Below, piece after piece: positions 1 through 64,000 of a DNA stretch of 64,000 bases; positions within the stretch are counted from its first letter, which is position 1; every line of letters starts with the position of its first letter. Below the pieces are notes generated by a model. That model did not search any database. It saw only the letters and a list, made by a program, of their open reading frames with translations, and was not told the DNA's origin. Source of the DNA: an uncultured Acidobacteriota bacterium (GTDB lineage Bacteria > Acidobacteriota > Thermoanaerobaculia > UBA5066 > DATFVB01). Location: NCBI GenBank assembly GCA_963813155.1, contig CAWEYG010000002.1, positions 160,001-224,000 on the forward strand, in the 5' to 3' direction. Made by a program: the position numbers and the translations under genes.

Positions 1-1
1 C

Positions 2-241
2 CGGCTGAAGGCTCCCCTCGCGCCGAAGCAGCTCGCCGCGGCGAAAGAGGGCCTGAGCGGCCGGAACAAGTACACGTGGCTCTCCGACCACTGGAAGGAG
101 TACTTCGACGTCGTGCCGGTGAAAGCGGGCGTCGCGACACTCGAGCGCGTCGAGATCGCGTCCGGGCTCACGGCCGGCGGCCAGGTCTCCCTCGAAGACC
201 CGACGAAGAAGCGAATCGAGAAGGACGATGAAAACAACTGA
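2..241 (+). CDS. Efflux periplasmic adaptor (MacA/HlyD-like), C-terminal fragment, 5'-truncated by window edge
   Basis: Frame open from base 2: ...VVPVKAGVATLERVEIASGLTAGGQVSL...DDENN*, a typical adaptor C-terminus; overlaps the start of the ABC ATPase. Confidence 0.75.
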   Translation, partial: RLKAPLAPKQLAAAKEGLSGRNKYTWLSDHWKEYFDVVPVKAGVATLERVEIASGLTAGGQVSLEDPTKKRIEKDDENN

Positions 242-923
242 CGCGATCATCGAGATCTCGGGCGTCACGAAGGTCTACGGCGCGAACGGCACGGCCGTGC
301 ACGCGCTCCGCGGCATCGACCTGACGGTGCGGGCGGGAGAATTCGTCGCGCTCATCGGGCCTTCGGGCTCCGGAAAATCCACGCTGATGGCGATCCTCGG
401 CTGCCTCGATTCCCCGACCGGCGGGAGCTACCGGTTCGACGGCCAGGCGGTCGAAGGCCTCTCCGGGCCGGAGCTCGCGGCGATCCGAAATCAGAAGATC
501 GGCTTCGTGTTTCAGAGCTACAACCTCCTTCCGAAGGCGTCGGTCGCGCGCAACGTCGAGCTCCCGATGCTCTACGCGGGCGTCGGTCGCCGGGAGCGCC
601 GGCGGCGCGCCCTCGAGCTCCTCGAGAAGGTCGGCATCCCCGACAAGGCGAATCAGCTGCCCGCCGTTCTGTCGGGAGGCCAGCGGCAGCGCGTCGCGAT
701 CGCCCGTTCCCTCGCGAACCACCCCGCGATGCTCCTCGCGGACGAACCGACGGGGGCGCTCGACTCGCACACGGGCCACGAGGTGCTGGAACTGTTCCGC
801 GACCTTCACCGGCAGGGGAACACGGTCATTCTCGTCACGCACGACCCGACGATCGCCGCGCTGGCCCAGCGCCGCGTCGAAATTCACGACGGCCGGGTCG
901 GGCCGGCGGAAGCCGCCGCGTGA
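228..923 (+). CDS. ABC transporter ATP-binding protein (MacB/LolD family)
   Basis: Walker A GPSGSGKST, signature LSGGQRQRVAIAR, Walker B LLADEPTGALD, H-loop VTHD. Confidence 0.95.
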   Translation: MKTTDAIIEISGVTKVYGANGTAVHALRGIDLTVRAGEFVALIGPSGSGKSTLMAILGCLDSPTGGSYRFDGQAVEGLSGPELAAIRNQKIGFVFQSYNLLPKASVARNVELPMLYAGVGRRERRRRALELLEKVGIPDKANQLPAVLSGGQRQRVAIARSLANHPAMLLADEPTGALDSHTGHEVLELFRDLHRQGNTVILVTHDPTIAALAQRRVEIHDGRVGPAEAAA

Positions 924-2170
924 GCGCGGAAGGCGCTTTCTCCGAACGGCTCGTTTCCGCCTGGACGGAAGTGCGGGAGAACGTCGGCCGGTCGATGCTC
1001 CAGGCCCTCGGCGTGATGCTCGGCGTCGCGTCGGTCCTCGGCGGCTTCTCGATCTCCGACAGCCAGCGCCGCCAGGCCGAGGAGCTGTTCGTTCGAATCG
1101 GAGGACTGGACAAGCTGAACGTGCAGCCGGCCGCGGCGGTGTCCGGCAACGCTCCCACCGCGCTGCAGATGGCGAACCTCGGCCTGAGGTCCGCCGACGG
1201 CGTGCGCGGCGCCGAGCTGGATCGCCAGATCATCGGCGGCGTCGGCGAACAGAAGCTCGCGAGGGTCAGAGTCCGTTCGGCCTACTCCGACCAGGAGAGG
1301 CAGATCACCGGCGTCGGAGGCGACTACCTCGCGATCCAGGGCTACGAGCTGGAGTCGGGCAGGAACCTCTCTTCCCAGGACATCGCGACGGCGGCGCCCG
1401 TCGCGGTCCTCGGAAGAGAGGCCGTCAGCGTCTTTTTCCCGACCGGCGACGCGCTCGGCCAGACGATGCGAATCGGCGACATCCCCGTCACCGTGATCGG
1501 CGTTCTTCGGGAGAAGGTCTTTCGGTTCCGCGACAATCAGGGAAACGTGTTCGCCTGGAGGAACCGCATCGTCGCGGTTCCCTCGACCCTCGTCGCGAGG
1601 CGGATGCAGGGGGATTCCTACGCGCGGATGGACAGAGTCACGTTCCGGATCCCGAAGGTGGACGCCATGGCGAAGTTCGCGAAGAGCCTCGACACGCTCC
1701 TGACGGCGAACCACCGGCTCCAGCGCGACTTCCGGCTCGACGACGTGAACGCCCGGATGAAGAAGATGGAGAGCCAGGGAGACATCTATAACCTGATCTT
1801 CATGCTGTCCGGCATGCTCGCGCTGCTCGGCGGCGGGATGGTCAACGTCAACATCCAGATGGCGACGTTGAAAGACCGCGTGCGGGAAGTCGGCGTCAAG
1901 ATGGCGATCGGCGCCTCCGGACGCGAAGTCTTCAAGGAATTCATGACCGAAGCCCTGCTGTTGACGCTGCTCGGAGGAACCGCGGGCCTCGTGGCGGGAG
2001 TCGTCTTTTCGAAGGTCATCACGGCCTCGATCGGGGTTCCCCTCCACATGGACGCGGGCAGCTTCCTGTGGGCGTTCTTCCTCGCCGGCGTGTTCGGGTT
2101 CCTCTTCGCGCTCTACCCGGCGATCAAGGCGAGCCGCCTCTCCCCGATGGAGGCGCTGCGCTATGAGTGA
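920..2170 (+). CDS. ABC transporter permease (MacB/FtsX family)
   Basis: N-terminal TM, large periplasmic domain, RVREVGVKMAIGA, C-terminal YPAIKASRLSPMEALRYE; GTGA overlap. Confidence 0.92.
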   Translation: MSAEGAFSERLVSAWTEVRENVGRSMLQALGVMLGVASVLGGFSISDSQRRQAEELFVRIGGLDKLNVQPAAAVSGNAPTALQMANLGLRSADGVRGAELDRQIIGGVGEQKLARVRVRSAYSDQERQITGVGGDYLAIQGYELESGRNLSSQDIATAAPVAVLGREAVSVFFPTGDALGQTMRIGDIPVTVIGVLREKVFRFRDNQGNVFAWRNRIVAVPSTLVARRMQGDSYARMDRVTFRIPKVDAMAKFAKSLDTLLTANHRLQRDFRLDDVNARMKKMESQGDIYNLIFMLSGMLALLGGGMVNVNIQMATLKDRVREVGVKMAIGASGREVFKEFMTEALLLTLLGGTAGLVAGVVFSKVITASIGVPLHMDAGSFLWAFFLAGVFGFLFALYPAIKASRLSPMEALRYE

Positions 2171-3476
2171 GCTCACGCTCGGCCTTTCGAGACCGCTGCC
2201 CGAAATCCCCGCCGCCGCGCCGCCGGCGCGCCGGACGCTTTCGATGGGCGCGCGCCTCGCGCTGATGGCCGAAGTCGTCGCGGGCGGGTTCGTCGAGCTG
2301 TGGGCGCACAAGCTGCGGTCGTTCCTCACGCTCACGCTCCTGACGCTGGGCGTCTTCGCGCTCGTCGTGATGACGTCGGTTCTCGACGGCGTTCTGGACA
2401 AGATCGCGATGGGCTTCTCCGGAATGAGCTGGGACGGGACAGTGGTGCTCGCCCCGAAATCCCCGAAGACCAACGAAGATCAGAAGAGGTTCGCGATGAG
2501 CCCGGGACTCCGGTACGAGGACCTTCCCCGGCTCACCGCCCCGAACCCGAAGATCTTCGGTTTCGTGCCCCGCGCCTACACGCGCTCGGCCGTCCGGGTC
2601 CCGGGCGGCAGCGAGCGGATCTTCGTGACCGGCGTGGACCACGACTACGGGCCGTTCATGAACCGGCCGATCGGGCTGGGCCGCGGCCTCACCGAAGACG
2701 ACGAGCGGCGCCGCAGCACGGTCGCGGTCGTCGGAGCCACGCTCGGCTCGAAGCTCTTCGGCGGCTCGGACCCCGTCGGGCGCGACATCACCGTCGAGGG
2801 AATTCCCTTCCGCGTCGTCGGCGTCCAGGCCGCCGGCCAGATCTTCAACGACGAGAACTACATGGACGCGAACGGCATCCTCATTCCGCTCCCGACGTAC
2901 ATGGACCGGATCGACCCGGATCACAAGCTCGCGCAGCTCGCCGTCAAGCTCAACCGCAAGAGGGACGTCGGCGAGGTCTCCGCGATGCTTCTCGGCCGGG
3001 CCCGGCAGGCGCACCACGGAATCGAAGACGTGGAGATCACCGACCTCGACGCGGAGCTCGTCCGTTCGTACCAGAACTTCCTGGAGCAGATGCACGGCTG
3101 GCAGGTCGTGCTGATGAGCCTCGCGGGAACCGTGCTCCTCGTCGGCGGAGTCGGAGTGCTGTCCGTCATGCTCATCTCGTTCTCCGACCGGAAATTCGAG
3201 ATCGGCCTTCGCAAGGCGATCGGCGCATCGGACGGCGAGATCTTCCTGCAGTTCCTGCTCGAAGCCGTCGTTCTCGCGGCGGTCGGCGCGCTGATCGGAA
3301 CGGCCGGCGGCGCGACCGTCTGCCGGGCGCTCGCCGACAAGTTTCCGTACGGTCTCGTCGTCAACCCCATGGGTCTCGTGATCGCATGGGGAACGGCGAT
3401 CTCTCTTGCCGTCGTGTTCGGCTTGTACCCCGCTCTCCGGGCCTCGCGGCTCTCCCCGATGGAAGCCATGCGCTGA
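2163..3476 (+). CDS. ABC transporter permease (MacB/FtsX family), second paralog
   Basis: HKLRSFLT, RKFEIGLRKAIGA, YPALRASRLSPMEAMR. Confidence 0.92.
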   Translation: MSELTLGLSRPLPEIPAAAPPARRTLSMGARLALMAEVVAGGFVELWAHKLRSFLTLTLLTLGVFALVVMTSVLDGVLDKIAMGFSGMSWDGTVVLAPKSPKTNEDQKRFAMSPGLRYEDLPRLTAPNPKIFGFVPRAYTRSAVRVPGGSERIFVTGVDHDYGPFMNRPIGLGRGLTEDDERRRSTVAVVGATLGSKLFGGSDPVGRDITVEGIPFRVVGVQAAGQIFNDENYMDANGILIPLPTYMDRIDPDHKLAQLAVKLNRKRDVGEVSAMLLGRARQAHHGIEDVEITDLDAELVRSYQNFLEQMHGWQVVLMSLAGTVLLVGGVGVLSVMLISFSDRKFEIGLRKAIGASDGEIFLQFLLEAVVLAAVGALIGTAGGATVCRALADKFPYGLVVNPMGLVIAWGTAISLAVVFGLYPALRASRLSPMEAMR

Positions 3477-3516
3477 CCGCCCCTCCCGGCCCGTGCTATA
3501 GATAGGGCCGCATCCG

Positions 3517-4296
3517 ATGGAAGAGCGGCGGATCGTCCCGAAGCACCACGCGCTCGTGCGGATCACGCACTGGGCGAACGTTCCGCTTTTGGCCGGAATG
3601 ATCCTCTCCGGGCTCTCGATCTACTGGGCCGCGCCCGTCGTTCGACACGCTCCGGACGCCCGCACCGGGAGCACCGACTATTTCGTCGACCTCGGCTACT
3701 GGGCGGTCGCGCACGTTCCGGGCCAGAGCCACGACCCCGAGCCCCGATTCTGGTTCTACAACCACTTCAGCCTCGGCCACGGAATCCTCGCCGAGGCTCT
3801 GCGGTTCCACTGGTTCTTCGCCTACTTCTTCATGCTCAACGGCGTCCTGTACCTGGCCGGGCTCCTCCTCGGCGGCGGATACAAGTCTCTTCTCCCGCGC
3901 TTCGCGGATCTGAAGGGCGCGCTCGCGATGAGCCGGTATTACGCGGGCCTCGTCCCCGCGAAGCTGCTGAAAAGGCCGTGGCCTCATCCACCCGTTCGCG
4001 CGAAGTACAACTCGCTGCAGAAGCTCGGTTATTTTTCGATGCCCGTCTTCGGCGGGCTCGCTGTCGCGACCGGTTGGGCCATCCACAAGCCGGCCCAGCT
4101 CGGCTGGCTGGAACGCGCGTTCGGCGGATACGACCGGGCGAGGCTGTGGCATTTCCTCCTACTCTGGGTCTTTCTCGGCTTCGTGGTCCCGCACGTCGTC
4201 CTCGTCGTCGCCGACGGGTGGGACACGTTCCGCTCGATGGTCGTCGGCTGGTCCACGCGGGTGAAGGGAGAGGAACCGGAACATGACGAGCCCTGA
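3517..4296 (+). CDS. Cytochrome b/b6 domain membrane protein (Ni/Fe-hydrogenase b-type cytochrome-like), probable partner of the Mo-oxidoreductase
   Basis: RITHWAN, LRFHWFFA, KYNSLQKLGY, RLWHF...VPHVV heme-ligand His pattern with 4 TM segments. Confidence 0.85.
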   Translation: MEERRIVPKHHALVRITHWANVPLLAGMILSGLSIYWAAPVVRHAPDARTGSTDYFVDLGYWAVAHVPGQSHDPEPRFWFYNHFSLGHGILAEALRFHWFFAYFFMLNGVLYLAGLLLGGGYKSLLPRFADLKGALAMSRYYAGLVPAKLLKRPWPHPPVRAKYNSLQKLGYFSMPVFGGLAVATGWAIHKPAQLGWLERAFGGYDRARLWHFLLLWVFLGFVVPHVVLVVADGWDTFRSMVVGWSTRVKGEEPEHDEP

Positions 4297-5323
4297 CGAA
4301 CCGGAAGCTCCGCCGGCTTCCCCGGAACCGACCCTGGAATCGGAATCGGTCACGAAACAGATTCCCGCCGTCGAGCCGCCGCCAGCCGAAGAGCGGGCCA
4401 TTGCGGAAGCGGGGCCTGAACCGGATTCCGAACCCGAACCCCAGCCCCTGCGCCCTTCATTCTTCGCTCGATTCGATGAGCCTCCGGAGGAGCCGCGGAT
4501 CGTCGCGGCGCGCGATCTCCGCCGCCAGACGCGGCGCGACTTTCTGATCTTCGGCGCGGGCACGGCCGCGGCGGCGGCTGCGTTCTGGTGGGTCCTCCCC
4601 GACGGGGCGCAGGACCGGATCCTCACGACAGAGCGCCGCGAATGGCTCGATTCGATGGAGGCGAGGGCCGGGATCGGCCCGAAAGCGAAGGAGAAATTCC
4701 TGAACCGGGCGCTGACGTTCGACGACGACGTCGCGGAGGCTCTCTATTCCCGGAGCCGCAGGGTCCGGACGTACCGAAAGTCGGACATCACGCCGCTGCG
4801 GAACAACTACGACGGCCAGACGCCCGACCCCGACTACATCCCGGACTGGACGCTGGACGTCGAAGGACTCGCCTCGGGAAAAGCGGAGCGCTTCACGATC
4901 GGCGACCTGACGTCGAAGTTCCGCCGGCACGACCAGATCACGAGGCTCTGCTGCGTCGAAGGCTGGAGCGCGATCGCCTGGTGGGGAGGAGTGCGGTTCG
5001 GAGATCTCCTCGAGGCCCATCCGCCCGCCCCCGGCTTTCGCTGGGCAAAGCTCGAATCCTCGGTCAATCTCGATTCCGAAGGCGATCCCGACCCCTACTT
5101 CGTTTCGATCGACCTCGAGACGGCGCGCCATCCCCAGACGCTCCTCGCGACGCACCAGAACGATCTGCCGCTCACTGTCGAGCACGGCGCGCCCCTGCGG
5201 CTGCTCGCTCCGATGAAGCTCGGCCTGAAGAACATCAAAGCGGTGACGAAGATCGTCTACTCGCGCGAAGAGCCGCCCGACTACTGGGCGCTCCAGGGAT
5301 ATTCGAAGTACGACGGGCTGTAA
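4283..5323 (+). CDS. Molybdopterin-dependent oxidoreductase (sulfite oxidase/MsrP-like family)
   Basis: Tat-like TRRDFL plus TM, CCVEGWS, HPQTLLA, EHGAPLRL, KLGLKNIK, YWALQGY. Confidence 0.9.
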   Translation: MTSPDEPEAPPASPEPTLESESVTKQIPAVEPPPAEERAIAEAGPEPDSEPEPQPLRPSFFARFDEPPEEPRIVAARDLRRQTRRDFLIFGAGTAAAAAAFWWVLPDGAQDRILTTERREWLDSMEARAGIGPKAKEKFLNRALTFDDDVAEALYSRSRRVRTYRKSDITPLRNNYDGQTPDPDYIPDWTLDVEGLASGKAERFTIGDLTSKFRRHDQITRLCCVEGWSAIAWWGGVRFGDLLEAHPPAPGFRWAKLESSVNLDSEGDPDPYFVSIDLETARHPQTLLATHQNDLPLTVEHGAPLRLLAPMKLGLKNIKAVTKIVYSREEPPDYWALQGYSKYDGL

Positions 5324-5700
5324 GGCTCGCTCGGCCCGCTCGGGACTAGCGCCGGCCCGGCGAGCGGGCCCTGTCGCGGGACTCGCCCCGCACCACCCGC
5401 TCTCTAATGCGCCGGCGCGTTGGCCCCACCGCTCTCGGGCTTTCGCTCAGGGTTGGAGCCAGTACCCGTGAGCGAAGCCGCGACAGAGCGGCCGGGGCTC
5501 GACGCGGGTCACAGGTGCCTCCCGAGAGGAGCGTATGTTTTTTCGCTGATGTGACGCTGAACAAATGAGCGCGATGTCGCGAAAAAACTTGCCCGAGGAG
5601 CGCGCACGGACAGGATGCCACTGCCGGGCGCGCTGCGTCTCCTCGAGGGAAGCACCGAAGACCCGCGTGGGGCTCAGCCGCGACCCGGCGAGCGAATCCA
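5322..5700. repeat. Composite palindromic, multi-hairpin intergenic element (REP/BIME-like or structured ncRNA)
   Basis: Hairpins 5333-5342/5361-5370 (perfect 10 bp), 5423-5449/5469-5498, and long stem 5488-5533/5636-5681 enclosing two inner hairpins; shares a 17-mer and other motifs with 34437-34581. Confidence 0.65.
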
Positions 5701-5701
5701 A

Positions 5702-7912
5702 CTACGCCGGGGTCAAATTCGCAAACTTCGCGACGAACTTCTTCTTCCCCGCACGGTCGAAAAACACCGTCAGCCGCGCGTCGTCGCCCGAACCCTCCTG
5801 CTGGAGGATCACTCCCGCTCCGTAGGTCGGATGGCGGACTCGCGCGCCGCGGTGCAGGCCCGGAAGGGTGCCGGGCACGGGCTTGCGCCGCGCGACGGTG
5901 ATCGAAGGCCCGCGCGAGACCGGCGAAGCCTCCTCCTCGGCCCGCCTCGACCGCGGGAAAAGCGAGGGCGTCCTCGCCGCGAACGGGTCCGCGTCGATGC
6001 GGACCACGTCTTCGGGTAGTTCGTCGAGAAAGGGAGACGGATACCGCGGGCGCGCCTCGCCGTAGAGCAGCCGGTGCCGCGCGAGCGTCAGCGTCAGCCG
6101 GCGCCGGGCCCGCGTCATGCCGACGTACAGCAGGCGGCGCTCCTCCTCGACCTCCTCTTCCGAGGCCGTACTCTGGGAATGGGGAAGGAAGCCTTCTTCG
6201 AGTCCGGCGACGAACACCTGCGAAAACTCCAGCCCCTTCGCCGAGTGAAGCGTCAGGAGCGAGACCGCGCCCTCGGGGCGCGCGACGTCCGCGTCGCTCG
6301 CGAGCGCGAGAGCGTCCAGAAAACCGCGAGCGCTCGCGTTCTCCCCTTCCCGCAGCTCGTACTCCCGGGCCGCGGAGACGAGCTCCCTCAGGTTCTCGCG
6401 CCGCGCGACGTCCTCCGCCTCCTCGGAGCGCGCGTACAGGTCGCCATAGCCCGACTTCTCGAGCACGAGCTCCAGCAGGACGGCCGCGGAGACCTCGGCG
6501 CTCCGGCTCTCGAGCTCGCGAATCGTTTCGCGAAATCGCGCGAGCGCGATCCGGGCGCGCTCGGTGATCCCCTCGGCGGCCTCCGAACCCTCGAACAGGG
6601 ACACACCCTTCTCGGCGGCCGTCTTCGCCACGCGCTCGAGCGTCGCCTCTCCGATCCCGCGCGCGGGCCGGTTCACGACGCGGCGAAAAGCGAGGTCGTC
6701 GCGAAAATCCAGCGCGAGCCGGTAGTAGGCGATGGAGTCCTTCACCTCCGCGCGCTCGTAGAATTTCATCCCACCGATCACGACATACGGAATCCGCCGC
6801 CGTACGAGCTCGTCCTCGAAGGAGCGCGACTGGGCGTTCACGCGGAAGAGAATCGCCGACTCGGAAATCGGGTGGACGCGCTCTTCGAGGCGGGAAACGA
6901 TCCAATCCGCCTCGGACCGGTCGTCGCGAAACGAGCGCACTTCCACCGGTTCGCCCTCCCCGGATTCGCCGACGAGGACCTTCGGGCGCCGCCGGCGGTT
7001 CGCGGAGACTACCGCCCCCGCGGCCTTCAGGATCCGGCTCGTGGAGCGGTAGTTCCGCGTGAGCGAGACGACGGTCGCGCCGGGAAAATCCTCCTCGAAG
7101 GCCAGGATGTGCTCCACCCGGGCGCCGCGCCAGCGATAGATCGACTGGTCTTCGTCCCCAACGGCGACGAGGGACTGGGCGGCCGCCCCGATGAGCTTGA
7201 CGAGCGAGTCCTGCGCGCCGTTGGTGTCCTGATATTCGTCAATCAGCAGATGCGAGATCGCCCGCTGCTCGGCAACCCTCGTTTCCTCGGAGGTCTGGAG
7301 CAGGCGAACGGACGCGCCGATGAGGTCGTCGAAGTCGAACGCGTTTCCCGCGCGAAGCTTCTTCTCGTAAACGGCATAGATCGACGCGATCTTCTCGGCC
7401 GCGAAGCCCTCGGCCGCGGTCGCGGCCCGCGCCGGCGAGACGAGCGCCGACTTCGCCTCGGAAATGCGCGAGAGGGCGGCGCCCGGGGTGAGCATCTGCT
7501 CGGAGATCGACAGTTCCGCCATCGCCTCCCGGACGAGGGCCGCCTGATCGCCGGAATCCGCGATCGAGAAAGCGGCCGTCCGCCCGTCCGCGCCGCCCGC
7601 GCGGCGCAGGAATCGAAGCCCCCAGGAATGAAACGTCCCGACGAAGCTCGCCAGCCTCGACACGCCGAGGAGCGCCCGCACGCGCTCGCGCATTTCCTCC
7701 GCTGCCTTGTTCGTGAACGTGACCGCGACGACGGAGCGCGGGTCGGCGCCGTCCTCGATCAGCCTCGCGAGGCGCCGCGTCACGACCCGCGTCTTCCCCG
7801 AGCCGGCCCCCGCGAGCACGAGAAGCGGGCCCCGCCCGTGGGAGACGGCCGCCGCCTGCTCCGGGTTGAGGCCTTCGAGAAGGCTCGCCGCCCGATCCTG
7901 CGTCGAAGGCAT
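5702..7912 (-). CDS. pcrA: ATP-dependent DNA helicase UvrD/PcrA
   Basis: True start MPSTQDR at 7912 overlaps the glmS stop (TGATG); LNPEQ, AGAGSGKT, TFTNKAA, DEYQD, VGDEDQSIY, NYRS, LHSAKGLEF, EERRLLYVGMTRA, C-terminal Tudor-like RVRHPTYGAG. Confidence 0.95.
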   Translation of the reverse strand: MPSTQDRAASLLEGLNPEQAAAVSHGRGPLLVLAGAGSGKTRVVTRRLARLIEDGADPRSVVAVTFTNKAAEEMRERVRALLGVSRLASFVGTFHSWGLRFLRRAGGADGRTAAFSIADSGDQAALVREAMAELSISEQMLTPGAALSRISEAKSALVSPARAATAAEGFAAEKIASIYAVYEKKLRAGNAFDFDDLIGASVRLLQTSEETRVAEQRAISHLLIDEYQDTNGAQDSLVKLIGAAAQSLVAVGDEDQSIYRWRGARVEHILAFEEDFPGATVVSLTRNYRSTSRILKAAGAVVSANRRRRPKVLVGESGEGEPVEVRSFRDDRSEADWIVSRLEERVHPISESAILFRVNAQSRSFEDELVRRRIPYVVIGGMKFYERAEVKDSIAYYRLALDFRDDLAFRRVVNRPARGIGEATLERVAKTAAEKGVSLFEGSEAAEGITERARIALARFRETIRELESRSAEVSAAVLLELVLEKSGYGDLYARSEEAEDVARRENLRELVSAAREYELREGENASARGFLDALALASDADVARPEGAVSLLTLHSAKGLEFSQVFVAGLEEGFLPHSQSTASEEEVEEERRLLYVGMTRARRRLTLTLARHRLLYGEARPRYPSPFLDELPEDVVRIDADPFAARTPSLFPRSRRAEEEASPVSRGPSITVARRKPVPGTLPGLHRGARVRHPTYGAGVILQQEGSGDDARLTVFFDRAGKKKFVAKFANLTPA

Positions 7913-9738
7913 CACTCGACGGTGACGCTCTTGGCGAGGTTCCGCGGCTGATCCACGTCGCACCCCAGCAGGAGGGCGACGTGGTAAGCGAAGAGCTGAA
8001 GCGGCAGCACGGAGAGGATCGGCTGCAGCTCGAGAATCGTCTCGGGGATCTCGACGACGTGGTCGGCGAGCTCCTGGATCTCCGCGTCGATCTCCGTCGA
8101 AACGACGATCGAGCGGCCGTCCCGGGACTTCACCTCCCGCAGGTTCGAAAGAGTCTTCTCCCGCCATCCGTCCCGCGGCGCGAGCACGAGGACGGGCATG
8201 TTCTCGTCCACGAGGGCGATCGGGCCGTGCTTCATCTCGCCCGCCGGGTATCCCTCGGCGTGGATGTAGGAGATCTCCTTCAGCTTGAGAGCCCCTTCGA
8301 GCGCGATCGGATAATGGAGGCCGCGGCCGAGGTAGAGGAAGTTTCGGTAGTGCGACAGCTTCCGCGCGAGCTCCTGGATCTGGGGCTCCTGCTTGAGCGC
8401 CTTTTCCATGAGGCCCGGCAGCCGCGCGAGCGAAGCCGTCTCCTCGGGCGTGAGACCCTTCCCCAACCCGCGCGCCTGTCGCAGCCGAGCGGCGAGCAGA
8501 AAGAAGACGAGCAGCTGGGTCGTGAACGCCTTCGTGGAGGCGACGCCGATTTCCGGGCCGGCGTGCGTGAGCCAGACGGCCTTCGCCATTCGCGCGATCT
8601 GCGATCCTGGCGCGTTCACGATCGCGCCGACGTCGGCGCCGAGCCGGAGCGCCTCCTGGAGCGCGGCCACGGTGTCGGCCGTCTCGCCCGACTGCGACAC
8701 GCCGATCGCGATCGTGTTCGCCGTAGCGACGGGCGAGCGGTAACGGAATTCGCTTCCGTAGTCGACCTCGACCGGAATCCTCGCCATCCGCTCGATCAGG
8801 AATTTTCCCACCAGACTCGCGTGCCACGAGGTGCCGCAGGCGAGAAGAAGCACCCGGTCCGCCCGGCCGACGCGCTCGGGGGAGAGGAAATCGTCCTCGA
8901 ATTCCAGCTCGCCGGTCTCGAGGGAGACTTTTCCCCCCATGCTCTCGGCCACGGCGACGGGCTGCTCGTGGATCTCTTTCGCCATGAAATGGCGGTAGCC
9001 GCCCTTCTCGGCCGCGACGACGTCCCAGTCGACCGTCTTGACCGGACGGTCGACTTCGTTGCCGTCCCGATCGACGATCCGGATCGACCGCGAATCGACA
9101 CGGGCGACGTCGCCGTCCTCCAGAAAAATGACCTTTCTCGTCCAGGGAAGAATCGCCGTCGGGTCGGACGCCACGAAATTTTCGCCCTCGCCGATTCCGA
9201 GAACGATCGGCGGACCCGAACGGGCGGTCACGAGCACGTCGGGCTCGTCGAGGGACGCGACGACGACGGCGTAAGCCCCGGTGAGGAGCTTTCGCGCGTC
9301 CCGAACCGCGGCGAAGAGGTCACCGCGATAGTGCTCTTCGACTTCGTGGGCGAAGACCTCCGTGTCGGTGTCGGAAAGGAATTTCCGCCCGCGGCCCTGA
9401 AGGATTCGCTTTCGCTCGGCGAAGTTCTCGATGATGCCGTTGTGGATCACGGCGATCCTCCCGTTGCCCGAGAGGTGGGGATGGGCGTTGCGCTCGACCG
9501 GCTTACCGTGGGTGGCCCACCGCGTGTGTCCGATGCCGGAGCAGCCCGACGGCAGCGACCCGTTGAGCCGGGAGAACAGGGCCGAAAGTTTTCCCTCGGC
9601 GCGGGCGACGAAGAAAGAGCCCGCGTCGTTGACGGCGATCCCGGAGGAGTCGTAGCCGCGGTACTCCAGGCGGCGCAGGCCGTCGAGCAGGAACGGAGCG
9701 GCCTGCTTGGGCCCGACGTATCCGACGATTCCGCACAT
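7912..9738 (-). CDS. glmS: Glutamine--fructose-6-phosphate aminotransferase (isomerizing)
   Basis: MCGIVG, LEYRGYDS, GHTRWATHG, SQSGETADT, EGALKLKE, PRNLAKSVTVE. Confidence 0.98.
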   Translation of the reverse strand: MCGIVGYVGPKQAAPFLLDGLRRLEYRGYDSSGIAVNDAGSFFVARAEGKLSALFSRLNGSLPSGCSGIGHTRWATHGKPVERNAHPHLSGNGRIAVIHNGIIENFAERKRILQGRGRKFLSDTDTEVFAHEVEEHYRGDLFAAVRDARKLLTGAYAVVVASLDEPDVLVTARSGPPIVLGIGEGENFVASDPTAILPWTRKVIFLEDGDVARVDSRSIRIVDRDGNEVDRPVKTVDWDVVAAEKGGYRHFMAKEIHEQPVAVAESMGGKVSLETGELEFEDDFLSPERVGRADRVLLLACGTSWHASLVGKFLIERMARIPVEVDYGSEFRYRSPVATANTIAIGVSQSGETADTVAALQEALRLGADVGAIVNAPGSQIARMAKAVWLTHAGPEIGVASTKAFTTQLLVFFLLAARLRQARGLGKGLTPEETASLARLPGLMEKALKQEPQIQELARKLSHYRNFLYLGRGLHYPIALEGALKLKEISYIHAEGYPAGEMKHGPIALVDENMPVLVLAPRDGWREKTLSNLREVKSRDGRSIVVSTEIDAEIQELADHVVEIPETILELQPILSVLPLQLFAYHVALLLGCDVDQPRNLAKSVTVE

Positions 9739-9780
9739 GTTGTCGCTACCGAGGCAAGAACGGTGCCGGACCGGGACGGC

Positions 9781-11115
9781 TCACGAACGCCGCTTCTTCC
9801 GCCGCTCGGCCCAGCCCTCGATGTTGCGCTGGGAACCGCGGGAGAGGGCGAGGGCTCCCGGCGGGACGTCTTTCGTGATCGTGGAACCCGCTCCCACGTA
9901 AGCGCCTTCGCCCACTTCGACCGGCGCGACGAGCTGCGAATCGCTGCCGATGAATGCCCGCTTTCCGATGACGGTCCTGTGCTTGTGCTCGCCGTCGTAG
10001 TTGCAGGTGATCGTTCCCGCCCCGATGTTCGCGTCTTCTCCGACCTCGGTGTCGCCGAGATAACTCAGGTGCGCGGCTTTCGCACCACGCCGAAGGTGCG
10101 CTTTCTTCGTCTCGACGAAATTCCCGACCCGGACGTCCTCCTCGAGCACGGTTCCCGGCCGAAGCCGCGCGAACGGGCCCACTGTCGTCCGGCGGCCCAC
10201 CGAGGCATCGTTGAGATCGCAGAACGACTTGATCTCGCACCCTTCGGCGAGCCGGGTCCGCCCTTCGAGCACGACGAACGGATGGATCACGACGTCCCGC
10301 GCGGCGGACACGTACGGCCCGACGAGGGTCGTCTCCGGATCGAGCAGCGTCGCGCCCTGGTCGATGAGCCGCTCCGCGCCGCGCCGGCGTTCGACCGCGT
10401 CCGCGAAAGCGAGCTCCCGGCGGGAATTGACCCCCATCGCTTCGCGCGGATCGCCGAGCTCGAGGACTTCGACCCTCTCGCCGGCGCGCGCCATCGCCGT
10501 GACGGCGTCGGTCAGGTAGAACTCGTGCGCCGCGTTGTCGTCGCGGACCTGCTCGAGGCCCCGCTCCAGCGCGCCGCGGCGAAAACAATAGATTCCCGCA
10601 TTGATCTCGCGGATCTTCTTCTGCGCCGGCCCCGCGTCGCGGACCTCGACGATCCGCGCGAATCGCCCGTTTTTCCTCACGATCCGGCCGAGGGAACCGG
10701 GATCGGCCGGGCGCGCCGAAAACAGGACGGCGGCGGCGCGCGCGCGCCGGAATTCTTCGACGAGCCTCCGCAACGACTCGGCGGTGATCAGCGGCGTGTC
10801 GCCCGAAAGCACGAGGACCGGATCGTCCGCGGGGCCGAACGCCGAGAGCGCCCGCGCCGCGGCGTCTCCCGTGCCGCGAGGGGGATCCTGCACGACGACC
10901 TGGATGCCTGTCCGGGCGTGAAGCCTCTCGGCGACGCGATCGAGCCCCGGGCTCGCGACGACGACGATCTTCGCCGGGGAAAGCTTCTCCGCCTCGTCGA
11001 GAACCGCGTCGAGCATCGCGCGCCCCGCGACTCGATGCAGCACCTTCGGCAGGTCGGAATTCATGCGCGTCCCGGCGCCCGCCGCCATGATCACCACGGA
11101 GAGAACCGGGGGCAC
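9781..11115 (-). CDS. glmU: Bifunctional UDP-GlcNAc pyrophosphorylase / glucosamine-1-phosphate N-acetyltransferase
   Basis: MAAGAGTRM..PKVLH, EINAGIYCF, EFYLTD, GPFARLRPG, GNFVETK, HLSYLGD, TCNYDG. Start uncertain: GTG at 11115, or CTG at 11172 overlapping the upstream stop. Confidence 0.93.
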   Translation of the reverse strand: MPPVLSVVIMAAGAGTRMNSDLPKVLHRVAGRAMLDAVLDEAEKLSPAKIVVVASPGLDRVAERLHARTGIQVVVQDPPRGTGDAAARALSAFGPADDPVLVLSGDTPLITAESLRRLVEEFRRARAAAVLFSARPADPGSLGRIVRKNGRFARIVEVRDAGPAQKKIREINAGIYCFRRGALERGLEQVRDDNAAHEFYLTDAVTAMARAGERVEVLELGDPREAMGVNSRRELAFADAVERRRGAERLIDQGATLLDPETTLVGPYVSAARDVVIHPFVVLEGRTRLAEGCEIKSFCDLNDASVGRRTTVGPFARLRPGTVLEEDVRVGNFVETKKAHLRRGAKAAHLSYLGDTEVGEDANIGAGTITCNYDGEHKHRTVIGKRAFIGSDSQLVAPVEVGEGAYVGAGSTITKDVPPGALALSRGSQRNIEGWAERRKKRRS

Positions 11116-11168
11116 CGCGGGGGACGCCGCCGGAACGCGGGGACGCGATTTCTTTTTCGTGGGACTCT

Positions 11169-11846
11169 TCAGGCCGTCGCCGCCGTGAGGTTCAGAAACT
11201 CCGGCGTCTCGCGGAGCGGCTCGAAATCGAGGTCGCGGCGCGCGAGAGTCCGATTGCTCTCGTCTTCCGCGATCGCCCGCTCGAGAGCCTCGATCGCCCG
11301 TTCCGGGTCGTTCAGCTGGGCGAAACAACACGCGAGGAGGTAGGACACGCGCCCGTCGTCCGATTTCCGAGACTTCTTGAGTTGCTCGATCGCGCCCAGG
11401 AAATTCTTGCGGTTCTTCTCGAGCAGCGCGCCATAATAGGGATCCTCGCCATCGGAGCCCGCCACCGGCTTTCCGTTCTTTTTCCGCCGCTCGCAAACCG
11501 CCAGGTAGAGCCGGGAGCGGTCCGCCAGCTCTTTTTCGTCGGCGAATTCGTCGAGGACCGCCCGAAAATGCTTCTCGGCCTCTTCGAATTTCTTCTTCTG
11601 CAGCGCGGCCGCGCCCCTCTCGTACTCCTTGCGGGCCGCTTCCGAGTGCTTGGACATCTCGCGAAACGAAGCGGGGGCCTTGATCGAGCTTCCGGACCCG
11701 TTGTCGGAGATCAGGCCGAGCTTTTCGATTTTCGCCTCGATCTCGCCGAGTGTCGCGCCGAGCCGGTCGGCGAGCGACTGAACGTCCATCTTGCCGGCAT
11801 TGTCGCGAAGAAACCGGAGATCCGATTCGGCCCAGCGTTTCGTCAT
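11169..11846 (-). CDS. TPR-repeat protein with N-terminal Myb/HTH-like segment
   Basis: N-terminus KRWAESDLRFLRDNAGKMDVQSLADRLG; TPR-like helices YERGAAALQKKKFEEAEKHF and YLLACCFAQLND...ARRDLDFEPLR; GGAGG RBS. Confidence 0.75.
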   Translation of the reverse strand: MTKRWAESDLRFLRDNAGKMDVQSLADRLGATLGEIEAKIEKLGLISDNGSGSSIKAPASFREMSKHSEAARKEYERGAAALQKKKFEEAEKHFRAVLDEFADEKELADRSRLYLAVCERRKKNGKPVAGSDGEDPYYGALLEKNRKNFLGAIEQLKKSRKSDDGRVSYLLACCFAQLNDPERAIEALERAIAEDESNRTLARRDLDFEPLRETPEFLNLTAATA

Positions 11847-11885
11847 CTTTGTTTCGCCTCCGAGCGTTTCAAATAAAAACGAGGA

Positions 11886-11915
11886 ATACTACGAGCGGGG
11901 CGAGCGGGCTGTCAA
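11886..11915 (-). promoter_or_regulatory. Sigma70-type promoter for the TPR-glmU-glmS-pcrA operon
   Basis: Minus strand TTGACA (11915-11910), 18 nt spacer, TAGTAT (11891-11886). Confidence 0.6.
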
Positions 11916-11978
11916 GTCGGCCGCGGCGGGAATAGCCCCGGCCTCGCGAGTGTTTTTCGATGGGAGAGAATGGTGCGC

Positions 11979-12257
11979 ATGAAACCCGTTGCTGCGGCTG
12001 CCCTGGCGTTCCTCCTGGCCGCCGGAATCGCGCCCGCGGCCGAAAAGGCCCAGAACAGCGCCGGCGTGGTGAAGGAGTATTCCGCCGCGGAACGGACGTT
12101 CTCCGTCGAAGACGAGAGCGGCCGGACGATCCGGTTCGTCTGGGCGAAAGCCACGAAATTCAACGGCGTCGTCTCCACGGGAGCTCGGGTGACCGTGCGG
12201 TACACCGAGCAGGGAGACGGCCGAAACCTCGCCCAGACCGTCGGCGTTCTCAAATAA
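11979..12257 (+). CDS. Small secreted OB-fold-like protein
   Basis: Signal peptide MKPVAAAALAFLLAAGIAPAA; beta-rich GVVKEY...GARVTVRY pattern. Confidence 0.7.
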   Translation: MKPVAAAALAFLLAAGIAPAAEKAQNSAGVVKEYSAAERTFSVEDESGRTIRFVWAKATKFNGVVSTGARVTVRYTEQGDGRNLAQTVGVLK

Positions 12258-12260
12258 CGG

Positions 12261-12701
12261 TCAAACGAGCTTGCGCGCGATCCAGAGCGGACCGATCAAC
12301 AGGTGCGCCAGATTGCGGAGAAACGCGGGGCGATTCTTTTCGTAGACGGCGTGCCCCACGAGCTGGAAGGCCCATCCGCCGAGGAAGAGGCCGGCCGCGA
12401 GACCGATTGCAAAGGCCGGCGAGGTCCACGCGGGAATCGCCCGGGACACGAGATCGGACGCTGCCAGGTACACGAAGAACGCCGCGGCGGCGCCCGCGTC
12501 GATCGCGACGGCGGCGAGAGTCGCCAGGACGATCACCGGTTCCGCGGCAGACCACGGCCCCGACACGATCGGTACCCGGGTCAGGGCGAGCACGAGCGAG
12601 AACACGATGAGGGGAATTCCGACGGCATGGCACGCACGATTTCCGGCCGTGGAATGCGCCGCCGCATAGTCCGAAAACAGCCGCGTCGCGCGCGCGTTCA
12701 C
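12261..12701 (-). CDS. Mpo1/DUF962 family membrane protein
   Basis: YAAAHSTAGNRACHAVGIP, GWAFQLVGHAVYEKNRPAF, LLIGPLW. Confidence 0.88.
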   Translation of the reverse strand: MNARATRLFSDYAAAHSTAGNRACHAVGIPLIVFSLVLALTRVPIVSGPWSAAEPVIVLATLAAVAIDAGAAAAFFVYLAASDLVSRAIPAWTSPAFAIGLAAGLFLGGWAFQLVGHAVYEKNRPAFLRNLAHLLIGPLWIARKLV

Positions 12702-12799
12702 GCCAAAATTCTACTCCGAAAATTCCGTCCGCGCCGGGCGCCGGAAAGGGTTGTTATTTCCCAGGCCCGGCACTAGAATCCGCCGCGAAGGAGAAACCG

Positions 12800-13069
12800 A
12801 TGGGAATGTACATCATCGCGGAGCCGTGCATCGGGACGAAGGACACCGCGTGTGTCGATGTCTGCCCGGTGGATTGCATCCATCCGAGGAAGGACGAGGG
12901 CGGATTCGAGGCCGCGGAGATGCTTTACATCGATCCCGACACCTGCATTCAATGCGGCAACTGCGAGCCCGCCTGCCCGGTCACGGCGATCTTCACGGAG
13001 GAGACCATCCCCGAGAAGTGGAAGCACTTCCAGCAGATCAACGCCGACTGGTACAAGAACCCGAAGTAG
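12800..13069 (+). CDS. Ferredoxin (7Fe/dicluster FdxA-like)
   Basis: YIIAEPCIGTKDTACVDVCPVDCI, IDPDTCIQCGNCEPACPV; AAGGAG RBS. Confidence 0.95.
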   Translation: MGMYIIAEPCIGTKDTACVDVCPVDCIHPRKDEGGFEAAEMLYIDPDTCIQCGNCEPACPVTAIFTEETIPEKWKHFQQINADWYKNPK

Positions 13070-13101
13070 AGCCCCGAGCTCCGTCCCTTCAGCCCCGTCG
13101 T

Positions 13102-13174
13102 TGTCATTGCGAGGAGCATCGCGACGAAGCAATCTGACCCCGGAGTAGATTGCTTTGCTCCACGCGCAATGACA
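13102..13174. repeat. Palindromic REP/RPE-like element of the GTCATTGCGAG...CGCAATGAC type, between convergent genes
   Basis: TGTCATTGC (13102-13110) pairs with GCAATGACA (13166-13174); inner AAGCAATCT/AGATTGCTT stem. Confidence 0.7.
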
Positions 13175-13188
13175 TCGCCCGTCTCAGT

Positions 13189-13953
13189 TCACCTGGTCCC
13201 CTTCAAATTCTTCTCGAGAAAAGCGTTCGCGCGCGCGTCGGCGTCGCGCGCCTGGGTCGGCCGGTAGACCTTGGGATCCGGCGACGACGCGAAGCCGTGC
13301 CCGGCGCCCGCGTAAATCTTGAAGTCGACCGATTTTCCCGCCGCCCGGGCGGCCTTCTCGAACTCTTCGACACTCGCGGGAGGAATGCCCTGGTCCTCGG
13401 CCCCAAAGTTTCCGAGCAGCGGAGCGTGGATACTCGCGATCGTCGCCGGGTCGGTCACGAGCCGCCCGTAGTTGAGGACGCACGCGGCGAGCTTCGGCTC
13501 TTCGATCGCGAGAGCGAGGGAGTAGCCGCCCCCCATGCACCAGCCGATCGACCCGATCCGCGAAGCGTCCACATCGTCGCGCGAAGCGAGATAGTCGAAC
13601 GCCGCTTTGAGGTCGCGCATCGCCCGATCCTCGGGAAGCCCCCTCATCAGCTGGTGCGCCACGTCGGCGCTCGCTCCGGCCGACTTGCCGCGGTAGAGGT
13701 CCAGCGCGAGCGCGACGTACCCGTCGCGCGAGAAGCGGTCCGTTTTGGCACGCACCCAGTCGTTCAGGCCCCACCATTCGTGGACGACGACGAGTGCGGG
13801 ATGTTTCCCCGCTCCGGACGGAAGAGAGAGATATCCCGACACGGTCTCATCGCCGCTCTTGTAGGACACCATCTTGCCCGTCATGGCCCGTGAGGACGCG
13901 GCGAGCATCGAAACGGCAAATCCCAGACAAATTGCTTTTCTCAACAAGATCAC
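13189..13953 (-). CDS. Dienelactone hydrolase family protein, secreted
   Basis: Signal peptide; HEWWGLN, GWCMGG nucleophile, GAED, GHGF. Confidence 0.92.
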   Translation of the reverse strand: MILLRKAICLGFAVSMLAASSRAMTGKMVSYKSGDETVSGYLSLPSGAGKHPALVVVHEWWGLNDWVRAKTDRFSRDGYVALALDLYRGKSAGASADVAHQLMRGLPEDRAMRDLKAAFDYLASRDDVDASRIGSIGWCMGGGYSLALAIEEPKLAACVLNYGRLVTDPATIASIHAPLLGNFGAEDQGIPPASVEEFEKAARAAGKSVDFKIYAGAGHGFASSPDPKVYRPTQARDADARANAFLEKNLKGTR

Positions 13954-14036
13954 CTCCCGGCGAGAATTCTTTCCCGCCCGTTCTCAATTCTAACTCTCGC
14001 GAGCGCGTCTATCCTGACGTAAAATGCTCTCGCTTC

Positions 14037-14540
14037 ATGCTCGAACAACAGCCTCTCTTCCCGGTGGTTCCCGACGAACGCCGAGAGCTGCAGTCGTTCT
14101 ACGACGCCCTCGCCGAGCGGTTCGGTCTCGCTCCGGCGCGGGTCGTCATCTCCCGGCGAAAGCTCACGGGCGGACACATCATTTACGGCCCCCCTCACCG
14201 CATCGTGATCTCGGCGCACCTCACGCAGCGCGACCGAATCGAGACTCTCAAGCACGAGGCCGCGCACGCCTATTGCTTCCGCACCGACGGGCCCGACGAG
14301 GCCCACTCTCAGAAATTCTGGAAGGTCGCGCGATCGTTCGGCGCCAAGCGCCGGCACGCGCCCGAGACGCAAGCCCTCACGGAATTCCGCGCCCAGCGCG
14401 AGATCGTCTACCGGTGCGAAAGCTGCCGCAACGACTTTCCGCGGATGCGCCCCTACCGGAGAGCCATGCTCTGCGCGTCGTGCCACCGGAAGGGCCGCCC
14501 CGCGCGACTTCGCCGGGAACGCGTCTCGAAGAAGTCGTGA
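14037..14540 (+). CDS. SprT-like zinc metalloprotease with C-terminal Zn ribbon
   Basis: HEAAH, H..FW, YRCESC...LCASC; start taken at MLEQQP. Confidence 0.8.
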   Translation: MLEQQPLFPVVPDERRELQSFYDALAERFGLAPARVVISRRKLTGGHIIYGPPHRIVISAHLTQRDRIETLKHEAAHAYCFRTDGPDEAHSQKFWKVARSFGAKRRHAPETQALTEFRAQREIVYRCESCRNDFPRMRPYRRAMLCASCHRKGRPARLRRERVSKKS

Positions 14541-15430
14541 CTGCCGGCCGCCCGGACGCGGCGGCGCTCGCGGAACGGGCGGGGCGCCGGGAGGGCGCCC
14601 TCCTCGTCGCGGCTGCCGCCCTTCTCTGGTCCACGGGCGGCCTCGCGATCAAATGGATCCCGCTGGCACCCCTGAACATCGTGTTCCACCGGGCATGGAT
14701 CGCGAGCCTGACCCTGCTCCTGCTGCTTCGCCCCCGGAAAATCCGCCCCACGCCCGCATTCTTCGTGGCTTGCGGAACCTACGCCGGAATGATCATCACG
14801 TTCGTCGTCGCGACGAAATGGACCACGGCGGCGAACGCGATCTTTCTGCAGGACTCCGGAATCGTGTGGGTGCTCATTTTCTCGCCCCTCGTCGCCGGGG
14901 AAGCCATCGACCGGCGCGACGTCGCGGCCGTCGTCGCCTGTCTCGGGGGAATGGTCCTGTTCTTCGTCGGAAAGATCTCGACGCACGGAGAAGCCGGCAA
15001 CGCCATGAGCCTTCTCTCCGGCGCGTTCTACGCGGCGACGGTGCTGCTCCTGCGCCGCCTGAAGGGGCCCGCGTCGGAGTGGACGGCAATCGTCGGGAAC
15101 CTCGCGGCCGCCCTCGCGTCCCTCGCGTTCGCGGCGCGGCCCTTCGACGTTCCGCCAAAAGCGATCGCGCCGCTGGTTTTTCTCGGCGTCGTCCAGATCG
15201 GCGTGGCGTATTCCCTTTTCATCCGCGGACTCGGAAGAATCCGCGCGGCCGAGGCGTCGATCATCTCGCTGCTCGAACCGATCTTCAACCCGATCTGGGT
15301 ATTCCTCGGCGTCGGCGAGCGCCCGTCGATTTTCGCGATTTGCGGCGCGGCGGTGGTTCTGTCGGCGATCGCCTGGCGAACGCTTGCGACGGGCTCCGCG
15401 CCGGCCGACGCCGTCCCCAGCCCGGACTGA
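14537..15430 (+). CDS. EamA/DMT family transporter
   Basis: About 10 TM segments, LLWSTGG, TTAANAIFL, LLEPIFNPIWV; GTGA overlap. Confidence 0.9.
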   Translation: MTAGRPDAAALAERAGRREGALLVAAAALLWSTGGLAIKWIPLAPLNIVFHRAWIASLTLLLLLRPRKIRPTPAFFVACGTYAGMIITFVVATKWTTAANAIFLQDSGIVWVLIFSPLVAGEAIDRRDVAAVVACLGGMVLFFVGKISTHGEAGNAMSLLSGAFYAATVLLLRRLKGPASEWTAIVGNLAAALASLAFAARPFDVPPKAIAPLVFLGVVQIGVAYSLFIRGLGRIRAAEASIISLLEPIFNPIWVFLGVGERPSIFAICGAAVVLSAIAWRTLATGSAPADAVPSPD

Positions 15431-15446
15431 ACCGCCGGCGGCCGGG

Positions 15447-16388
15447 CTAGTTCTTCGCGACGTTGAGGAAACGGCGCAGGGGATCCTTCACGTAAGACGG
15501 GAGCTTCTGCGCAATCATCCAAACGCGGTCCGTCACGGGAGGCGCCGCGGCGGGGTTCTTGAAGCACTCGGCGCACCGGGGAAGTTTCGTAAAGTCGTGC
15601 CTCCGGAAGGCGTCTTCGATGACGTCGAGCATCGGCGAAGACGCGATCTCGCGGATCGTCTGCGTCTTCACGTTTCCGAGCGGCTGGGTCGCGTCGTAGT
15701 CGTAACAGCAATGGCTGACGTTTCCGTTCGCGAGGATCACGAACCACTGGTACGGCGTGCCCTGGAAGCAGCCGTAGTAGGCCTGGTGGAGTTCCGTGAC
15801 TTCCGACGTGTCGAGACCTTCGCAGGTCTTCTGCGTCACGCGCGCCTGGGGATATTTATGAAGCTCGAAGAATTCTTCGATGTCGCGCGTGCGCTCGCGC
15901 TGGGTGAGCGGCATGATCATCCGCTGAATGTCCACCTGGATTTTCTTTCCGCGCGAGAGCTCGAGAAAGCGCCGGACGTTCTCGACGACGACCTCCAGCT
16001 TCGCGCCCCGGGATTTCGCGTAAACCTCGGGAATCAGGGTGTCGATCGACAGGATGATCCGCGACAGCGACGTCGAGAGGATCTCTCTCCCCTTCTCCTC
16101 CGTCAGCAGCGTCGCGTTCGTCGAGACGCAGACGCCGGGAAACAGATCGATCGCCTCCGGAAGCTTCTTGTACAGGAGCGGCTCGCCGAGCTCGTGGAGA
16201 TAGCGCATCTTCAGCCCGAGCTCTTTCATCTCCGCGGCGATCTTCTCGACCATCCACCAGGGCGCATCCTCGTAGGGACGGTCGATCTCGTCCATCGGGC
16301 ACATGCCGCAGCGCAGGTTGCAACGGCTCGTCAGTTCGAGGTTGTATTTCAACGTCTTGAGCCGAAGCCCGTTACGCCCCCGGCTCAT
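15447..16388 (-). CDS. Radical SAM protein with SPASM/twitch domain
   Basis: CNLRCGMC, GEPLL, STNATLL, C-terminal CFQG...CCYD...CAEC. Confidence 0.9.
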   Translation of the reverse strand: MSRGRNGLRLKTLKYNLELTSRCNLRCGMCPMDEIDRPYEDAPWWMVEKIAAEMKELGLKMRYLHELGEPLLYKKLPEAIDLFPGVCVSTNATLLTEEKGREILSTSLSRIILSIDTLIPEVYAKSRGAKLEVVVENVRRFLELSRGKKIQVDIQRMIMPLTQRERTRDIEEFFELHKYPQARVTQKTCEGLDTSEVTELHQAYYGCFQGTPYQWFVILANGNVSHCCYDYDATQPLGNVKTQTIREIASSPMLDVIEDAFRRHDFTKLPRCAECFKNPAAAPPVTDRVWMIAQKLPSYVKDPLRRFLNVAKN

Positions 16389-16463
16389 CGGAAATCGCCT
16401 CCGCTACGCATTCCGGGATGATAGTGCACTTGCTTCTATAATGCAGGGCGAGCAAGCCGCGAC

Positions 16464-17168
16464 ATGAACACCGTCGTTTTCGACATCGAGACCGTGGGAG
16501 TCGACTGGACCTCGCTCGACGAGGCGCAGCGGGCGTACCTGCTGAAGAACGCGAAAACCGAAGAAGAACAGCGGCTCGTGCCCGAGTGGCTCTCGCTGTG
16601 GCCGATGACCGGAAAAATCGTCGTCCTCGCAATGCAGAACGTGGAGACCGGCAAGGGCCGCGTCTGGTTCGAGAAGACCGACGGACGCTCGGAAGAGAAA
16701 TCCGAAGACGGCCTCTTCGACTTCGTCGGGGACAGCGAGCCGGCGTTCCTGGAAGAGTTCTGGAAAGCGGTCTCGAAATTCGACCGCTTCGTCACGTTCA
16801 ATGGCCGCGGCTTCGACTGCCCGTGGATGATGCTTCGAAGCGCCGTGCTCGGCATCCGGCCGTCGCGCAACCTCATGGGCTACCGGTACTCCCTGCGGCC
16901 GCACGTCGACCTGCTGGAGGTCCTGACGCTGTTCGGGTCGGGGGGAACCGCCGCGAGGAAATTCAACCTCGACTTCTTCTGCAAGACGTTCGGGATCGCG
17001 AGCCCGAAGGAAGAAGGGATGGACGGCTACTCAGTCGGCCCGTACTACCGGGAAGGTCGACTGCCGGAGATCGCCCGCTACTGCCGCCGTGACGTGGAGG
17101 CGACGGGCGCGCTCTTCAAGCGACTCGAAACGACCTTGATTCCCGTTCTCGACAACTCGAGAAGCTGA
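16464..17168 (+). CDS. 3'-5' exonuclease, PolB-like RNase H fold
   Basis: VFDIET, TFNGRGFD, HVDL, YCRRDV (DEDDy motifs). Confidence 0.88.
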   Translation: MNTVVFDIETVGVDWTSLDEAQRAYLLKNAKTEEEQRLVPEWLSLWPMTGKIVVLAMQNVETGKGRVWFEKTDGRSEEKSEDGLFDFVGDSEPAFLEEFWKAVSKFDRFVTFNGRGFDCPWMMLRSAVLGIRPSRNLMGYRYSLRPHVDLLEVLTLFGSGGTAARKFNLDFFCKTFGIASPKEEGMDGYSVGPYYREGRLPEIARYCRRDVEATGALFKRLETTLIPVLDNSRS

Positions 17169-17180
17169 GCCGGCGAGCCC

Positions 17181-17655
17181 CTAGTCCGACTTCGCCTTGA
17201 CGAGCGTGATCTTGTCGAACGCGAAGATGACCGACGCGACCGGCGCAGTTGCCGCTGCCCGAAGAGAGCTGGGTAATCGCGACGGGCGAGACGCCGTCGA
17301 GCTTCCAGTCGATCAGTACGGTTCCTTCGTTGTCGAGACTGAGGATCTCGATGGATTTCGGCGAGATCGAGCCGCCGGCCCCAGCCTCGTTCAGCCAGTC
17401 CGACAGGCCCGCGAGGCCCTTCGGCGTGAGGGTCAGCGTCAGGCGGGGAGTCGGGGCGGGCGCGGTGATCTGGCGCGGCGAATAGGCGATGTCCAGCGCC
17501 CGCTCGAAATCGATCGCAAACCCGGCGGCTCCCGGAGTGTCGGCCCCGTCCACCCGCAGCGCGAAATTCTTCGGGTTCGGGTTCGTCGTCTGCGCCGCTG
17601 CCGCTGCGGCGAAGAGCGCGAGGGCGATCGCGAACGGTCCGATTCGGGTCTTCAA
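17181..17655 (-). CDS. Secreted protein with phage tail-tube (T4 gp19/Hcp)-like sequence pattern; single frameshift near 17255
   Basis: AAGGAGG, 5 nt, then TTG start; signal peptide MKTRIGPFAIALALFAAAAAA|Q; NFALRVDG, LSDWL, KSIEILSLDNEGTVLIDWKLDGVSP; continues in a shifted frame as ATAPVASVIFAFDKITLVKAKSD*. Confidence 0.6.
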
Positions 17656-17728
17656 CGGAGCCTCCTTGGTTACGACGACCCGATCGTAACACCGGAGCGG
17701 CTCCGGGGGATCGGGTAGAATCGCGCGC

Positions 17729-18292
17729 ATGCCGAAGCTGTCTTCCCAGGACATTGGCGCCGAGTTCGCCGGTCCCGCCAAGGCCTATCCCCCGAAGGTC
17801 CCCATCGAGGGGGTCCGGGTGCACCGCCTCGCTCGCCACGTCGACGACCGCGGGTTTTTCATGGAGGTTTTTCGAAGCCGCGCGACCGGGGCCCACGGCG
17901 CGGCGCTCGCGGAATTCTGGGCGGGAGTCGACGCGGCCCAGTTGAACTTCTCGATCGTCAACGCCGAGAACCACGTGAAGGGCCTGCACTACCATCTCCA
18001 GCAGGAAGACATCTGGTTCTGCCCGCCTCCGTCGAAGATCAAGATCGTGCTCTTCGACCTCCGAAAGGATTCGAAGACCTTCCAGCAGACGCAGGTCCTT
18101 GTCGCCGGCGACGGCAACGACATCGTCGTGCGCATTCCGGAAGGCGTCGCGCACGGCTACCGCCCTCTGACGAACCCCTGCTCGCTTTTCTACATCGTGA
18201 CGAAGCCCTTCGAGCTCGACGATCCCGACGAGTTCCGGGTCGCCTGGGATCATCCGGCCATCAAGAACTTGTGGGAGACCCCCAACGGATAG
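17729..18292 (+). CDS. rmlC: dTDP-4-dehydrorhamnose 3,5-epimerase family (cupin)
   Basis: DDRGFFMEVFR, KGLHYH, FDLRKDSKTF, IPEGVAHGY, WDHP. Confidence 0.82.
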   Translation: MPKLSSQDIGAEFAGPAKAYPPKVPIEGVRVHRLARHVDDRGFFMEVFRSRATGAHGAALAEFWAGVDAAQLNFSIVNAENHVKGLHYHLQQEDIWFCPPPSKIKIVLFDLRKDSKTFQQTQVLVAGDGNDIVVRIPEGVAHGYRPLTNPCSLFYIVTKPFELDDPDEFRVAWDHPAIKNLWETPNG

Positions 18293-18317
18293 AGCCCGCT
18301 CTTCGCTCCGCACGAAG

Positions 18318-19292
18318 TTGCTGAGCTGGTTCGACCGCGAGAAGCGCGAGTTGCCGTGGCGGGGCACCGGAGATCCCTATGCGATCTGGGTGTCGGAGGT
18401 CATGCTCCAACAGACGACGGTCCAGACGGTCCTGCGGCGATACCCCGCGTTCCTCCGTCGTTTCCCGACCGTTCGCTCGCTCGCCCGCGCGCGGGAGGAT
18501 TCCGTGCTCGCCGCGTGGTCCGGGCTCGGCTACTACGGCCGGGCGCGAAACCTTCGCCTCGCCGCCCGAGAAATCGTCTCGAGCCACGGCGGAGTCATCC
18601 CCGCGGATGCCGACGCTCTCCGGAAACTGCCGGGATTCGGCCCGTACACCGCGGCTGCCGTCGCGGCGATCGCATTCGGGCGGCCGGCCCTGCCGATGGA
18701 CGCGAACATCCGGCGGGTCGTCTCCCGGCTGTTCGCGACGGCGGATCCCGCCGCGTTCCTTCCGCGAATCGTCGGCCGAAGCCGGACGGGCGACACGATC
18801 GCGGCGCTCTTCGACCTCGGCCAGATCCTCTGCCGGCCGCGAAATCCCCGGTGCTCCGAGTGCCCCCTCGAGCGGAGTTGCCGCGCCCGCCGCGAAGGTT
18901 CCGTCGCATCGTTCCCGACAAAAAGGTTGCTTGCGCCGTACCGGCCCGTTTACCTGTGCGCGGCAGCGATCGTCCGCGGCGGGAAGCTCTGGCTGAGAAG
19001 GCGGAATTCGACGTGGCTTGCCGGGCTCTGGGAATTTCCCTCCGTCGAAGCGGCGTCGAGGCGGGCGTCCCGGGCGGCGTTTCGGCGTCTCTACGGCGAC
19101 GCGACGCTCCTGGGAGAAGTCGAGCACACGGTCGTGCGCCGCAAGGTGCGAGCCGAGCTGTACGGGACCGATCGCGCGCCCCTCGATTCGGAGGGCCGAT
19201 GGATGACGCTCCGCGAGGTCGGCACGCGCGCGTCGCCGACCCTGACGAGGAAGATCGCCGCTCTTCTTTCGCGACGCGGATTCCGGGCGTAG
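18318..19292 (+). CDS. mutY: A/G-specific adenine glycosylase
   Basis: LPWR, WVSEVMLQQT, WSGLGYY, LPGFGPYTA, FeS motif CRPRNPRCSECPLERSC, NUDIX-like C-terminus GLWEFP. Confidence 0.93.
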   Translation: MLSWFDREKRELPWRGTGDPYAIWVSEVMLQQTTVQTVLRRYPAFLRRFPTVRSLARAREDSVLAAWSGLGYYGRARNLRLAAREIVSSHGGVIPADADALRKLPGFGPYTAAAVAAIAFGRPALPMDANIRRVVSRLFATADPAAFLPRIVGRSRTGDTIAALFDLGQILCRPRNPRCSECPLERSCRARREGSVASFPTKRLLAPYRPVYLCAAAIVRGGKLWLRRRNSTWLAGLWEFPSVEAASRRASRAAFRRLYGDATLLGEVEHTVVRRKVRAELYGTDRAPLDSEGRWMTLREVGTRASPTLTRKIAALLSRRGFRA

Positions 19293-19301
19293 AATCGTCG
19301 C

Positions 19302-19748
19302 ATGGCCAGATACGCCTCCCTCGCGGTCCTCGCGCTCTCCGCGGTCATCCGAGCCGACACTCTCGTCATGAAGTCCGGCGAGAAATATCAGCTGAAGGTG
19401 CCCGCGACGCACAAGAACGGCAGGGTCACGTTCACGACGACGGCGAATCGCTTTCTCTCGGTCAGCGAATCGGAGGTCGCCCAGGAAATCGCAGGACCGC
19501 CGCCCCCGCCGCCGAAACAGATCAATCGAACCGATTCGCGCCAACTCGGAGCGATCGCGCGGGAGCAGCGCGAAGAGCAGGGAAAGTCCGCCCCGGTCGC
19601 CGGGAAATCGGCCGACAAAAAGACGCTCCGACGGGGCCTCCGGGGAAACCCGCAGCCCGACCGCGTCGAAAAAAAAGAAAAAGGCGTCCCGCGACTCCCC
19701 GCCTCCGCCCCCGGCCGCCAAGGACCAGTAGCTTCGACCAGTAGCTGA
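19302..19748 (+). CDS. Hypothetical secreted protein; C-terminus possibly affected by indels in A-runs
   Basis: Signal peptide followed by DTLVMKSG; Pro-rich linker; TAGAAT 6 nt upstream. Confidence 0.6.
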   Translation: MARYASLAVLALSAVIRADTLVMKSGEKYQLKVPATHKNGRVTFTTTANRFLSVSESEVAQEIAGPPPPPPKQINRTDSRQLGAIAREQREEQGKSAPVAGKSADKKTLRRGLRGNPQPDRVEKKEKGVPRLPASAPGRQGPVASTSS

Positions 19749-19753
19749 GAAAA

Positions 19754-20539
19754 ATGAGAGCGCTCTACCAGGGACGAAACGTCGAGGTCCGGGAGGAAGG
19801 GAACGGCCCGCCGGTCGTTCTCGTCCACGGGTATCCGCTGGACGGCGACATGTGGAACCCGGTGTCCAGCATTCTCGCCCGGAAGTTCCGCGTGTTGCGG
19901 CCGGACCTCCCGTCGCGGCGCGACACGCCGCATCCGACCTCGCCGACGGTCGCGGAGTATGCCTCGTGGATCTCCACCGTCGCGCAGGCGGCGGAATCTC
20001 CGGCCGGCATCGCCGGGTTCTCCATGGGCGGATACGTCCTGCTCGACCTCCTGAAGCGCAAACCGGCGTTCCTGCGCGCGGCTGCGTTCGTGGACACGAG
20101 AGCCGAAGCCGACGACGAGAAGGTTCGCGCCGCGCGAAACGCGGCGATCTTCACGGCCCGGGAGATGGGCCCGTCCGCCGTCTCGGACGGCATGGTCCCG
20201 AAGCTGCTCTCCCCGGCCGCCCGGAGCGACCGGCAGATCGCCTTCGCGGTGCGCGCGATCACCCGGCGCCAGAACCCGAACTCCCTCGAGAACGATCTGC
20301 TCGTCATGCAGGGGCGGCCCGACTCGACCGAGTTCCTCGCGGAGATCGGGATTCCGTGCCTCGTGGTTCGCGGCAGCCTCGATGCGATCACGCCCGCGGC
20401 CGCGGCCGAAGCGATGGCGAACCGGATCCCGGGCGCGCGCCTCGTGACGATCGAGGGAGCCGGCCACCTGACTCCGATGGAGAAGCCGGCGGAAGTCGCG
20501 GCGGCTCTCGGCGAGTTCTTCGAGAAGGCGCTTCTCTAG
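19754..20539 (+). CDS. Alpha/beta hydrolase (PcaD-like)
   Basis: VLVHGYPLD, GFSMGG, GSLD, GAGHL. Confidence 0.9.
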   Translation: MRALYQGRNVEVREEGNGPPVVLVHGYPLDGDMWNPVSSILARKFRVLRPDLPSRRDTPHPTSPTVAEYASWISTVAQAAESPAGIAGFSMGGYVLLDLLKRKPAFLRAAAFVDTRAEADDEKVRAARNAAIFTAREMGPSAVSDGMVPKLLSPAARSDRQIAFAVRAITRRQNPNSLENDLLVMQGRPDSTEFLAEIGIPCLVVRGSLDAITPAAAAEAMANRIPGARLVTIEGAGHLTPMEKPAEVAAALGEFFEKALL

Positions 20540-23406
20540 AAGGCCACCCGCATCCCGAAACGCACGCTGCGCGGCGGCTGCCGCAGGACCGGTTTCTGTA
20601 GTTCGGGTTCGTCGGGGTCGGGCTACCGTTGTCAGCCTCCGCGAAGTCCCACCGCTCGTCCAGCAGAACCGGCCTCTGGGCGTTCAGCAGATTGAAGACG
20701 TCGGCCATCAGATTGATCGTCACCGGCCCGACCGCGAGGGGGTACCCGAGGTGCAGGTCCGCCTCGTAGGTGGACGGCGTCCGCCCTTCCGATCCCCGCT
20801 TCGTCAGGAACAGCTCGTACCGCCCGTACCCGTCGACGAATCCGTATCGCGAGATCGGCGTCCCGGTGCGGATAGTAGGTCGAGAGGCCGACGTTGAGAC
20901 CGAATGGCGCGGTGTAGGTTCCCGAGAGCTTGAGCTGACTCCGCCGGTCGTTCGACAGCGGGCCGCGGTTCGTGATCGGAGCGTAGCTCGCGAGCGTTCC
21001 GTCGAGAAAGTGGTTCGTCTGCGAAATCCGCGTAGTCGTAAGCGGCGGAAATGTTCGGATCGGCACCGACGTTCGTGAAGGGCGCGTACTCGCCGTCGTA
21101 GTTGCCGTCGAGCTTCGACCAGAGATACGAGGCGAGCATCGACCAGTTCTTGCTGAAGCGCTTCGTCGCATCGACTGCACTCCCGCGGAAAATTCGCTTC
21201 GCCGGCTTGCAGCGGTAAGGTACCGGCGGTCGAGTCGTAGTTGAAACGTCGAATCACGTTCTCGTCATGATTCCCTCGCCAGGATTGCCGATCGAATAGA
21301 CGCCGTCGACCGGGTCCGACAGGAAGTCCTCGATCACTTCGCCGTAGTTCCGATAGATGTACTTCACGCCAACCGCGAAATCGGGGACGATCTCGCGTTC
21401 GCCTCCGAGGACGAACTCCCGCACGTACTGGCCGCGCAGGTTCGGGTCGGCCGGCTCGATGTTCGCGCCGACGATGTTCGAGTTGGTGCCGAGGTCCGAA
21501 GCGGCGCTGTCTCCCGGCGCCGGATGAAAGTCGGTCGGCGAGTAGTTGAAAATGTGCGGCTGACGCTCGTACGAATACGACCGGATCACGAGGTCCATTG
21601 GAATCTCTTCGTAGAAGCGGCCGAACGAGCCGTAGACCTTCGTCTTCTGGTCGCGCGACGGGTCCCACGTGAATCCGAAGCGGGGCGCGAAGTCTTTCTT
21701 CAGGTCTATCTGCTGGACGCCCGCGGAATCGATGATCTTCTGGTTGTCCCACCGGACGCCGAGGTTCACGGTCAGGTTCGGCAGGATGTTCCACTTGTCC
21801 TGGACGTACGCCGTCAGCATCTTGTGCTCGGGCGACGCGTTCAGCTCCGAGAGCGGCGCGTCCTCGATCGTCGCGGTCTTCGTGGTCCAGTAGTTGTGCT
21901 GATAGATGAGCGGCAGGTGCGTTGTCGCGGAGTTCGGGTTCGTGAAGATCGAGCACCTGCTGGCCGCCCGACATGCGCTTGGTCACGTCGGCGGTTTCCT
22001 TCTCGTAGTCGAACGCCTCCCTTGATCTCGTGGTTTCCGAGGAACTTCGAAACCGAGCAGCGCGAAGTGATCGCGGCTGAAGTTCTTCTTCTGGATCAGC
22101 CCGAAACCGCCGGTCTGGAAGCCGCCGTTCATCTGATTCGACGAATTCGACGACGTCGCCGAGCCGCCGACGCCGGGCCGATCGAGTTTCGCTCTTCGTG
22201 CCGGGCCGCCTGAAGCGCGACGAGCCACGTACCCGCCGAACAGGTAATCGCCTCGCAACGGAGTAGTTCGGCCGCCGAAGTCCTGCCGTCCGAGAAACGT
22301 GTTCGGGTCGCCGTTCAAGGTGTGGTTGTTGTCGTTGATCGCGCCGCGTGCCGGCGCGGGTCCTGGAAGTACGATCCCACGATCGATCCGGCGTCGCCGA
22401 GCCGGTACGTGAGCTTCCCGGAGGCGAGATTCCGCGTCGACTTCGAATCGAACTCCTGGCCGGTGCTCGGTCCGTTCGTCAAAACGTTCTTCAACGTGTT
22501 GTCGACCCTGTCGTACGCGCCGAAAAACCATAGCCGGTCCTTGAGGAGGAATCCGCCGAGATCGGCGCCGAAGTCCTTTTTCGTGTAGCCCACCGACGCG
22601 CCCTGCGTCGTTTCGCCCACTTTTTCCGTATTCGCCTGAAGGCCGTCGTTGTCGTAGTAGCCGAACGCCTCGCCGTGGAACTCGTTTCCGCCCGACTTCG
22701 TGATGACGTTGATGATGCCGCCCGTCGAGCGGCCGTATTCGGCCTCGTATCCGCCCGTCTTCACCTCGATTTCCTGGATGAACTCGTAGTTCAGCGTCGT
22801 ACCCTGTTTGCCGTACTCGACGCCGCTCGTGTCGATGCCGTCGATGACGTAGGCGTTCTCCGAGCTCGAGGAGCCGTAGACGGTGAGAGAGGCCGAGTCG
22901 TTCTGCGGGTTGTACGGGTCGACGTCGTAGGAAACTCCGGGCGTCACCTGCGCGATCGAGGCGAAGTTCCGGTCGGTCGGGATCGTCTGGATCAGGTGCT
23001 GGTCCAGGTTCGTGCCGATCGTCGTGCTCGTCGTGTCGATGACCGGCGCCTCGCCGGTGACGACGACCGATTCCTTCGCCGAAGGCCTCATCTGGAAATC
23101 GACGACGCTCGTGCCGCCGAGGGCGACGGTGACCGCTTTCTTCTCCGTCGCGAAGCCCGCGAGGGTGGCGGAGACCTGGTAGCGGCCCGGAGGAAGGACC
23201 GGCAGCCGATAGGCGCCGCGCGAATCCGTCACCGCCGTCTGCGCGCCCTGCAGAGCGGGTCCCGTCGCCTCGACGTTGACTCCCGGCAGGGCGTCCCCGT
23301 TCTCGCCGAGTGTCCGGCCGGCGACCGATCCGGTCGTCTGCGCGCGCAGCGCAACGGCAGGCACAAGGGCAATCAACGCAAGCCAGAATTGCCGACGAAT
23401 TCGCAT
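20536..23406 (-). pseudogene. Oar-type TonB-dependent receptor (carboxypeptidase-regulatory N-domain), broken by many frameshifts in 20560-22400; assembly error or pseudogene
   Basis: Signal peptide, QTTGSVAG, LPGVNV, KTGGYEAEYGRSTGG.INVITKSGGNEFHG; fragments YVQDKW...LGVRWD, FAPRFG, DVFNLLN; ends RSVRFGMRVAF*. Confidence 0.85.
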
Positions 23407-23452
23407 CGCTTCTGCTCCTCTTTTCTCTTCTTCCGGAATCTTCCCGGGGATT

Positions 23453-24157
23453 TTACACGGTTTCGGCAGCCGGTTTTGCGGGCTTCCGCGCGGTGGCCCA
23501 GAGGTACTGGGTCCCCGCTCCGGAGACGTCCTCGACGGAAAATCCCGCGCCGGCGAGCTCGCGCCTCAGGCGGCGCTCGGAAAACACGACGCCCGACCAG
23601 GAGTCCGCCGCCCACCGCCGGTACCACTGGCGGGTCCTCCCGTCGACGTTCGCGCGAAAGACCCCTCCCGGCTTCAGGACGCGGAAGGATTCCCGGATGT
23701 AGCGGCGAATGAAACGTGCCGCGGGCACGTGCTGAAAAACCAGGTGCGAGTAGACGAAGTCCGCGGTCTCCGACGGGATCGGCATGAGGTCGCCGTCGAC
23801 CCGGAGGAAATCGACGTTGTCCGTTCCCGCGCAGTACGTCCTCGCCCGGGAGAGCATCTCGGGCGACAGATCGCACGCATAGATGCGCGCGACGCGGGGC
23901 GAGAGAGCCCGGGCGAGCCGGCCGATCCCGCAGCCGATCTCGACCGCGACGGCCCGCGGCGGCAGGGCAATCCCCTTCAGGACCAGTTCGTCGAGATCGC
24001 GGCGGCCCGACTCTTCGAACGCCGGCCCCGTCGCGGCGGCGGGAAAGACGTAGAACGCCGCGTCCTTTCGAGCCCGCGCGTCCCAGTCCGCACGCATCGT
24101 CTTTCGCCGGCGGAGCAACCTCGCGGGAAGCGACCTCGTGAAGGGAACATCCCTCAC
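23453..24157 (-). CDS. Class I SAM-dependent methyltransferase
   Basis: VEIGCGIGR, DLSPEML, DFVYSHLVFQH, RVLKPGG; GTGA overlap with upstream gene. Confidence 0.9.
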   Translation of the reverse strand: MRDVPFTRSLPARLLRRRKTMRADWDARARKDAAFYVFPAAATGPAFEESGRRDLDELVLKGIALPPRAVAVEIGCGIGRLARALSPRVARIYACDLSPEMLSRARTYCAGTDNVDFLRVDGDLMPIPSETADFVYSHLVFQHVPAARFIRRYIRESFRVLKPGGVFRANVDGRTRQWYRRWAADSWSGVVFSERRLRRELAGAGFSVEDVSGAGTQYLWATARKPAKPAAETV

Positions 24158-25306
24158 CGCAGCGCCCGTGCCAGGAGAACCCAGGGGCGCGCCAGGCGAA
24201 GCCACACGCCCTGCCACCGGCCTCTCGCGCGGGTCGCGGCCGCGAGCTCCACGCGGGAGGGGAAGAGCGCCCGAAACGCCGAGCGGAAGATCCTTCCGGC
24301 GCGGGAATGGTCGGTCGGTTCATAGAGCCAGCCGCGCAGGACGGACGATCGCGAGTACGCCCTATCCCGTGCGGCGGCGAGGACGTGGTGCAGAAAAGCC
24401 CGCTCGCCCGCGCTGCCCTCCCGCAACTTTTCGCCGGATCGAAGGCGAAAGCAGAGCCGGGCGACAGCGTCGATCTCGGCGGCCGACACATCGCGCGAAA
24501 TCCATCCCGCCCATGAGCGCCTGTCCCTCATGGCCCCCGGGAGATCGAGATCGACGAGATCCGCGACCATCCGCAGCATCGGGTAGGCGTGCGGAGCGAG
24601 ACCGTTCTGGCCGATCCCGTGGACGAGGGCATGCGCAATCAGGACCTCCCGCACCGGAACGGCCGGCGACCCCGGCGTCACGGCCGGGAACGCGCACAGC
24701 CCCCGATCGAGAAGGTCGCGGGCGTCGGCGGAACGGCGCCCGGCCACGCGGACCCCGAGGAGCTTCCGATGGATATCGACCGAGACCCCGAAGGGATGGA
24801 CGACGGGGCTCGTCTGGTGCTCGTACTCGGGGCATCCGGACGGGCGAAATCCCCTGTCCAGCAGGGCCCGACGGAATCTGCCGGACTCCCCTTCGGGGAC
24901 CAGAACGTCCACGTCGGAAGTGCCGCGAGCCTTTCCGATCGACGTAGCTCCCGATGGCGAGCGCCTGGAACTTCAGGTACACGAGCGGGATCCCGAGCTC
25001 GCCCGCGGCAGCCGCCACGTCCTGCGCGGCGAGAGTATTCAAGACCGCTTCGTCGGCGTTCCGCAGCGATGCGCGGGAGAACTCCGTGGCCGCCTCGCCG
25101 ATTTCGGCCTCGAGGCTCCCGGCGCCGGAGCGCGCGGCAATGCGGGCGGCCAGATCGAGACCGTTCGCGGTCGGGAACAGGGAACTTCCCTCCGGAACGT
25201 TCGGGAAACTCTTGCCCGGCGGTCCGAAAGCGCGCAGGAGCGCCCACTCCTCCCCGGCGGACATTTCGAGCGGCGGGGGACGAAATCGAAACCCGGAGGC
25301 TTTCAT
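24154..25306 (-). CDS. Uncharacterised nucleotidyltransferase (NTP_transf_5-like); frameshift near 24920
   Basis: GIPLVYLKFQAL...SR / SDVDVLVP...GF...HQ..P...VDIH across two frames. Confidence 0.75.
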
Positions 25307-25310
25307 GTGT

Positions 25311-25625
25311 CTAACGTTTCTTCTGGAGGCGCTCGTTCGCGGGCTTCGGCCGCTGGACCTGGCGAGTCCCCTCGAGGGCGAGATAGAGGAGTCCTCCCGC
25401 CAGCAGAAGGCCGAGCAGAACAGGGACGACGGCGAAGTAGATGCGGGCGCGCCAGTCGCGCCAGCTTCCCGCGTGGACGAGCGGCTTTCGCCAGCCGCAC
25501 GCGTGACAACGGTAGTAGTGAAGCGGCAGGATCAGGCGAAGCGCTCGTTCTCCCCGGGTCCGGGTCCTCGAGCGATAGAGCTCTTCGCTTCCGCAGTCGG
25601 GGCAAATGTCGATGCTGCTGATCAT
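25311..25625 (-). CDS. Small Zn-ribbon membrane protein
   Basis: CPDCGSEELYRSR...YRCHACGWR followed by one TM helix. Confidence 0.7.
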   Translation of the reverse strand: MISSIDICPDCGSEELYRSRTRTRGERALRLILPLHYYRCHACGWRKPLVHAGSWRDWRARIYFAVVPVLLGLLLAGGLLYLALEGTRQVQRPKPANERLQKKR

Positions 25626-25671
25626 CCCACCATTGAAGTACCCGGAAATCATACCGGATATAATCGGCCCG

Positions 25672-26796
25672 ATGGCCTTGCAGAAGATCGCCACCTTCGA
25701 CGACTGGATCGACAATTTCCGCCAGTGGAAGAAGGACATCGGACTGACTCTGCCCCGGGAATTCGACGAGTTTCCGTTCGAGGCGAAGTTCGGAGAGCTC
25801 AAGACCGACGAGATCGAATACGGCGACTTCGCCGGCGGACGCAAGTGGGACCGGGTCACCCAGATCCCGCTTCAGCCCGTTCGCGACGCCCTGTTGAACC
25901 TGATCGTTTACCAGGGGGACACGGAATTCGCGTCGGTCGAACAGCAGCGCTACCTTCTCGAGTCCGCGCCCTCCCGCTACGACCTGGACTCCGCCTGCCG
26001 CATCATGGTCGAAGAAATGCGCCACGGGTGGCAGATGTGCAACCTGCTCGTGAACCACTTCGGCGAGACGGGAAAAGTCGAAGCGCGCAAGCTCCTGGAG
26101 CGCCGCGCCTGGGACAACAATCGGCTGCTCGGGTCGTTCAACGTCAACGTGAACCACTGGCTCGACTTCTTCACGTACACCGACTTCGTGGACCGCGACG
26201 GAAAATTCCAGCTCAACATGCTTTCGACTTCCGCATTCTCGCCGCTCGCCCGGTCCATGGGGCCGATGCTGAAGGAAGAGGCCTTTCACCTCGGCACCGG
26301 CCACATGGGTCTCCAGCGCATCGTCAAGCGGGGTGTCGTTCCGCTGTCGATCGTTCAGCGCTACATCAACAAGTGGGTCCCCACGGCCTACGACCTCTTC
26401 GGAACCGACCACTCCTCGTCCGCCCAGTGGCTCTACGTGTGGGGAGTGAAGGGACGATACGACGAGGGAAAGCAGGAGCGCAGCGCCGACAAGGAGCATC
26501 TCAACGAGAATTCCCGGGAGATGTTCCACTCGGAGGTTCGGAACCTGATCGACCAGGTCAACCGTCTGCTCCCCGAAAGCTCCGAGAAGCTCTACACGCC
26601 CGACCTCCGGTTCCATCGCGCGATCGGGGACTTCAAGGGCCAGCTCTGGTCGGTGACGGGAGAAGAGCTTTCGCCCGAATCCCACGCGCGGCATCTCGCC
26701 GAGACTCTTCCGCGGCCCGAAGACGAGATCGTACTGAAGGACATTTTTTCCTCCGGCGAGACCTGGATCGAGCCGCGGGAAACGAAGGCGAACTGA
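25672..26796 (+). CDS. BoxB/PaaA-PaaC-like ferritin-fold diiron aryl-CoA epoxidase subunit
   Basis: QGDTEFASVEQQ, EEMRHGWQM, DRDGKFQL, EEAFH (two ExxH motifs). Confidence 0.85.
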   Translation: MALQKIATFDDWIDNFRQWKKDIGLTLPREFDEFPFEAKFGELKTDEIEYGDFAGGRKWDRVTQIPLQPVRDALLNLIVYQGDTEFASVEQQRYLLESAPSRYDLDSACRIMVEEMRHGWQMCNLLVNHFGETGKVEARKLLERRAWDNNRLLGSFNVNVNHWLDFFTYTDFVDRDGKFQLNMLSTSAFSPLARSMGPMLKEEAFHLGTGHMGLQRIVKRGVVPLSIVQRYINKWVPTAYDLFGTDHSSSAQWLYVWGVKGRYDEGKQERSADKEHLNENSREMFHSEVRNLIDQVNRLLPESSEKLYTPDLRFHRAIGDFKGQLWSVTGEELSPESHARHLAETLPRPEDEIVLKDIFSSGETWIEPRETKAN

Positions 26797-26804
26797 CCGC
26801 GGGC

Positions 26805-27473
26805 ATGCGCCGAGCGCTGTTTCTCCTTCCGCTCCTCTTCCCGGCTCTGCCGCGGCAGGCGCGGGCGGCGACGACCCGCTGGCAGGCGTCGGCCGGGATC
26901 GCGGAAAACCGGCTGAACGTCTCGTGGGACAGCTGCCCGTCCGGCGCGCGCGAGTGGGAGGCGTTTCTTTCCCTCGACGGCGGCCGCAGCTTTCCCCTCC
27001 GGGTGACGCCCCATTTGAGCACGGAGGTTCGAGCTTTCTCCTGGCCGATTCCCTGGGTCCTCGCCGAGAACGCGAGGCTTCGCATTCGATTCGGCGACGG
27101 GACCTCCGAGCGGGAGTACGACGTCCCGGGCACGTGGGACATCGTTCCGTCCCGCGACTCCCGCCCGCTGTCGCCGGAGAGCCGCGACTTCGCGGCGAAT
27201 CCCGCGCGGGGCGAAGAAGAGACGTCCGCCTGGGTGGAATGGAACGGCGCGCGCCCTCGGACCGTCGTGCCGGCCGCGCCTCCCGGCGCCCGCTCCTCCT
27301 CCGAATGGCGCTCCCCGGAATCCGCGAGACCCGCGCTTCCTTCGCGAAAGCTCGCGCTCGCCCCGGTCTCCCCGAGGCCCGAAACCGTTCCTCCCTCTCC
27401 CGGCGGCCACGCGACCCGCAACGCCGCGTTTCGCCCTCCCCCGCTCGCCGTCTCTTCCCGCCTGAACCTCTGA
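26805..27473 (+). CDS. Hypothetical secreted protein with Ig-like beta domain, Pro/Ser-rich tail and RPPP motif
   Basis: Signal peptide MRRALFLLPLLF...ARA; WEAFLSLDGGRSFP...FSWPIP...ARLRIRFG; ends FRPPPLAVSSRLNL. Confidence 0.7.
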   Translation: MRRALFLLPLLFPALPRQARAATTRWQASAGIAENRLNVSWDSCPSGAREWEAFLSLDGGRSFPLRVTPHLSTEVRAFSWPIPWVLAENARLRIRFGDGTSEREYDVPGTWDIVPSRDSRPLSPESRDFAANPARGEEETSAWVEWNGARPRTVVPAAPPGARSSSEWRSPESARPALPSRKLALAPVSPRPETVPPSPGGHATRNAAFRPPPLAVSSRLNL

Positions 27474-27543
27474 GCCCTCCGCCTCTCGCGATTCCATTCC
27501 GCCACTCGCGCGGGAATTGAATTTTTTCGAGGAGGAAATGCTC

Positions 27544-29674
27544 ATGCGGACTCTCTGGATATCGGCACTCGCTCTGGTCCCCGCGGTCCTGGCCGCGCAG
27601 ACGCAGGACCCCGGACAACCTTCTCCCGCTGTCTCGGAATCGGTCGTGGTCTCCGCGACCCGCGGTCCCGAAATCGAAACCGAGATCCCCGGCCAGGCCA
27701 CCGTGATCACGGGCGACGAGCTTCGGCGGGAAAACGTCAAGACCGTCGCCGACGCCCTTCAGGACGTCGTCGGACTCGATACCGGCACGGGCTCCGACAA
27801 CGGCGGCCGCCAGCCGAACGTCGGCCTCTGGGGGCTCAAAGAGTTCGATGCGCTCCTGTTCATGGTGGACGGAGTCCCCGTCGGCGGGCCCTTCAACCCA
27901 TCCCTTTCGCAGATCAACATCGAAGACGTCGACCGGATCGAGATCGTGAAGGGGCCGCAGGGAACCCTCTACGGGGTTTCGGGGTTCGCCGGGATGATCC
28001 AGATCTTCACGAAAGGCGCGTCCGAGGGGACGCACGCGTCGGTCTCCGGCGGCTCCTTCTCCGACGGCCGCGTGGACGCTTCGACAAACTTCAAGCTCGG
28101 CGCTTCGAAGGTGCGGCTCTTCGGCAACCTCGAGCGGTCGAAAGGCTGGCAGGACCGCACGGATTTCAAAGACGATCGCGGCGGGTTTCGCATCGATAAT
28201 CCCCTTCCCGGCGGCGGCAACCTCGCCGTGATCTTCGACGCGTACCGCAACACGCAGTTCTTCGGGTCGCCGCTTCCGGTAGACCCGCCGAGCGGCGAGA
28301 CGATCGAAGGCTTCCGCGTCGACCGCAACTACGAAGTCGGGGGCGCCCGGCTCGACCACCGCCTCTACTCGCTGACGGCGGATTTTGAGAAGCCGATCTC
28401 GAAGAACTTCACGATCCAGAACACCCTGTCGTACACGCACGACGACCAGATCTCCGTTCGATCCTTCGTCGACGCGGGGAGCGTCTCCGACAACACCGTG
28501 GATTCCTCCGGCGTCGCGCTGAAGCCGACCGAAAAAGACTTCTACGAAGACCTCCACTTCACGGCGAATTTCGAGGCCGCGGGCCATCACCGCCTCGTCG
28601 GCGGCGCCGCGCTCACGTGGGGCCGCACCGTCGCGAGCGGGGAGGGATTCGACTTCACGCTGCAACTGGACCCGGTCGCCGTCCCGAACCTCAGCGATAT
28701 CCCCGCGGGAGATCACCGCTCCTTCGTGGACCGGCGAACGTTCTTCGGCGTCTACGCGAACGACGAATGGACTCCGATCGACGCGCTCACGATCACGGCC
28801 GGGGCCCGTTTCGACAGTGTCTCCGAAAGCCTTTTCGCGAAGGGGCAGGAGGTCGGCGATCCCGAGGCGGACGTCTCGCGCGATTCCCGGTCCGACGGAC
28901 AGTGGTCGGGCGGAATCGCGGCGCTTGCGAGGCTGATCGGTGACCGCGCGGGCGCCGTCAACGAGATCAATCTCTACGCCGCCGCGAAGTCCGCCTTCAA
29001 GCCGGCCGCCCCGAACCTGACCGAAGCGGAAAGCGCGACGATCCTGCAGCCGGAAAGAACCCGAAGCGGCGAGATCGGCGTCAAGACGCGCTGGCTCGAC
29101 CACCAGCTGTCGTTCGACCTCTCCCTCTTCCACATGATCTTCGAGAACCTCGTCGTTTCGACCGTCGGTGCCCGACGGCAACCCGGAGCTGGTCAACGCG
29201 GGCAAGGAGCGCTTCCAGGGCATGGAGCTCGAGGCGGGCTACCATCCGGCGGAGCTGCGCGACTTTTCCTTTCTCGCGGGCTACGCCCACCACGACGCGC
29301 GGTACGTCCGGTTCACGTTCATCGATCCGGACGCGGGCCTGCAGGACGCCTCCGGCCAGGAGCTCGAGCTGACGCCCCGGGACCTCTGGAATGCGAAAGC
29401 CGCTTATCACCCGACGCTCGGCCTCGGGGCCTGGGCGGCGGTGCGGCACCAGAACCACCGCCCGTTCGACAAGATCAACATCGCGTACATGCCGTCGTAC
29501 TTCGAATGGGACGCGGGCGTTTCGTGGGACTTCAGTCCCGCCGTGCGGCTCTCGCTCGTCGGAAGGAACCTCGGCGACAGCCGGCACTTCGTGGCCGAAA
29601 GCGAAATCGGCGACGCGCAGAACTACGTGGCTCCCCCACGGAGGTTCCTCGGGGAGCTGAGCGTTCACTTTTGA
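27544..29674 (+). CDS. TonB-dependent receptor; single frameshift near 29170
   Basis: TonB box ESVVVSATR, IEIVKGPQGTLYG, ERTRSGEIGVK, GRNLGD, terminal SVHF; GAGGAGG RBS. Confidence 0.9.
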
Positions 29675-29693
29675 CGAGAGCGGCGGCGAGAAG

Positions 29694-30320
29694 CTAGCGA
29701 GGACGCGCCGCGGGGGCGGAAATCGAGTCGAGGATCATGCCGATCGTCTCGCGGATCTCACGATCCGAGAACGGGGGCGTTCGGCCGGAGCGTATTTCGA
29801 TGAGGCGATCCCGGATCATCCCCTCCGCGGCACCCTCGAGCGCCGATGCGGCCGCGAACTCGTTCACCGAGCCGGCGAAGGCGCCTTCGGCCTTTCCGCG
29901 GCCGATCAGCTGCCGCAGCAGCTCCGAGAACTCGCGGAATCCCTTCGAGAGAGCGACCTGAGGCCCGGGGCCCCGGAGCCGCCTTCCCTCGAAGAGAAAC
30001 AGGAACGCAAGCTCCGGGTCGGAGTCGAGGGCCGTGAGAATCCCGGAAAGGAGCCCTTCGATCGCCTTCCTCGCGGACGGAGCCGAGGCCACGGCGGGCT
30101 TGATCGCCTCGTTCACGGTGTTCCAGCCGAAGTTGAAGACCTCTTCGAGCAGGCCCGCCTTGCCGCCGAAGTAGCGCATCAGCTGCGATTCCGACGTCGC
30201 GGCTTCGCGCGCGATCGCGGACGTCGAGGCCTGCTCGTAGCCGAGCCGCGACATCAGCATCTTCGCGGAGGCCAGCAGGCGCAGGCGGCTGCTCTGGGTC
30301 CCGTCGAGATCGATCGGCAT
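29694..30320 (-). CDS. TetR/AcrR family transcriptional regulator
   Basis: GYEQASTSAIAREAATSESQLMRYFGGKAGLL HTH. Confidence 0.9.
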   Translation of the reverse strand: MPIDLDGTQSSRLRLLASAKMLMSRLGYEQASTSAIAREAATSESQLMRYFGGKAGLLEEVFNFGWNTVNEAIKPAVASAPSARKAIEGLLSGILTALDSDPELAFLFLFEGRRLRGPGPQVALSKGFREFSELLRQLIGRGKAEGAFAGSVNEFAAASALEGAAEGMIRDRLIEIRSGRTPPFSDREIRETIGMILDSISAPAARPR

Positions 30321-30326
30321 CGCGGC

Positions 30327-31655
30327 TCATAGTAGTACCCCCACCGCGGGAGAGTCAAAGATCTCAGCGACCGGAATCCATGTCGCGGCGGCGCCAAAAA
30401 CGAGGACGGTGAGGGGCGCGAGGAGCAGTCGCGGCGCGGACACGAGAATCCAGTCGTGGGGATCGCTGGCGCCGTGCAGGTAACAGAACACGACGAAGAG
30501 GAAGTACAGGAAAGAAAGAACCAGATATCGGACGCCGGCAGCGGGGCGTGGCGACAATGCAATGACACCGAGAAGGGCGAGCCAGGGCAGGAACCACGCT
30601 TCGTAATTGCCCGCGGCCAGCACGCTCGGCACGATGCGTGACAGGTGAACCAGCGTGAACGGCCCGTAGGGATTTGAACGGGAGTACGCCTCGCGGATTT
30701 CCTTCAAATGCCCGATCGCCATCCAACCGAGCAATACGGCGAACGGAATTCCCGCGAGTCGAACAAATCGCCCCCAGCGAATTGCCGGCTTACGGGCAAC
30801 AGAGAACGCCGCCGCCGTCAGCATCGCGAGCGCAGCGCCTTCCACCTTCGTCAACACGGCAGCAGACAGAATGACGCTCGCGAGAAGGTCTCTCCTGCTC
30901 GAAGGCGGCCAGAACGTCAGCAACGCGAGCGCCTGAGCTTCCCAGCACACGAGGAAGACCTCCGCGTTTCCGAGAGAGTTCGTGACGACGAGGCAATACC
31001 CCAGAGTAGTCACGAAGAGGCAGGTAAGGCCCGCAAGAATCGGAGCTCCCACCGACCGCCGTCCGAGCCGCCAGAAGCTCCAGCCCGCCAGCCCCACGTA
31101 AAGCGGCGTCGAGAGGATCGGCGCCCACCAGGAAAACCCCGCCCAGAGCGAGGACCACGCGAAAACCAGGGGGACCAGCGGCGGGTAGTCGGGGTGCATC
31201 AGGAAGTTGTCGCGCGCCGACAAATACCGGAAATCGATCCCGCGGTGCAGAGTGAACCACTGCGCCTTCGGGCCCCAGAAGTAGACGAAGTCGATCGAAG
31301 TCGACGTCGCCGTGATCGCCGCCATCGATACCAGCGCGACTCCCAGGACGCCGAGGGGAACGCCCCAGACCGGCAGCGATGGCAAGCTTGCTTCTCGGCT
31401 CACCCGCAACCGGCGTCTCCCCAGGTGAAGCACGGAGACGGCCGCCAGTGCGAAAAGCGGAACGCCGACGACGAGCGGACTCCAGGAGATCTTCATGAAC
31501 GAGAGAAAAGTCATCTCGACGGTCAGAATCGCGCATCCGGCCGCCACGAGGAGACCAGGCTCAAAAGCCATCGTCTCGTCGATCGCGACGACCACTGACG
31601 CCCCGAAAACCGGAAGAAGAGCGAGAGACGCCGCGTACAGCAGTGCCCGGATCAT
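30327..31655 (-). CDS. Polytopic membrane protein, GT-C fold (ArnT/PMT-like) glycosyltransferase candidate
   Basis: About 12 TM segments; DFVYFWGPKA, HPDYPPLVP, TKVEG; ATGA overlap. Confidence 0.65.
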   Translation of the reverse strand: MIRALLYAASLALLPVFGASVVVAIDETMAFEPGLLVAAGCAILTVEMTFLSFMKISWSPLVVGVPLFALAAVSVLHLGRRRLRVSREASLPSLPVWGVPLGVLGVALVSMAAITATSTSIDFVYFWGPKAQWFTLHRGIDFRYLSARDNFLMHPDYPPLVPLVFAWSSLWAGFSWWAPILSTPLYVGLAGWSFWRLGRRSVGAPILAGLTCLFVTTLGYCLVVTNSLGNAEVFLVCWEAQALALLTFWPPSSRRDLLASVILSAAVLTKVEGAALAMLTAAAFSVARKPAIRWGRFVRLAGIPFAVLLGWMAIGHLKEIREAYSRSNPYGPFTLVHLSRIVPSVLAAGNYEAWFLPWLALLGVIALSPRPAAGVRYLVLSFLYFLFVVFCYLHGASDPHDWILVSAPRLLLAPLTVLVFGAAATWIPVAEIFDSPAVGVLL

Positions 31656-32095
31656 CGAAGCCTGTAGAGAAAGCCGCCCGGCGGCTGAGAAACGAGCCGA
31701 TATCGCGCATCCTGTGTCGGACCTTCGAACGAGGCAAGATATTCCGGCGGATTCGCGGCGCGAACGTTCGAAGGGACGACCCGGCAATTCGGCAGCCGGC
31801 CCGATGCCGCCATGTACGCGTTCTCCACGTCCTGGAATCCCTCGTAACCGGGGCGAAGAAGAGCGACCGTGGCACCTGAGGGAACCTGCCGGCCAATCGC
31901 GTCGATGAAGAGGATCGCCGCTTCGGATGTTCGCGGCGTCGCGCCCGTCCGCGAGAGAATCGTCGCCTCGCGGCGGAACGTGAAGCGCCCCCTCATCCTC
32001 AGGTGACGGGCTCCTGCCCCGAGAAGAGCGAGCCCGCAGACGGCCATCCAGGCGAGAGCCACCGCCTGGCGGCGCGGCGGCGACAGGCTTCTCAT
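31652..32095 (-). CDS. Hypothetical membrane-anchored protein
   Basis: N-terminal TM; TAGAAT 6 nt before ATG; coupled to the downstream gene. Confidence 0.6.
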   Translation of the reverse strand: MRSLSPPRRQAVALAWMAVCGLALLGAGARHLRMRGRFTFRREATILSRTGATPRTSEAAILFIDAIGRQVPSGATVALLRPGYEGFQDVENAYMAASGRLPNCRVVPSNVRAANPPEYLASFEGPTQDARYRLVSQPPGGFLYRLR

Positions 32096-32134
32096 CGCTG
32101 TATTCTATCGGCTCGAAACGCGGGGAGGCTCCCG

Positions 32135-32953
32135 ATGGACTGGAAAGACAATGTCGCGCTGGTGACGGGAGGATCCTCCGGAATCGGAGAGGCCCTCGTT
32201 CGCGAAATCGCCCGGCGCGGAGGCCGCGTCGTCGCCGCGGCCCGGCGCCTCGACCGCCTCGAAAGCCTCGCCGCGGATCTCTCTCGCTCGGGCGCGACGG
32301 TGATTCCCGTCGCGTGCGACGTGACCCGCCGCGAAGACCTCGACGCCGCGGTCGACCGCGCGCACGAGGAATTCGGAAGGCTCGACACGGTGATCGCGAA
32401 CGCCGGATTCGGCGTCGTCGGCAAATTCGAGGCCCTCTCCGTCGACGACTACCGGAGGCAGTTCGAAACGAACGTCTTTGGCGTCCTGAACACGGCGTAC
32501 GCCGCCCTCGAGTCGCTCAAGACGTCGCGGGGACGCCTCGCGCTCGTCGGCAGCGTCGCGGGATACGTGGCGACTCCCGGCAGCTCGCCGTACTCCATGA
32601 GTAAGTTCGCCGTTCGCGCGCTCGCCGGGTCGCTGCGAAACGAGCTCGCACCGCACGGGATATCCGTCACGCACGTCGCTCCCGGCTTCATCGATTCGGA
32701 GATCTACCAGGTGGACAACGCCGGGAGCCTGCACCCGGACTGGAAGAGCCCGGTGCCGGAGTGGATTCGCATGGACACGGGGCGCGCGGCGGGGCAGATC
32801 GCCGCCGCGGTCCTTCGCCGGCGACGCGAGCTCGTCGTCACTGCCCACGGGAAGGCGATCGTTTTCCTCGAGCGGCACTTTCCGGCCGTGCTGCGCGCCG
32901 CCTTTTCGATCGCTCCCGAGGAGCGGCGGAAGCCCCGCGCGCCTTCTCGATGA
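32135..32953 (+). CDS. Short-chain dehydrogenase/reductase
   Basis: TGGSSGIG, NAG, YSMSK, PGFIDS; GGAGG RBS. Confidence 0.93.
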   Translation: MDWKDNVALVTGGSSGIGEALVREIARRGGRVVAAARRLDRLESLAADLSRSGATVIPVACDVTRREDLDAAVDRAHEEFGRLDTVIANAGFGVVGKFEALSVDDYRRQFETNVFGVLNTAYAALESLKTSRGRLALVGSVAGYVATPGSSPYSMSKFAVRALAGSLRNELAPHGISVTHVAPGFIDSEIYQVDNAGSLHPDWKSPVPEWIRMDTGRAAGQIAAAVLRRRRELVVTAHGKAIVFLERHFPAVLRAAFSIAPEERRKPRAPSR

Positions 32954-33230
32954 GGAGCTCGAGCCCGCGCACGTAGCGGGCGAGCGCGCGGCGGCCATCC
33001 GGCGTCAGGCGATATTCCGTCCTTGGGACCCGGCCGGCGAAGGATTTCCTCGACTCGACGAATCCCGCCTGCTCGAGACGCCGCGCGTGAACGCTGAGAT
33101 TGCCGTCCGTCGCGCCGAGCTCGTCCCGGAGCTCTCGGAACGTCCGGGGCCCGCCGGCCGCGAGCGCGCTCGCGATCGCGAAGCGGAGTCTCTGGTGGAG
33201 GACCAGCTCGGGATCCCGTCCGGCTTTCAA
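32838..33230 (-). CDS. Winged-helix transcriptional regulator (HTH_34/ArsR-like)
   Basis: LHQRLRFAI, TFRELR, TDGNLSVHARRLEQAGFV, PRTEYRLT.GR. Confidence 0.85.
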   Translation of the reverse strand: MKAGRDPELVLHQRLRFAIASALAAGGPRTFRELRDELGATDGNLSVHARRLEQAGFVESRKSFAGRVPRTEYRLTPDGRRALARYVRGLELLIEKARGASAAPRERSKRRRAARPESAARGKRSPSRGQ

Positions 33231-34411
33231 GGGGACGTCCTTCGAAGGTAGCCATCGATCCGGAACATTGCGTCGCGAAATTGCGCGGGCGGGACGATCA
33301 GGCTGACGACGAGGTGCGGCCGCTCGCCGAACTCAAAGAACCACCCGGGGGATGTCAGAACGTCTTCCGTCTCCAGGAGCCCGAGGACGACGGCTTCTTC
33401 GTCCATGCCGGGGGGAAGCTCCAGCGGGAGGCTCCAGCCGCCCTCGGGAAACAGCGGGCGAATCCCGCGATCCGCCTCGCCCGTCGGAAAGACCTCCGCA
33501 GCCGCGCCGACGTTCTGGCGAAGCCGCTCCCGGATGCGCTCCGCCGCGGGCCGGCCGACCCGCAACAGTTCGGGAAGCGCAAGCTGCACGGGAGTCCCCG
33601 CCGAAAGGTACGTGTCCGCGATCAACTCGAGACGCTCCGTACAACAGGCGACCGCTTCGTCCGGCCCCCCCACGACGATCCACGCCAGCTTCATCTGCGG
33701 CAGCGCGCACGACTTCGAGAGGCCGCCGAGCGAGAACGTCAGGACGCGCGCGTCCGCTGCCGCAACGCCGAGCCGGGCCTCCGCGGTTTCGGACAGGCCG
33801 AATTCGAAGAACACTTCGTCCGAAATCACGGCGTGCGCAGCGGGGTCGAGCGCCGGAAGAAGCGGCTCGAGATCACCCGTCTTGACGTATGTGCCGGTCG
33901 GGTTGTTCGGGTTCACGAGGAGCAGCGCGCGGGCGCCGCCCTCGAGCCCTTCCGCGACGCTCGCGGAGTCGATCGCCCATCTCCCGCTCGCTCGGCCGAT
34001 CCGGTACGGCCGCCTTCGAACCCCTTCAAGATCGGTCAGATGATCGAACAGCGGATAGCTGGGCTCGGGAACGAGGACTTCGTCCCCCGGATCGCAGAGG
34101 AGCTTGAAGAGAAATCCGTACGCCTCGCTCGTCGACGCCGTCAGGAAGACCCGTTCCGGATCGAGAGTTACGCCACCGCGCGCGTACTCCTCGCACACGG
34201 CCTCGCGCGCGGACAAAAGACCTCGCGCGGCCGGCCGGTATTCGGCGACGCCAGACGATCGCAGCGCGCCGAGGATTTCCTCTTCGGAAGGAGAGAGGCC
34301 GACCGCCGTCGGATTCGTCTCCGTGAGGTCGATGTACGGTCGCGTGCGGGCGCGCAGCGCTCGCGCGATCGCGTTTTCCGCGAAATCCGCGGGCGTGCGC
34401 CGGGAGAACAT
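33227..34411 (-). CDS. PLP-dependent aminotransferase class I/II
   Basis: PEPSYP, NPNNPTG, SDEVF, GLSKSCALPQMKLAW. Confidence 0.9.
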   Translation of the reverse strand: MFSRRTPADFAENAIARALRARTRPYIDLTETNPTAVGLSPSEEEILGALRSSGVAEYRPAARGLLSAREAVCEEYARGGVTLDPERVFLTASTSEAYGFLFKLLCDPGDEVLVPEPSYPLFDHLTDLEGVRRRPYRIGRASGRWAIDSASVAEGLEGGARALLLVNPNNPTGTYVKTGDLEPLLPALDPAAHAVISDEVFFEFGLSETAEARLGVAAADARVLTFSLGGLSKSCALPQMKLAWIVVGGPDEAVACCTERLELIADTYLSAGTPVQLALPELLRVGRPAAERIRERLRQNVGAAAEVFPTGEADRGIRPLFPEGGWSLPLELPPGMDEEAVVLGLLETEDVLTSPGWFFEFGERPHLVVSLIVPPAQFRDAMFRIDGYLRRTSP

Positions 34412-34436
34412 GCCGCGACTCTATAACCTCTTCCGC

Positions 34437-34581
34437 GGGCGAGGGTCGGGAGCAGCCGGGGCCAGAGCGTCCGCGAAGGCTGGTCTTCGAGAACCCGAGG
34501 GAAAGCGAACTGCGGCCGAGGGTCGAGAAGACTTGCCGAGCGGGCGCTGGGGCTTGGCTGCTCCCGGGCCGAGCGAGCCTT
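34437..34581. repeat. Long-hairpin intergenic element related to 5322-5700
   Basis: Perfect 11-bp stem 34447-34457/34556-34566 plus inner stems; 17-mer AAGGCTCGCTCGGCCCG shared with 5322-5338. Confidence 0.65.
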
Positions 34582-35075
34582 TACTTCGCCGGCACGAACT
34601 TCATTGCGCCCGAATTCATGCAGTAGCGCAAGTGCGTCGGCGCGGGCCCGTCGTCGAACACGTGGCCGAGATGGCCGCCGCAGCGCGAGCAGACGACTTC
34701 GTCCCTCACCATGAAGAGGCTGCGGTCCTGCCGGACTTCCACGGCCTCCTTCGCGATCGGCGCCCAGAAGCTGGGCCACCCGGTTCCCGAATCGAACTTC
34801 GTGTCGGAGGAAAAGAGCGGGTTGCCGTCGGCGGCGCAGACGTACGTCCCCTTCTCGTGGTTGTTCCACGTGGCGCCGGTGAACGCCCGCTCGGTGCCGG
34901 CCTGCCGGAGGATCCGGTACTGATCGGGCGTGAGCTCCTTCTGCCACTCGGCGTCGGTCTTGACGATCTTTTCGGGCATTCGTTTGCCTTTCTGGGTCGC
35001 GGCCGGAGCCGCGAAGAGAAGCGAAACCGAGGCCGCCGCGAGGATCGACAGGGCCGCGGTCCTGATCGTGTTCAT
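34581..35075 (-). CDS. msrB: Peptide-methionine (R)-S-oxide reductase, with signal peptide
   Basis: [34 protein letters not shown]. Confidence 0.96.
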
Positions 35076-35142
35076 GAGTCCCCCTCCCCCCGGAAAACGG
35101 AGACCCGCTCCCGGAAATTCCGAGCGCCCGACTCGCGGCCCC

Positions 35143-36102
35143 TCACAGGGACCCCGTCCCGAGGCGCAGGATGACCGCGAGCGAGCCCGCCGCGACGAGG
35201 ATCCACAGGAGGAATCCCTGCGCGAGCGGCGTCCAGCCGACTTTCGCCAGGTTCTTCCTCGAGAGCGACGCCCCGATGAGGAAGAGCGTGAGCGTGAAGC
35301 CGACCCGCGCGACGCGGGCGATCCCGGGGCCGGCGTCGGCGATGCCCGGAATCCAGCTTCGCAGCAGACACGCGACGAGAAACAGACCGATGAACCACGG
35401 CACCGTGGCCCGCGGGGCGCTCGCGCCCGGCGCTGTAGTCCCGCGCCGCCGCCAGAGGAGAGCGGCCGCGAGCGAGAGCGGCGCGATCCAGAGGGCCCGG
35501 GCGAGCTTCACCGCCGTCGCCCGCCCGAGGGCCTCGAGGCCGTAGACGGAGCTCGCGCCGACGACGGACGAAATATCGTGGATGGAGATGCCCGCCCAGG
35601 TCCCGAACTGTTCCTGCGAGAGACCGAGCATCCTTCCGAGAGTCGGAAAGAGGTAGAGCGCGGCGCCGTTGAGAATGAACACCGTGCCGATCGCGACGCT
35701 GATCTCCTCTTCCTCCGCTCCGATCACCGTCGAAACCGCCGCGATCGCCGAGCCGCCGCATATCGCCGTGCCGGCCGAAATGAGAATCGACGTCTTTTCC
35801 CCGACGCCGAGCCACTTTCCCGAGACGCGCCCGAGAAGGAGGGTCAGGACGATCGTCGCGGCCGCGAACGCCATCCCCGCGGCTCCGGCCCGAAGCACCG
35901 TGCGCAGGTCCATTCCGAAACCCAGCAGCACGACGGAGGCCTGGAGAAGCAACCGCGAAACCCCCTTCATCCTCACCGGCAGGGCGTCCGGGACGAGGAG
36001 CGCGAGCAGAATTCCGAGCGCGAGCGCGAGCGGCGGAGAGCCCCAGGGAGTCAGGCAGAAAGCCGCTCCGGCGAGCCAGAGGTGACGACGGATCGATTCC
36101 AC
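35143..36102 (-). CDS. YeiH/UPF0324 putative sulfate exporter family membrane protein
   Basis: [42 protein letters not shown]. Confidence 0.9.
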
Positions 36103-36135
36103 TCGCGGACGGTATACCAGATGCGGGACGCGCCC

Positions 36136-37515
36136 TTACTTGGGGGGCGCGGGTTGAGGGGCGCCGGTCTCCGCGGTCCGGGGAAAGAAACTGCGGTTGC
36201 GTCCCAGAGTCTTCGCCCGGTACATGGCCGTATCGGCGCTCTTGAGAAGCTGCTCCGCGGTCGTTCCATGCACGCGGTAGAGCGCGATCCCGATGCTCGC
36301 GGTGACGATCAGCGAAAGGCCGCGGACGGAAAACGGGCGCGAGAACTGGCGCAGGAGTTTTCGGCCCACGAGGTCGGCATCGTCGAAATCGTCGAGCTCC
36401 GGAAAGAGCAGGAGAAACTCGTCTCCGCCGATCCGCGCGACGCTGTCGTGCTCGCGGATGCACCCGCGAAGCCGGTTCGCGACGGTCTTCAACACGGCGT
36501 CGCCGGCGGAGTGTCCGTGGCTGTCGTTGATCGTCTTGAAATTGTCGAGATCGAGAAACATGACGCCGAGGCCCTCGGCGTTGCGGTCCGCGTGCGCGAT
36601 CGCGAGCGAGAGCCGGTCCTCGAACAGGCTCCGGTTCGGCAGACCCGTGAGACCGTCGTGAAAGGCCTGGAAGTGGATCTGCTCTTCCAGAGCGCGGCGC
36701 TGCTCGTCGAAGCGCTTGCGGTCGCTGATGTCGCGGAAATTCGCGATCAGCCCCTCGATCCCGACGTGGTGGTACCGATTCGTTCCGATGCCTTCCATCC
36801 AGCGCCAGGATCCGTCCAGGTGACGAAGGCGAAACTCCGTTCGCACGACCGCGTCCGGGGTGCGGCTGCATTCTTCGAACAGCCTGCCCGTTTCCTCGAG
36901 GTCTTCGGGATGAACGAAGCCGAACGCCGACTTTCCGACGAATTCCTCCAGAGCGTAGCCGAGTAGCCTCGTCACCGCCGGGCTCGCGTACGTGATCATT
37001 CCCTCCCGGTCGAGAAGCGCGATCGCGTCGTAGCTGTTCTCGATCAGGGCGCGGTGCCGCTCCTCGCTTCGGCGGACCTTTTCCTCCGCTTCCCGGCGCA
37101 GCCGTTCTTTCTCGGCGAGATCGAGAGCGCGCCGAACGGAGTGATGGATCGAATCGATCGTGAGGTGCGATTTCACGAGATAGTCGGCGGCGCCGGCCTT
37201 CATCGCCTCCACGGCGAAATCCTCGCGGCCCTGGCCCGTGATCACGATCGCCGGCGCCTCGATTCCCTGCTGGCGCGCTTCGGCGAGAAGGTCGAGGCCG
37301 GTTCGCCCGCTCGCGAGGAGATGATCGAGCAGCAGCACGTCGAAGTGTTTGCGGCCGAGAAGATCGACCGCCTCTTCGAACGACGACGCCTCGCCGACTT
37401 CGACCGGCGGCCCGAAATCCGCGTCGACAAGAGCGTCGCGCAGCGACGAGCGCATGCCCGCGTCGTCCTCCACGAGGAGAAGATGAATCTTCGCGGCCGC
37501 CGTTCGGAGTGTCAT
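36136..37515 (-). CDS. Diguanylate cyclase, REC-PAS-GGDEF
   Basis: REC LLVEDD..LLD..K; PAS HPED; HDGLTGLPNR, RIGGDEF. Confidence 0.93.
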   Translation of the reverse strand: MTLRTAAAKIHLLLVEDDAGMRSSLRDALVDADFGPPVEVGEASSFEEAVDLLGRKHFDVLLLDHLLASGRTGLDLLAEARQQGIEAPAIVITGQGREDFAVEAMKAGAADYLVKSHLTIDSIHHSVRRALDLAEKERLRREAEEKVRRSEERHRALIENSYDAIALLDREGMITYASPAVTRLLGYALEEFVGKSAFGFVHPEDLEETGRLFEECSRTPDAVVRTEFRLRHLDGSWRWMEGIGTNRYHHVGIEGLIANFRDISDRKRFDEQRRALEEQIHFQAFHDGLTGLPNRSLFEDRLSLAIAHADRNAEGLGVMFLDLDNFKTINDSHGHSAGDAVLKTVANRLRGCIREHDSVARIGGDEFLLLFPELDDFDDADLVGRKLLRQFSRPFSVRGLSLIVTASIGIALYRVHGTTAEQLLKSADTAMYRAKTLGRNRSFFPRTAETGAPQPAPPK

Positions 37516-37548
37516 CTCGTCAACAGATGGTAGCGCTACCCTCCGGAA

Positions 37549-38862
37549 TTATACTCCCGATTCGCCCACGCCCCCGAGCCAGCCTCCCCGGAATCCCGCC
37601 GCGAGAAGGCCGTCGCGAATCGCGCCGCAATTTCTCATGAGCTTCCAGAGAAGGCCGCTGCGGTAGTTTTCGATCATGAGCACGATCGGCCCGTCGTTCA
37701 ACCCGAGATTGACCGGAGAGAGCCAGCCCGAGCGATGCCCGGAGTCGGGAAACGTCGGGTTGAACGTGGATTCGACCCCGTACCGGCTCTGCGAGCCGAC
37801 GCCGATCGTTCCGAAGTACCGGATCGTCGGCAACACGACCTCGGGGCAGAACGGCAGTGAAGCGACGGCCGCCCACGGGGCGATCGTGCCGTCGTCGGGC
37901 CCGTCCGGCACTCCGCGGGCGAGGTACCCGAAGAAGCGGCGGGCCACTCCCTGGATTTCGAGCTCCGCGGGCCCGGGCCCCTCGCTCGCCGTGATGCCCC
38001 AGCAAAGCTCGCCGTAGCCCGCGTATCGGTTCGGGTTCTCGATCGCGTACCGCTGTTGCACGAGTGTCGCGCGGCGGCTGTTCTCGAAATAGTCGATGCC
38101 CTTTTCCCGCATGTATTCGTCCTGGATTCCGCGAAAATCGATCCAGATGTGCGAGAGCTGATGGATGAAGAGTGGGCCCGCGAAGAGGTGCTCAATCCCG
38201 AAGACGCTTCGCCAGTCGTACGTCGCCGTCCAAGCGCGATAGCTCTCCGGCGGCAGCGCGTGAGCGGGCGAACCGAGCCCCAGGACGTACAGAATCAGAG
38301 CTTCGTTGTAGCCGGTCCACCGGCCCGGAAAGAAGCCGTACTCGGGCATCCACCCGAGGGACACCGCGCCGCCTCCATTGCGCGCCCAGTTCCAGTCCGC
38401 GCGGGCGTAAATGCTCCGGGCGAGATCCCGCACGCGGCGCTCGGAGGCGTCGGCGCCGCCGAAGTACTCGGCCACCGCGAGCGCGCCGGCAAACAGGTAT
38501 GCACTGTCGATCGTCGAGATCTCGCAGTCCCAGACCCGTTTCCCGCTCTTCATCTCGAGAAAGTGGTAGAAGAACCCGCCGTTGCCCGTCGCGTCCAGCG
38601 CTTCGCTCTGCTCCGCCTCCCAGAGAAAACCGAGGGCCTCCCCGACTCGTTTGACGGCGTCGCCGCGCCCGAGGAATCCCCGCTCGACCGCCACGGGATA
38701 TGCCGAAAGCGCGAGACCGACCGCCGCGATGCTCGAGGGCGATCCCTCGCGTGTCGAGTCTGCAACGAGGCCGTTTTCGCGGTTTGTCGAATCGAGAAAG
38801 TATTGAAAGGATTCGAGCTGCAGTTTTTCGAGCTCGTCTTCGGAGATCGGGGCCGCGGTCAT
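37549..38862 (-). CDS. Glucoamylase-family (GH144/NdvB-domain-like) beta-1,2-glucan-active protein
   Basis: NGLVAD, SIAAVGLAL, GFFYHF, EISTIDSA, GYNEAL, GPLFIHQLSH, WGITA, MIENYRSG. Confidence 0.85.
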   Translation of the reverse strand: MTAAPISEDELEKLQLESFQYFLDSTNRENGLVADSTREGSPSSIAAVGLALSAYPVAVERGFLGRGDAVKRVGEALGFLWEAEQSEALDATGNGGFFYHFLEMKSGKRVWDCEISTIDSAYLFAGALAVAEYFGGADASERRVRDLARSIYARADWNWARNGGGAVSLGWMPEYGFFPGRWTGYNEALILYVLGLGSPAHALPPESYRAWTATYDWRSVFGIEHLFAGPLFIHQLSHIWIDFRGIQDEYMREKGIDYFENSRRATLVQQRYAIENPNRYAGYGELCWGITASEGPGPAELEIQGVARRFFGYLARGVPDGPDDGTIAPWAAVASLPFCPEVVLPTIRYFGTIGVGSQSRYGVESTFNPTFPDSGHRSGWLSPVNLGLNDGPIVLMIENYRSGLLWKLMRNCGAIRDGLLAAGFRGGWLGGVGESGV

Positions 38863-38942
38863 CCTCGGAAAATATCGCGAATTGCGTCCGCGCTCCCCCG
38901 TCCTCGCCCTTCACGGTAGAATGCCGGAAAAAGGAGGTCCCC

Positions 38943-39236
38943 ATGAAAAGGTTTCTGCTCGCGGCCGCCCTCGGCGTTTCGACCCTTCTGCCCGGCTCGG
39001 TCTTCGCCGCGACGGCCAAGACCTACCAGGTGACGGGCCCCGTTCTCGAAGTCAGCGCCGACATGATCGTCGTTCAAAAAGGCAAGGATCGATGGGAAGT
39101 CGCGCGCGACTCGTCCACGAAGATGAGCGGGGACGTCAAGGTCGGCGACAAGGTGACCATCGAGTATCGGATGACGGCGACGAGCGTCGAAGCGAAGGCC
39201 GCGGCGAAGAGCTCGAAGAAGGCCGCGAAGAAGTAA
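38943..39236 (+). CDS. Small secreted OB-fold-like protein with basic tail
   Basis: AAGGAGG RBS; signal peptide; TYQVTGPVLE...VKVGDKVTIEY. Confidence 0.8.
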   Translation: MKRFLLAAALGVSTLLPGSVFAATAKTYQVTGPVLEVSADMIVVQKGKDRWEVARDSSTKMSGDVKVGDKVTIEYRMTATSVEAKAAAKSSKKAAKK

Positions 39237-39295
39237 AGCGGTTTCGTCGGATGCGAGGGGCCGCGCGCCGCGCGGCCTCGTCTCCGAACCCGGAC

Positions 39296-41069
39296 TCACC
39301 GCTGCGCCGGCGACGCCGCCTCTCCTGGAGATGACGAAGGCGCCGCGTCGGGCGCCCAGCGAAACAGCCCGTCTCCCATCGTGGATACGTAGAGACTCCC
39401 GTTCCCGGCGACCATTGCGCCGGAGACCTGAATCGCGTCTCTCGGCAGCAGGAGCGACGTCGACTGCGCGCCCCGCCGCAGCCAGAGCGTCGACTGGCGC
39501 ACCGAGAATTCGAGAAACGGCGGACCCAGGGCCGGCGAGGCTCGAAAGATTCCTCCCGTGAGAAGAGGCCGGCGGCCTCCCTCGAACACCCTCGAGCCCC
39601 GAAAGACTCCGGAGGACGTCGTGACCTCGAGCTGGGGCGACGCGTCGGAATCCGTCACGAGCCGGGCCTCGAAGGGCGATCCGGCTCACCTCGGTCCTGC
39701 GGAACGTCGAGCCGTCTTCGGAAGTGTAGACGCCCGTGTCGGTGACGACGACCGCGACGGGAAGCGGCGAGCCGAACACCTTGAGGATCCGGCCCGACGG
39801 CGGGCGGGCGGGCGCCGCGAAATCGTGGCCCCCGTCTTCCGAGACGAGCAGCGTCGAGGCGGACGCACAGAGCCAGATCGTTCTCTCCGAGACTCGCGCG
39901 GCGGCGAGAGCGAAAGCGCCGGGCGGGGCCTGCGCGGAAGTCTGCCGCGTTCCGGACGCGTCGGACTCCCAGACCCCCGAGCTCACGCCCGCGTACGCGC
40001 GAAGAAACAGGATCCTCGAGGCCTCGACGGGATCGGCCGCGACGGCCGGCACGCGCGCCTCCTCCAGCCCGTTCGCGGCGGCGAGGGTCGCGCCCTCGTC
40101 GTCCGAAGTGAAGATCCCTTCGCCGAAGGTTCCGAGCAACAGGCGGCCGTTGACCGGATCGATCTCGAGGGCGGACACGTCGAGCGTCTCCCGCGAAATC
40201 CGCTTCCAGCTCTTGCCGCCGTCGTCCGAGCGGTGGAGGCCTCCGACCGTGCCCGCGTACAAAACGTTCGGGTGGCGCGGGTCCAGATGCACGACCGGGG
40301 TCCTCCGGTTCGTGAATCCCGTCGTATAGCGGGTCCACCGGTCGCCGCCGTCTTCGGAGAGGTAGACCCAGCCGCACGTCGAGACCCAGAGCCGGCGCGC
40401 GTCGTGCGGGTCGAAATCGAACGAATACACCGTCGCGTCGAGGACCATTCCCGACGCGATCCTCGACCACGATTTCCCCAGATCCCGCGTTCGAAAAGGC
40501 TGGCGGTAGGTGCCGGCATAAAGCGTCGCCGGGTCGGAAGGATCGAACGCGAGCGCCTGCACGAGGGCGAGGCCGGGGACTCCGGTCCCGGAGGGCGCCC
40601 AGCTCTTCCCGCCGTCGCGCGAGAGGAAGACGCCGTCGTCGCCGCCACAGGCGAGAAGTTTCGGGTCCGCGCGCGACTGCGCGAAGGCTCGCGCGTCGAC
40701 CGACCTCTCCCAGCGCGCGAGCACGCTCCAGGTCGCGCCGCGGTCGGACGAAACGGCCAGGAGCGCGCCCGTCCCGGTTCCGGAGAGCGCGGCCCAGAGT
40801 CTTCCGGGCGTCTCCACGTCGGCCGCGAGGGTCGAGACCACGTATCCGGGGAATTGATTGCCGGCGCGCGTCGGCTCCCAGCTGCGGCCCCCGTCTTCGG
40901 AACGATAAACGTTTCCGCGCGAGGTCCCGCAGAAGACTCGGCCCTTTTCGAAGGGATCGACGACGATCGAAGTCACGTCGGCGCCGCCGACGGGTACCCG
41001 GAACCAGGCGGCCCGGAGGAGGGCGGAGACCGAGAGAAATCCAACCGTTAAACAGACACGGAATGACAC
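39296..41069 (-). CDS. BNR/Asp-box (VPS10/YCF48-like) beta-propeller protein; frameshift near 39682
   Basis: Repeated SxDGGxxW motifs; C-terminal part LYVSTMGDGLFRW in a second frame; TGcTACAAT 8 nt before GTG. Confidence 0.8.
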
Positions 41070-41111
41070 CAAACAGGATTGTAGCATCCGCATCTTTGTT
41101 ATTCTCATCCC

Positions 41112-41981
41112 GTGGGCGCGAAAATTCGAAAAGCCGTCTTCCCCGCCGCGGGACTGGGAACGCGCTTTCTCCCGGCGACGAAGGCGCAGCCGAAAGAGAT
41201 GCTCCCGGTCGTCGACCGGCCCCTGATCCAGTACGCCGTCGAAGAAGCGCGCGATTCCGGCCTCGACCAGATCATTCTCGTGACCGGGCGCGGCAAAAAC
41301 GCGATCGAGGACCATTTCGACGTCTCCTTCGAGCTCGAGGCGATGCTCGCGGAGCGGGGCAAGGAAGAGCTGCTCGCGCAGGTCCAGGAGATCTCGCAGA
41401 TGATCGAGGTCGCCTACATCCGCCAGAAACAGGCGCTCGGGCTCGGGCACGCGATCCTCCAGGCGAGGGACCTCGTGGGCGACGAGCCGTTCGCGGTCCT
41501 CCTCGCCGACGATCTCATCGACTCGAAGGTGCCGGCGCTCGCGCAGATGATCCGCGTCTTCGAGAAGCGCGGGAATCCGATGCTGGCCGTCTGCGAGGTC
41601 CCGCGCGAGGACACCGGGATGTACGGGATCGTCGCGGGGAAGACAATCGAGGAACGGGTTCTCTCCGTCTCCGGCATGGTCGAGAAGCCGAAACCGGCGG
41701 ACGCCCCCTCGAACAACGCGATCATCGGCCGATACATCCTGACGCCCGACATCTTCGAGATCCTCGCGAACACTCCTCCCGACAAGCGCGGCGAGATCCA
41801 GATCACCGACGGGCTGAAGACGCTGCTGACGCGAAGGCCGATCGACGGCTACCTCTTCGAGGGCACGCGCTACGACGCGGGTGACAAGCTCGGCTTCCTG
41901 AAGGCGACCGTGGAGTACGCGCTCAAGCGCGAGGACCTCGGCGCCGATTTTCGCGCGTACCTCCGGACCCTCAAACTCTGA
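41112..41981 (+). CDS. galU: UTP--glucose-1-phosphate uridylyltransferase
   Basis: KAVFPAAGLGTRFLPATKAQPKEML, LGLGHA, VEKP, GEIQITD. Confidence 0.97.
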   Translation: MGAKIRKAVFPAAGLGTRFLPATKAQPKEMLPVVDRPLIQYAVEEARDSGLDQIILVTGRGKNAIEDHFDVSFELEAMLAERGKEELLAQVQEISQMIEVAYIRQKQALGLGHAILQARDLVGDEPFAVLLADDLIDSKVPALAQMIRVFEKRGNPMLAVCEVPREDTGMYGIVAGKTIEERVLSVSGMVEKPKPADAPSNNAIIGRYILTPDIFEILANTPPDKRGEIQITDGLKTLLTRRPIDGYLFEGTRYDAGDKLGFLKATVEYALKREDLGADFRAYLRTLKL

Positions 41982-42014
41982 GCGCGGAGCGCTCCACCCC
42001 GCAAATCCGACACG

Positions 42015-42046
42015 AAAAAAAAGCCCCGCCGGTTTCCCGGCGGGGC
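42015..42046 (-). terminator. Rho-independent terminator of the TonB receptor gene
   Basis: Minus strand GCCCCGCCGG-GAAA-CCGGCGGGGC followed by T8. Confidence 0.9.
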
Positions 42047-42067
42047 GAAGAGAGCTCCGAGAACGAG

Positions 42068-45064
42068 TTAGAAGCTGATGCGCGCTCCAAACCGGAGGAC
42101 GCGCGGGCTCTCGCGCTCTTCGACGCGATTGCCTTTGCCCGGACAGCTCACAGCCGCATTAGCCGCGCCGCAGGGCTTCGTCTGCTGCAGCTGCGCCGCC
42201 TGCTGGAGGACCGTGTCGGCGTTCAAGGCGTTGAACATGTCGATTGACAGGGTCAGGTCAGCCTTCTGGAAGAGAGGAAGAACCTTCTCCGCCCGCAGAT
42301 CGAGCTGGTAGAGGTTCTTCAGGCGGTGGTCGTCGCTGTTGCCGACGATGACGTTGCGCGAGCCCAGGGAGGCTCCCACGTCGCCGCCGGAAACCGACGC
42401 GTAGTAGGGGATCAGGTAGCCCTGGCGGCCGAACAGGTTCGCCGCGACGTTGAAGTTCAGCGGCAACTGGTAGAGGCCGCTGATGTTGAACTGATACTTC
42501 GAGCTCAGGAACACGTCGCCCTTCGAGCCCGATCCGGTGGATTCCTGGAAGTTCTGAACGCCGTCGCCGCAGCTCGCGCCGCCGGTCGTCAGCACGTTCG
42601 TGGGACCCTTCCAGGTGTTCGTCGTTCCGAGGCAGCCGTTGGCACCGCTGACGTTCTGCTTCCAGTCGGTGTAGGCGACGGAACCGTGCATCATCCACCG
42701 GTTGGAGAGCCGCTTCGTCAACTGCAGCTCGACTCCGTTGTAATCCGTCGTGAAACCCGGGTCGTTCTGCAGGATCAGGCCGCCGTTGAACCCGGCCGGG
42801 GCGATGAAGTCGTAGTAGTTGCCCGTCTTGCCGACGATGTTGCCCTGCTGGTCATAGGCGTTCAAGCCGCTGCGGCTCGGGTCGAGCACGAAGTCGGCCG
42901 CCGTGACACCGATGTAGTTCGTGCTGATGTAGTCGAATCGATGGCGGTGCGTGTAGGTCACGCCGGCGACCAGTTCCGGAAGGATCTGATGGTCGACGCC
43001 GAACATGAACTCGTCGGTTTTCGTGTTCTTGATGTTCGACGCAATCTTTTTCGGCGACGTGAGAGCGTTCGGGTTGTTGGGGTCGATGCCGGTGTAGAAA
43101 TACACCGGTCCGAGCTCACCCGGGTCCGCCACGCCATTGTGATTCGCGTCGGTGAAGGGGTACGTCATGTACGTGTAGCCGACCGGGTTATCGTACGCGA
43201 CGCTGCCCGATCCGAGCTGGTCCGCGAACCTCGCGTAAGAAGCGCGAAGAAGCGTGGACTTCTGGGCGCCCAGGGCGTAGGTCAGGCCGATCCGGGGCTC
43301 CCAGTCCTTGTAGTGCAGCTCCGTCGGGCCACCCGGGAAGGCCAGCGCGGGGATGCAGGGGTTCGTCAGAGAGAACGCCTGGCTCGGGTCGCAGGCGGAG
43401 TTGTTGCCCGGCGCGCCCGAAGCGGCGTTGAAGCCCTTCTGGTCGTCGTAGCGAACGCCGACGTTGACCGTCAGGTTGTTGGCCGTCAGCGTGTCGCCGA
43501 TGAACGCATCGTAGTAGGTCATCGTCTCGTTGACCGCCAGGTTGCGCTCGAGCTTCACATACGACTGGCCGCTGCCGTTGTAGTTCAAGTAGTTGATGTC
43601 CTGGTTGCCCGGCCAGGTCGTCTGCGAACCGCCGATGATGTGGCGGTAGCCGAACCCGAACTTGAGCTCGTGTCCGATCGACCCGGTGTTGAAGAAGTAC
43701 GACGCGCTGCCCGTCGCCTGGTGCTGCGGGCGATACGTCGCATAGTTATAGAAGGTTCCCTGCCACACTTCGTTGGCGTCCTGGGTCATGTTCGGCCCGA
43801 GGCCCGCCTGCGGAGCGAGAGCAAACCCGCCGCGCACGTAGCTGTAGGAAGCGTTCAAAACGAAGTTCGGTCCGAAGACCTGCGAGTCGTCCGCCTTCCA
43901 GATCACGGTCGGGCCGCTCTGGTTCCACGCCGTGCCCTGGCCGCGGTTGGAGACCGCCGTGCGCCCGAGCTTGATCTTGTCGCCGCGGAAGTAGAACGCG
44001 GTCGCCGAGTTGGACTCGACCGGCTGGATGTTCAGCTTGCCGGCCCAGTTCTCGAGGGTCGTCAGATCCGGGGCCGCCGAAGAGAGCTTGATCAGGTCGA
44101 TCTGATCGCGCCCGTAGCTTCCCCACAACCACGCCTTGTCGGCCCAGATCGGGCCGCCGGCTTCCACGCCGTAGTCCTGGATGTGGTCGATCGAGTTACC
44201 GCTGCCCACCGAGAGCGTGCTCGGCCCGCCGAGGGCCGCGCTGTACGGGCCCACGGCCGAACGGTTCGCGCGTGCTTCGGTTTCGCTCGGGGTGTCGAAG
44301 ACTCGCGCCGAACCGTGCACTTCGTTGGTGCCGCGCTTCGTCACCATGTTGAGCGTGACGCCCGGGACCGCGATCGAAGGATCCGATCCGCCCGTCGTCG
44401 CCTGCATCTCCTGGAACGCGTCAAAATCATAATAAGTCGAGGACGATCCCAGAGCCGACATGTCCGTCACGGCCACGCCGTCGACGAGCCAGGAATTCTG
44501 GCTGGGATCCACGCCCTTGCCGATGTAGACCGACTGCTGGCCGCTCTCGCTGCCCGCCACGTTGGCCCGGTCGACCTGGACGGAAGGCACCTGCTGCAAC
44601 ACGACCCAGGGGTCGCGCGCCGTCGGAATGCTCTTCAGCTGTTCCTGCGTGAAGTCCGATCCCGAGCTCACCCGGCGCGTGTCGAGCAGCGGCGTCTCGG
44701 AAGACACCGTGATCGTCGTCGCCACCGAGGCGATCTTCATCGGAATCGCGACCTCCGTGTTGGAACCCAGGCTCACCGTCACGTTCGTGCGCTCCACGGT
44801 CGAAAATCCGTTGAGCTCCGTTTTGACGGTGTAGGTTCCCGGCGAAAGGTTGAGGAACCGGAATTCCCCCTGACCTCCCGTCGTGCTCGTCCGCGCGGCT
44901 CCGCCGCCGGACAGCGTCACCGAGACCCCGGGCAGCGCGCCGCCCGACTCGTCGGTGACCTTCCCGTAAATGTTGCCGTACGTCGCCGAAGCTCCCTGCC
45001 CGAACAGGGGCGCGGCGCAGACGGCTGCCATCAGACAGATGGCAAATAGTCTGAACACCTTCAT
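42068..45064 (-). CDS. Oar-type TonB-dependent receptor, intact, 998 aa
   Basis: Signal peptide, GNIYGKVTDESGGALPGVSV, IPTARDPW, VTKRGTN, EPRIG, DMFNALN, PRVLRFGARISF; AGGAG RBS. Confidence 0.93.
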   Translation of the reverse strand: MKVFRLFAICLMAAVCAAPLFGQGASATYGNIYGKVTDESGGALPGVSVTLSGGGAARTSTTGGQGEFRFLNLSPGTYTVKTELNGFSTVERTNVTVSLGSNTEVAIPMKIASVATTITVSSETPLLDTRRVSSGSDFTQEQLKSIPTARDPWVVLQQVPSVQVDRANVAGSESGQQSVYIGKGVDPSQNSWLVDGVAVTDMSALGSSSTYYDFDAFQEMQATTGGSDPSIAVPGVTLNMVTKRGTNEVHGSARVFDTPSETEARANRSAVGPYSAALGGPSTLSVGSGNSIDHIQDYGVEAGGPIWADKAWLWGSYGRDQIDLIKLSSAAPDLTTLENWAGKLNIQPVESNSATAFYFRGDKIKLGRTAVSNRGQGTAWNQSGPTVIWKADDSQVFGPNFVLNASYSYVRGGFALAPQAGLGPNMTQDANEVWQGTFYNYATYRPQHQATGSASYFFNTGSIGHELKFGFGYRHIIGGSQTTWPGNQDINYLNYNGSGQSYVKLERNLAVNETMTYYDAFIGDTLTANNLTVNVGVRYDDQKGFNAASGAPGNNSACDPSQAFSLTNPCIPALAFPGGPTELHYKDWEPRIGLTYALGAQKSTLLRASYARFADQLGSGSVAYDNPVGYTYMTYPFTDANHNGVADPGELGPVYFYTGIDPNNPNALTSPKKIASNIKNTKTDEFMFGVDHQILPELVAGVTYTHRHRFDYISTNYIGVTAADFVLDPSRSGLNAYDQQGNIVGKTGNYYDFIAPAGFNGGLILQNDPGFTTDYNGVELQLTKRLSNRWMMHGSVAYTDWKQNVSGANGCLGTTNTWKGPTNVLTTGGASCGDGVQNFQESTGSGSKGDVFLSSKYQFNISGLYQLPLNFNVAANLFGRQGYLIPYYASVSGGDVGASLGSRNVIVGNSDDHRLKNLYQLDLRAEKVLPLFQKADLTLSIDMFNALNADTVLQQAAQLQQTKPCGAANAAVSCPGKGNRVEERESPRVLRFGARISF

Positions 45065-45165
45065 TGAGACTCCTTCCCGACCCTTTCGGGCCTCTCACAC
45101 GCCAGCCACGCGTCACATTCCTGACGAATGCCCCCGTGGACTCTGGCTTGCCGCTCGTTCTGGAG

Positions 45166-45182
45166 AGCAACAAATTTGCCAG
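45166..45182 (-). promoter_or_regulatory. Sigma54 (-24/-12) promoter of the TonB receptor
   Basis: Minus strand CTGGCAAATTTGTTGCT matches YTGGC-N7-TTGCW; IHF-like TTTCAAACTCTTA at 45200-45212 just upstream. Confidence 0.65.
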
Positions 45183-45326
45183 AGAGCTCGCGCGAACGAT
45201 TTCAAACTCTTAGCTGTCAGAAGATGCGACGGGCTTCGCGAATCCTTGAATTCGGGTTCACTATTCTGAAGTTCGTTCTTTGTTGAAACACAGTACACAC
45301 CGTGCGCGAAAAGCGCGCGGCGCGCT

Positions 45327-45674
45327 CTATCGAGGCGAAAGCTGGGCGGAGGAGAGTGGAATCCGGCGGCGCCATTCTTCGCAGAACGCGTCGACCTGAT
45401 CGTCGGTCAGGCCATCGACGAGGGAAACGATTTTCTTGATGACCTCCGGCCGCGATTGAATTGCCCGGAGAATGCTCTCGGGAAGAAGGCCGGCCGCCAT
45501 CAGCAGCGTGTCGGAATCGGTCCTCAGCTCTCGGGCGATTCGAATGAGGACTTCGGCGCTCGGCGCGGAAACGCAATCGCGCTCGATCCGCGAAAGGTAG
45601 GAAGGACTCAATGAGGTCGCCCGCGCGAGGCTTCGCAGACCGATCCCGCGCGATTCCCGCAGAAGCCGGATCAT
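45327..45674 (-). CDS. XRE-family HTH transcriptional regulator
   Basis: IRLLRESRGIGLRSLARATSLSPSYLSRIER...PSAEVLIRIA; start uncertain. Confidence 0.85.
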   Translation of the reverse strand: MIRLLRESRGIGLRSLARATSLSPSYLSRIERDCVSAPSAEVLIRIARELRTDSDTLLMAAGLLPESILRAIQSRPEVIKKIVSLVDGLTDDQVDAFCEEWRRRIPLSSAQLSPR

Positions 45675-45762
45675 GTTCCCCAGAGAGACCGCAGCGACGA
45701 TCGTGAAGCCGCTCGGGGAGCGAAACGACTCTCTCCCCCGCAAGGAACCGCCGCCGGCCGGA

Positions 45763-46200
45763 TCAATGGGCCGCATGCGCCTCCTGGGGCAAGAGGCTCC
45801 GCAGGAGCGAGACCCGCAAATCGTCCAGCTCGAGGATCTGGCTCGTGTCGAGATCGCGTTCCGCCATCCACCCGACCAGAGCGCGGACGATCGCCGAGTA
45901 GCTGATCGACCGGCCGGACCGATAACGCAGCTCCGCGGCGAGCAACTGGAGCTTGAAGACGGATTCGTTGCTGATTCGAAGGGTCACCGAGCTGGCGCCC
46001 TCGGCCGAGCCGGCGTTGCCCTCGACCGGCAGGTCGCCGAGATCCGGCGAGATCTCCGCGATCGCATCGACGAGAACCTGGACCAGTTTCGCGCGGGGAA
46101 TCCGGCACCCGGTGTCGCGCCGCACCCGGGCACGAAAACCGTCCAGAAAGTAGATCTGACCCGGAGTGAGGCGAAGGGAGGTGGCGGTCACGGTTGGCAT
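45763..46200 (-). CDS. Hypothetical protein with two tandem ribbon-helix-helix-like repeats
   Basis: TSLRLTPGQIYFLD...TGCRIPRAKLVQVLVD and VTLRISNESVFKLQ...SGRSISYSAIVRALVG. Confidence 0.6.
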   Translation of the reverse strand: MPTVTATSLRLTPGQIYFLDGFRARVRRDTGCRIPRAKLVQVLVDAIAEISPDLGDLPVEGNAGSAEGASSVTLRISNESVFKLQLLAAELRYRSGRSISYSAIVRALVGWMAERDLDTSQILELDDLRVSLLRSLLPQEAHAAH

Positions 46201-46351
46201 CGTTTTGCTCTGTTCCCTCTGATGAAACACCCTCGTTCGTCCGCGCCCTTCCATAAAAGCGCGACGACACAAATATAGAACGCCGCGTCCCGCGGAAACG
46301 TTTCACGAATTTTCTTTCCAGCCGATCACCTTCGCGCGGTGGCGCGCCCGA

Positions 46352-46702
46352 TCAGTCCTTCTTCGAAGAACCGTCTTTCCTGGGAGGCTTGTCGGTTTTC
46401 TTCGTCTCGGCCTTCGAGTCCTTCGAGTTCTTCGAATCTTTCGATTCTTTCGAGGACTTCGTCTCGGCGCTCGGCTCGGCGGATTTCTCGGAGCTCTTTT
46501 CCGAAGCGTCGGCGGAGCCGCTCTTTCCCCCGTAGTCCGTGACGTACCAGCCCGAGCCCTTGAACTGAATCGCGGGAGACGACATCAGTTTCTTGAGTTT
46601 TCCGCCGCAGTGCGGGCAGTTCTTGATCGGCTTTTCGTTGAATCCTTGCAGCACTTCGATTTTCTTCTTGCACGAGGCGCAGGCGTATTCGTAAAGGGGC
46701 AT
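46352..46702 (-). CDS. FmdB family zinc-ribbon regulatory protein
   Basis: MPLYEYACASC...CPHCGG...FKGSGWYVTDY with low-complexity K/S/E tail. Confidence 0.92.
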   Translation of the reverse strand: MPLYEYACASCKKKIEVLQGFNEKPIKNCPHCGGKLKKLMSSPAIQFKGSGWYVTDYGGKSGSADASEKSSEKSAEPSAETKSSKESKDSKNSKDSKAETKKTDKPPRKDGSSKKD

Positions 46703-46715
46703 GCGATCGTCTCCG

Positions 46716-47480
46716 TCAGGTTCCCGACGCCTCGCGGTGCGTCCGGTAGTGGATTTTCTTCGCTGAATTGTCGGACTTGCGCTGGATGAGGTCGAGGCAG
46801 AAAAAAAGGAAGAGGAGCCGGGCGTTCGTGGCCGCGTCGGCGGGGCCCTTCCGGCAGAGGTCGACGAACGGCGTCTTCCCGTCTACGAGCGCGAGGTACT
46901 TCTCTTCATCCGAGCTCAGCGGGATCCCCGACACGGAGCCCTCGATGCGTTCGAGTACGGTCCACGACGGCCCGATCCGCTTGACGAGCAGCTTCGGGTC
47001 CGCAACCTTCATCAGTCCTTCGCGGATCACCTGCTCGAGGGGAAGGTCGATCTGGATCTTCTCCTCCGCTCGGAACCTTCCCACTTCGAACGTGACGATC
47101 CCCTCCTCCCAGTCGAAGACCGTCCACAGAATCGCGGAAATCTGCGCGAGCACGGCCCCCGCCATCTGGGTTGAGGTCAACAGGCCCATGTCGATCAGGA
47201 CCTCGCCCTGGCGCTTTCCCGTGAGCGCGATCCGCCGCCCCGACTCGGCCAGCTGCTCCGGCAAAAGGACGCCCCGCCGCACCAGAAACGCGCCGAGCGC
47301 GTCGTCGAGATCGCTCGAGGTCGCGAAGACGACGCGGCCCCCGTCGAGGAAGATCCTCTTGATCGCGCTGGCCCGCTTCGCCGTCACGACCCCGGGAACA
47401 CGGTAGCGATTGATCGTCGCGAGCACCTTCGGGAGAGGCGTCTCGGCGAGGTTTCCGTCGAACTGGAATTTCGTCGTCAT
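46716..47480 (-). CDS. DUF4388/PatA-N domain protein
   Basis: FDGNLAETPLPKVL, IFLDGGRVVFATS, LGAFLV, GEVL, FDWEEG. Confidence 0.82.
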   Translation of the reverse strand: MTTKFQFDGNLAETPLPKVLATINRYRVPGVVTAKRASAIKRIFLDGGRVVFATSSDLDDALGAFLVRRGVLLPEQLAESGRRIALTGKRQGEVLIDMGLLTSTQMAGAVLAQISAILWTVFDWEEGIVTFEVGRFRAEEKIQIDLPLEQVIREGLMKVADPKLLVKRIGPSWTVLERIEGSVSGIPLSSDEEKYLALVDGKTPFVDLCRKGPADAATNARLLFLFFCLDLIQRKSDNSAKKIHYRTHREASGT

Positions 47481-47541
47481 CGGAACCGTAGGATTTTATT
47501 CCGAATCCTCCTCGGAAGGGGGTTCCCGGTAGAATCGTCCC

Positions 47542-48756
47542 GTGATTGCAGTCGCCGAGGCGCTCGCGCGGATCGTCCGGGAAGCCGTGCCGCTCGGCGA
47601 AGAGCTCGTGGCTCTCTCCTCCGCGGCGGGCCGGACGCTCGCGCGGGAGATCCTCGCCGACGAGGATTACCCGTCGTTCGACACGACCGCCATGGACGGT
47701 TACGCCGTGCCGGCCGGCGCGGAATCGACGTCCCGGGCCTCGGAGGACACGCGTTACCGCGAGCGGCCGGGCGTCGTCGCCGCGGGAGACTCGCCGGGGG
47801 CGCCGCTGGCGCCCGGCGAAGCCGTCCGCGTGATGACGGGCGCTCCGATCCCGGAGGGCACGACCGCGATTGTCCCCGTCGAAGAGGCGACCCCGGGGGA
47901 AGGGTGCGTCCTCCTGAAAGCGGCGAAACCGGGCGCTCACATCCGCCGCCGCGGAGAGGTGTTTCGCGGCGGGGACCGGCTCCTGTCGCCGGGGACCCGG
48001 CTTTCGCCCGAAGCGCTGCTGCTCTGCGCGACGGTCGGCGCCGCGACGGTGCCGGTCTGGCGCCAACCCCGGTGCGGCATCGCCGTCACGGGCGCCGAGA
48101 TCGTCGGTGTCGGCGAACGCCCGGCGCGAGGCCAGATCCGCAACGGGAATGGTCCCGCCCTGGCCGGCGCGTTCGCGCTGCGCGGGATCTCGGCCCGCGA
48201 ATTTCCACCGCTTCCGGACCGGCGGCCGGAGCTCGAAGCGTTCTTTTCGACCTCGATCAGGGGTCTCGACCTCGTCCTCACGACCGGAGGCGTGTCGGCC
48301 GGCGACTTCGACGAGACCGTCGCGGCCGCCGAGGCCGCGGGATTCGACATCCTCTTTCATCTCGTCGCGATGAAGCCCGGAAAACCGGTCGCCTTCGGGC
48401 GGCGGGGAGGCGCTCTCTGGTTCGGCCTCCCCGGCAACCCGGTCTCCGCCATGACCACGTTCGAAGTGTTCGTCGAAGCCGCGCTCGACCATATCGACGG
48501 CCGCCCGATCCGAACGCCGGTGCGAGCCCGGCTGACGGCCCCGATTCGCCACCGGCCGGGGAGGGAAACGTACGCCGACGCGCGGCTTTTCTCCGACGGA
48601 AACGGGCTTCTCGCGGAACCGCTCGCGACACGCGGCAGCCACGACATCCGCTGCCAGGCCGGCCGGAACGCGCTCCTGATCGTGCCCGCGGACGCCGACA
48701 GCCCCCGCGAGGGAGACGCGTTGGACTGCCTCCCGTTGCGAGACTTCCCGGCTTGA
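47542..48756 (+). CDS. moeA: Molybdopterin molybdotransferase
   Basis: PSFDTTAMDGYA, VMTGAPIP, TTGGVSAGDFD, MKPGKP, GLPGNPVSA. Confidence 0.95.
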   Translation: MIAVAEALARIVREAVPLGEELVALSSAAGRTLAREILADEDYPSFDTTAMDGYAVPAGAESTSRASEDTRYRERPGVVAAGDSPGAPLAPGEAVRVMTGAPIPEGTTAIVPVEEATPGEGCVLLKAAKPGAHIRRRGEVFRGGDRLLSPGTRLSPEALLLCATVGAATVPVWRQPRCGIAVTGAEIVGVGERPARGQIRNGNGPALAGAFALRGISAREFPPLPDRRPELEAFFSTSIRGLDLVLTTGGVSAGDFDETVAAAEAAGFDILFHLVAMKPGKPVAFGRRGGALWFGLPGNPVSAMTTFEVFVEAALDHIDGRPIRTPVRARLTAPIRHRPGRETYADARLFSDGNGLLAEPLATRGSHDIRCQAGRNALLIVPADADSPREGDALDCLPLRDFPA

Positions 48757-49547
48757 AGAAGCACGCGGTCGTGGAGAGGGTGAAATCCCTCCGAAGCGAC
48801 GACGGAACGCGGATCGCCGTGACCCACTACGAATCCGGCTCGGAAAATCTGCTTTTGCTCGCGCCCGGTTTCTGGCGGCGGCGGACGGACCGCGAAATCG
48901 TGCTCGTCGCGGCGCATTTCTCGCGCGCCGGCTACGACGTCGCGACGCTCGATTTTCGGGGCCACGGCGATTCCGAAGGGCGGTACACGTTCGGCCGGGA
49001 GGAGTGGCGCGACTTCCTCGCGCTCGCGAGATCGTTTCCCGGAACGCACCGCTCGATCGCGGCGGTTGGATTTTCGATGGGCGGAGCGATCGCCGCCGAG
49101 GCGATCCTTCGCGGACCCGGTCTGCCGTTCCGCGCGCTGGTCATGGTTTCCGCCCCCGCGGACTTCGCCCGGCTGCGGCCCCGCCCGTGGAAGCCGGCCG
49201 CCTGGAAGATGATGGGCTTCCGCCGGGCCCTGGGGCCGCCGAGGGTGGATTGGACGACGTTTCCGAAGGGAAAGCCGCGCGCCGAGGATGCGGTCGAGCA
49301 GCTGACCCTCCCCAAGCTGATCGTGACGTTTGAAAACGACTGGCTCGTCAACCCGTCGCACGGCGACCGGCTCTTCCGGTCGGCGGCGGCCCCCGTCGAG
49401 CGCGTGCACCTGAGCGTCGGCAAGTCGCTTCACGCCGACGCGGTCGTCCGGTTCGCCCCCGTCTCGTTTCTCCGGGTCCTTACGGATTTCCTGAATCGCC
49501 GGTTTCCCGCCCCTCGCATGAAAGAATCGGCGGGAAACGAGCGATGA
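48753..49547 (+). CDS. Alpha/beta hydrolase
   Basis: DFRGHGDSEG, GFSMGG, ND.LV, LHAD; TTGA overlap. Confidence 0.85.
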   Translation: MKKHAVVERVKSLRSDDGTRIAVTHYESGSENLLLLAPGFWRRRTDREIVLVAAHFSRAGYDVATLDFRGHGDSEGRYTFGREEWRDFLALARSFPGTHRSIAAVGFSMGGAIAAEAILRGPGLPFRALVMVSAPADFARLRPRPWKPAAWKMMGFRRALGPPRVDWTTFPKGKPRAEDAVEQLTLPKLIVTFENDWLVNPSHGDRLFRSAAAPVERVHLSVGKSLHADAVVRFAPVSFLRVLTDFLNRRFPAPRMKESAGNER

Positions 49548-49551
49548 AGCG

Positions 49552-50802
49552 ATGAGACGAACCGCGGTCGTGACGGGGATCGGCTGTCTCGCCCCGAACG
49601 GAACGGGGCGCGAGAATTTCGCGGCGGCCCTGCGCGCCGGCCGGTCCGGAATCGGAAAGGTGACGCTGATCGATACGGGCGGTTTGCCGGTCTCGATCGC
49701 CGGCGAGCTCAAGGGATTCGATCCGGCCGACCACCTCCCCGCCAAAGAAGTCGCGCGGCTCTCGCGCGCCGTGCCGATGGCGATCGCGGCGGCGACGGAA
49801 GCGTTCGAAGACGCCGGAATCGACTGGTCGACCCAGGGACTCGACGCCGCCCGGGAATGGAACGTTCTCCTCGGCACGGGCGGCGGCGCGATCGAATTCG
49901 CGGAGAGGATGTACCAGCTGTACTTCACCGGTCAGCAGCGAAAGGCGTCGGCCCACACGATCTCGACGGGAACGATCGGCACGATGTCTTCCGAGCTGTC
50001 GATGCGCTTTGGTTTGCGCGGCGCGTCGCACGTCATCACGACCGGCTGCGCCTCTTCCACGGACGCGCTCGGCTACGCCTTCCGGGCGATCAAGCACGGC
50101 GAAGCGTCCGCCTTTCTCGTCGGCGGAGTCGACGCGACGATCGTCCGCGGAATCCTGGAGGGTTTCATCCTGATGCGGGTCGTCTCCACGAGCCGCGACG
50201 GCGAGCCGGAAGCGGCGTCCAGGCCGTTTTCCGCCGACCGCGACGGATTCGTTCTCGGGGAAGGCTCGTGGATGTTCGTCGTGGAGGATTCCGAGCGCGC
50301 GGCCCGGCGGGGCGCGCACGTCTATGGGGAGATCCGCGGGTACGGCGCGACATGCGACGCGCACCACCGCATCCGGCTCGACGAATCGGGCGACGAACCG
50401 GCGCGCGCAATGACTCTCGCTCTGGCCGAAGCCGGGCTCGCTCCCTCCGAAATCGATTACCTCGCGTACCACGGGACCGGAACGGAACTGAACGACCGGG
50501 TCGAGACCCTCGCCGTGAAGAAGGCCTTCGGGGAAGCGGCGGGGACGCTCGCCGGTTCGTCCATCAAGTCGATGATCGGGCATCCGCAGGGGGCGTGCGG
50601 GGCGGCCGGCGTGGCCGCGACGCTCCTCGCCATGCGGGACGGATTTCTCCCTCCAACGATCAATCTCGGCAGCCCCGATCCCGTGTGTGATCTCGATTAC
50701 GTCCCGAATTCGGCACGGACGCGAAGGTTTCGAACCGCGCTGTGCAACTGCATCGCGTTCGGATCGAAGAACTCCGCGCTCGTGCTCCGGGCCGCCCCGT
50801 GA
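49552..50802 (+). CDS. Beta-ketoacyl-ACP synthase (FabF-like ketosynthase)
   Basis: VVTGIG, TGCASS (Cys), RPFSADRDGFVLGEG, HGTGT, KSMIGH; atypical C-terminal NCIAFGSKN. Confidence 0.92.
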   Translation: MRRTAVVTGIGCLAPNGTGRENFAAALRAGRSGIGKVTLIDTGGLPVSIAGELKGFDPADHLPAKEVARLSRAVPMAIAAATEAFEDAGIDWSTQGLDAAREWNVLLGTGGGAIEFAERMYQLYFTGQQRKASAHTISTGTIGTMSSELSMRFGLRGASHVITTGCASSTDALGYAFRAIKHGEASAFLVGGVDATIVRGILEGFILMRVVSTSRDGEPEAASRPFSADRDGFVLGEGSWMFVVEDSERAARRGAHVYGEIRGYGATCDAHHRIRLDESGDEPARAMTLALAEAGLAPSEIDYLAYHGTGTELNDRVETLAVKKAFGEAAGTLAGSSIKSMIGHPQGACGAAGVAATLLAMRDGFLPPTINLGSPDPVCDLDYVPNSARTRRFRTALCNCIAFGSKNSALVLRAAP

Positions 50803-51503
50803 GCTTCCTCGTCCCGGGGCGGCGGCCCCAGGTCGAGCTCCTCGACCGCGGAGATTTACCGCCGGAGGAGGTTGAGAAGTCGCTCGCCGACATCCGGTTC
50901 GTCAACCGCTGCTGGGGCGGCCTCCGGACGGCCGAGTCCGCTGCACTCCGCATGCTCGAAGCGGACGGCTCGCGCGAGGTTTCGCTGCTGGATCTCGGCT
51001 CCGGGACGGCCGACGTGGCGCTCGCCGTCGCGCGGCGCGCGAAACGCCGCGGGATCTCGGTGCGCGTCGTCGCGCTCGACGTGCAGCTCGCGCACCTGTG
51101 CGCGGCGAGGCGTGTCTCGGGCCGGGGTGCGCCCGACCTCCTCGCCGCCGACGCGAACCGGCTTCCGGTCGCGGACCGCGCCTTCGACTGGGTCTTCTCG
51201 TCCCTCTTCCTTCACCACCTCTCGCCGGAGGAGAACGTCCACGTCCTGCGCGAAATGGCTCGCGTCGCGCGGCGGGGGCTGTTCGTCGTCGATCTTCGGA
51301 GGCATCGCGTCGCCCGCTGGATCGTCGGTATCCTCGGGCCGATCTTCTTCCGGAGCCCCGTCTCGGTCGCCGACGGGTGCGCCTCCGTGGAGCAGGCTTA
51401 CACGATCGACGAGGTCGCGGAGATGGCGCGCGACGCGGGGCTCGTCGGCTTCGAGCTGCGGAGGGTCTCCCCGTTCCGGCTCGAGCTCTCCGCCCGAACG
51501 TGA
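50799..51503 (+). CDS. SAM-dependent methyltransferase of the type found next to type III PKS genes
   Basis: ELLD...LADIRFVNR..GG, LLDLGSGTAD, SLFLHHL, DLRR, DGCASV..AYT. Confidence 0.85.
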   Translation: MSFLVPGRRPQVELLDRGDLPPEEVEKSLADIRFVNRCWGGLRTAESAALRMLEADGSREVSLLDLGSGTADVALAVARRAKRRGISVRVVALDVQLAHLCAARRVSGRGAPDLLAADANRLPVADRAFDWVFSSLFLHHLSPEENVHVLREMARVARRGLFVVDLRRHRVARWIVGILGPIFFRSPVSVADGCASVEQAYTIDEVAEMARDAGLVGFELRRVSPFRLELSART

Positions 51504-52633
51504 CCGAAGAGCTCGACGTCGCGATCGTCGGAGCGGGCCCGGCCGGCTCCTCGGCGGCCGCGGAGCTGGCCGGCGCCGGGTTCTCGGTCGCGGTCTTCGA
51601 GAAGGACGTGTTTCCCCGGCACAAGGTCTGCGGAGAGTTCCTCTCCGCCGCCGGCCGGCGCCAGCTGGAACGGTGGCATCTCGGGGAGGATCTCGAGCGA
51701 ATCGGCGCGGAGTCGATCGTCGACGGCGGCTTCTACCTTTCCGATGGGAGCTCGCGCGGCTTCGCCCTCCCCGAGCCGGCGACCGGGATCTCCCGGTGGA
51801 GCCTCGACACGATGCTCGCGGCGCACGCCTCGCGAAGCGGCGCCGAAGTGCGGTTTTCGCACGACGTCGCCGGCCTCGAGGGAAACCTCTCCGAGGGGTT
51901 CGCGGTCACCGTCCGCGCGCCGGACGGCGAGCGGCGTTACCGGGCGCGCGCGCTGCTCGCGGCCTGGGGAAGGTGGTCGCCCCTCGACATTTCGTTCGAA
52001 CGGGATTTCGCCTCGAAGAAAACCGGCCGTTTCTTCGGCTGGGGAAGCCACTACGAGGGCGACTCCCGACACCTGTCGGGCCGCGTCCACCTCTACTTTT
52101 TTCCGGGCGGCTATTGCGGCCTGTCGCGGGTCGAAAACGGCGGCGTGAACTTCGCCGGCATCGTGTCGGAGGAGAAACTTCACGGGTCCGGCGGAGGGTG
52201 GGAAGGGTTTACGGCGCGCCTCCGGGAGAGTCATCGCCCCCTTTCGGAGCACCTGGCCCCGCTTCGCCCGCGCGGGGAGATCCTCGGAAGCCAGACCGTC
52301 CTCTTCGAAAAGCATTCCACCGAATTCCGGGACGTCCTCGCGGCGGGCGACGCGGCCGGCGTTCGCGATCCGTTCACAGGGGACGGGCAGGCCGCCGCAA
52401 TCGCGGGCGGGGTCCTTGCGGCGGAGCGACTCGCGGAGTTTCTCCGGGGGAACGTCTCCGGTTCCGAGCTCGTCGAGAAATACCGCGCGGCCTGGTCTCG
52501 CCGCCTCGGCTCCCGATTCGGATGGGACGCGCTCTTCCGGCGGCTGGTCCTGTCGCCGCGGCTCCAGCGTCTCGCGCTTCCGTTCGCGAGGCCGCTCGCC
52601 TCCGTCGCTTTTCGGGCGACTCGTTCGGGTTAG
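51500..52633 (+). CDS. FAD-dependent oxidoreductase (geranylgeranyl reductase/halogenase-like)
   Basis: IVGAGPAG, FPRHKVCGEFLS, GGYCGL, GDAAG..DPFTGDG. Confidence 0.9.
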   Translation: MTEELDVAIVGAGPAGSSAAAELAGAGFSVAVFEKDVFPRHKVCGEFLSAAGRRQLERWHLGEDLERIGAESIVDGGFYLSDGSSRGFALPEPATGISRWSLDTMLAAHASRSGAEVRFSHDVAGLEGNLSEGFAVTVRAPDGERRYRARALLAAWGRWSPLDISFERDFASKKTGRFFGWGSHYEGDSRHLSGRVHLYFFPGGYCGLSRVENGGVNFAGIVSEEKLHGSGGGWEGFTARLRESHRPLSEHLAPLRPRGEILGSQTVLFEKHSTEFRDVLAAGDAAGVRDPFTGDGQAAAIAGGVLAAERLAEFLRGNVSGSELVEKYRAAWSRRLGSRFGWDALFRRLVLSPRLQRLALPFARPLASVAFRATRSG

Positions 52634-52651
52634 AGGCTCACCACTCGACGG

Positions 52652-53146
52652 TCACCACTCTTCATCGGGCTCGTCGGACCGGTCGGCGCCCCGGCCGGCG
52701 GAATCGGCGACGTCCCGGTCGTCGGACTCGCGCAGGTCCGGCGTCAGCTCGGCTTCCGCTTCGCGCGCGAGGGCGGGCGCGTCGTGGGCGGCGCCCCACT
52801 CCTGCAGGCTGTCGGTGTATTTGCGGTCGGACTTCCAGTCGCCCTCTCCGAGCGGGACGGGAGCGGCCGGCTTCGACATTTTCACGGCGGGCGACGATTT
52901 CTTCGCGGTCCTGCGCGGCGCGGCTTTCACGGGCTTGCGGGCGGCCGCTTTCCGGGCGGGAGCCTTTTTCTTCTTCGCGGCCCTGCGAACGACTTTCTTC
53001 TTCGAGGCTCTTTTCGCCGGCTTTCTCTTCGTGGCCTTTTTCGCGGGCTTTCGCTTCGCGGATTTTTTCGCGGCGGACCGGGTGGCTTTCCGGACCGGTT
53101 TCTTGCTCGCTTTCTTCTTCGCCTTTCGGGCCTTTTTCTTCGCCAT
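52652..53146 (-). CDS. Histone H1-like Lys/Ala/Arg-rich protein with acidic C-terminus
   Basis: GAGGAG RBS; MAKKKARKAKKKASKK...KPAKK repeats, then GEGDWKSDRKY and a D/E-rich tail. Confidence 0.8.
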   Translation of the reverse strand: MAKKKARKAKKKASKKPVRKATRSAAKKSAKRKPAKKATKRKPAKRASKKKVVRRAAKKKKAPARKAAARKPVKAAPRRTAKKSSPAVKMSKPAAPVPLGEGDWKSDRKYTDSLQEWGAAHDAPALAREAEAELTPDLRESDDRDVADSAGRGADRSDEPDEEW

Positions 53147-53181
53147 TTTCGTCTCCTCTCGCGTCCCTATAATCCTACATC

Positions 53182-53724
53182 GTGAATTCGGATTCCAACG
53201 GCCGCATCCGCATGAGAGCCGACAGCCGGGGAGTTCGAATCGAGATCGCTCCGCCCGTGTCGGACCGTTCGCTGCGGCGAAGGGCGCTCCTGTTCGGCTC
53301 GGGCCTCGGGGCGGGCGGATTTCTCGCCCTCCTGCGGCTCTCTTCCGAATGGCAGGTGCTCGCGAGGGGCGGACGCGGGGCCTTTCCGCTCGGCCTTCTG
53401 ATCCTCGCGACGGCGGCCGTCCTCTTCGGGCCGTTTGCCGTCTTCGGCCTCCTGACGCTTCTCTTCGCCGAAGAGACGATCGAGATCGGGCCCGAGAGCC
53501 TCGTCCAGGAAATCGAGGTCTTCGGAAAGGTCCGCACGACCCCGTTTCCGGACAAGCGGCAGGTCCGGCTGGTCTGGACGAGGTGGCCCGTCGCCCCGTG
53601 GTGGACCTGGACGTTTCAGCGGCTCGCGCTTCGCTCGGCCGGAAAGCGGCAGGGCGTCGGAGCGACCCTCGGAACGTCGGACAAGGAGCGCCTGGAGAAG
53701 ATCCTCCGGCAGGCGCTCCAATAG
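53182..53724 (+). CDS. Hypothetical membrane protein (2 TM plus PH-like soluble region)
   Basis: Two hydrophobic segments; TATAAT 8 nt before GTG. Confidence 0.65.
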   Translation: MNSDSNGRIRMRADSRGVRIEIAPPVSDRSLRRRALLFGSGLGAGGFLALLRLSSEWQVLARGGRGAFPLGLLILATAAVLFGPFAVFGLLTLLFAEETIEIGPESLVQEIEVFGKVRTTPFPDKRQVRLVWTRWPVAPWWTWTFQRLALRSAGKRQGVGATLGTSDKERLEKILRQALQ

Positions 53725-53744
53725 AATCGAATAGAATCAAAAGG

Positions 53745-55022
53745 ATGAGTCATCTCTCTTCGACGGACCTCTTTTCCTACCCCTTTCCCGAATCCCTCCG
53801 CGAAGGCGTTCGATCGCTTGGATTTCACTTCGCCACCCCGATCCAGGAGAAGGTCCTGCCGCTCGCCCTCGCCGGGCGGGACGTCGCCGGACAGGCCCAG
53901 ACGGGGACCGGCAAGACGGCCGCGTTCCTGCTCGCGGGCATGACCCACCTGCTCAATCGCCCGGTCGCGAAGCGCCTCGGGCCCCGGCTCCTCGCGGTCG
54001 CCCCCACCCGGGAGCTGGCCGTCCAGATCCGGGACGACGCGGAGAGGCTCGGAGCGGTCACCGGCCTCTCGATCCTCGCCGTCTTCGGAGGCGTCGACTA
54101 CCGGAAGCAGCGCGAGGCCCTGAAGGCCGCGCCCGACATCCTCATCGGAACGCCGGGGCGCCTGCTCGACTACGAGCACCAGGGCGCGACGACGTACCGG
54201 CACGTCGAGGTCCTCGTGATCGACGAGGCGGACCGGATGTTCGACATGGGGTTCATCCGCGATCTTCGGAAGATCTTCCGCCGCTGCCCGCCGTACAACA
54301 AACGGCAGACGATGCTGTTCTCCGCGACGCTCTCCCCGCGCGTCATGGAGCTCGCGTACGAGCACATGAACGACGCCGTGCGCGTCGAGATCGAGCCGGA
54401 GCGCGTGACGGCGCAGGGAATCCGCGAGGCGCTGTACCACGTCGCGTCGTGGGAGAAGCTGCCGCTCCTGCTCGGCCTGCTCGAGCGCGACCGCTGGGAG
54501 CGGACGCTGATCTTCGTGAACCGCAAGACGACGGCCGCGGACCTCGTCACCGCTCTCAACGCGAACGGGCACCCGGTCGCGGTGCTCGCCGGCAACGTGC
54601 GCCAGGAAAAGCGGCTGCGGATCCTGACCGAGTTCAAGGAAGGGAAATGGCCCGTGCTGATCGCGACGGACGTCGCCTCGCGCGGCCTCCACATCGACGC
54701 CGTGACGCACGTCATCAACTACGACCTGCCGCAGGACCCGGAAGACTACGTCCACCGCGTGGGCCGCACGGCGCGCGCGGGCGCGGAGGGCGACGCGATC
54801 TCCTTCGCGGACGAGGAGTACGTCTTCTCGCTCGACTCGATCGAGAAACTGATCGGAAGGAAGATCCCCGCGGAGATCGCGGACCCGGCGCTCTACCGCA
54901 CGACCGTCGCGGGACGGCGCGCCCCGAACCCCATCTACCGCACGCGCCCCGCTCCGGCCCCGGCCTCGCGCAAACCCACCGAGGTTTCCTACGGGCGATC
55001 CGGAAGGAAAGCGCGGAGGTAG
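53745..55022 (+). CDS. DEAD-box RNA helicase (RhlB-like)
   Basis: TPIQ, AQTGTGKT, PTRELA, TPGRL, DEAD, SAT, ASRGL, HRVGRTARAG. Confidence 0.95.
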   Translation: MSHLSSTDLFSYPFPESLREGVRSLGFHFATPIQEKVLPLALAGRDVAGQAQTGTGKTAAFLLAGMTHLLNRPVAKRLGPRLLAVAPTRELAVQIRDDAERLGAVTGLSILAVFGGVDYRKQREALKAAPDILIGTPGRLLDYEHQGATTYRHVEVLVIDEADRMFDMGFIRDLRKIFRRCPPYNKRQTMLFSATLSPRVMELAYEHMNDAVRVEIEPERVTAQGIREALYHVASWEKLPLLLGLLERDRWERTLIFVNRKTTAADLVTALNANGHPVAVLAGNVRQEKRLRILTEFKEGKWPVLIATDVASRGLHIDAVTHVINYDLPQDPEDYVHRVGRTARAGAEGDAISFADEEYVFSLDSIEKLIGRKIPAEIADPALYRTTVAGRRAPNPIYRTRPAPAPASRKPTEVSYGRSGRKARR

Positions 55023-55034
55023 GAGTCCCCTGCC

Positions 55035-55979
55035 CTACTCCGGCGCGCGGGTGCGGCGGGTGGAGGACGAGGCGACGGAGACGCGGTTGCGGCCCTCCCC
55101 TTTCGACTGGTACAGCGCTTCGTCCGCGGCCTTGAACAGGTCGCGCGCTTCGTAGCCGATCGCGCCTCCCGCGCACGCTAAGCCGAGCGACGCGGTGATC
55201 TCGAGATCTCCCGCCGAAGTGGCGAACGGCGTCTCGGAGATGAGCAGTCGAGTCCGCTCCGCCGCGGCCCTCGCGCCGTATTCGTCGGTCCGGGTAAGGG
55301 TGAGCGCGAACTCTTCGCCCCCGATCCGGGCGACCTGGTCGCCGGCGCGGCAGGCGTCGCGAAGCCGGACGCCGATTTCCTTCAGCACCTCGTCGCCGAC
55401 CCCGTGCCCGAAGCGGTCGTTGACGGACTTGAACTCGTCGAGGTCGAGCAACACGAGCGAAACGGCGTCGCTGTAGCGCTTCGCGCCCCGCAGCTCGCGC
55501 TCCAGGGTGTGGTCGAACGAGCGGCGGTTCGGCAGCTCCGTCAGGGGGTCGGTCGAGGCGAGGCGCGCAAGCTCGCGGTTCTTCTCCTCGAGCTCCGCCC
55601 GGAGGCGCCGCGTCGTCAGGCCGTTCCGGAGCTTCGCGAGCAGCTCCTTCGGCTCGATCGGCTTGACGAGATAGTCGTCGGCCCCGATCTCGATTCCCTC
55701 GGCGCGGTTGACTCCCGCCCCGCGCGCCGACGTGATGATCACGAAGACGCGGGACAGGGCCGGGTCCCCCTTGATCGCGCGGGTGAGCGCGCCGCCGTCC
55801 AGGATCGGAAGCACCCAGTCGAGCACGACCGCGTCGGGAACGGTCCGGCGGATCAGGACGAGCCCGGCCGCCCCGTCCGCCGCCGACTCCACCTCGTAGC
55901 CGTCCGAGACAAGCGCTTCGGTAACGAGTTCCCGGTACTTCGCCTCGTCTTCGACGATGACGATGCGGCCGGCGCTCAC
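55035..55979 (-). CDS. Response regulator diguanylate cyclase (REC-GGDEF)
   Basis: IVEDE..LD..KP; TDPLTELPNRR, RAGD I-site, RIGGEEF. Confidence 0.93.
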   Translation of the reverse strand: MSAGRIVIVEDEAKYRELVTEALVSDGYEVESAADGAAGLVLIRRTVPDAVVLDWVLPILDGGALTRAIKGDPALSRVFVIITSARGAGVNRAEGIEIGADDYLVKPIEPKELLAKLRNGLTTRRLRAELEEKNRELARLASTDPLTELPNRRSFDHTLERELRGAKRYSDAVSLVLLDLDEFKSVNDRFGHGVGDEVLKEIGVRLRDACRAGDQVARIGGEEFALTLTRTDEYGARAAAERTRLLISETPFATSAGDLEITASLGLACAGGAIGYEARDLFKAADEALYQSKGEGRNRVSVASSSTRRTRAPE

Positions 55980-55995
55980 GGCGGGTCCCTCCGGC

Positions 55996-57096
55996 CTATT
56001 TCTTCCGGGCCAGGAGCGATTTCAGGTAATCCTCCATGACCTCGTCGGGCAGCCAGTAGACCTCCACGCCGTTGATGTAGTACGTCGGCGTCGAGTTGAC
56101 GCCGAGGAGACCCCCTTCGTCCATGTCCTTTCGGATCTGCTCGAACGACGGGTCCTGCAGGTAGCAGGAGAGAAACGCCTTCCGGTCGAGACCGGCGGAA
56201 TCGACGAAATCGAAGACGAGCTGGTCGAGCCGCGTGAGCGTCAGGGACTCCTGATTGTCGTAGCACAGCTGCTTGAACCGGAACATGAGGTCGGAGGAGG
56301 ACCGCGAAAGACAAACTCCCGCCGACGCGGCCTTCGTCGACCAGACGTGGCCGGCCCACAGCGGATAGAACTTGTAGTAGCGCCGGATGCCGAGCTTCGC
56401 GCCGTACTTCTCCAGCAGCTTGTCCATCTGCTGCCCGCGCTTCTTGCAGAACGGGCATTCCATGTCGGCGTACTCGACCATCGTGATCTTCGGGTTTTCG
56501 GCGCCGACGGAAGGGGCGTGGCTCAGGTCGATCTTCGCGCGCCGCTGTTCCGCGACCGGTTCGCCGAGCTTCCAGAATTCCCCCATCAGGAACGCCGAGC
56601 CGTCCGGCTCGATCCAGTAGTGGAGCGGCTGGCTGAAATAGCCCGTGTCGAGGTCGACCTTCACGCCGCGCATTCCGCCGCGGTCCATCGACGGATCCAG
56701 GTGCGCGACCGCTTTCGACCGGAAGAGGCCTCCCATGTAGTCCGCGATTCCCGAGACGTCCCGGTCGGTCTCGATCGCGCTCGTCTCGCCCGGCTTCAGG
56801 TTGTTCTTCACCGCGCTGCCCGTAAAGATCCACTTGTCGTCCGCGCTCACGTAGAAGCCGGTCTTCAGGTTCAGCTTCTCGTACTTCCCCTTCCGCTCGA
56901 CCGCGAAGGCGTGAAGGCCCTTGAGGTCGTTTGTCGGATCGGGTTTCGCCGTGACGTGGCTGTCCGGCTCCCACGGAAGGAACTCCGCGCCGAACTTCTC
57001 GACTTCGGCGGAAAGCGACGCCGCAGCAGCCCAGGCCCGCCCCGAGCCCGCGGCGACGACCAGGATGCCCGCCCACGCAATCTTTCCGAGTCTCAT
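55996..57096 (-). CDS. DsbA/thioredoxin-fold periplasmic protein
   Basis: Signal peptide; EYADMECPFC, GVNSTPTYYING; GAGGT RBS. Confidence 0.88.
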   Translation of the reverse strand: MRLGKIAWAGILVVAAGSGRAWAAAASLSAEVEKFGAEFLPWEPDSHVTAKPDPTNDLKGLHAFAVERKGKYEKLNLKTGFYVSADDKWIFTGSAVKNNLKPGETSAIETDRDVSGIADYMGGLFRSKAVAHLDPSMDRGGMRGVKVDLDTGYFSQPLHYWIEPDGSAFLMGEFWKLGEPVAEQRRAKIDLSHAPSVGAENPKITMVEYADMECPFCKKRGQQMDKLLEKYGAKLGIRRYYKFYPLWAGHVWSTKAASAGVCLSRSSSDLMFRFKQLCYDNQESLTLTRLDQLVFDFVDSAGLDRKAFLSCYLQDPSFEQIRKDMDEGGLLGVNSTPTYYINGVEVYWLPDEVMEDYLKSLLARKK

Positions 57097-57107
57097 TTTC
57101 ACCTCTT

Positions 57108-57626
57108 TCATTGCCGGTCCGGCTCGAATCGAAGGAGCAGAGCTCCCGACTCGACCGTCTGGCCCGCTTCGCACTCCAGGGACGCCACCGTACCGTCCGT
57201 TTCCGAGCGAATCTCGTTCTGCATCTTCATCGCCTCCAGGATCAACAGGACATCCCCGCTCTTGACGCGGTCGCCCTTCCGCACCTTGACCTCGATGACC
57301 CGGCCCGGCATCGCAGAGAGTACCTCGCTCGAGCCCCCGGAGCTGCCCAGAGCCGCGATTTCTTCGCGCGGGTCGAAGAGCCCGAGGACGAAATCGCCGC
57401 CCCGGGTCCGGACGCGCGTGCCCCCCTTCGCGGGAGAGATCCGAGACCGCAACACGCGGCCGCTCTCGAAGATTCCGACGAACGTGCCGTCGGCACGGGG
57501 AATGAGCTCCAGCCGGTGGCGCCGGCCGCCGATCTGCGCCTCGGCCCGGTCCCCCTCGAGGCGAACCGCCATCTCGGCCGACTCCTCCGGCCCCGGCACC
57601 CCCTCGACGCGAAAGAGCCGCGTCAA
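57108..57626 (-). CDS. Biotin carboxyl carrier subunit
   Basis: SAMPGRV...LEAMKMQNEI biotinyl-lysine motif. Confidence 0.9.
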   Translation of the reverse strand: MTRLFRVEGVPGPEESAEMAVRLEGDRAEAQIGGRRHRLELIPRADGTFVGIFESGRVLRSRISPAKGGTRVRTRGGDFVLGLFDPREEIAALGSSGGSSEVLSAMPGRVIEVKVRKGDRVKSGDVLLILEAMKMQNEIRSETDGTVASLECEAGQTVESGALLLRFEPDRQ

Positions 57627-57654
57627 AGCAGGCTCGCTTTCAAACGGAGCCGCG

Positions 57655-59149
57655 TCAAGGCCGCAAGCTCCGTCGCCGCGCGTCACTCCGCCACCGCGAG
57701 ATTTCCCCCCCTGCCGGCGACGCAAAGCGTTTCTCTTCCCCGCGGGCCAGCACGGCCGCCGTGAACACCGCCTGCTCCTCGTCCCATGGCTCCGGGTCCC
57801 GAAACCGGAATCCCGCCGCGAGCCGGCGATCGAGCCACCCCGTGTCGAACCGGGCCTCCCGGAAATCCGGATCCGAGGCGAGAGCGCGAAAGAACGGAAG
57901 GGAGGTCTGGATGCCGACGATCTCGTACTCCGAGAGGGCCCGCGAGAGCCGCTCGACCGCGAGGCGGCGCGTCTCCCCGGAGACGATCAGCTTGCCGAGC
58001 ATCGGGTCGTAATCGATCGGAACGACCGAGCCCGCCTCGACGCCGAGGTCGTGCCGCACGCCCGGGCCCATCGGAAGCGCGAGCGACTCGATGCGGCCGG
58101 GAGACGGCGCGAAGTTCTTCTCCGGGTCCTCCGCGTAGAGACGGCATTCGATCGCGTGCCCGCGCGGAGCGATGCTCTCCGGCGAAAACGACAGTTTCTC
58201 TCCGAGAGCGACGGCGATCATCTCGCGGACCAGATCGACTCCCCAGACTTCCTCGGTCACCGGGTGCTCGACCTGCAGGCGCGTGTTCATCTCGAGAAAG
58301 TAGAAGCTGGAATCGGCAGAGAGCAGGAATTCCACGGTGCCGCACGAGACGTATCCGACCGCGCGGGCCGCGGCGAGGGCCGCGTCGGACATCTTCCTCC
58401 GAAGCTCGGCCCCGACGACGGGAGACGGGCATTCCTCGACGACTTTCTGGTGCCGGCGCTGGATGGAGCATTCCCGCTCCCCCACGGCGGCGGCGCCGCC
58501 CGACCCGTCGAACACGACCTGGATCTCGACATGACGGGCGCCTTCGATGAGCTTCTCCGCGTAGACGTCGGAGTCTTGAAAGAAGGACTCGGCCTCCGCG
58601 GAAGCCCGTTCGAACGACGAGGCGACTTCCTTCTCCGACCGGACGATCCGCATCCCCTTTCCGCCGCCGCCCGCCGACGCCTTGATCAGGATCGGATAGC
58701 CGTGCTTTTTCGCGAATGCGCGAATCGCGGGGAGGTCCGCGGCGCTCGACATTCCCGGCACGACGGGCACGCCCGCTTCGATCATCCGGGAGCGGGCTCG
58801 CGTCTTCGAGCCCATCGCGGAGATCGCTTCCGCGGGAGGCCCGACGAAGGTGAGACCCGCGTCTCGACAGGCGCCCGCGAAGACGGGGCTTTCGGCGAGA
58901 AAACCGTATCCGGGGTGGAGCAGGTTGGCGCGCGAGCGCGCGGCGGCCTCGAGGAGCCGATCGACCGAAAGGTACGACTCCCGCGCGGGAGCGGGGCCGA
59001 GACGGTACGCCTCGTCCGCGTAGGAAACGTGCATCGCGTCGCGATCCGCGTCGGAGTACACGGCGACCGACCGGATTCCCATCTCCCGGCAGGCTCGAAA
59101 GATCCGGACGGCGATCTCGCCCCGATTCGCGACGAGGAGCTTGCTTCAC
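57655..59149 (-). CDS. accC: Biotin carboxylase subunit of acyl-CoA carboxylase; apparent 1-nt indel right after the start
   Basis: KLLVANRGEIAVR, HPGYGFLAE, GGGGKGMR, CSIQRRHQK, EMNTRLQVEH. Confidence 0.92.
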
Positions 59150-59169
59150 AGGGGCCGCTTCGAGCCATT

Positions 59170-60717
59170 TCACAGAGGAATGTTGCCGTGCTTCTTCGGG
59201 GGAAGAGAATCGCGCTTCGTGGATGCGAAGGCGAACGCCTGGATCAGCTTCCGCCGGGTCTCCGACGGCTCGATGATCTCGTCGACGTAGCCGCGGCGCG
59301 CCGCGACGTAGGGGTTCGCGAACATGTCGATGTATTCCGCGACCTTCTTTTTCTTTTTCTCGCCGCCCGCGTCGTCGGCGAGCTCCCTCCGATACAGGAT
59401 CGCGACCGCGCCCTCGGGCCCCATCACGGCGATCTCGGCCGTCGGATAGGCAAAGTTGAAGTCCGTGCGCAGGTGCTTGGATGCCATCACGCAGTACGCT
59501 CCGCCGTACGCCTTGCGCGTGATGACCGTGACCTTCGGCACCGTCGCTTCCGCGAAGGCGAACAGGAGCTTCGCCCCGTGGCGGATGATTCCGCCGAATT
59601 CCTGTTTCGTGCCCGGCAGAAAGCCGGGGACGTCCTCGAAGACGACGAGCGGAATGTTGAACGCGTCGCAGAATCGGACGAAGCGGGCGCCCTTCACCGA
59701 GGCGTCGATGTCGAGAACGCCCGCAAGGAACGCCGGCTGGTTCGCGACGACGCCGGTCGGCCGGCCGTTGAGCCGGATGAACCCGACGAGGATGTTCCGG
59801 GCGAAATTCGCGTGGACTTCGAAAAACCGGTGCTCGTCCGCGATCGCCTCGACGAGCTTTTTCATGTCGTACGGTTTGTTGGGCTCCTCCGGGATGAACG
59901 CGTTCAACTCGGGGTCTTCGCGGTCCGGAGGGTCGGAAGTCTCCCGGCGCGGCGGGTCATCCAGGTTGTTCCCGGGAAGGAACGAAAGCAGCTCCCGGAT
60001 CGCGACGAGGACCGAGGCGTCGTCGGGACGGGAAAAATGCGCGACGCCCGAGACGGAGGAATGCGTCCGCGCTCCGCCGAGCTCCTCCTTCGTGACGGTC
60101 TCGTGCGTCACCGTCGCGATCACGTCGGGCCCGGTGACGAACATGTAGGAGGCGTTCTCCGACATGAAGATGAAATCGGTGATCGCCGGAGAATAGACCG
60201 CGCCTCCCGCGCACGGGCCGAGGATCGCGGAAATCTGCGGAACGACGCCGGACGCGAGCGTGTTGCGAAGGAAAATGTCGGCGTATCCCGCAAGCGAGAC
60301 GACGCCTTCCTGGATCCGGGCGCCTCCCGAATCGTTCAGGCCCACCAGCGGAGCGCCGTTCTTCACGGCAAGGTCCATGACTTTGCAGATCTTCTGGGCA
60401 TTCGTCTCCGAGAGCGAGCCTCCGAACACCGTGAAGTCCTGCGCGAAGACGTACACGGGGCGGCCCTCGATCAGGCCGCCGCCACAGACGACTCCGTCAC
60501 CCGGAATGTCGACCTTTTCCGCGCCGAAGTCCCGGCAGCGGTGCGACACGAGCCGATCGACCTCGAAGAACGAGCCCGGATCCAGCAGCAGGTCGAGGCG
60601 CTCCCGGGCGGTCAGCTTCCCCTCGGCGTGCTGTTTCGCAACGCGCTCGGGCCCTCCCCCTTCGGCGGAGCGCGCGCGCATCTCCTCGACGTGCGCCATC
60701 CGGCTCTCGAGCGTCAA
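59170..60717 (-). CDS. pccB: Acyl-CoA (propionyl/methylmalonyl-CoA) carboxyltransferase beta subunit
   Basis: [44 protein letters not shown]. Confidence 0.93.
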
Positions 60718-60992
60718 AGGACGATGCCCTTCTGCTCGGCGAGCTTCCGGCGGACCTTTCGAAAGAGCTCGTTGGAATCGACTCCCTGCGAGGAGATCTC
60801 GGCGCGGGATGCGTCCACGATGCGGCGAGCCTCCTCGTCGACGGCCCTTTCCTTGCGCGACTCGTCGGCGAAGACGGCGCGAACGGCCTCGGCGAGGGCT
60901 CCGGGCGACTTTTCCTGGAAGAGGCCTCTTCGGGCGATTCCCCGGGCGATTCGGACGGCGAGAAATTCGGTCCTGCGCTCGGCGAGGCTCAT
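60714..60992 (-). CDS. DUF507 family protein
   Basis: [12 protein letters not shown]...[11 protein letters not shown]...[17 protein letters not shown]. Confidence 0.8.
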
Positions 60993-61046
60993 GTCGAGCG
61001 ATGCTAGCACGGTTTATTCGGCGTCTCTCCAGTACAATGCGCGCCG

Positions 61047-62393
61047 GTGACCGAACGAAAAGACCCGCCCGCGCTCGACCTGTCTCTGCTCGCCCGATGG
61101 ATCGAGCCGCTCTCGCGAGACGGGTTTGCCGATCTGTTTTTCGAATGGAAACGGGAGCTTCGCCTCTCGTGGAAAGACGGGGCCCTGCGCGGCCCGACGC
61201 TCCTTTCCGAAAACGGCGTATCCGCCCGCGGCCGCCGCGGCGACCGGCTCGTGCTCGCCGCGTCTCCCCGCGCCGACGAGGCCGGAGCGCGCGAAGTGGT
61301 CCGCCGCCTCGCGGGGCAACTTTCGTCGTCCTCGTTCCCGAAGAGCTCGGAAAAGGAACCCGACGAACCGACCGACGAATTCCCCGACTCGACGGCGTGG
61401 GTGAAAAAGCTCGGGTCGATGTTCTCCCGCGCCCTCTCTTCCGAAGGACACCGGATCGACGTTCGCCGGCTGCGATCGTCCCGGCTGATCGTCGGAGGCG
61501 CGGGCGGCCCCCACCAGTTCGAGAGGGCCCGGATCTCCGTCGGCGGAAAGGTCCTCACCGACACCCGCGGCGGGCCGAAATGGCGAAACTTCGACTTCCA
61601 TCTGCCGGAATCCGACGACGGCGCGTTCGAGGAGCTCCGCCAGCGCCTGAGGAGCCTGACTTCTCCGGGAGGCGCCGCCGTTGCGCCCGTCGAGGGCGCC
61701 ACGGACGTGCTTTTCGACAACGGCTCCGCCGCGTTCTTCTTCCACGAGGTCCTCGCCCATCCCCTGGAGGCCGACGCTCCGGCGTCGCGTCTCGCGAATC
61801 TGCAGAAGGCGCGGGTGTGCCCGCGCGAGATCGAAGTCACCGACGAGCCTTCCCGCCTCGACCTCTTCGGCGGATATCCCGTGGACGACGAGGGGGTGCC
61901 GGCGCGGCGCACGCACCTCGTCAACGCCGGCCATCTCGCTTCGCTGTTGCGCGACCGCGTGCGGTCCGACGGTCTCCACCCGTCGACCGGGAACGGCCGC
62001 CGCGCGAGCCCGTTCGACCACGCGGCTCCGCGCGGTTCCAACATCGTCGTCGGTTCGGGCGGAGCGAGCGACGGAGAAATGCTCCACCGGCTCGCCAACG
62101 GGATCCGCATCGAAGAGCTCGTCGGGGGAAGCGTCGATCCGGCGTCCGGCGAGTTTCGGCTGCGGTTCGCCGCGGCGCAGTCGATCCAGCGAGGCCGGCC
62201 GGGCCAGAGCCTGGGCCCGGGGGTCGTCCATGGCGACATCCTGGACGCCCTCGGCCAGGTCGATCCTCTCCTCGGCGTGCGGGTCAAACCCTGCCGCCAG
62301 CTCGCCTGGTGCGCGCGCGAGGGGAAGGTGCTCCCGATCGGCGGCGAGGCCCCCGCGATGATCGTCCGCCGGCTCCAGGTGAGCCCCCAGTGA
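61047..62393 (+). CDS. tldD: TldD family metalloprotease
   Basis: [13 protein letters not shown] (HExxxH), DDEG, STGNGRR, PRGSN, C-terminal Cys in WCAREG. Confidence 0.85.
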
Positions 62394-63685
62394 GCCCCTC
62401 CGCCGAATTCGCGCTGGAACCGTTGCGCCGCCGCCTTTCAGAGCGCGCCGGGGCGCGATGGGAAATCTTCGCGAAACGCGCGGTCGCGCGCGAAGTCCGG
62501 GTCTCGCCGAAGCTCCGGGAGGAATCGGATCGCGTCGAGGAGGGATACGCGGCGCGATGGGAAGAAGGGACATCGTCCCTCTTCGCGTCGGCGACTTCCG
62601 TTTCGCTTCTTCTCGCGGGAATCGCCGAAGCCGGCCGGCTCCACGCGGGATCGCACGACCCGCTGCCTCGCCTGCCCGGCGGGCGATTCGAGAACGACGC
62701 GGCAACGACCGAGATTCCCGGGCTCGACCAGTTCGACGCGCTCTCCCAGCTGCTCGCCACCGAATCGAAGGGGCATGCCCGGCTGACCTCGCTGACGGCG
62801 GCGGGAGGCTTCGTCTTCGAGCGGCTCGAGAACGGCTCGGGCTTTCAGGGCGACCGCACCCGCGCCTTCGGGTACGGCAACGCTCGCGCCGTCGGCGTTC
62901 GGGAGAGCAAGCGCATGAGCGCGGACATCGTCTTCCCCGTGGAGTCCTCGGCGCCTCCCGATCTCGAAAAAATCGCCCAGTCGCTCGCGGACCGGTGCCT
63001 GATTCCTCTCCGCGGATCGGGTTCGCCGTTTCCCCGAGGCGAGCTCCTGCTCGACCCGTCGGTCTCGGCGCTCCTGCTATCGGCGACGCTGCCGCTCTTT
63101 TGCGGCGACGAGCACCGGCTCCTGTTGTCGCGAAAATATCTCGACCGCGCGGGACGGTTCGCCGCGTCGGCCGTCTCGATCCTCGACGACGCGAGCCGCG
63201 AATATCCGTTCGATGGCGAGGGAATCCCCGTGCGACGAAATTCCGTCGTGGAGGGCGGAATTTTCCGCGGGCGCCTTCACGACCTCGGTTCGGCTGCCCG
63301 AACGGGGGAAGAACCCACGGGCAACGCGATCCGCGGCTCGTTTCGCTTTCCGCCCCGCCCGGGCAGCGCACGTTTCCTGCTCCTGAGCCGGGCGGCGGAG
63401 TCCCCCGCCGCTCTGCTCGGCCGCGTCACGCGGGGAATCTACGCGACGGCCGCCTGCGCTCCGGTTCGGGTCGATCTCGAGAGCGACCAGTACCGGCTGG
63501 AGGTCGAAGGCTGGGCGCTACAGGCCGGCCGCGCGAAGGCGCCCGTCGCGTCCGCGACGGTGCGGGGACGCCTTTCGGAATTCTGGCGAACGCTCTCCGG
63601 GGTCGGAGACGACCTGCGGTGGTTTCCGCTTTCCACGACGACGGGGGCGCCGACTCTTCTTCTCCCGCGAGTCGTTTTCGGCTGA
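62390..63685 (+). CDS. tldE: TldE/PmbA family protein
   Basis: PFDGEG, TGNAIR, no HExxH, GAPTL; GTGA overlap with tldD. Confidence 0.8.
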   Translation: MSPSAEFALEPLRRRLSERAGARWEIFAKRAVAREVRVSPKLREESDRVEEGYAARWEEGTSSLFASATSVSLLLAGIAEAGRLHAGSHDPLPRLPGGRFENDAATTEIPGLDQFDALSQLLATESKGHARLTSLTAAGGFVFERLENGSGFQGDRTRAFGYGNARAVGVRESKRMSADIVFPVESSAPPDLEKIAQSLADRCLIPLRGSGSPFPRGELLLDPSVSALLLSATLPLFCGDEHRLLLSRKYLDRAGRFAASAVSILDDASREYPFDGEGIPVRRNSVVEGGIFRGRLHDLGSAARTGEEPTGNAIRGSFRFPPRPGSARFLLLSRAAESPAALLGRVTRGIYATAACAPVRVDLESDQYRLEVEGWALQAGRAKAPVASATVRGRLSEFWRTLSGVGDDLRWFPLSTTTGAPTLLLPRVVFG

Positions 63686-63704
63686 CCTCTCGTTCGCGAC
63701 GAGG

Positions 63705-63998
63705 TCAACGGGGCGGAGGCGGCGGTTCCTCTTCCGGCGGAGGAGGCTCCGGAGTGGCTTCCGGCGGCGGCTGGTCTGCCGCCGGCGGAGGAGGGGCGGG
63801 CGCCGGTTGCGCCGGCGCGGGAGCCGCCTGGGGAGGAAATTGAGTCCGGGGACGCGGCGTGAACGCCCGCGAGCGGTTGAAGACGCTGGGCCGGCGCTGC
63901 GCGCGGCCCCCCGCGGGCTGCTGTTCCGCCCCGGCGGGCGACGAGGGCCCCGCGCTCTGAGGAACCGTCACGACGACCGCGGAAGCGGGAGGGGGTGT
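63705..63998 (-). CDS. Pro-rich C-terminal fragment of a protein truncated by the window edge
   Basis: Frame open to the window end; PPPP/PAPA low-complexity tail. Confidence 0.55.
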   Translation of the reverse strand, partial: TPPPASAVVVTVPQSAGPSSPAGAEQQPAGGRAQRRPSVFNRSRAFTPRPRTQFPPQAAPAPAQPAPAPPPPAADQPPPEATPEPPPPEEEPPPPPR

Positions 63999-64000
63999 GG

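What the first reader, a model, noticed from the sequence alone, without database searches (positions are those of the whole stretch)
17181..17655. Orphan phage tail-tube (gp19/Hcp-like) protein carrying a Sec signal peptide
Seen: a strong AAGGAGG RBS, a TTG start and a classic signal peptide (MKTRIGPFAIALALFAAAAAA|Q). The mature chain runs NFALRVDG...RLTLTL...LSDWL...KSIEILSLDNEGTVLIDWKLDGVSPVAI and, after repairing a frameshift near 17255, ends ...VASVIFAFDKITLV. Known: this beta-strand pattern (NF.v.iDG, l.dW, k.i.i.llD..G..v..W.l....P, terminal strand) resembles T4 gp19/eCIS Afp1-5/Hcp tube proteins, which normally lack signal peptides and sit in phage, T6SS or eCIS loci. Here it stands alone with its own candidate promoter (TGtTACGAT) between an exonuclease and rmlC. 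Inference: a domesticated tube protein exported to the periplasm or surface, possibly forming rings or filaments. The ORF track misses the true C-terminus.
Basis: partly seen in the sequence, partly recalled or inferred. Interest (0 to 1): 0.75.

Follow-up and report, generated by a model that had tools for sequence, protein, structure and literature searches.

The report
Sec-exported orphan tail-tube-like protein
A small soil-bacterial gene encodes a protein distantly related to the inner tube of phage-tail-like injection machines, but it carries an export signal and has none of the machine's other parts nearby, so it looks like a tube protein recruited for a new job in the cell envelope.

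Summary
On the minus strand, 17655 to 17181, an AAGGAGG site and a TTG start open a gene with a classic Sec-type signal peptide. One extra base at 17246-17248 breaks the frame. All relatives are intact at about 157 aa, and short-read contigs from three runs lack the extra base. The break is therefore probably an assembly indel.

The protein belongs to a very small family: 30 hits among 1.84 billion representatives. Carriers found are uncultured Thermoanaerobaculia/Acidobacteriota. 52 of 59 family sequences show a signal peptide; the other 7 look truncated or mis-started. dN/dS is 0.12-0.35.

Profile searches link it weakly but consistently to eCIS/phage tube proteins. PF06841 matches 38 of 41 members, all checked scores below cut-off. 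Afp1 scores E 1.2e-4, and hhalign gives 85% probability.

The gene sits beside a PolB-like exonuclease in 9 of 9 genomes of two families. No sheath, baseplate, Hcp or TssC gene was found in its own genome.

Best reading: an exapted tube-fold protein exported to the envelope.

The parts
17181..17655 (-). Whole gene for the exported tube-like protein. It would be 157 aa if the extra base is ignored. TTG start at 17655-17653, TAG stop at 17183-17181.
   Evidence: Homologues are mostly 154-159 aa (range 125-188) and collinear end to end.
17593..17655 (-). Signal peptide, codons 1-21. Predicted signal peptidase I site A-x-A before Q22.
   Evidence: In alignment A1, A21 is conserved in at least 90% of members and Q22 and T23 are invariant. 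The heuristic is positive in 52 of 59 family sequences.
17248..17592 (-). Mature chain, residues 22-136, read in frame 0.
   Evidence: PF06841 matches residues 72-129.
17246..17248 (-). Site of the single extra base that shifts the frame by +1. Its exact placement within these three bases is ambiguous.
   Evidence: one gap column in L002, L003 and L004; one base 'left out' at 17248 in X1 and at 17246 in X2 and X3.
17184..17246 (-). Last 21 codons of the protein, in the +1 frame. They include the terminal strand F-x-F-D-K-I-T-L-V.
   Evidence: This stretch matches the conserved C-terminus of all full-length homologues.
17661..17667 (-). Ribosome-binding site AAGGAGG, 5 nt before the TTG.
   Evidence: A GGAGG-like motif sits at the same place in orthologous loci.
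17683..17691 (-). Extended -10-like element TGTTACGAT; candidate promoter of the gene.
   Evidence: exact TGnTACGAT in 5 of 7 upstream regions. The consensus scan does not support it (0 sites).
16464..17168 (+). Convergent neighbour: PolB-like 3'-5' exonuclease. This is the conserved synteny anchor.
   Evidence: PF10108 at E 3.5e-20. It lies next to the tube-like gene in 9 of 9 genomes of families f1 and f2.
17729..18292 (+). Divergent neighbour: RmlC-like cupin.
   Evidence: PF00908 at E 1e-21. TIGR01221 scores 59.8 bits against a cut-off of 155.75.

Best explanation
The gene encodes a 157-aa precursor. A Sec-type signal peptide of 21 residues is followed by a single domain of about 136 residues. 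That domain is a remote homologue of the inner tube protein of extracellular contractile injection systems and phage tails (Afp1, Pvc1, gp19 type). An ancestor of two Thermoanaerobaculia families acquired the gene, and it has since been inherited vertically at one chromosomal site next to a PolB-like exonuclease. It is under purifying selection and is unconnected to any sheath, baseplate or T6SS genes. The frameshift in this window is most likely an assembly indel, so the organism probably makes the full protein. Inferred mechanism: the precursor crosses the inner membrane unfolded through Sec. It is cut before the invariant Q-T, folds in the periplasm, and works there or further out independently of a contractile machine. 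It most plausibly acts as a homo-oligomer (a ring like free Hcp or tube subunits) that binds or scaffolds an envelope component. Shown here: the gene, the signal-peptide features, conservation, synteny, orphan status and profile-level homology. Inferred only: export, cleavage, the fold, and oligomer or ring formation. My odds: homology and export about 0.8; assembly error about 0.8; ring-forming oligomer about 0.3.
For: Homology to tube proteins:
- PF06841 is the only Pfam family hit. It matches 38 of 41 members at E<=0.01, best 7.8e-6.
- 6 of 46 homologues carry a precomputed PF06841 label.
- The family profile against PDB sequences ranks Afp1 first (6rao_A, E 1.2e-4, query 62-151 on chain 54-146 of 149). 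Next come 9r9h_B 'phage tail protein' (1.6e-3) and Pvc1 (0.083).
- hhalign against a canonical Acidobacteriota tube protein gives 85.4% probability, E 5.8e-6.
- The profile also hits proteins made of 5-6 Hcp domains: P0059 at E 7.2e-12, with PF05638 at 2e-88.

Export:
- A basic n-region, a hydrophobic core and a small-x-small site occur in 52 of 59 sequences. Canonical tube proteins have none.
- A21 is conserved in at least 90% of members; Q22 and T23 are invariant.
- The start position is kept with TTG, GTG or ATG and a GGAGG-like site.

Functional and native:
- dN/dS is 0.12-0.35.
- GC is 0.669 against 0.667 for the window, and GC3 is 0.86, like the neighbours.
- The gene lies next to the exonuclease in 9 of 9 genomes of f1 and f2, and in 0 of 20 genomes of f3, f5 and f6.
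- The same neighbours occur in a clade only 40% identical.

Orphan:
- The own genome shows no sheath, baseplate J, Hcp or TssC.
- 4 of 5 other carriers lack a sheath. In the fifth, the sheath and a canonical tube gene lie more than 100 kb away.
- There are 0 matches in viral contigs, phage records and plasmid records.

Assembly error:
- Contigs of three runs from two studies lack the extra base.
- The 21 out-of-frame codons still encode the conserved C-terminus.
- A TonB-dependent receptor gene in the same window is spread over three frames relative to L002.
Against: - No family score seen reaches a curated threshold: 18.3 bits against 28.2 for PF06841, and at most 19 bits against 62.4 for TIGR02241.
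- PHROGs, PADLOC and NCBIfam give nothing for the closest homologues.
- The profile matches cover mainly the C-terminal two thirds. The N-terminal 40 mature residues are matched only by eye.
- No structure was predicted, so the fold is not shown.
- Signal-peptide calling used my own heuristic, not SignalP.
- No RNA or protein evidence exists.
- The best run, X1, differs from the window at 13 of 1001 bases. It is a close strain and not proven to be the same one, so a real strain-specific frameshift is not excluded.
- A second genome, G286, also has a split copy.
- Nothing in the neighbourhood suggests a partner or a substrate.
Confidence: 0.6

Rival explanations
1. The frameshift is real: in this strain the gene is a recent pseudogene, or makes a protein with an aberrant 43-residue tail in place of the last strand.
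For: The window sequence as given carries the extra base. The best-matching run is a near but not identical strain, with 13 differences in 1001 bases. G286 also has a copy split over two frames. A nearby TonB-dependent receptor gene is broken as well, which could mean gene decay.
Against: The out-of-frame tail still encodes the conserved C-terminus with no further damage. All 3 runs that cover the site lack the base. The extra base sits at a codon where relatives differ (Ser in P0003, Ala in L002), as expected if a consensus merged two variants. Several single-base breaks within about 16 kb fit an indel-prone assembly better than independent decay events.
Confidence: 0.18
2. The protein is not a tube homologue. 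It is an unrelated beta-rich periplasmic protein, and the weak PF06841 and Afp1 matches come from chance or convergence.
For: All matches seen are below curated cut-offs. Profile search of 1.84 billion representatives returned none of the thousands of canonical tube proteins at E<=1e-3. No fold test was possible.
Against: Four different comparisons point to the same family and the same collinear region. The top three PDB hits are all tube proteins. The hits to Hcp-repeat proteins are independent of Pfam PF06841.
Confidence: 0.1
3. The exported protein is a defence decoy. A periplasmic tube mimic caps or misdirects the incoming tube of phages, tailocins or injection systems as they cross the envelope.
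For: It has the right compartment and the right fold family for binding tube or tape-measure ends. It evolves faster than its neighbours (40% identity against 60-66%), as expected for proteins in conflict.
Against: There is no PADLOC match, no defence-island context, and the neighbours are housekeeping-like. dN/dS is well below 1. It has a fixed chromosomal position, not a mobile one. This reading is pure inference.
Confidence: 0.07
4. The N-terminal hydrophobic stretch is an uncleaved membrane anchor, so the domain is tethered to the outer face of the inner membrane and not released.
For: The hydrophobic core is long (about 17 residues) and alanine-rich. Cleavage was not tested.
Against: The small-x-small motif and the invariant Q-T directly after it are the best-conserved features of the N-terminus, while the core itself varies freely. 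That is the pattern of a cleaved signal peptide.
Confidence: 0.1

Closest known systems
eCIS inner tube proteins Afp1 / Pvc1 (PDB 6rao, 6j0b) and other Pfam PF06841 Phage_T4_gp19 members
   Same: Similar size: about 136 mature residues against 149-150. The order of motifs is collinear from the first strand to the terminal strand. These are the best profile hits.
   Different: Canonical members score 114-122 bits on PF06841, have no signal peptide and lie beside a sheath gene. This family scores about 17-24 bits in the scores seen, always has a signal peptide, and has no sheath or baseplate partner. That Afp1 and Pvc1 are the tube subunits is recalled knowledge; the PDB table gives only their names.
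Hcp (T6SS tube, PF05638), including proteins made of tandem Hcp domains
   Same: Same superfamily signal: the family profile hits P0059 (six Hcp domains) at E 7.2e-12. Protein-language-model features rank an Hcp cluster at 0.86, which is a lead only. Hcp is known to exist as free hexameric rings that bind cargo (recalled), which is the model for the proposed mechanism.
   Different: Pfam reported only PF06841 for the 41 members at E<=0.01, so none matched PF05638. No Hcp or TssC was found in the genome. Hcp is exported by the T6SS itself, not by Sec (recalled).
TIGR02241 'conserved hypothetical phage tail region protein'
   Same: There is one weak match, to the distant clade member P0050 (E 9e-4).
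   Different: The score is 19 bits against a cut-off of 62.4. There is no match for the window's closest homologues P0004 and P0020.

Membership tests
Pfam PF06841 Phage_T4_gp19 (phage / eCIS tube) | Sequence score at or above the curated gathering cut-off (28.2 bits) | tested here: not met
   The window protein scores 18.3 bits, P0004 17.2 bits and P0050 23.5 bits. 38 of 41 members match at E<=0.01, best 7.8e-6, but no score I saw passes the cut-off. 6 of 46 homologues carry a precomputed PF06841.19 label whose threshold I cannot check.
Pfam PF06841 Phage_T4_gp19 (phage / eCIS tube) | Tube-protein fold (beta-barrel with extended hairpin) resembling solved Afp1, Pvc1 or gp19 | not testable with these tools
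Sequence-profile collinearity with Afp1 covers query 62-151.
Pfam PF06841 Phage_T4_gp19 (phage / eCIS tube) | Encoded with sheath, baseplate and spike genes of a contractile system | tested here: not met
   The own genome (90.8% complete) shows no PF04984 or PF04865. 4 of 5 other carriers have no sheath. The neighbours are an exonuclease, an RmlC-like cupin, a MutY-like protein and a radical SAM protein.
Pfam PF06841 Phage_T4_gp19 (phage / eCIS tube) | Cytoplasmic protein without a signal peptide | tested here: not met
   52 of 59 family sequences have signal-peptide features. Five canonical tube proteins have none.
Pfam PF06841 Phage_T4_gp19 (phage / eCIS tube) | Assembles into stacked hexameric rings | not testable with these tools
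Hcp / T6SS tube (PF05638) | PF05638 match and T6SS genes (TssB/C and others) in the genome | tested here: not met
   PF06841 was the only family reported for the 41 members at E<=0.01. No PF05638 or PF05943 was found in the own genome.
Sec / signal peptidase I substrates | Basic n-region, hydrophobic h-region, small-x-small cleavage site; no lipobox Cys and no twin-arginine motif | tested here: met
   My heuristic script was positive in 52 of 59. The A-x-A then Q-T pattern is conserved. Cys near the site appears only sporadically, and no RR motif was seen in the listed N-termini. SignalP itself was not available.

The most novel reading that the evidence does not exclude
After Sec export, the tube-fold protein polymerises on its own into rings or a short tube in the periplasm or on the cell surface, with no sheath, baseplate or tape measure. 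That would be a new, non-contractile, Sec-dependent envelope structure derived from a phage tail tube. It might serve as a conduit or cargo holder, or as a cap against incoming tail tubes.
Probability: 0.2. Interest if true: 0.8.

Novelty: new variant of a known kind. Interest (0 to 1): 0.55.

Why it matters
Tail-tube proteins are known as cytoplasmically assembled parts of phage tails, tailocins, eCIS and T6SS. This family kept the tube domain, gained a Sec signal, lost every partner, and has been conserved for a long time at one chromosomal site. That would be a clear case of a virus-derived structural module taking on a new role in the cell envelope. It offers a simple test system of one small gene for two questions: whether a tube subunit can assemble outside the cytoplasm, and what such a ring would hold. 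The carriers are uncultured soil Acidobacteriota, whose envelope biology is almost unknown. Limits: the family is tiny, the function is unknown, and the fold is not yet verified.

Tried and rejected
- **Structure and complex prediction.** No fold or ring test was therefore made.
- **ESM Atlas.** It did not hold P0004. For P0020 there was no structure model, and only feature hits below 0.9 to Hcp and gp19 clusters, which are leads only.
- **PHROGs.** Only an E 0.24 hit to an unnamed family.
- **PADLOC.** Nothing.
- **Generic promoter and terminator scan.** 0 sites of each kind.
- **RNA evidence.** No RNA holder was listed.
- **Run X6.** It does not cover the gene.
- **Longest-open-frame test.** My test for which assembly is broken was uninformative, because this GC-rich DNA has long spurious frames.
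- **Programmed +1 frameshift.** Rejected: no relative has the extra base.
- **Recent horizontal or prophage origin.** Rejected on composition, synteny and the absence of matches in viral, phage and plasmid collections.
- **Functional link to the RmlC-like gene.** Considered but not supported. Other DNA separates the two genes in L004 (about 2 kb) and in L026 (a DUF1326 gene).
- **Hits P0070 and P0072.** These are repeat-rich proteins. I set them aside by eye as probably spurious repeat matches and did not scan them against Pfam.
- **Literature.** Four full-text searches found no paper describing a tail-tube or Hcp-like protein with a Sec signal peptide. From PMC12019908 I read one passage, which reports an abundant Phage_T4_gp19-domain protein in a secretome. 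Its Table S2 could not be seen because supplements are closed, and it might say whether that protein has a signal peptide.

Full report
**What is in the sequence**

The feature lies on the minus strand. Reading the reverse complement of 17655-17116 gives a 179-residue frame that starts at TTG. AAGGAGG lies at 17667-17661, five bases upstream of the start. The first 21 residues have a K-T-R n-region, a 17-residue hydrophobic core and A-A-A before Q22.

After residue 136 the frame continues into 43 residues that resemble nothing. The +1 frame instead encodes 21 residues ending in the strand F-A-F-D-K-I-T-L-V and a TAG at 17183-17181. The break lies at 17246-17248, not 17255.

**The frameshift**

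All full-length homologues are intact at about 157 aa and end with the C-terminus found in the +1 frame. A DNA alignment with three orthologous loci shows exactly one extra base in the window.

Contigs of three public runs from two studies cover the site and lack that base. X1 spans the whole 1001 bases with 13 differences; X2 and X3 also cover the site; X6 does not. The extra base sits in a codon where near relatives differ (Ser in P0003, Ala in L002). This looks like a consensus that kept both variants.

The same window also carries a TonB-dependent receptor gene. Its intact orthologue in L002 carries TonB-dependent receptor barrel domains. In the window it is spread over three reading frames relative to L002. 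I read the break as an assembly indel with odds of about 0.8. A real strain-specific frameshift is not excluded, because X1 is a close strain and not proven identical. A second genome, G286, also has a split copy.

**The family**

A word-indexed search found 46 proteins at E<=0.01, from 125 to 188 aa. All are called 'hypothetical'. Those that carry an organism name are from Thermoanaerobaculia MAGs.

A profile of 41 members was read against 1.84 billion representatives. It found only 30 proteins at E<=1e-3, and 14 at E<=1e-10. These include:
- a more distant clade of 32-42% identity (P0049-P0054), one member of which is named as from an Acidobacteriota MAG;
- two long proteins built from five or six Hcp domains (P0059, P0077).

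My signal-peptide heuristic was positive for 52 of 59 family sequences. The 7 misses are four N-terminally truncated calls of 125 aa, one over-extended start, and two with scrambled N-termini. In the alignment A21 is at least 90% conserved and Q22 and T23 are invariant, while the hydrophobic core varies freely. This is the pattern of a cleaved Sec signal. There is no conserved Cys (so no lipoprotein) and no twin-arginine motif.

dN/dS among orthologues is 0.12-0.35. For the window's in-frame part against L002 it is 0.12.

**Relation to tube proteins**

- Pfam gives one family only, PF06841 Phage_T4_gp19. It scores 18.3 bits for the window protein (cut-off 28.2), covering residues 72-129.
- 38 of 41 members hit it at E<=0.01, best 7.8e-6.
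- The family profile against PDB sequences ranks Afp1 first (E 1.2e-4, query 62-151 on chain 54-146 of 149). A 'phage tail protein' follows (9r9h_B, 1.6e-3), then Pvc1 (0.083). Two more tail proteins score E 0.36 and 0.83. Unrelated proteins, an endoglycosidase and T2SS protein M chains, score E 0.15-0.26.
- hhalign against a canonical Acidobacteriota tube protein gives 85.4% probability.
- Atlas features point the same way, but only as leads.

For contrast, the canonical tube proteins of the same phylum (L010, L011) are 150 aa, score 114-122 bits on PF06841, have no signal peptide and lie directly beside a sheath gene.

So remote homology to the tube superfamily is well supported at the profile level. 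Membership of PF06841 by its own threshold is not met.

**Context and distribution**

The own genome is 3.8 Mb in 23 contigs and 90.8% complete. It has no other PF06841 match and no sheath, baseplate J, Hcp or TssC.

Of five other carriers, four have no sheath. The fifth (G408) has a sheath and a canonical tube gene more than 100 kb from the exported copy. No relative was found in IMG/VR contigs, 50,697 phage records or 72,556 plasmid records.

In a sample of 401 genomes of the phylum, the family was found only in the window's own family f1 and in f2 (4 of 4). It was absent from f3 (0 of 3) and from the rest. The only two other matches are the canonical tube genes L010 and L011, which are weak matches.

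The local gene order is radical SAM/SPASM, PolB-like exonuclease, the tube-like gene (convergent with the exonuclease), RmlC-like cupin (divergent) and a MutY-like gene. It is kept in L002, L003 and L004.

Using the exonuclease as an anchor, the tube-like gene lies within 1.5 kb of it in 9 of 9 genomes of f1 and f2. It does so in 0 of 20 genomes of f3, f5 and f6 that have the exonuclease. One of the nine, G024, is unpublished.

Even the distant clade (L026) keeps the RmlC-like gene, the tube-like gene and the exonuclease together, with a DUF1326 gene and a PilZ gene inserted. A PilZ gene is also present in L004, so it was probably lost in the window's lineage. Between the window lineage and the L026 lineage the exonuclease is 66% identical, the cupin 60% and the tube-like protein 40%. 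The exported protein therefore evolves faster than its neighbours.

GC and GC3 match the genome. The gene is an old, vertically inherited resident, not a prophage remnant.

**Expression signals**

The 73-nt divergent intergenic region holds TGTTACGAT at 17691-17683, 27 nt before the start codon. TGnTACGAT is exact in 5 of 7 orthologous upstream regions, has one mismatch in L003, and is absent in L026. The surrounding sequence is not conserved.

Only 12 nt separate the stop codons of the convergent genes, and no terminator-like site was found. No RNA run was available.

**How it most likely works**

*Shown:* a conserved, selected, orphan gene for a signal-peptide-bearing protein with profile-level homology to tube proteins.

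*Inferred:* Sec export, cleavage before Q-T, folding in the periplasm, and action independent of any contractile machine.

From recalled knowledge, free Hcp and tube subunits form hexameric rings and Hcp rings hold cargo. On that basis the most likely mode is a homo-oligomeric ring that binds or scaffolds an envelope component. I give this about 0.3. A monomeric binding role is equally open. A decoy role against incoming tails is possible but unsupported.

**Novelty and verdict**

Four literature searches found no description of a Sec-signal tube or Hcp-like protein. One secretome paper mentions an abundant gp19-domain protein, with no such claim in the passage I read. I class this as a new variant of a known kind: the tube fold, exported and orphaned. 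It is of moderate interest. The family is small and its function unknown, but it is a clean and cheaply testable case of exaptation.

Noticed in passing
window 20539-22638 (-): A TonB-dependent receptor / outer-membrane beta-barrel gene. The L002 orthologue is 732 aa with PF25183 and PF00593. In the window it is spread over three reading frames, with single-base extras near 20872 and 21020. It is either a broken gene or further assembly indels.
   Followed up: partly
L009/L012 = G286:C1:1524391-1524868 (-): The orthologous tube-like gene in another genome (2 contigs) is also split into two adjacent frames, covering query 1-115 and 116-157. I did not check whether this is a sequencing indel.
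   Followed up: no
P0059 (1045 aa) and P0077 (1139 aa): These are long proteins built of five or six tandem Hcp domains. P0077 also has C-terminal cadherin-like domains. This is another apparently machine-independent use of the tube fold in large, probably extracellular proteins.
   Followed up: partly
L026 8496-8864 (-) and L004 8665-8994 (-): A small PilZ-domain gene lies between the tube-like gene and the exonuclease in two other lineages. It is missing in the window, where only 12 nt separate the two stop codons.
   Followed up: partly
No rmlA, rmlB or rmlD genes were seen beside it. Its substrate is unknown.
   Followed up: partly
L004 5990-8000: About 2 kb lies between the RmlC-like gene and the tube-like gene in this genome, with no Pfam match in any of the five open frames tested.
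   Followed up: partly
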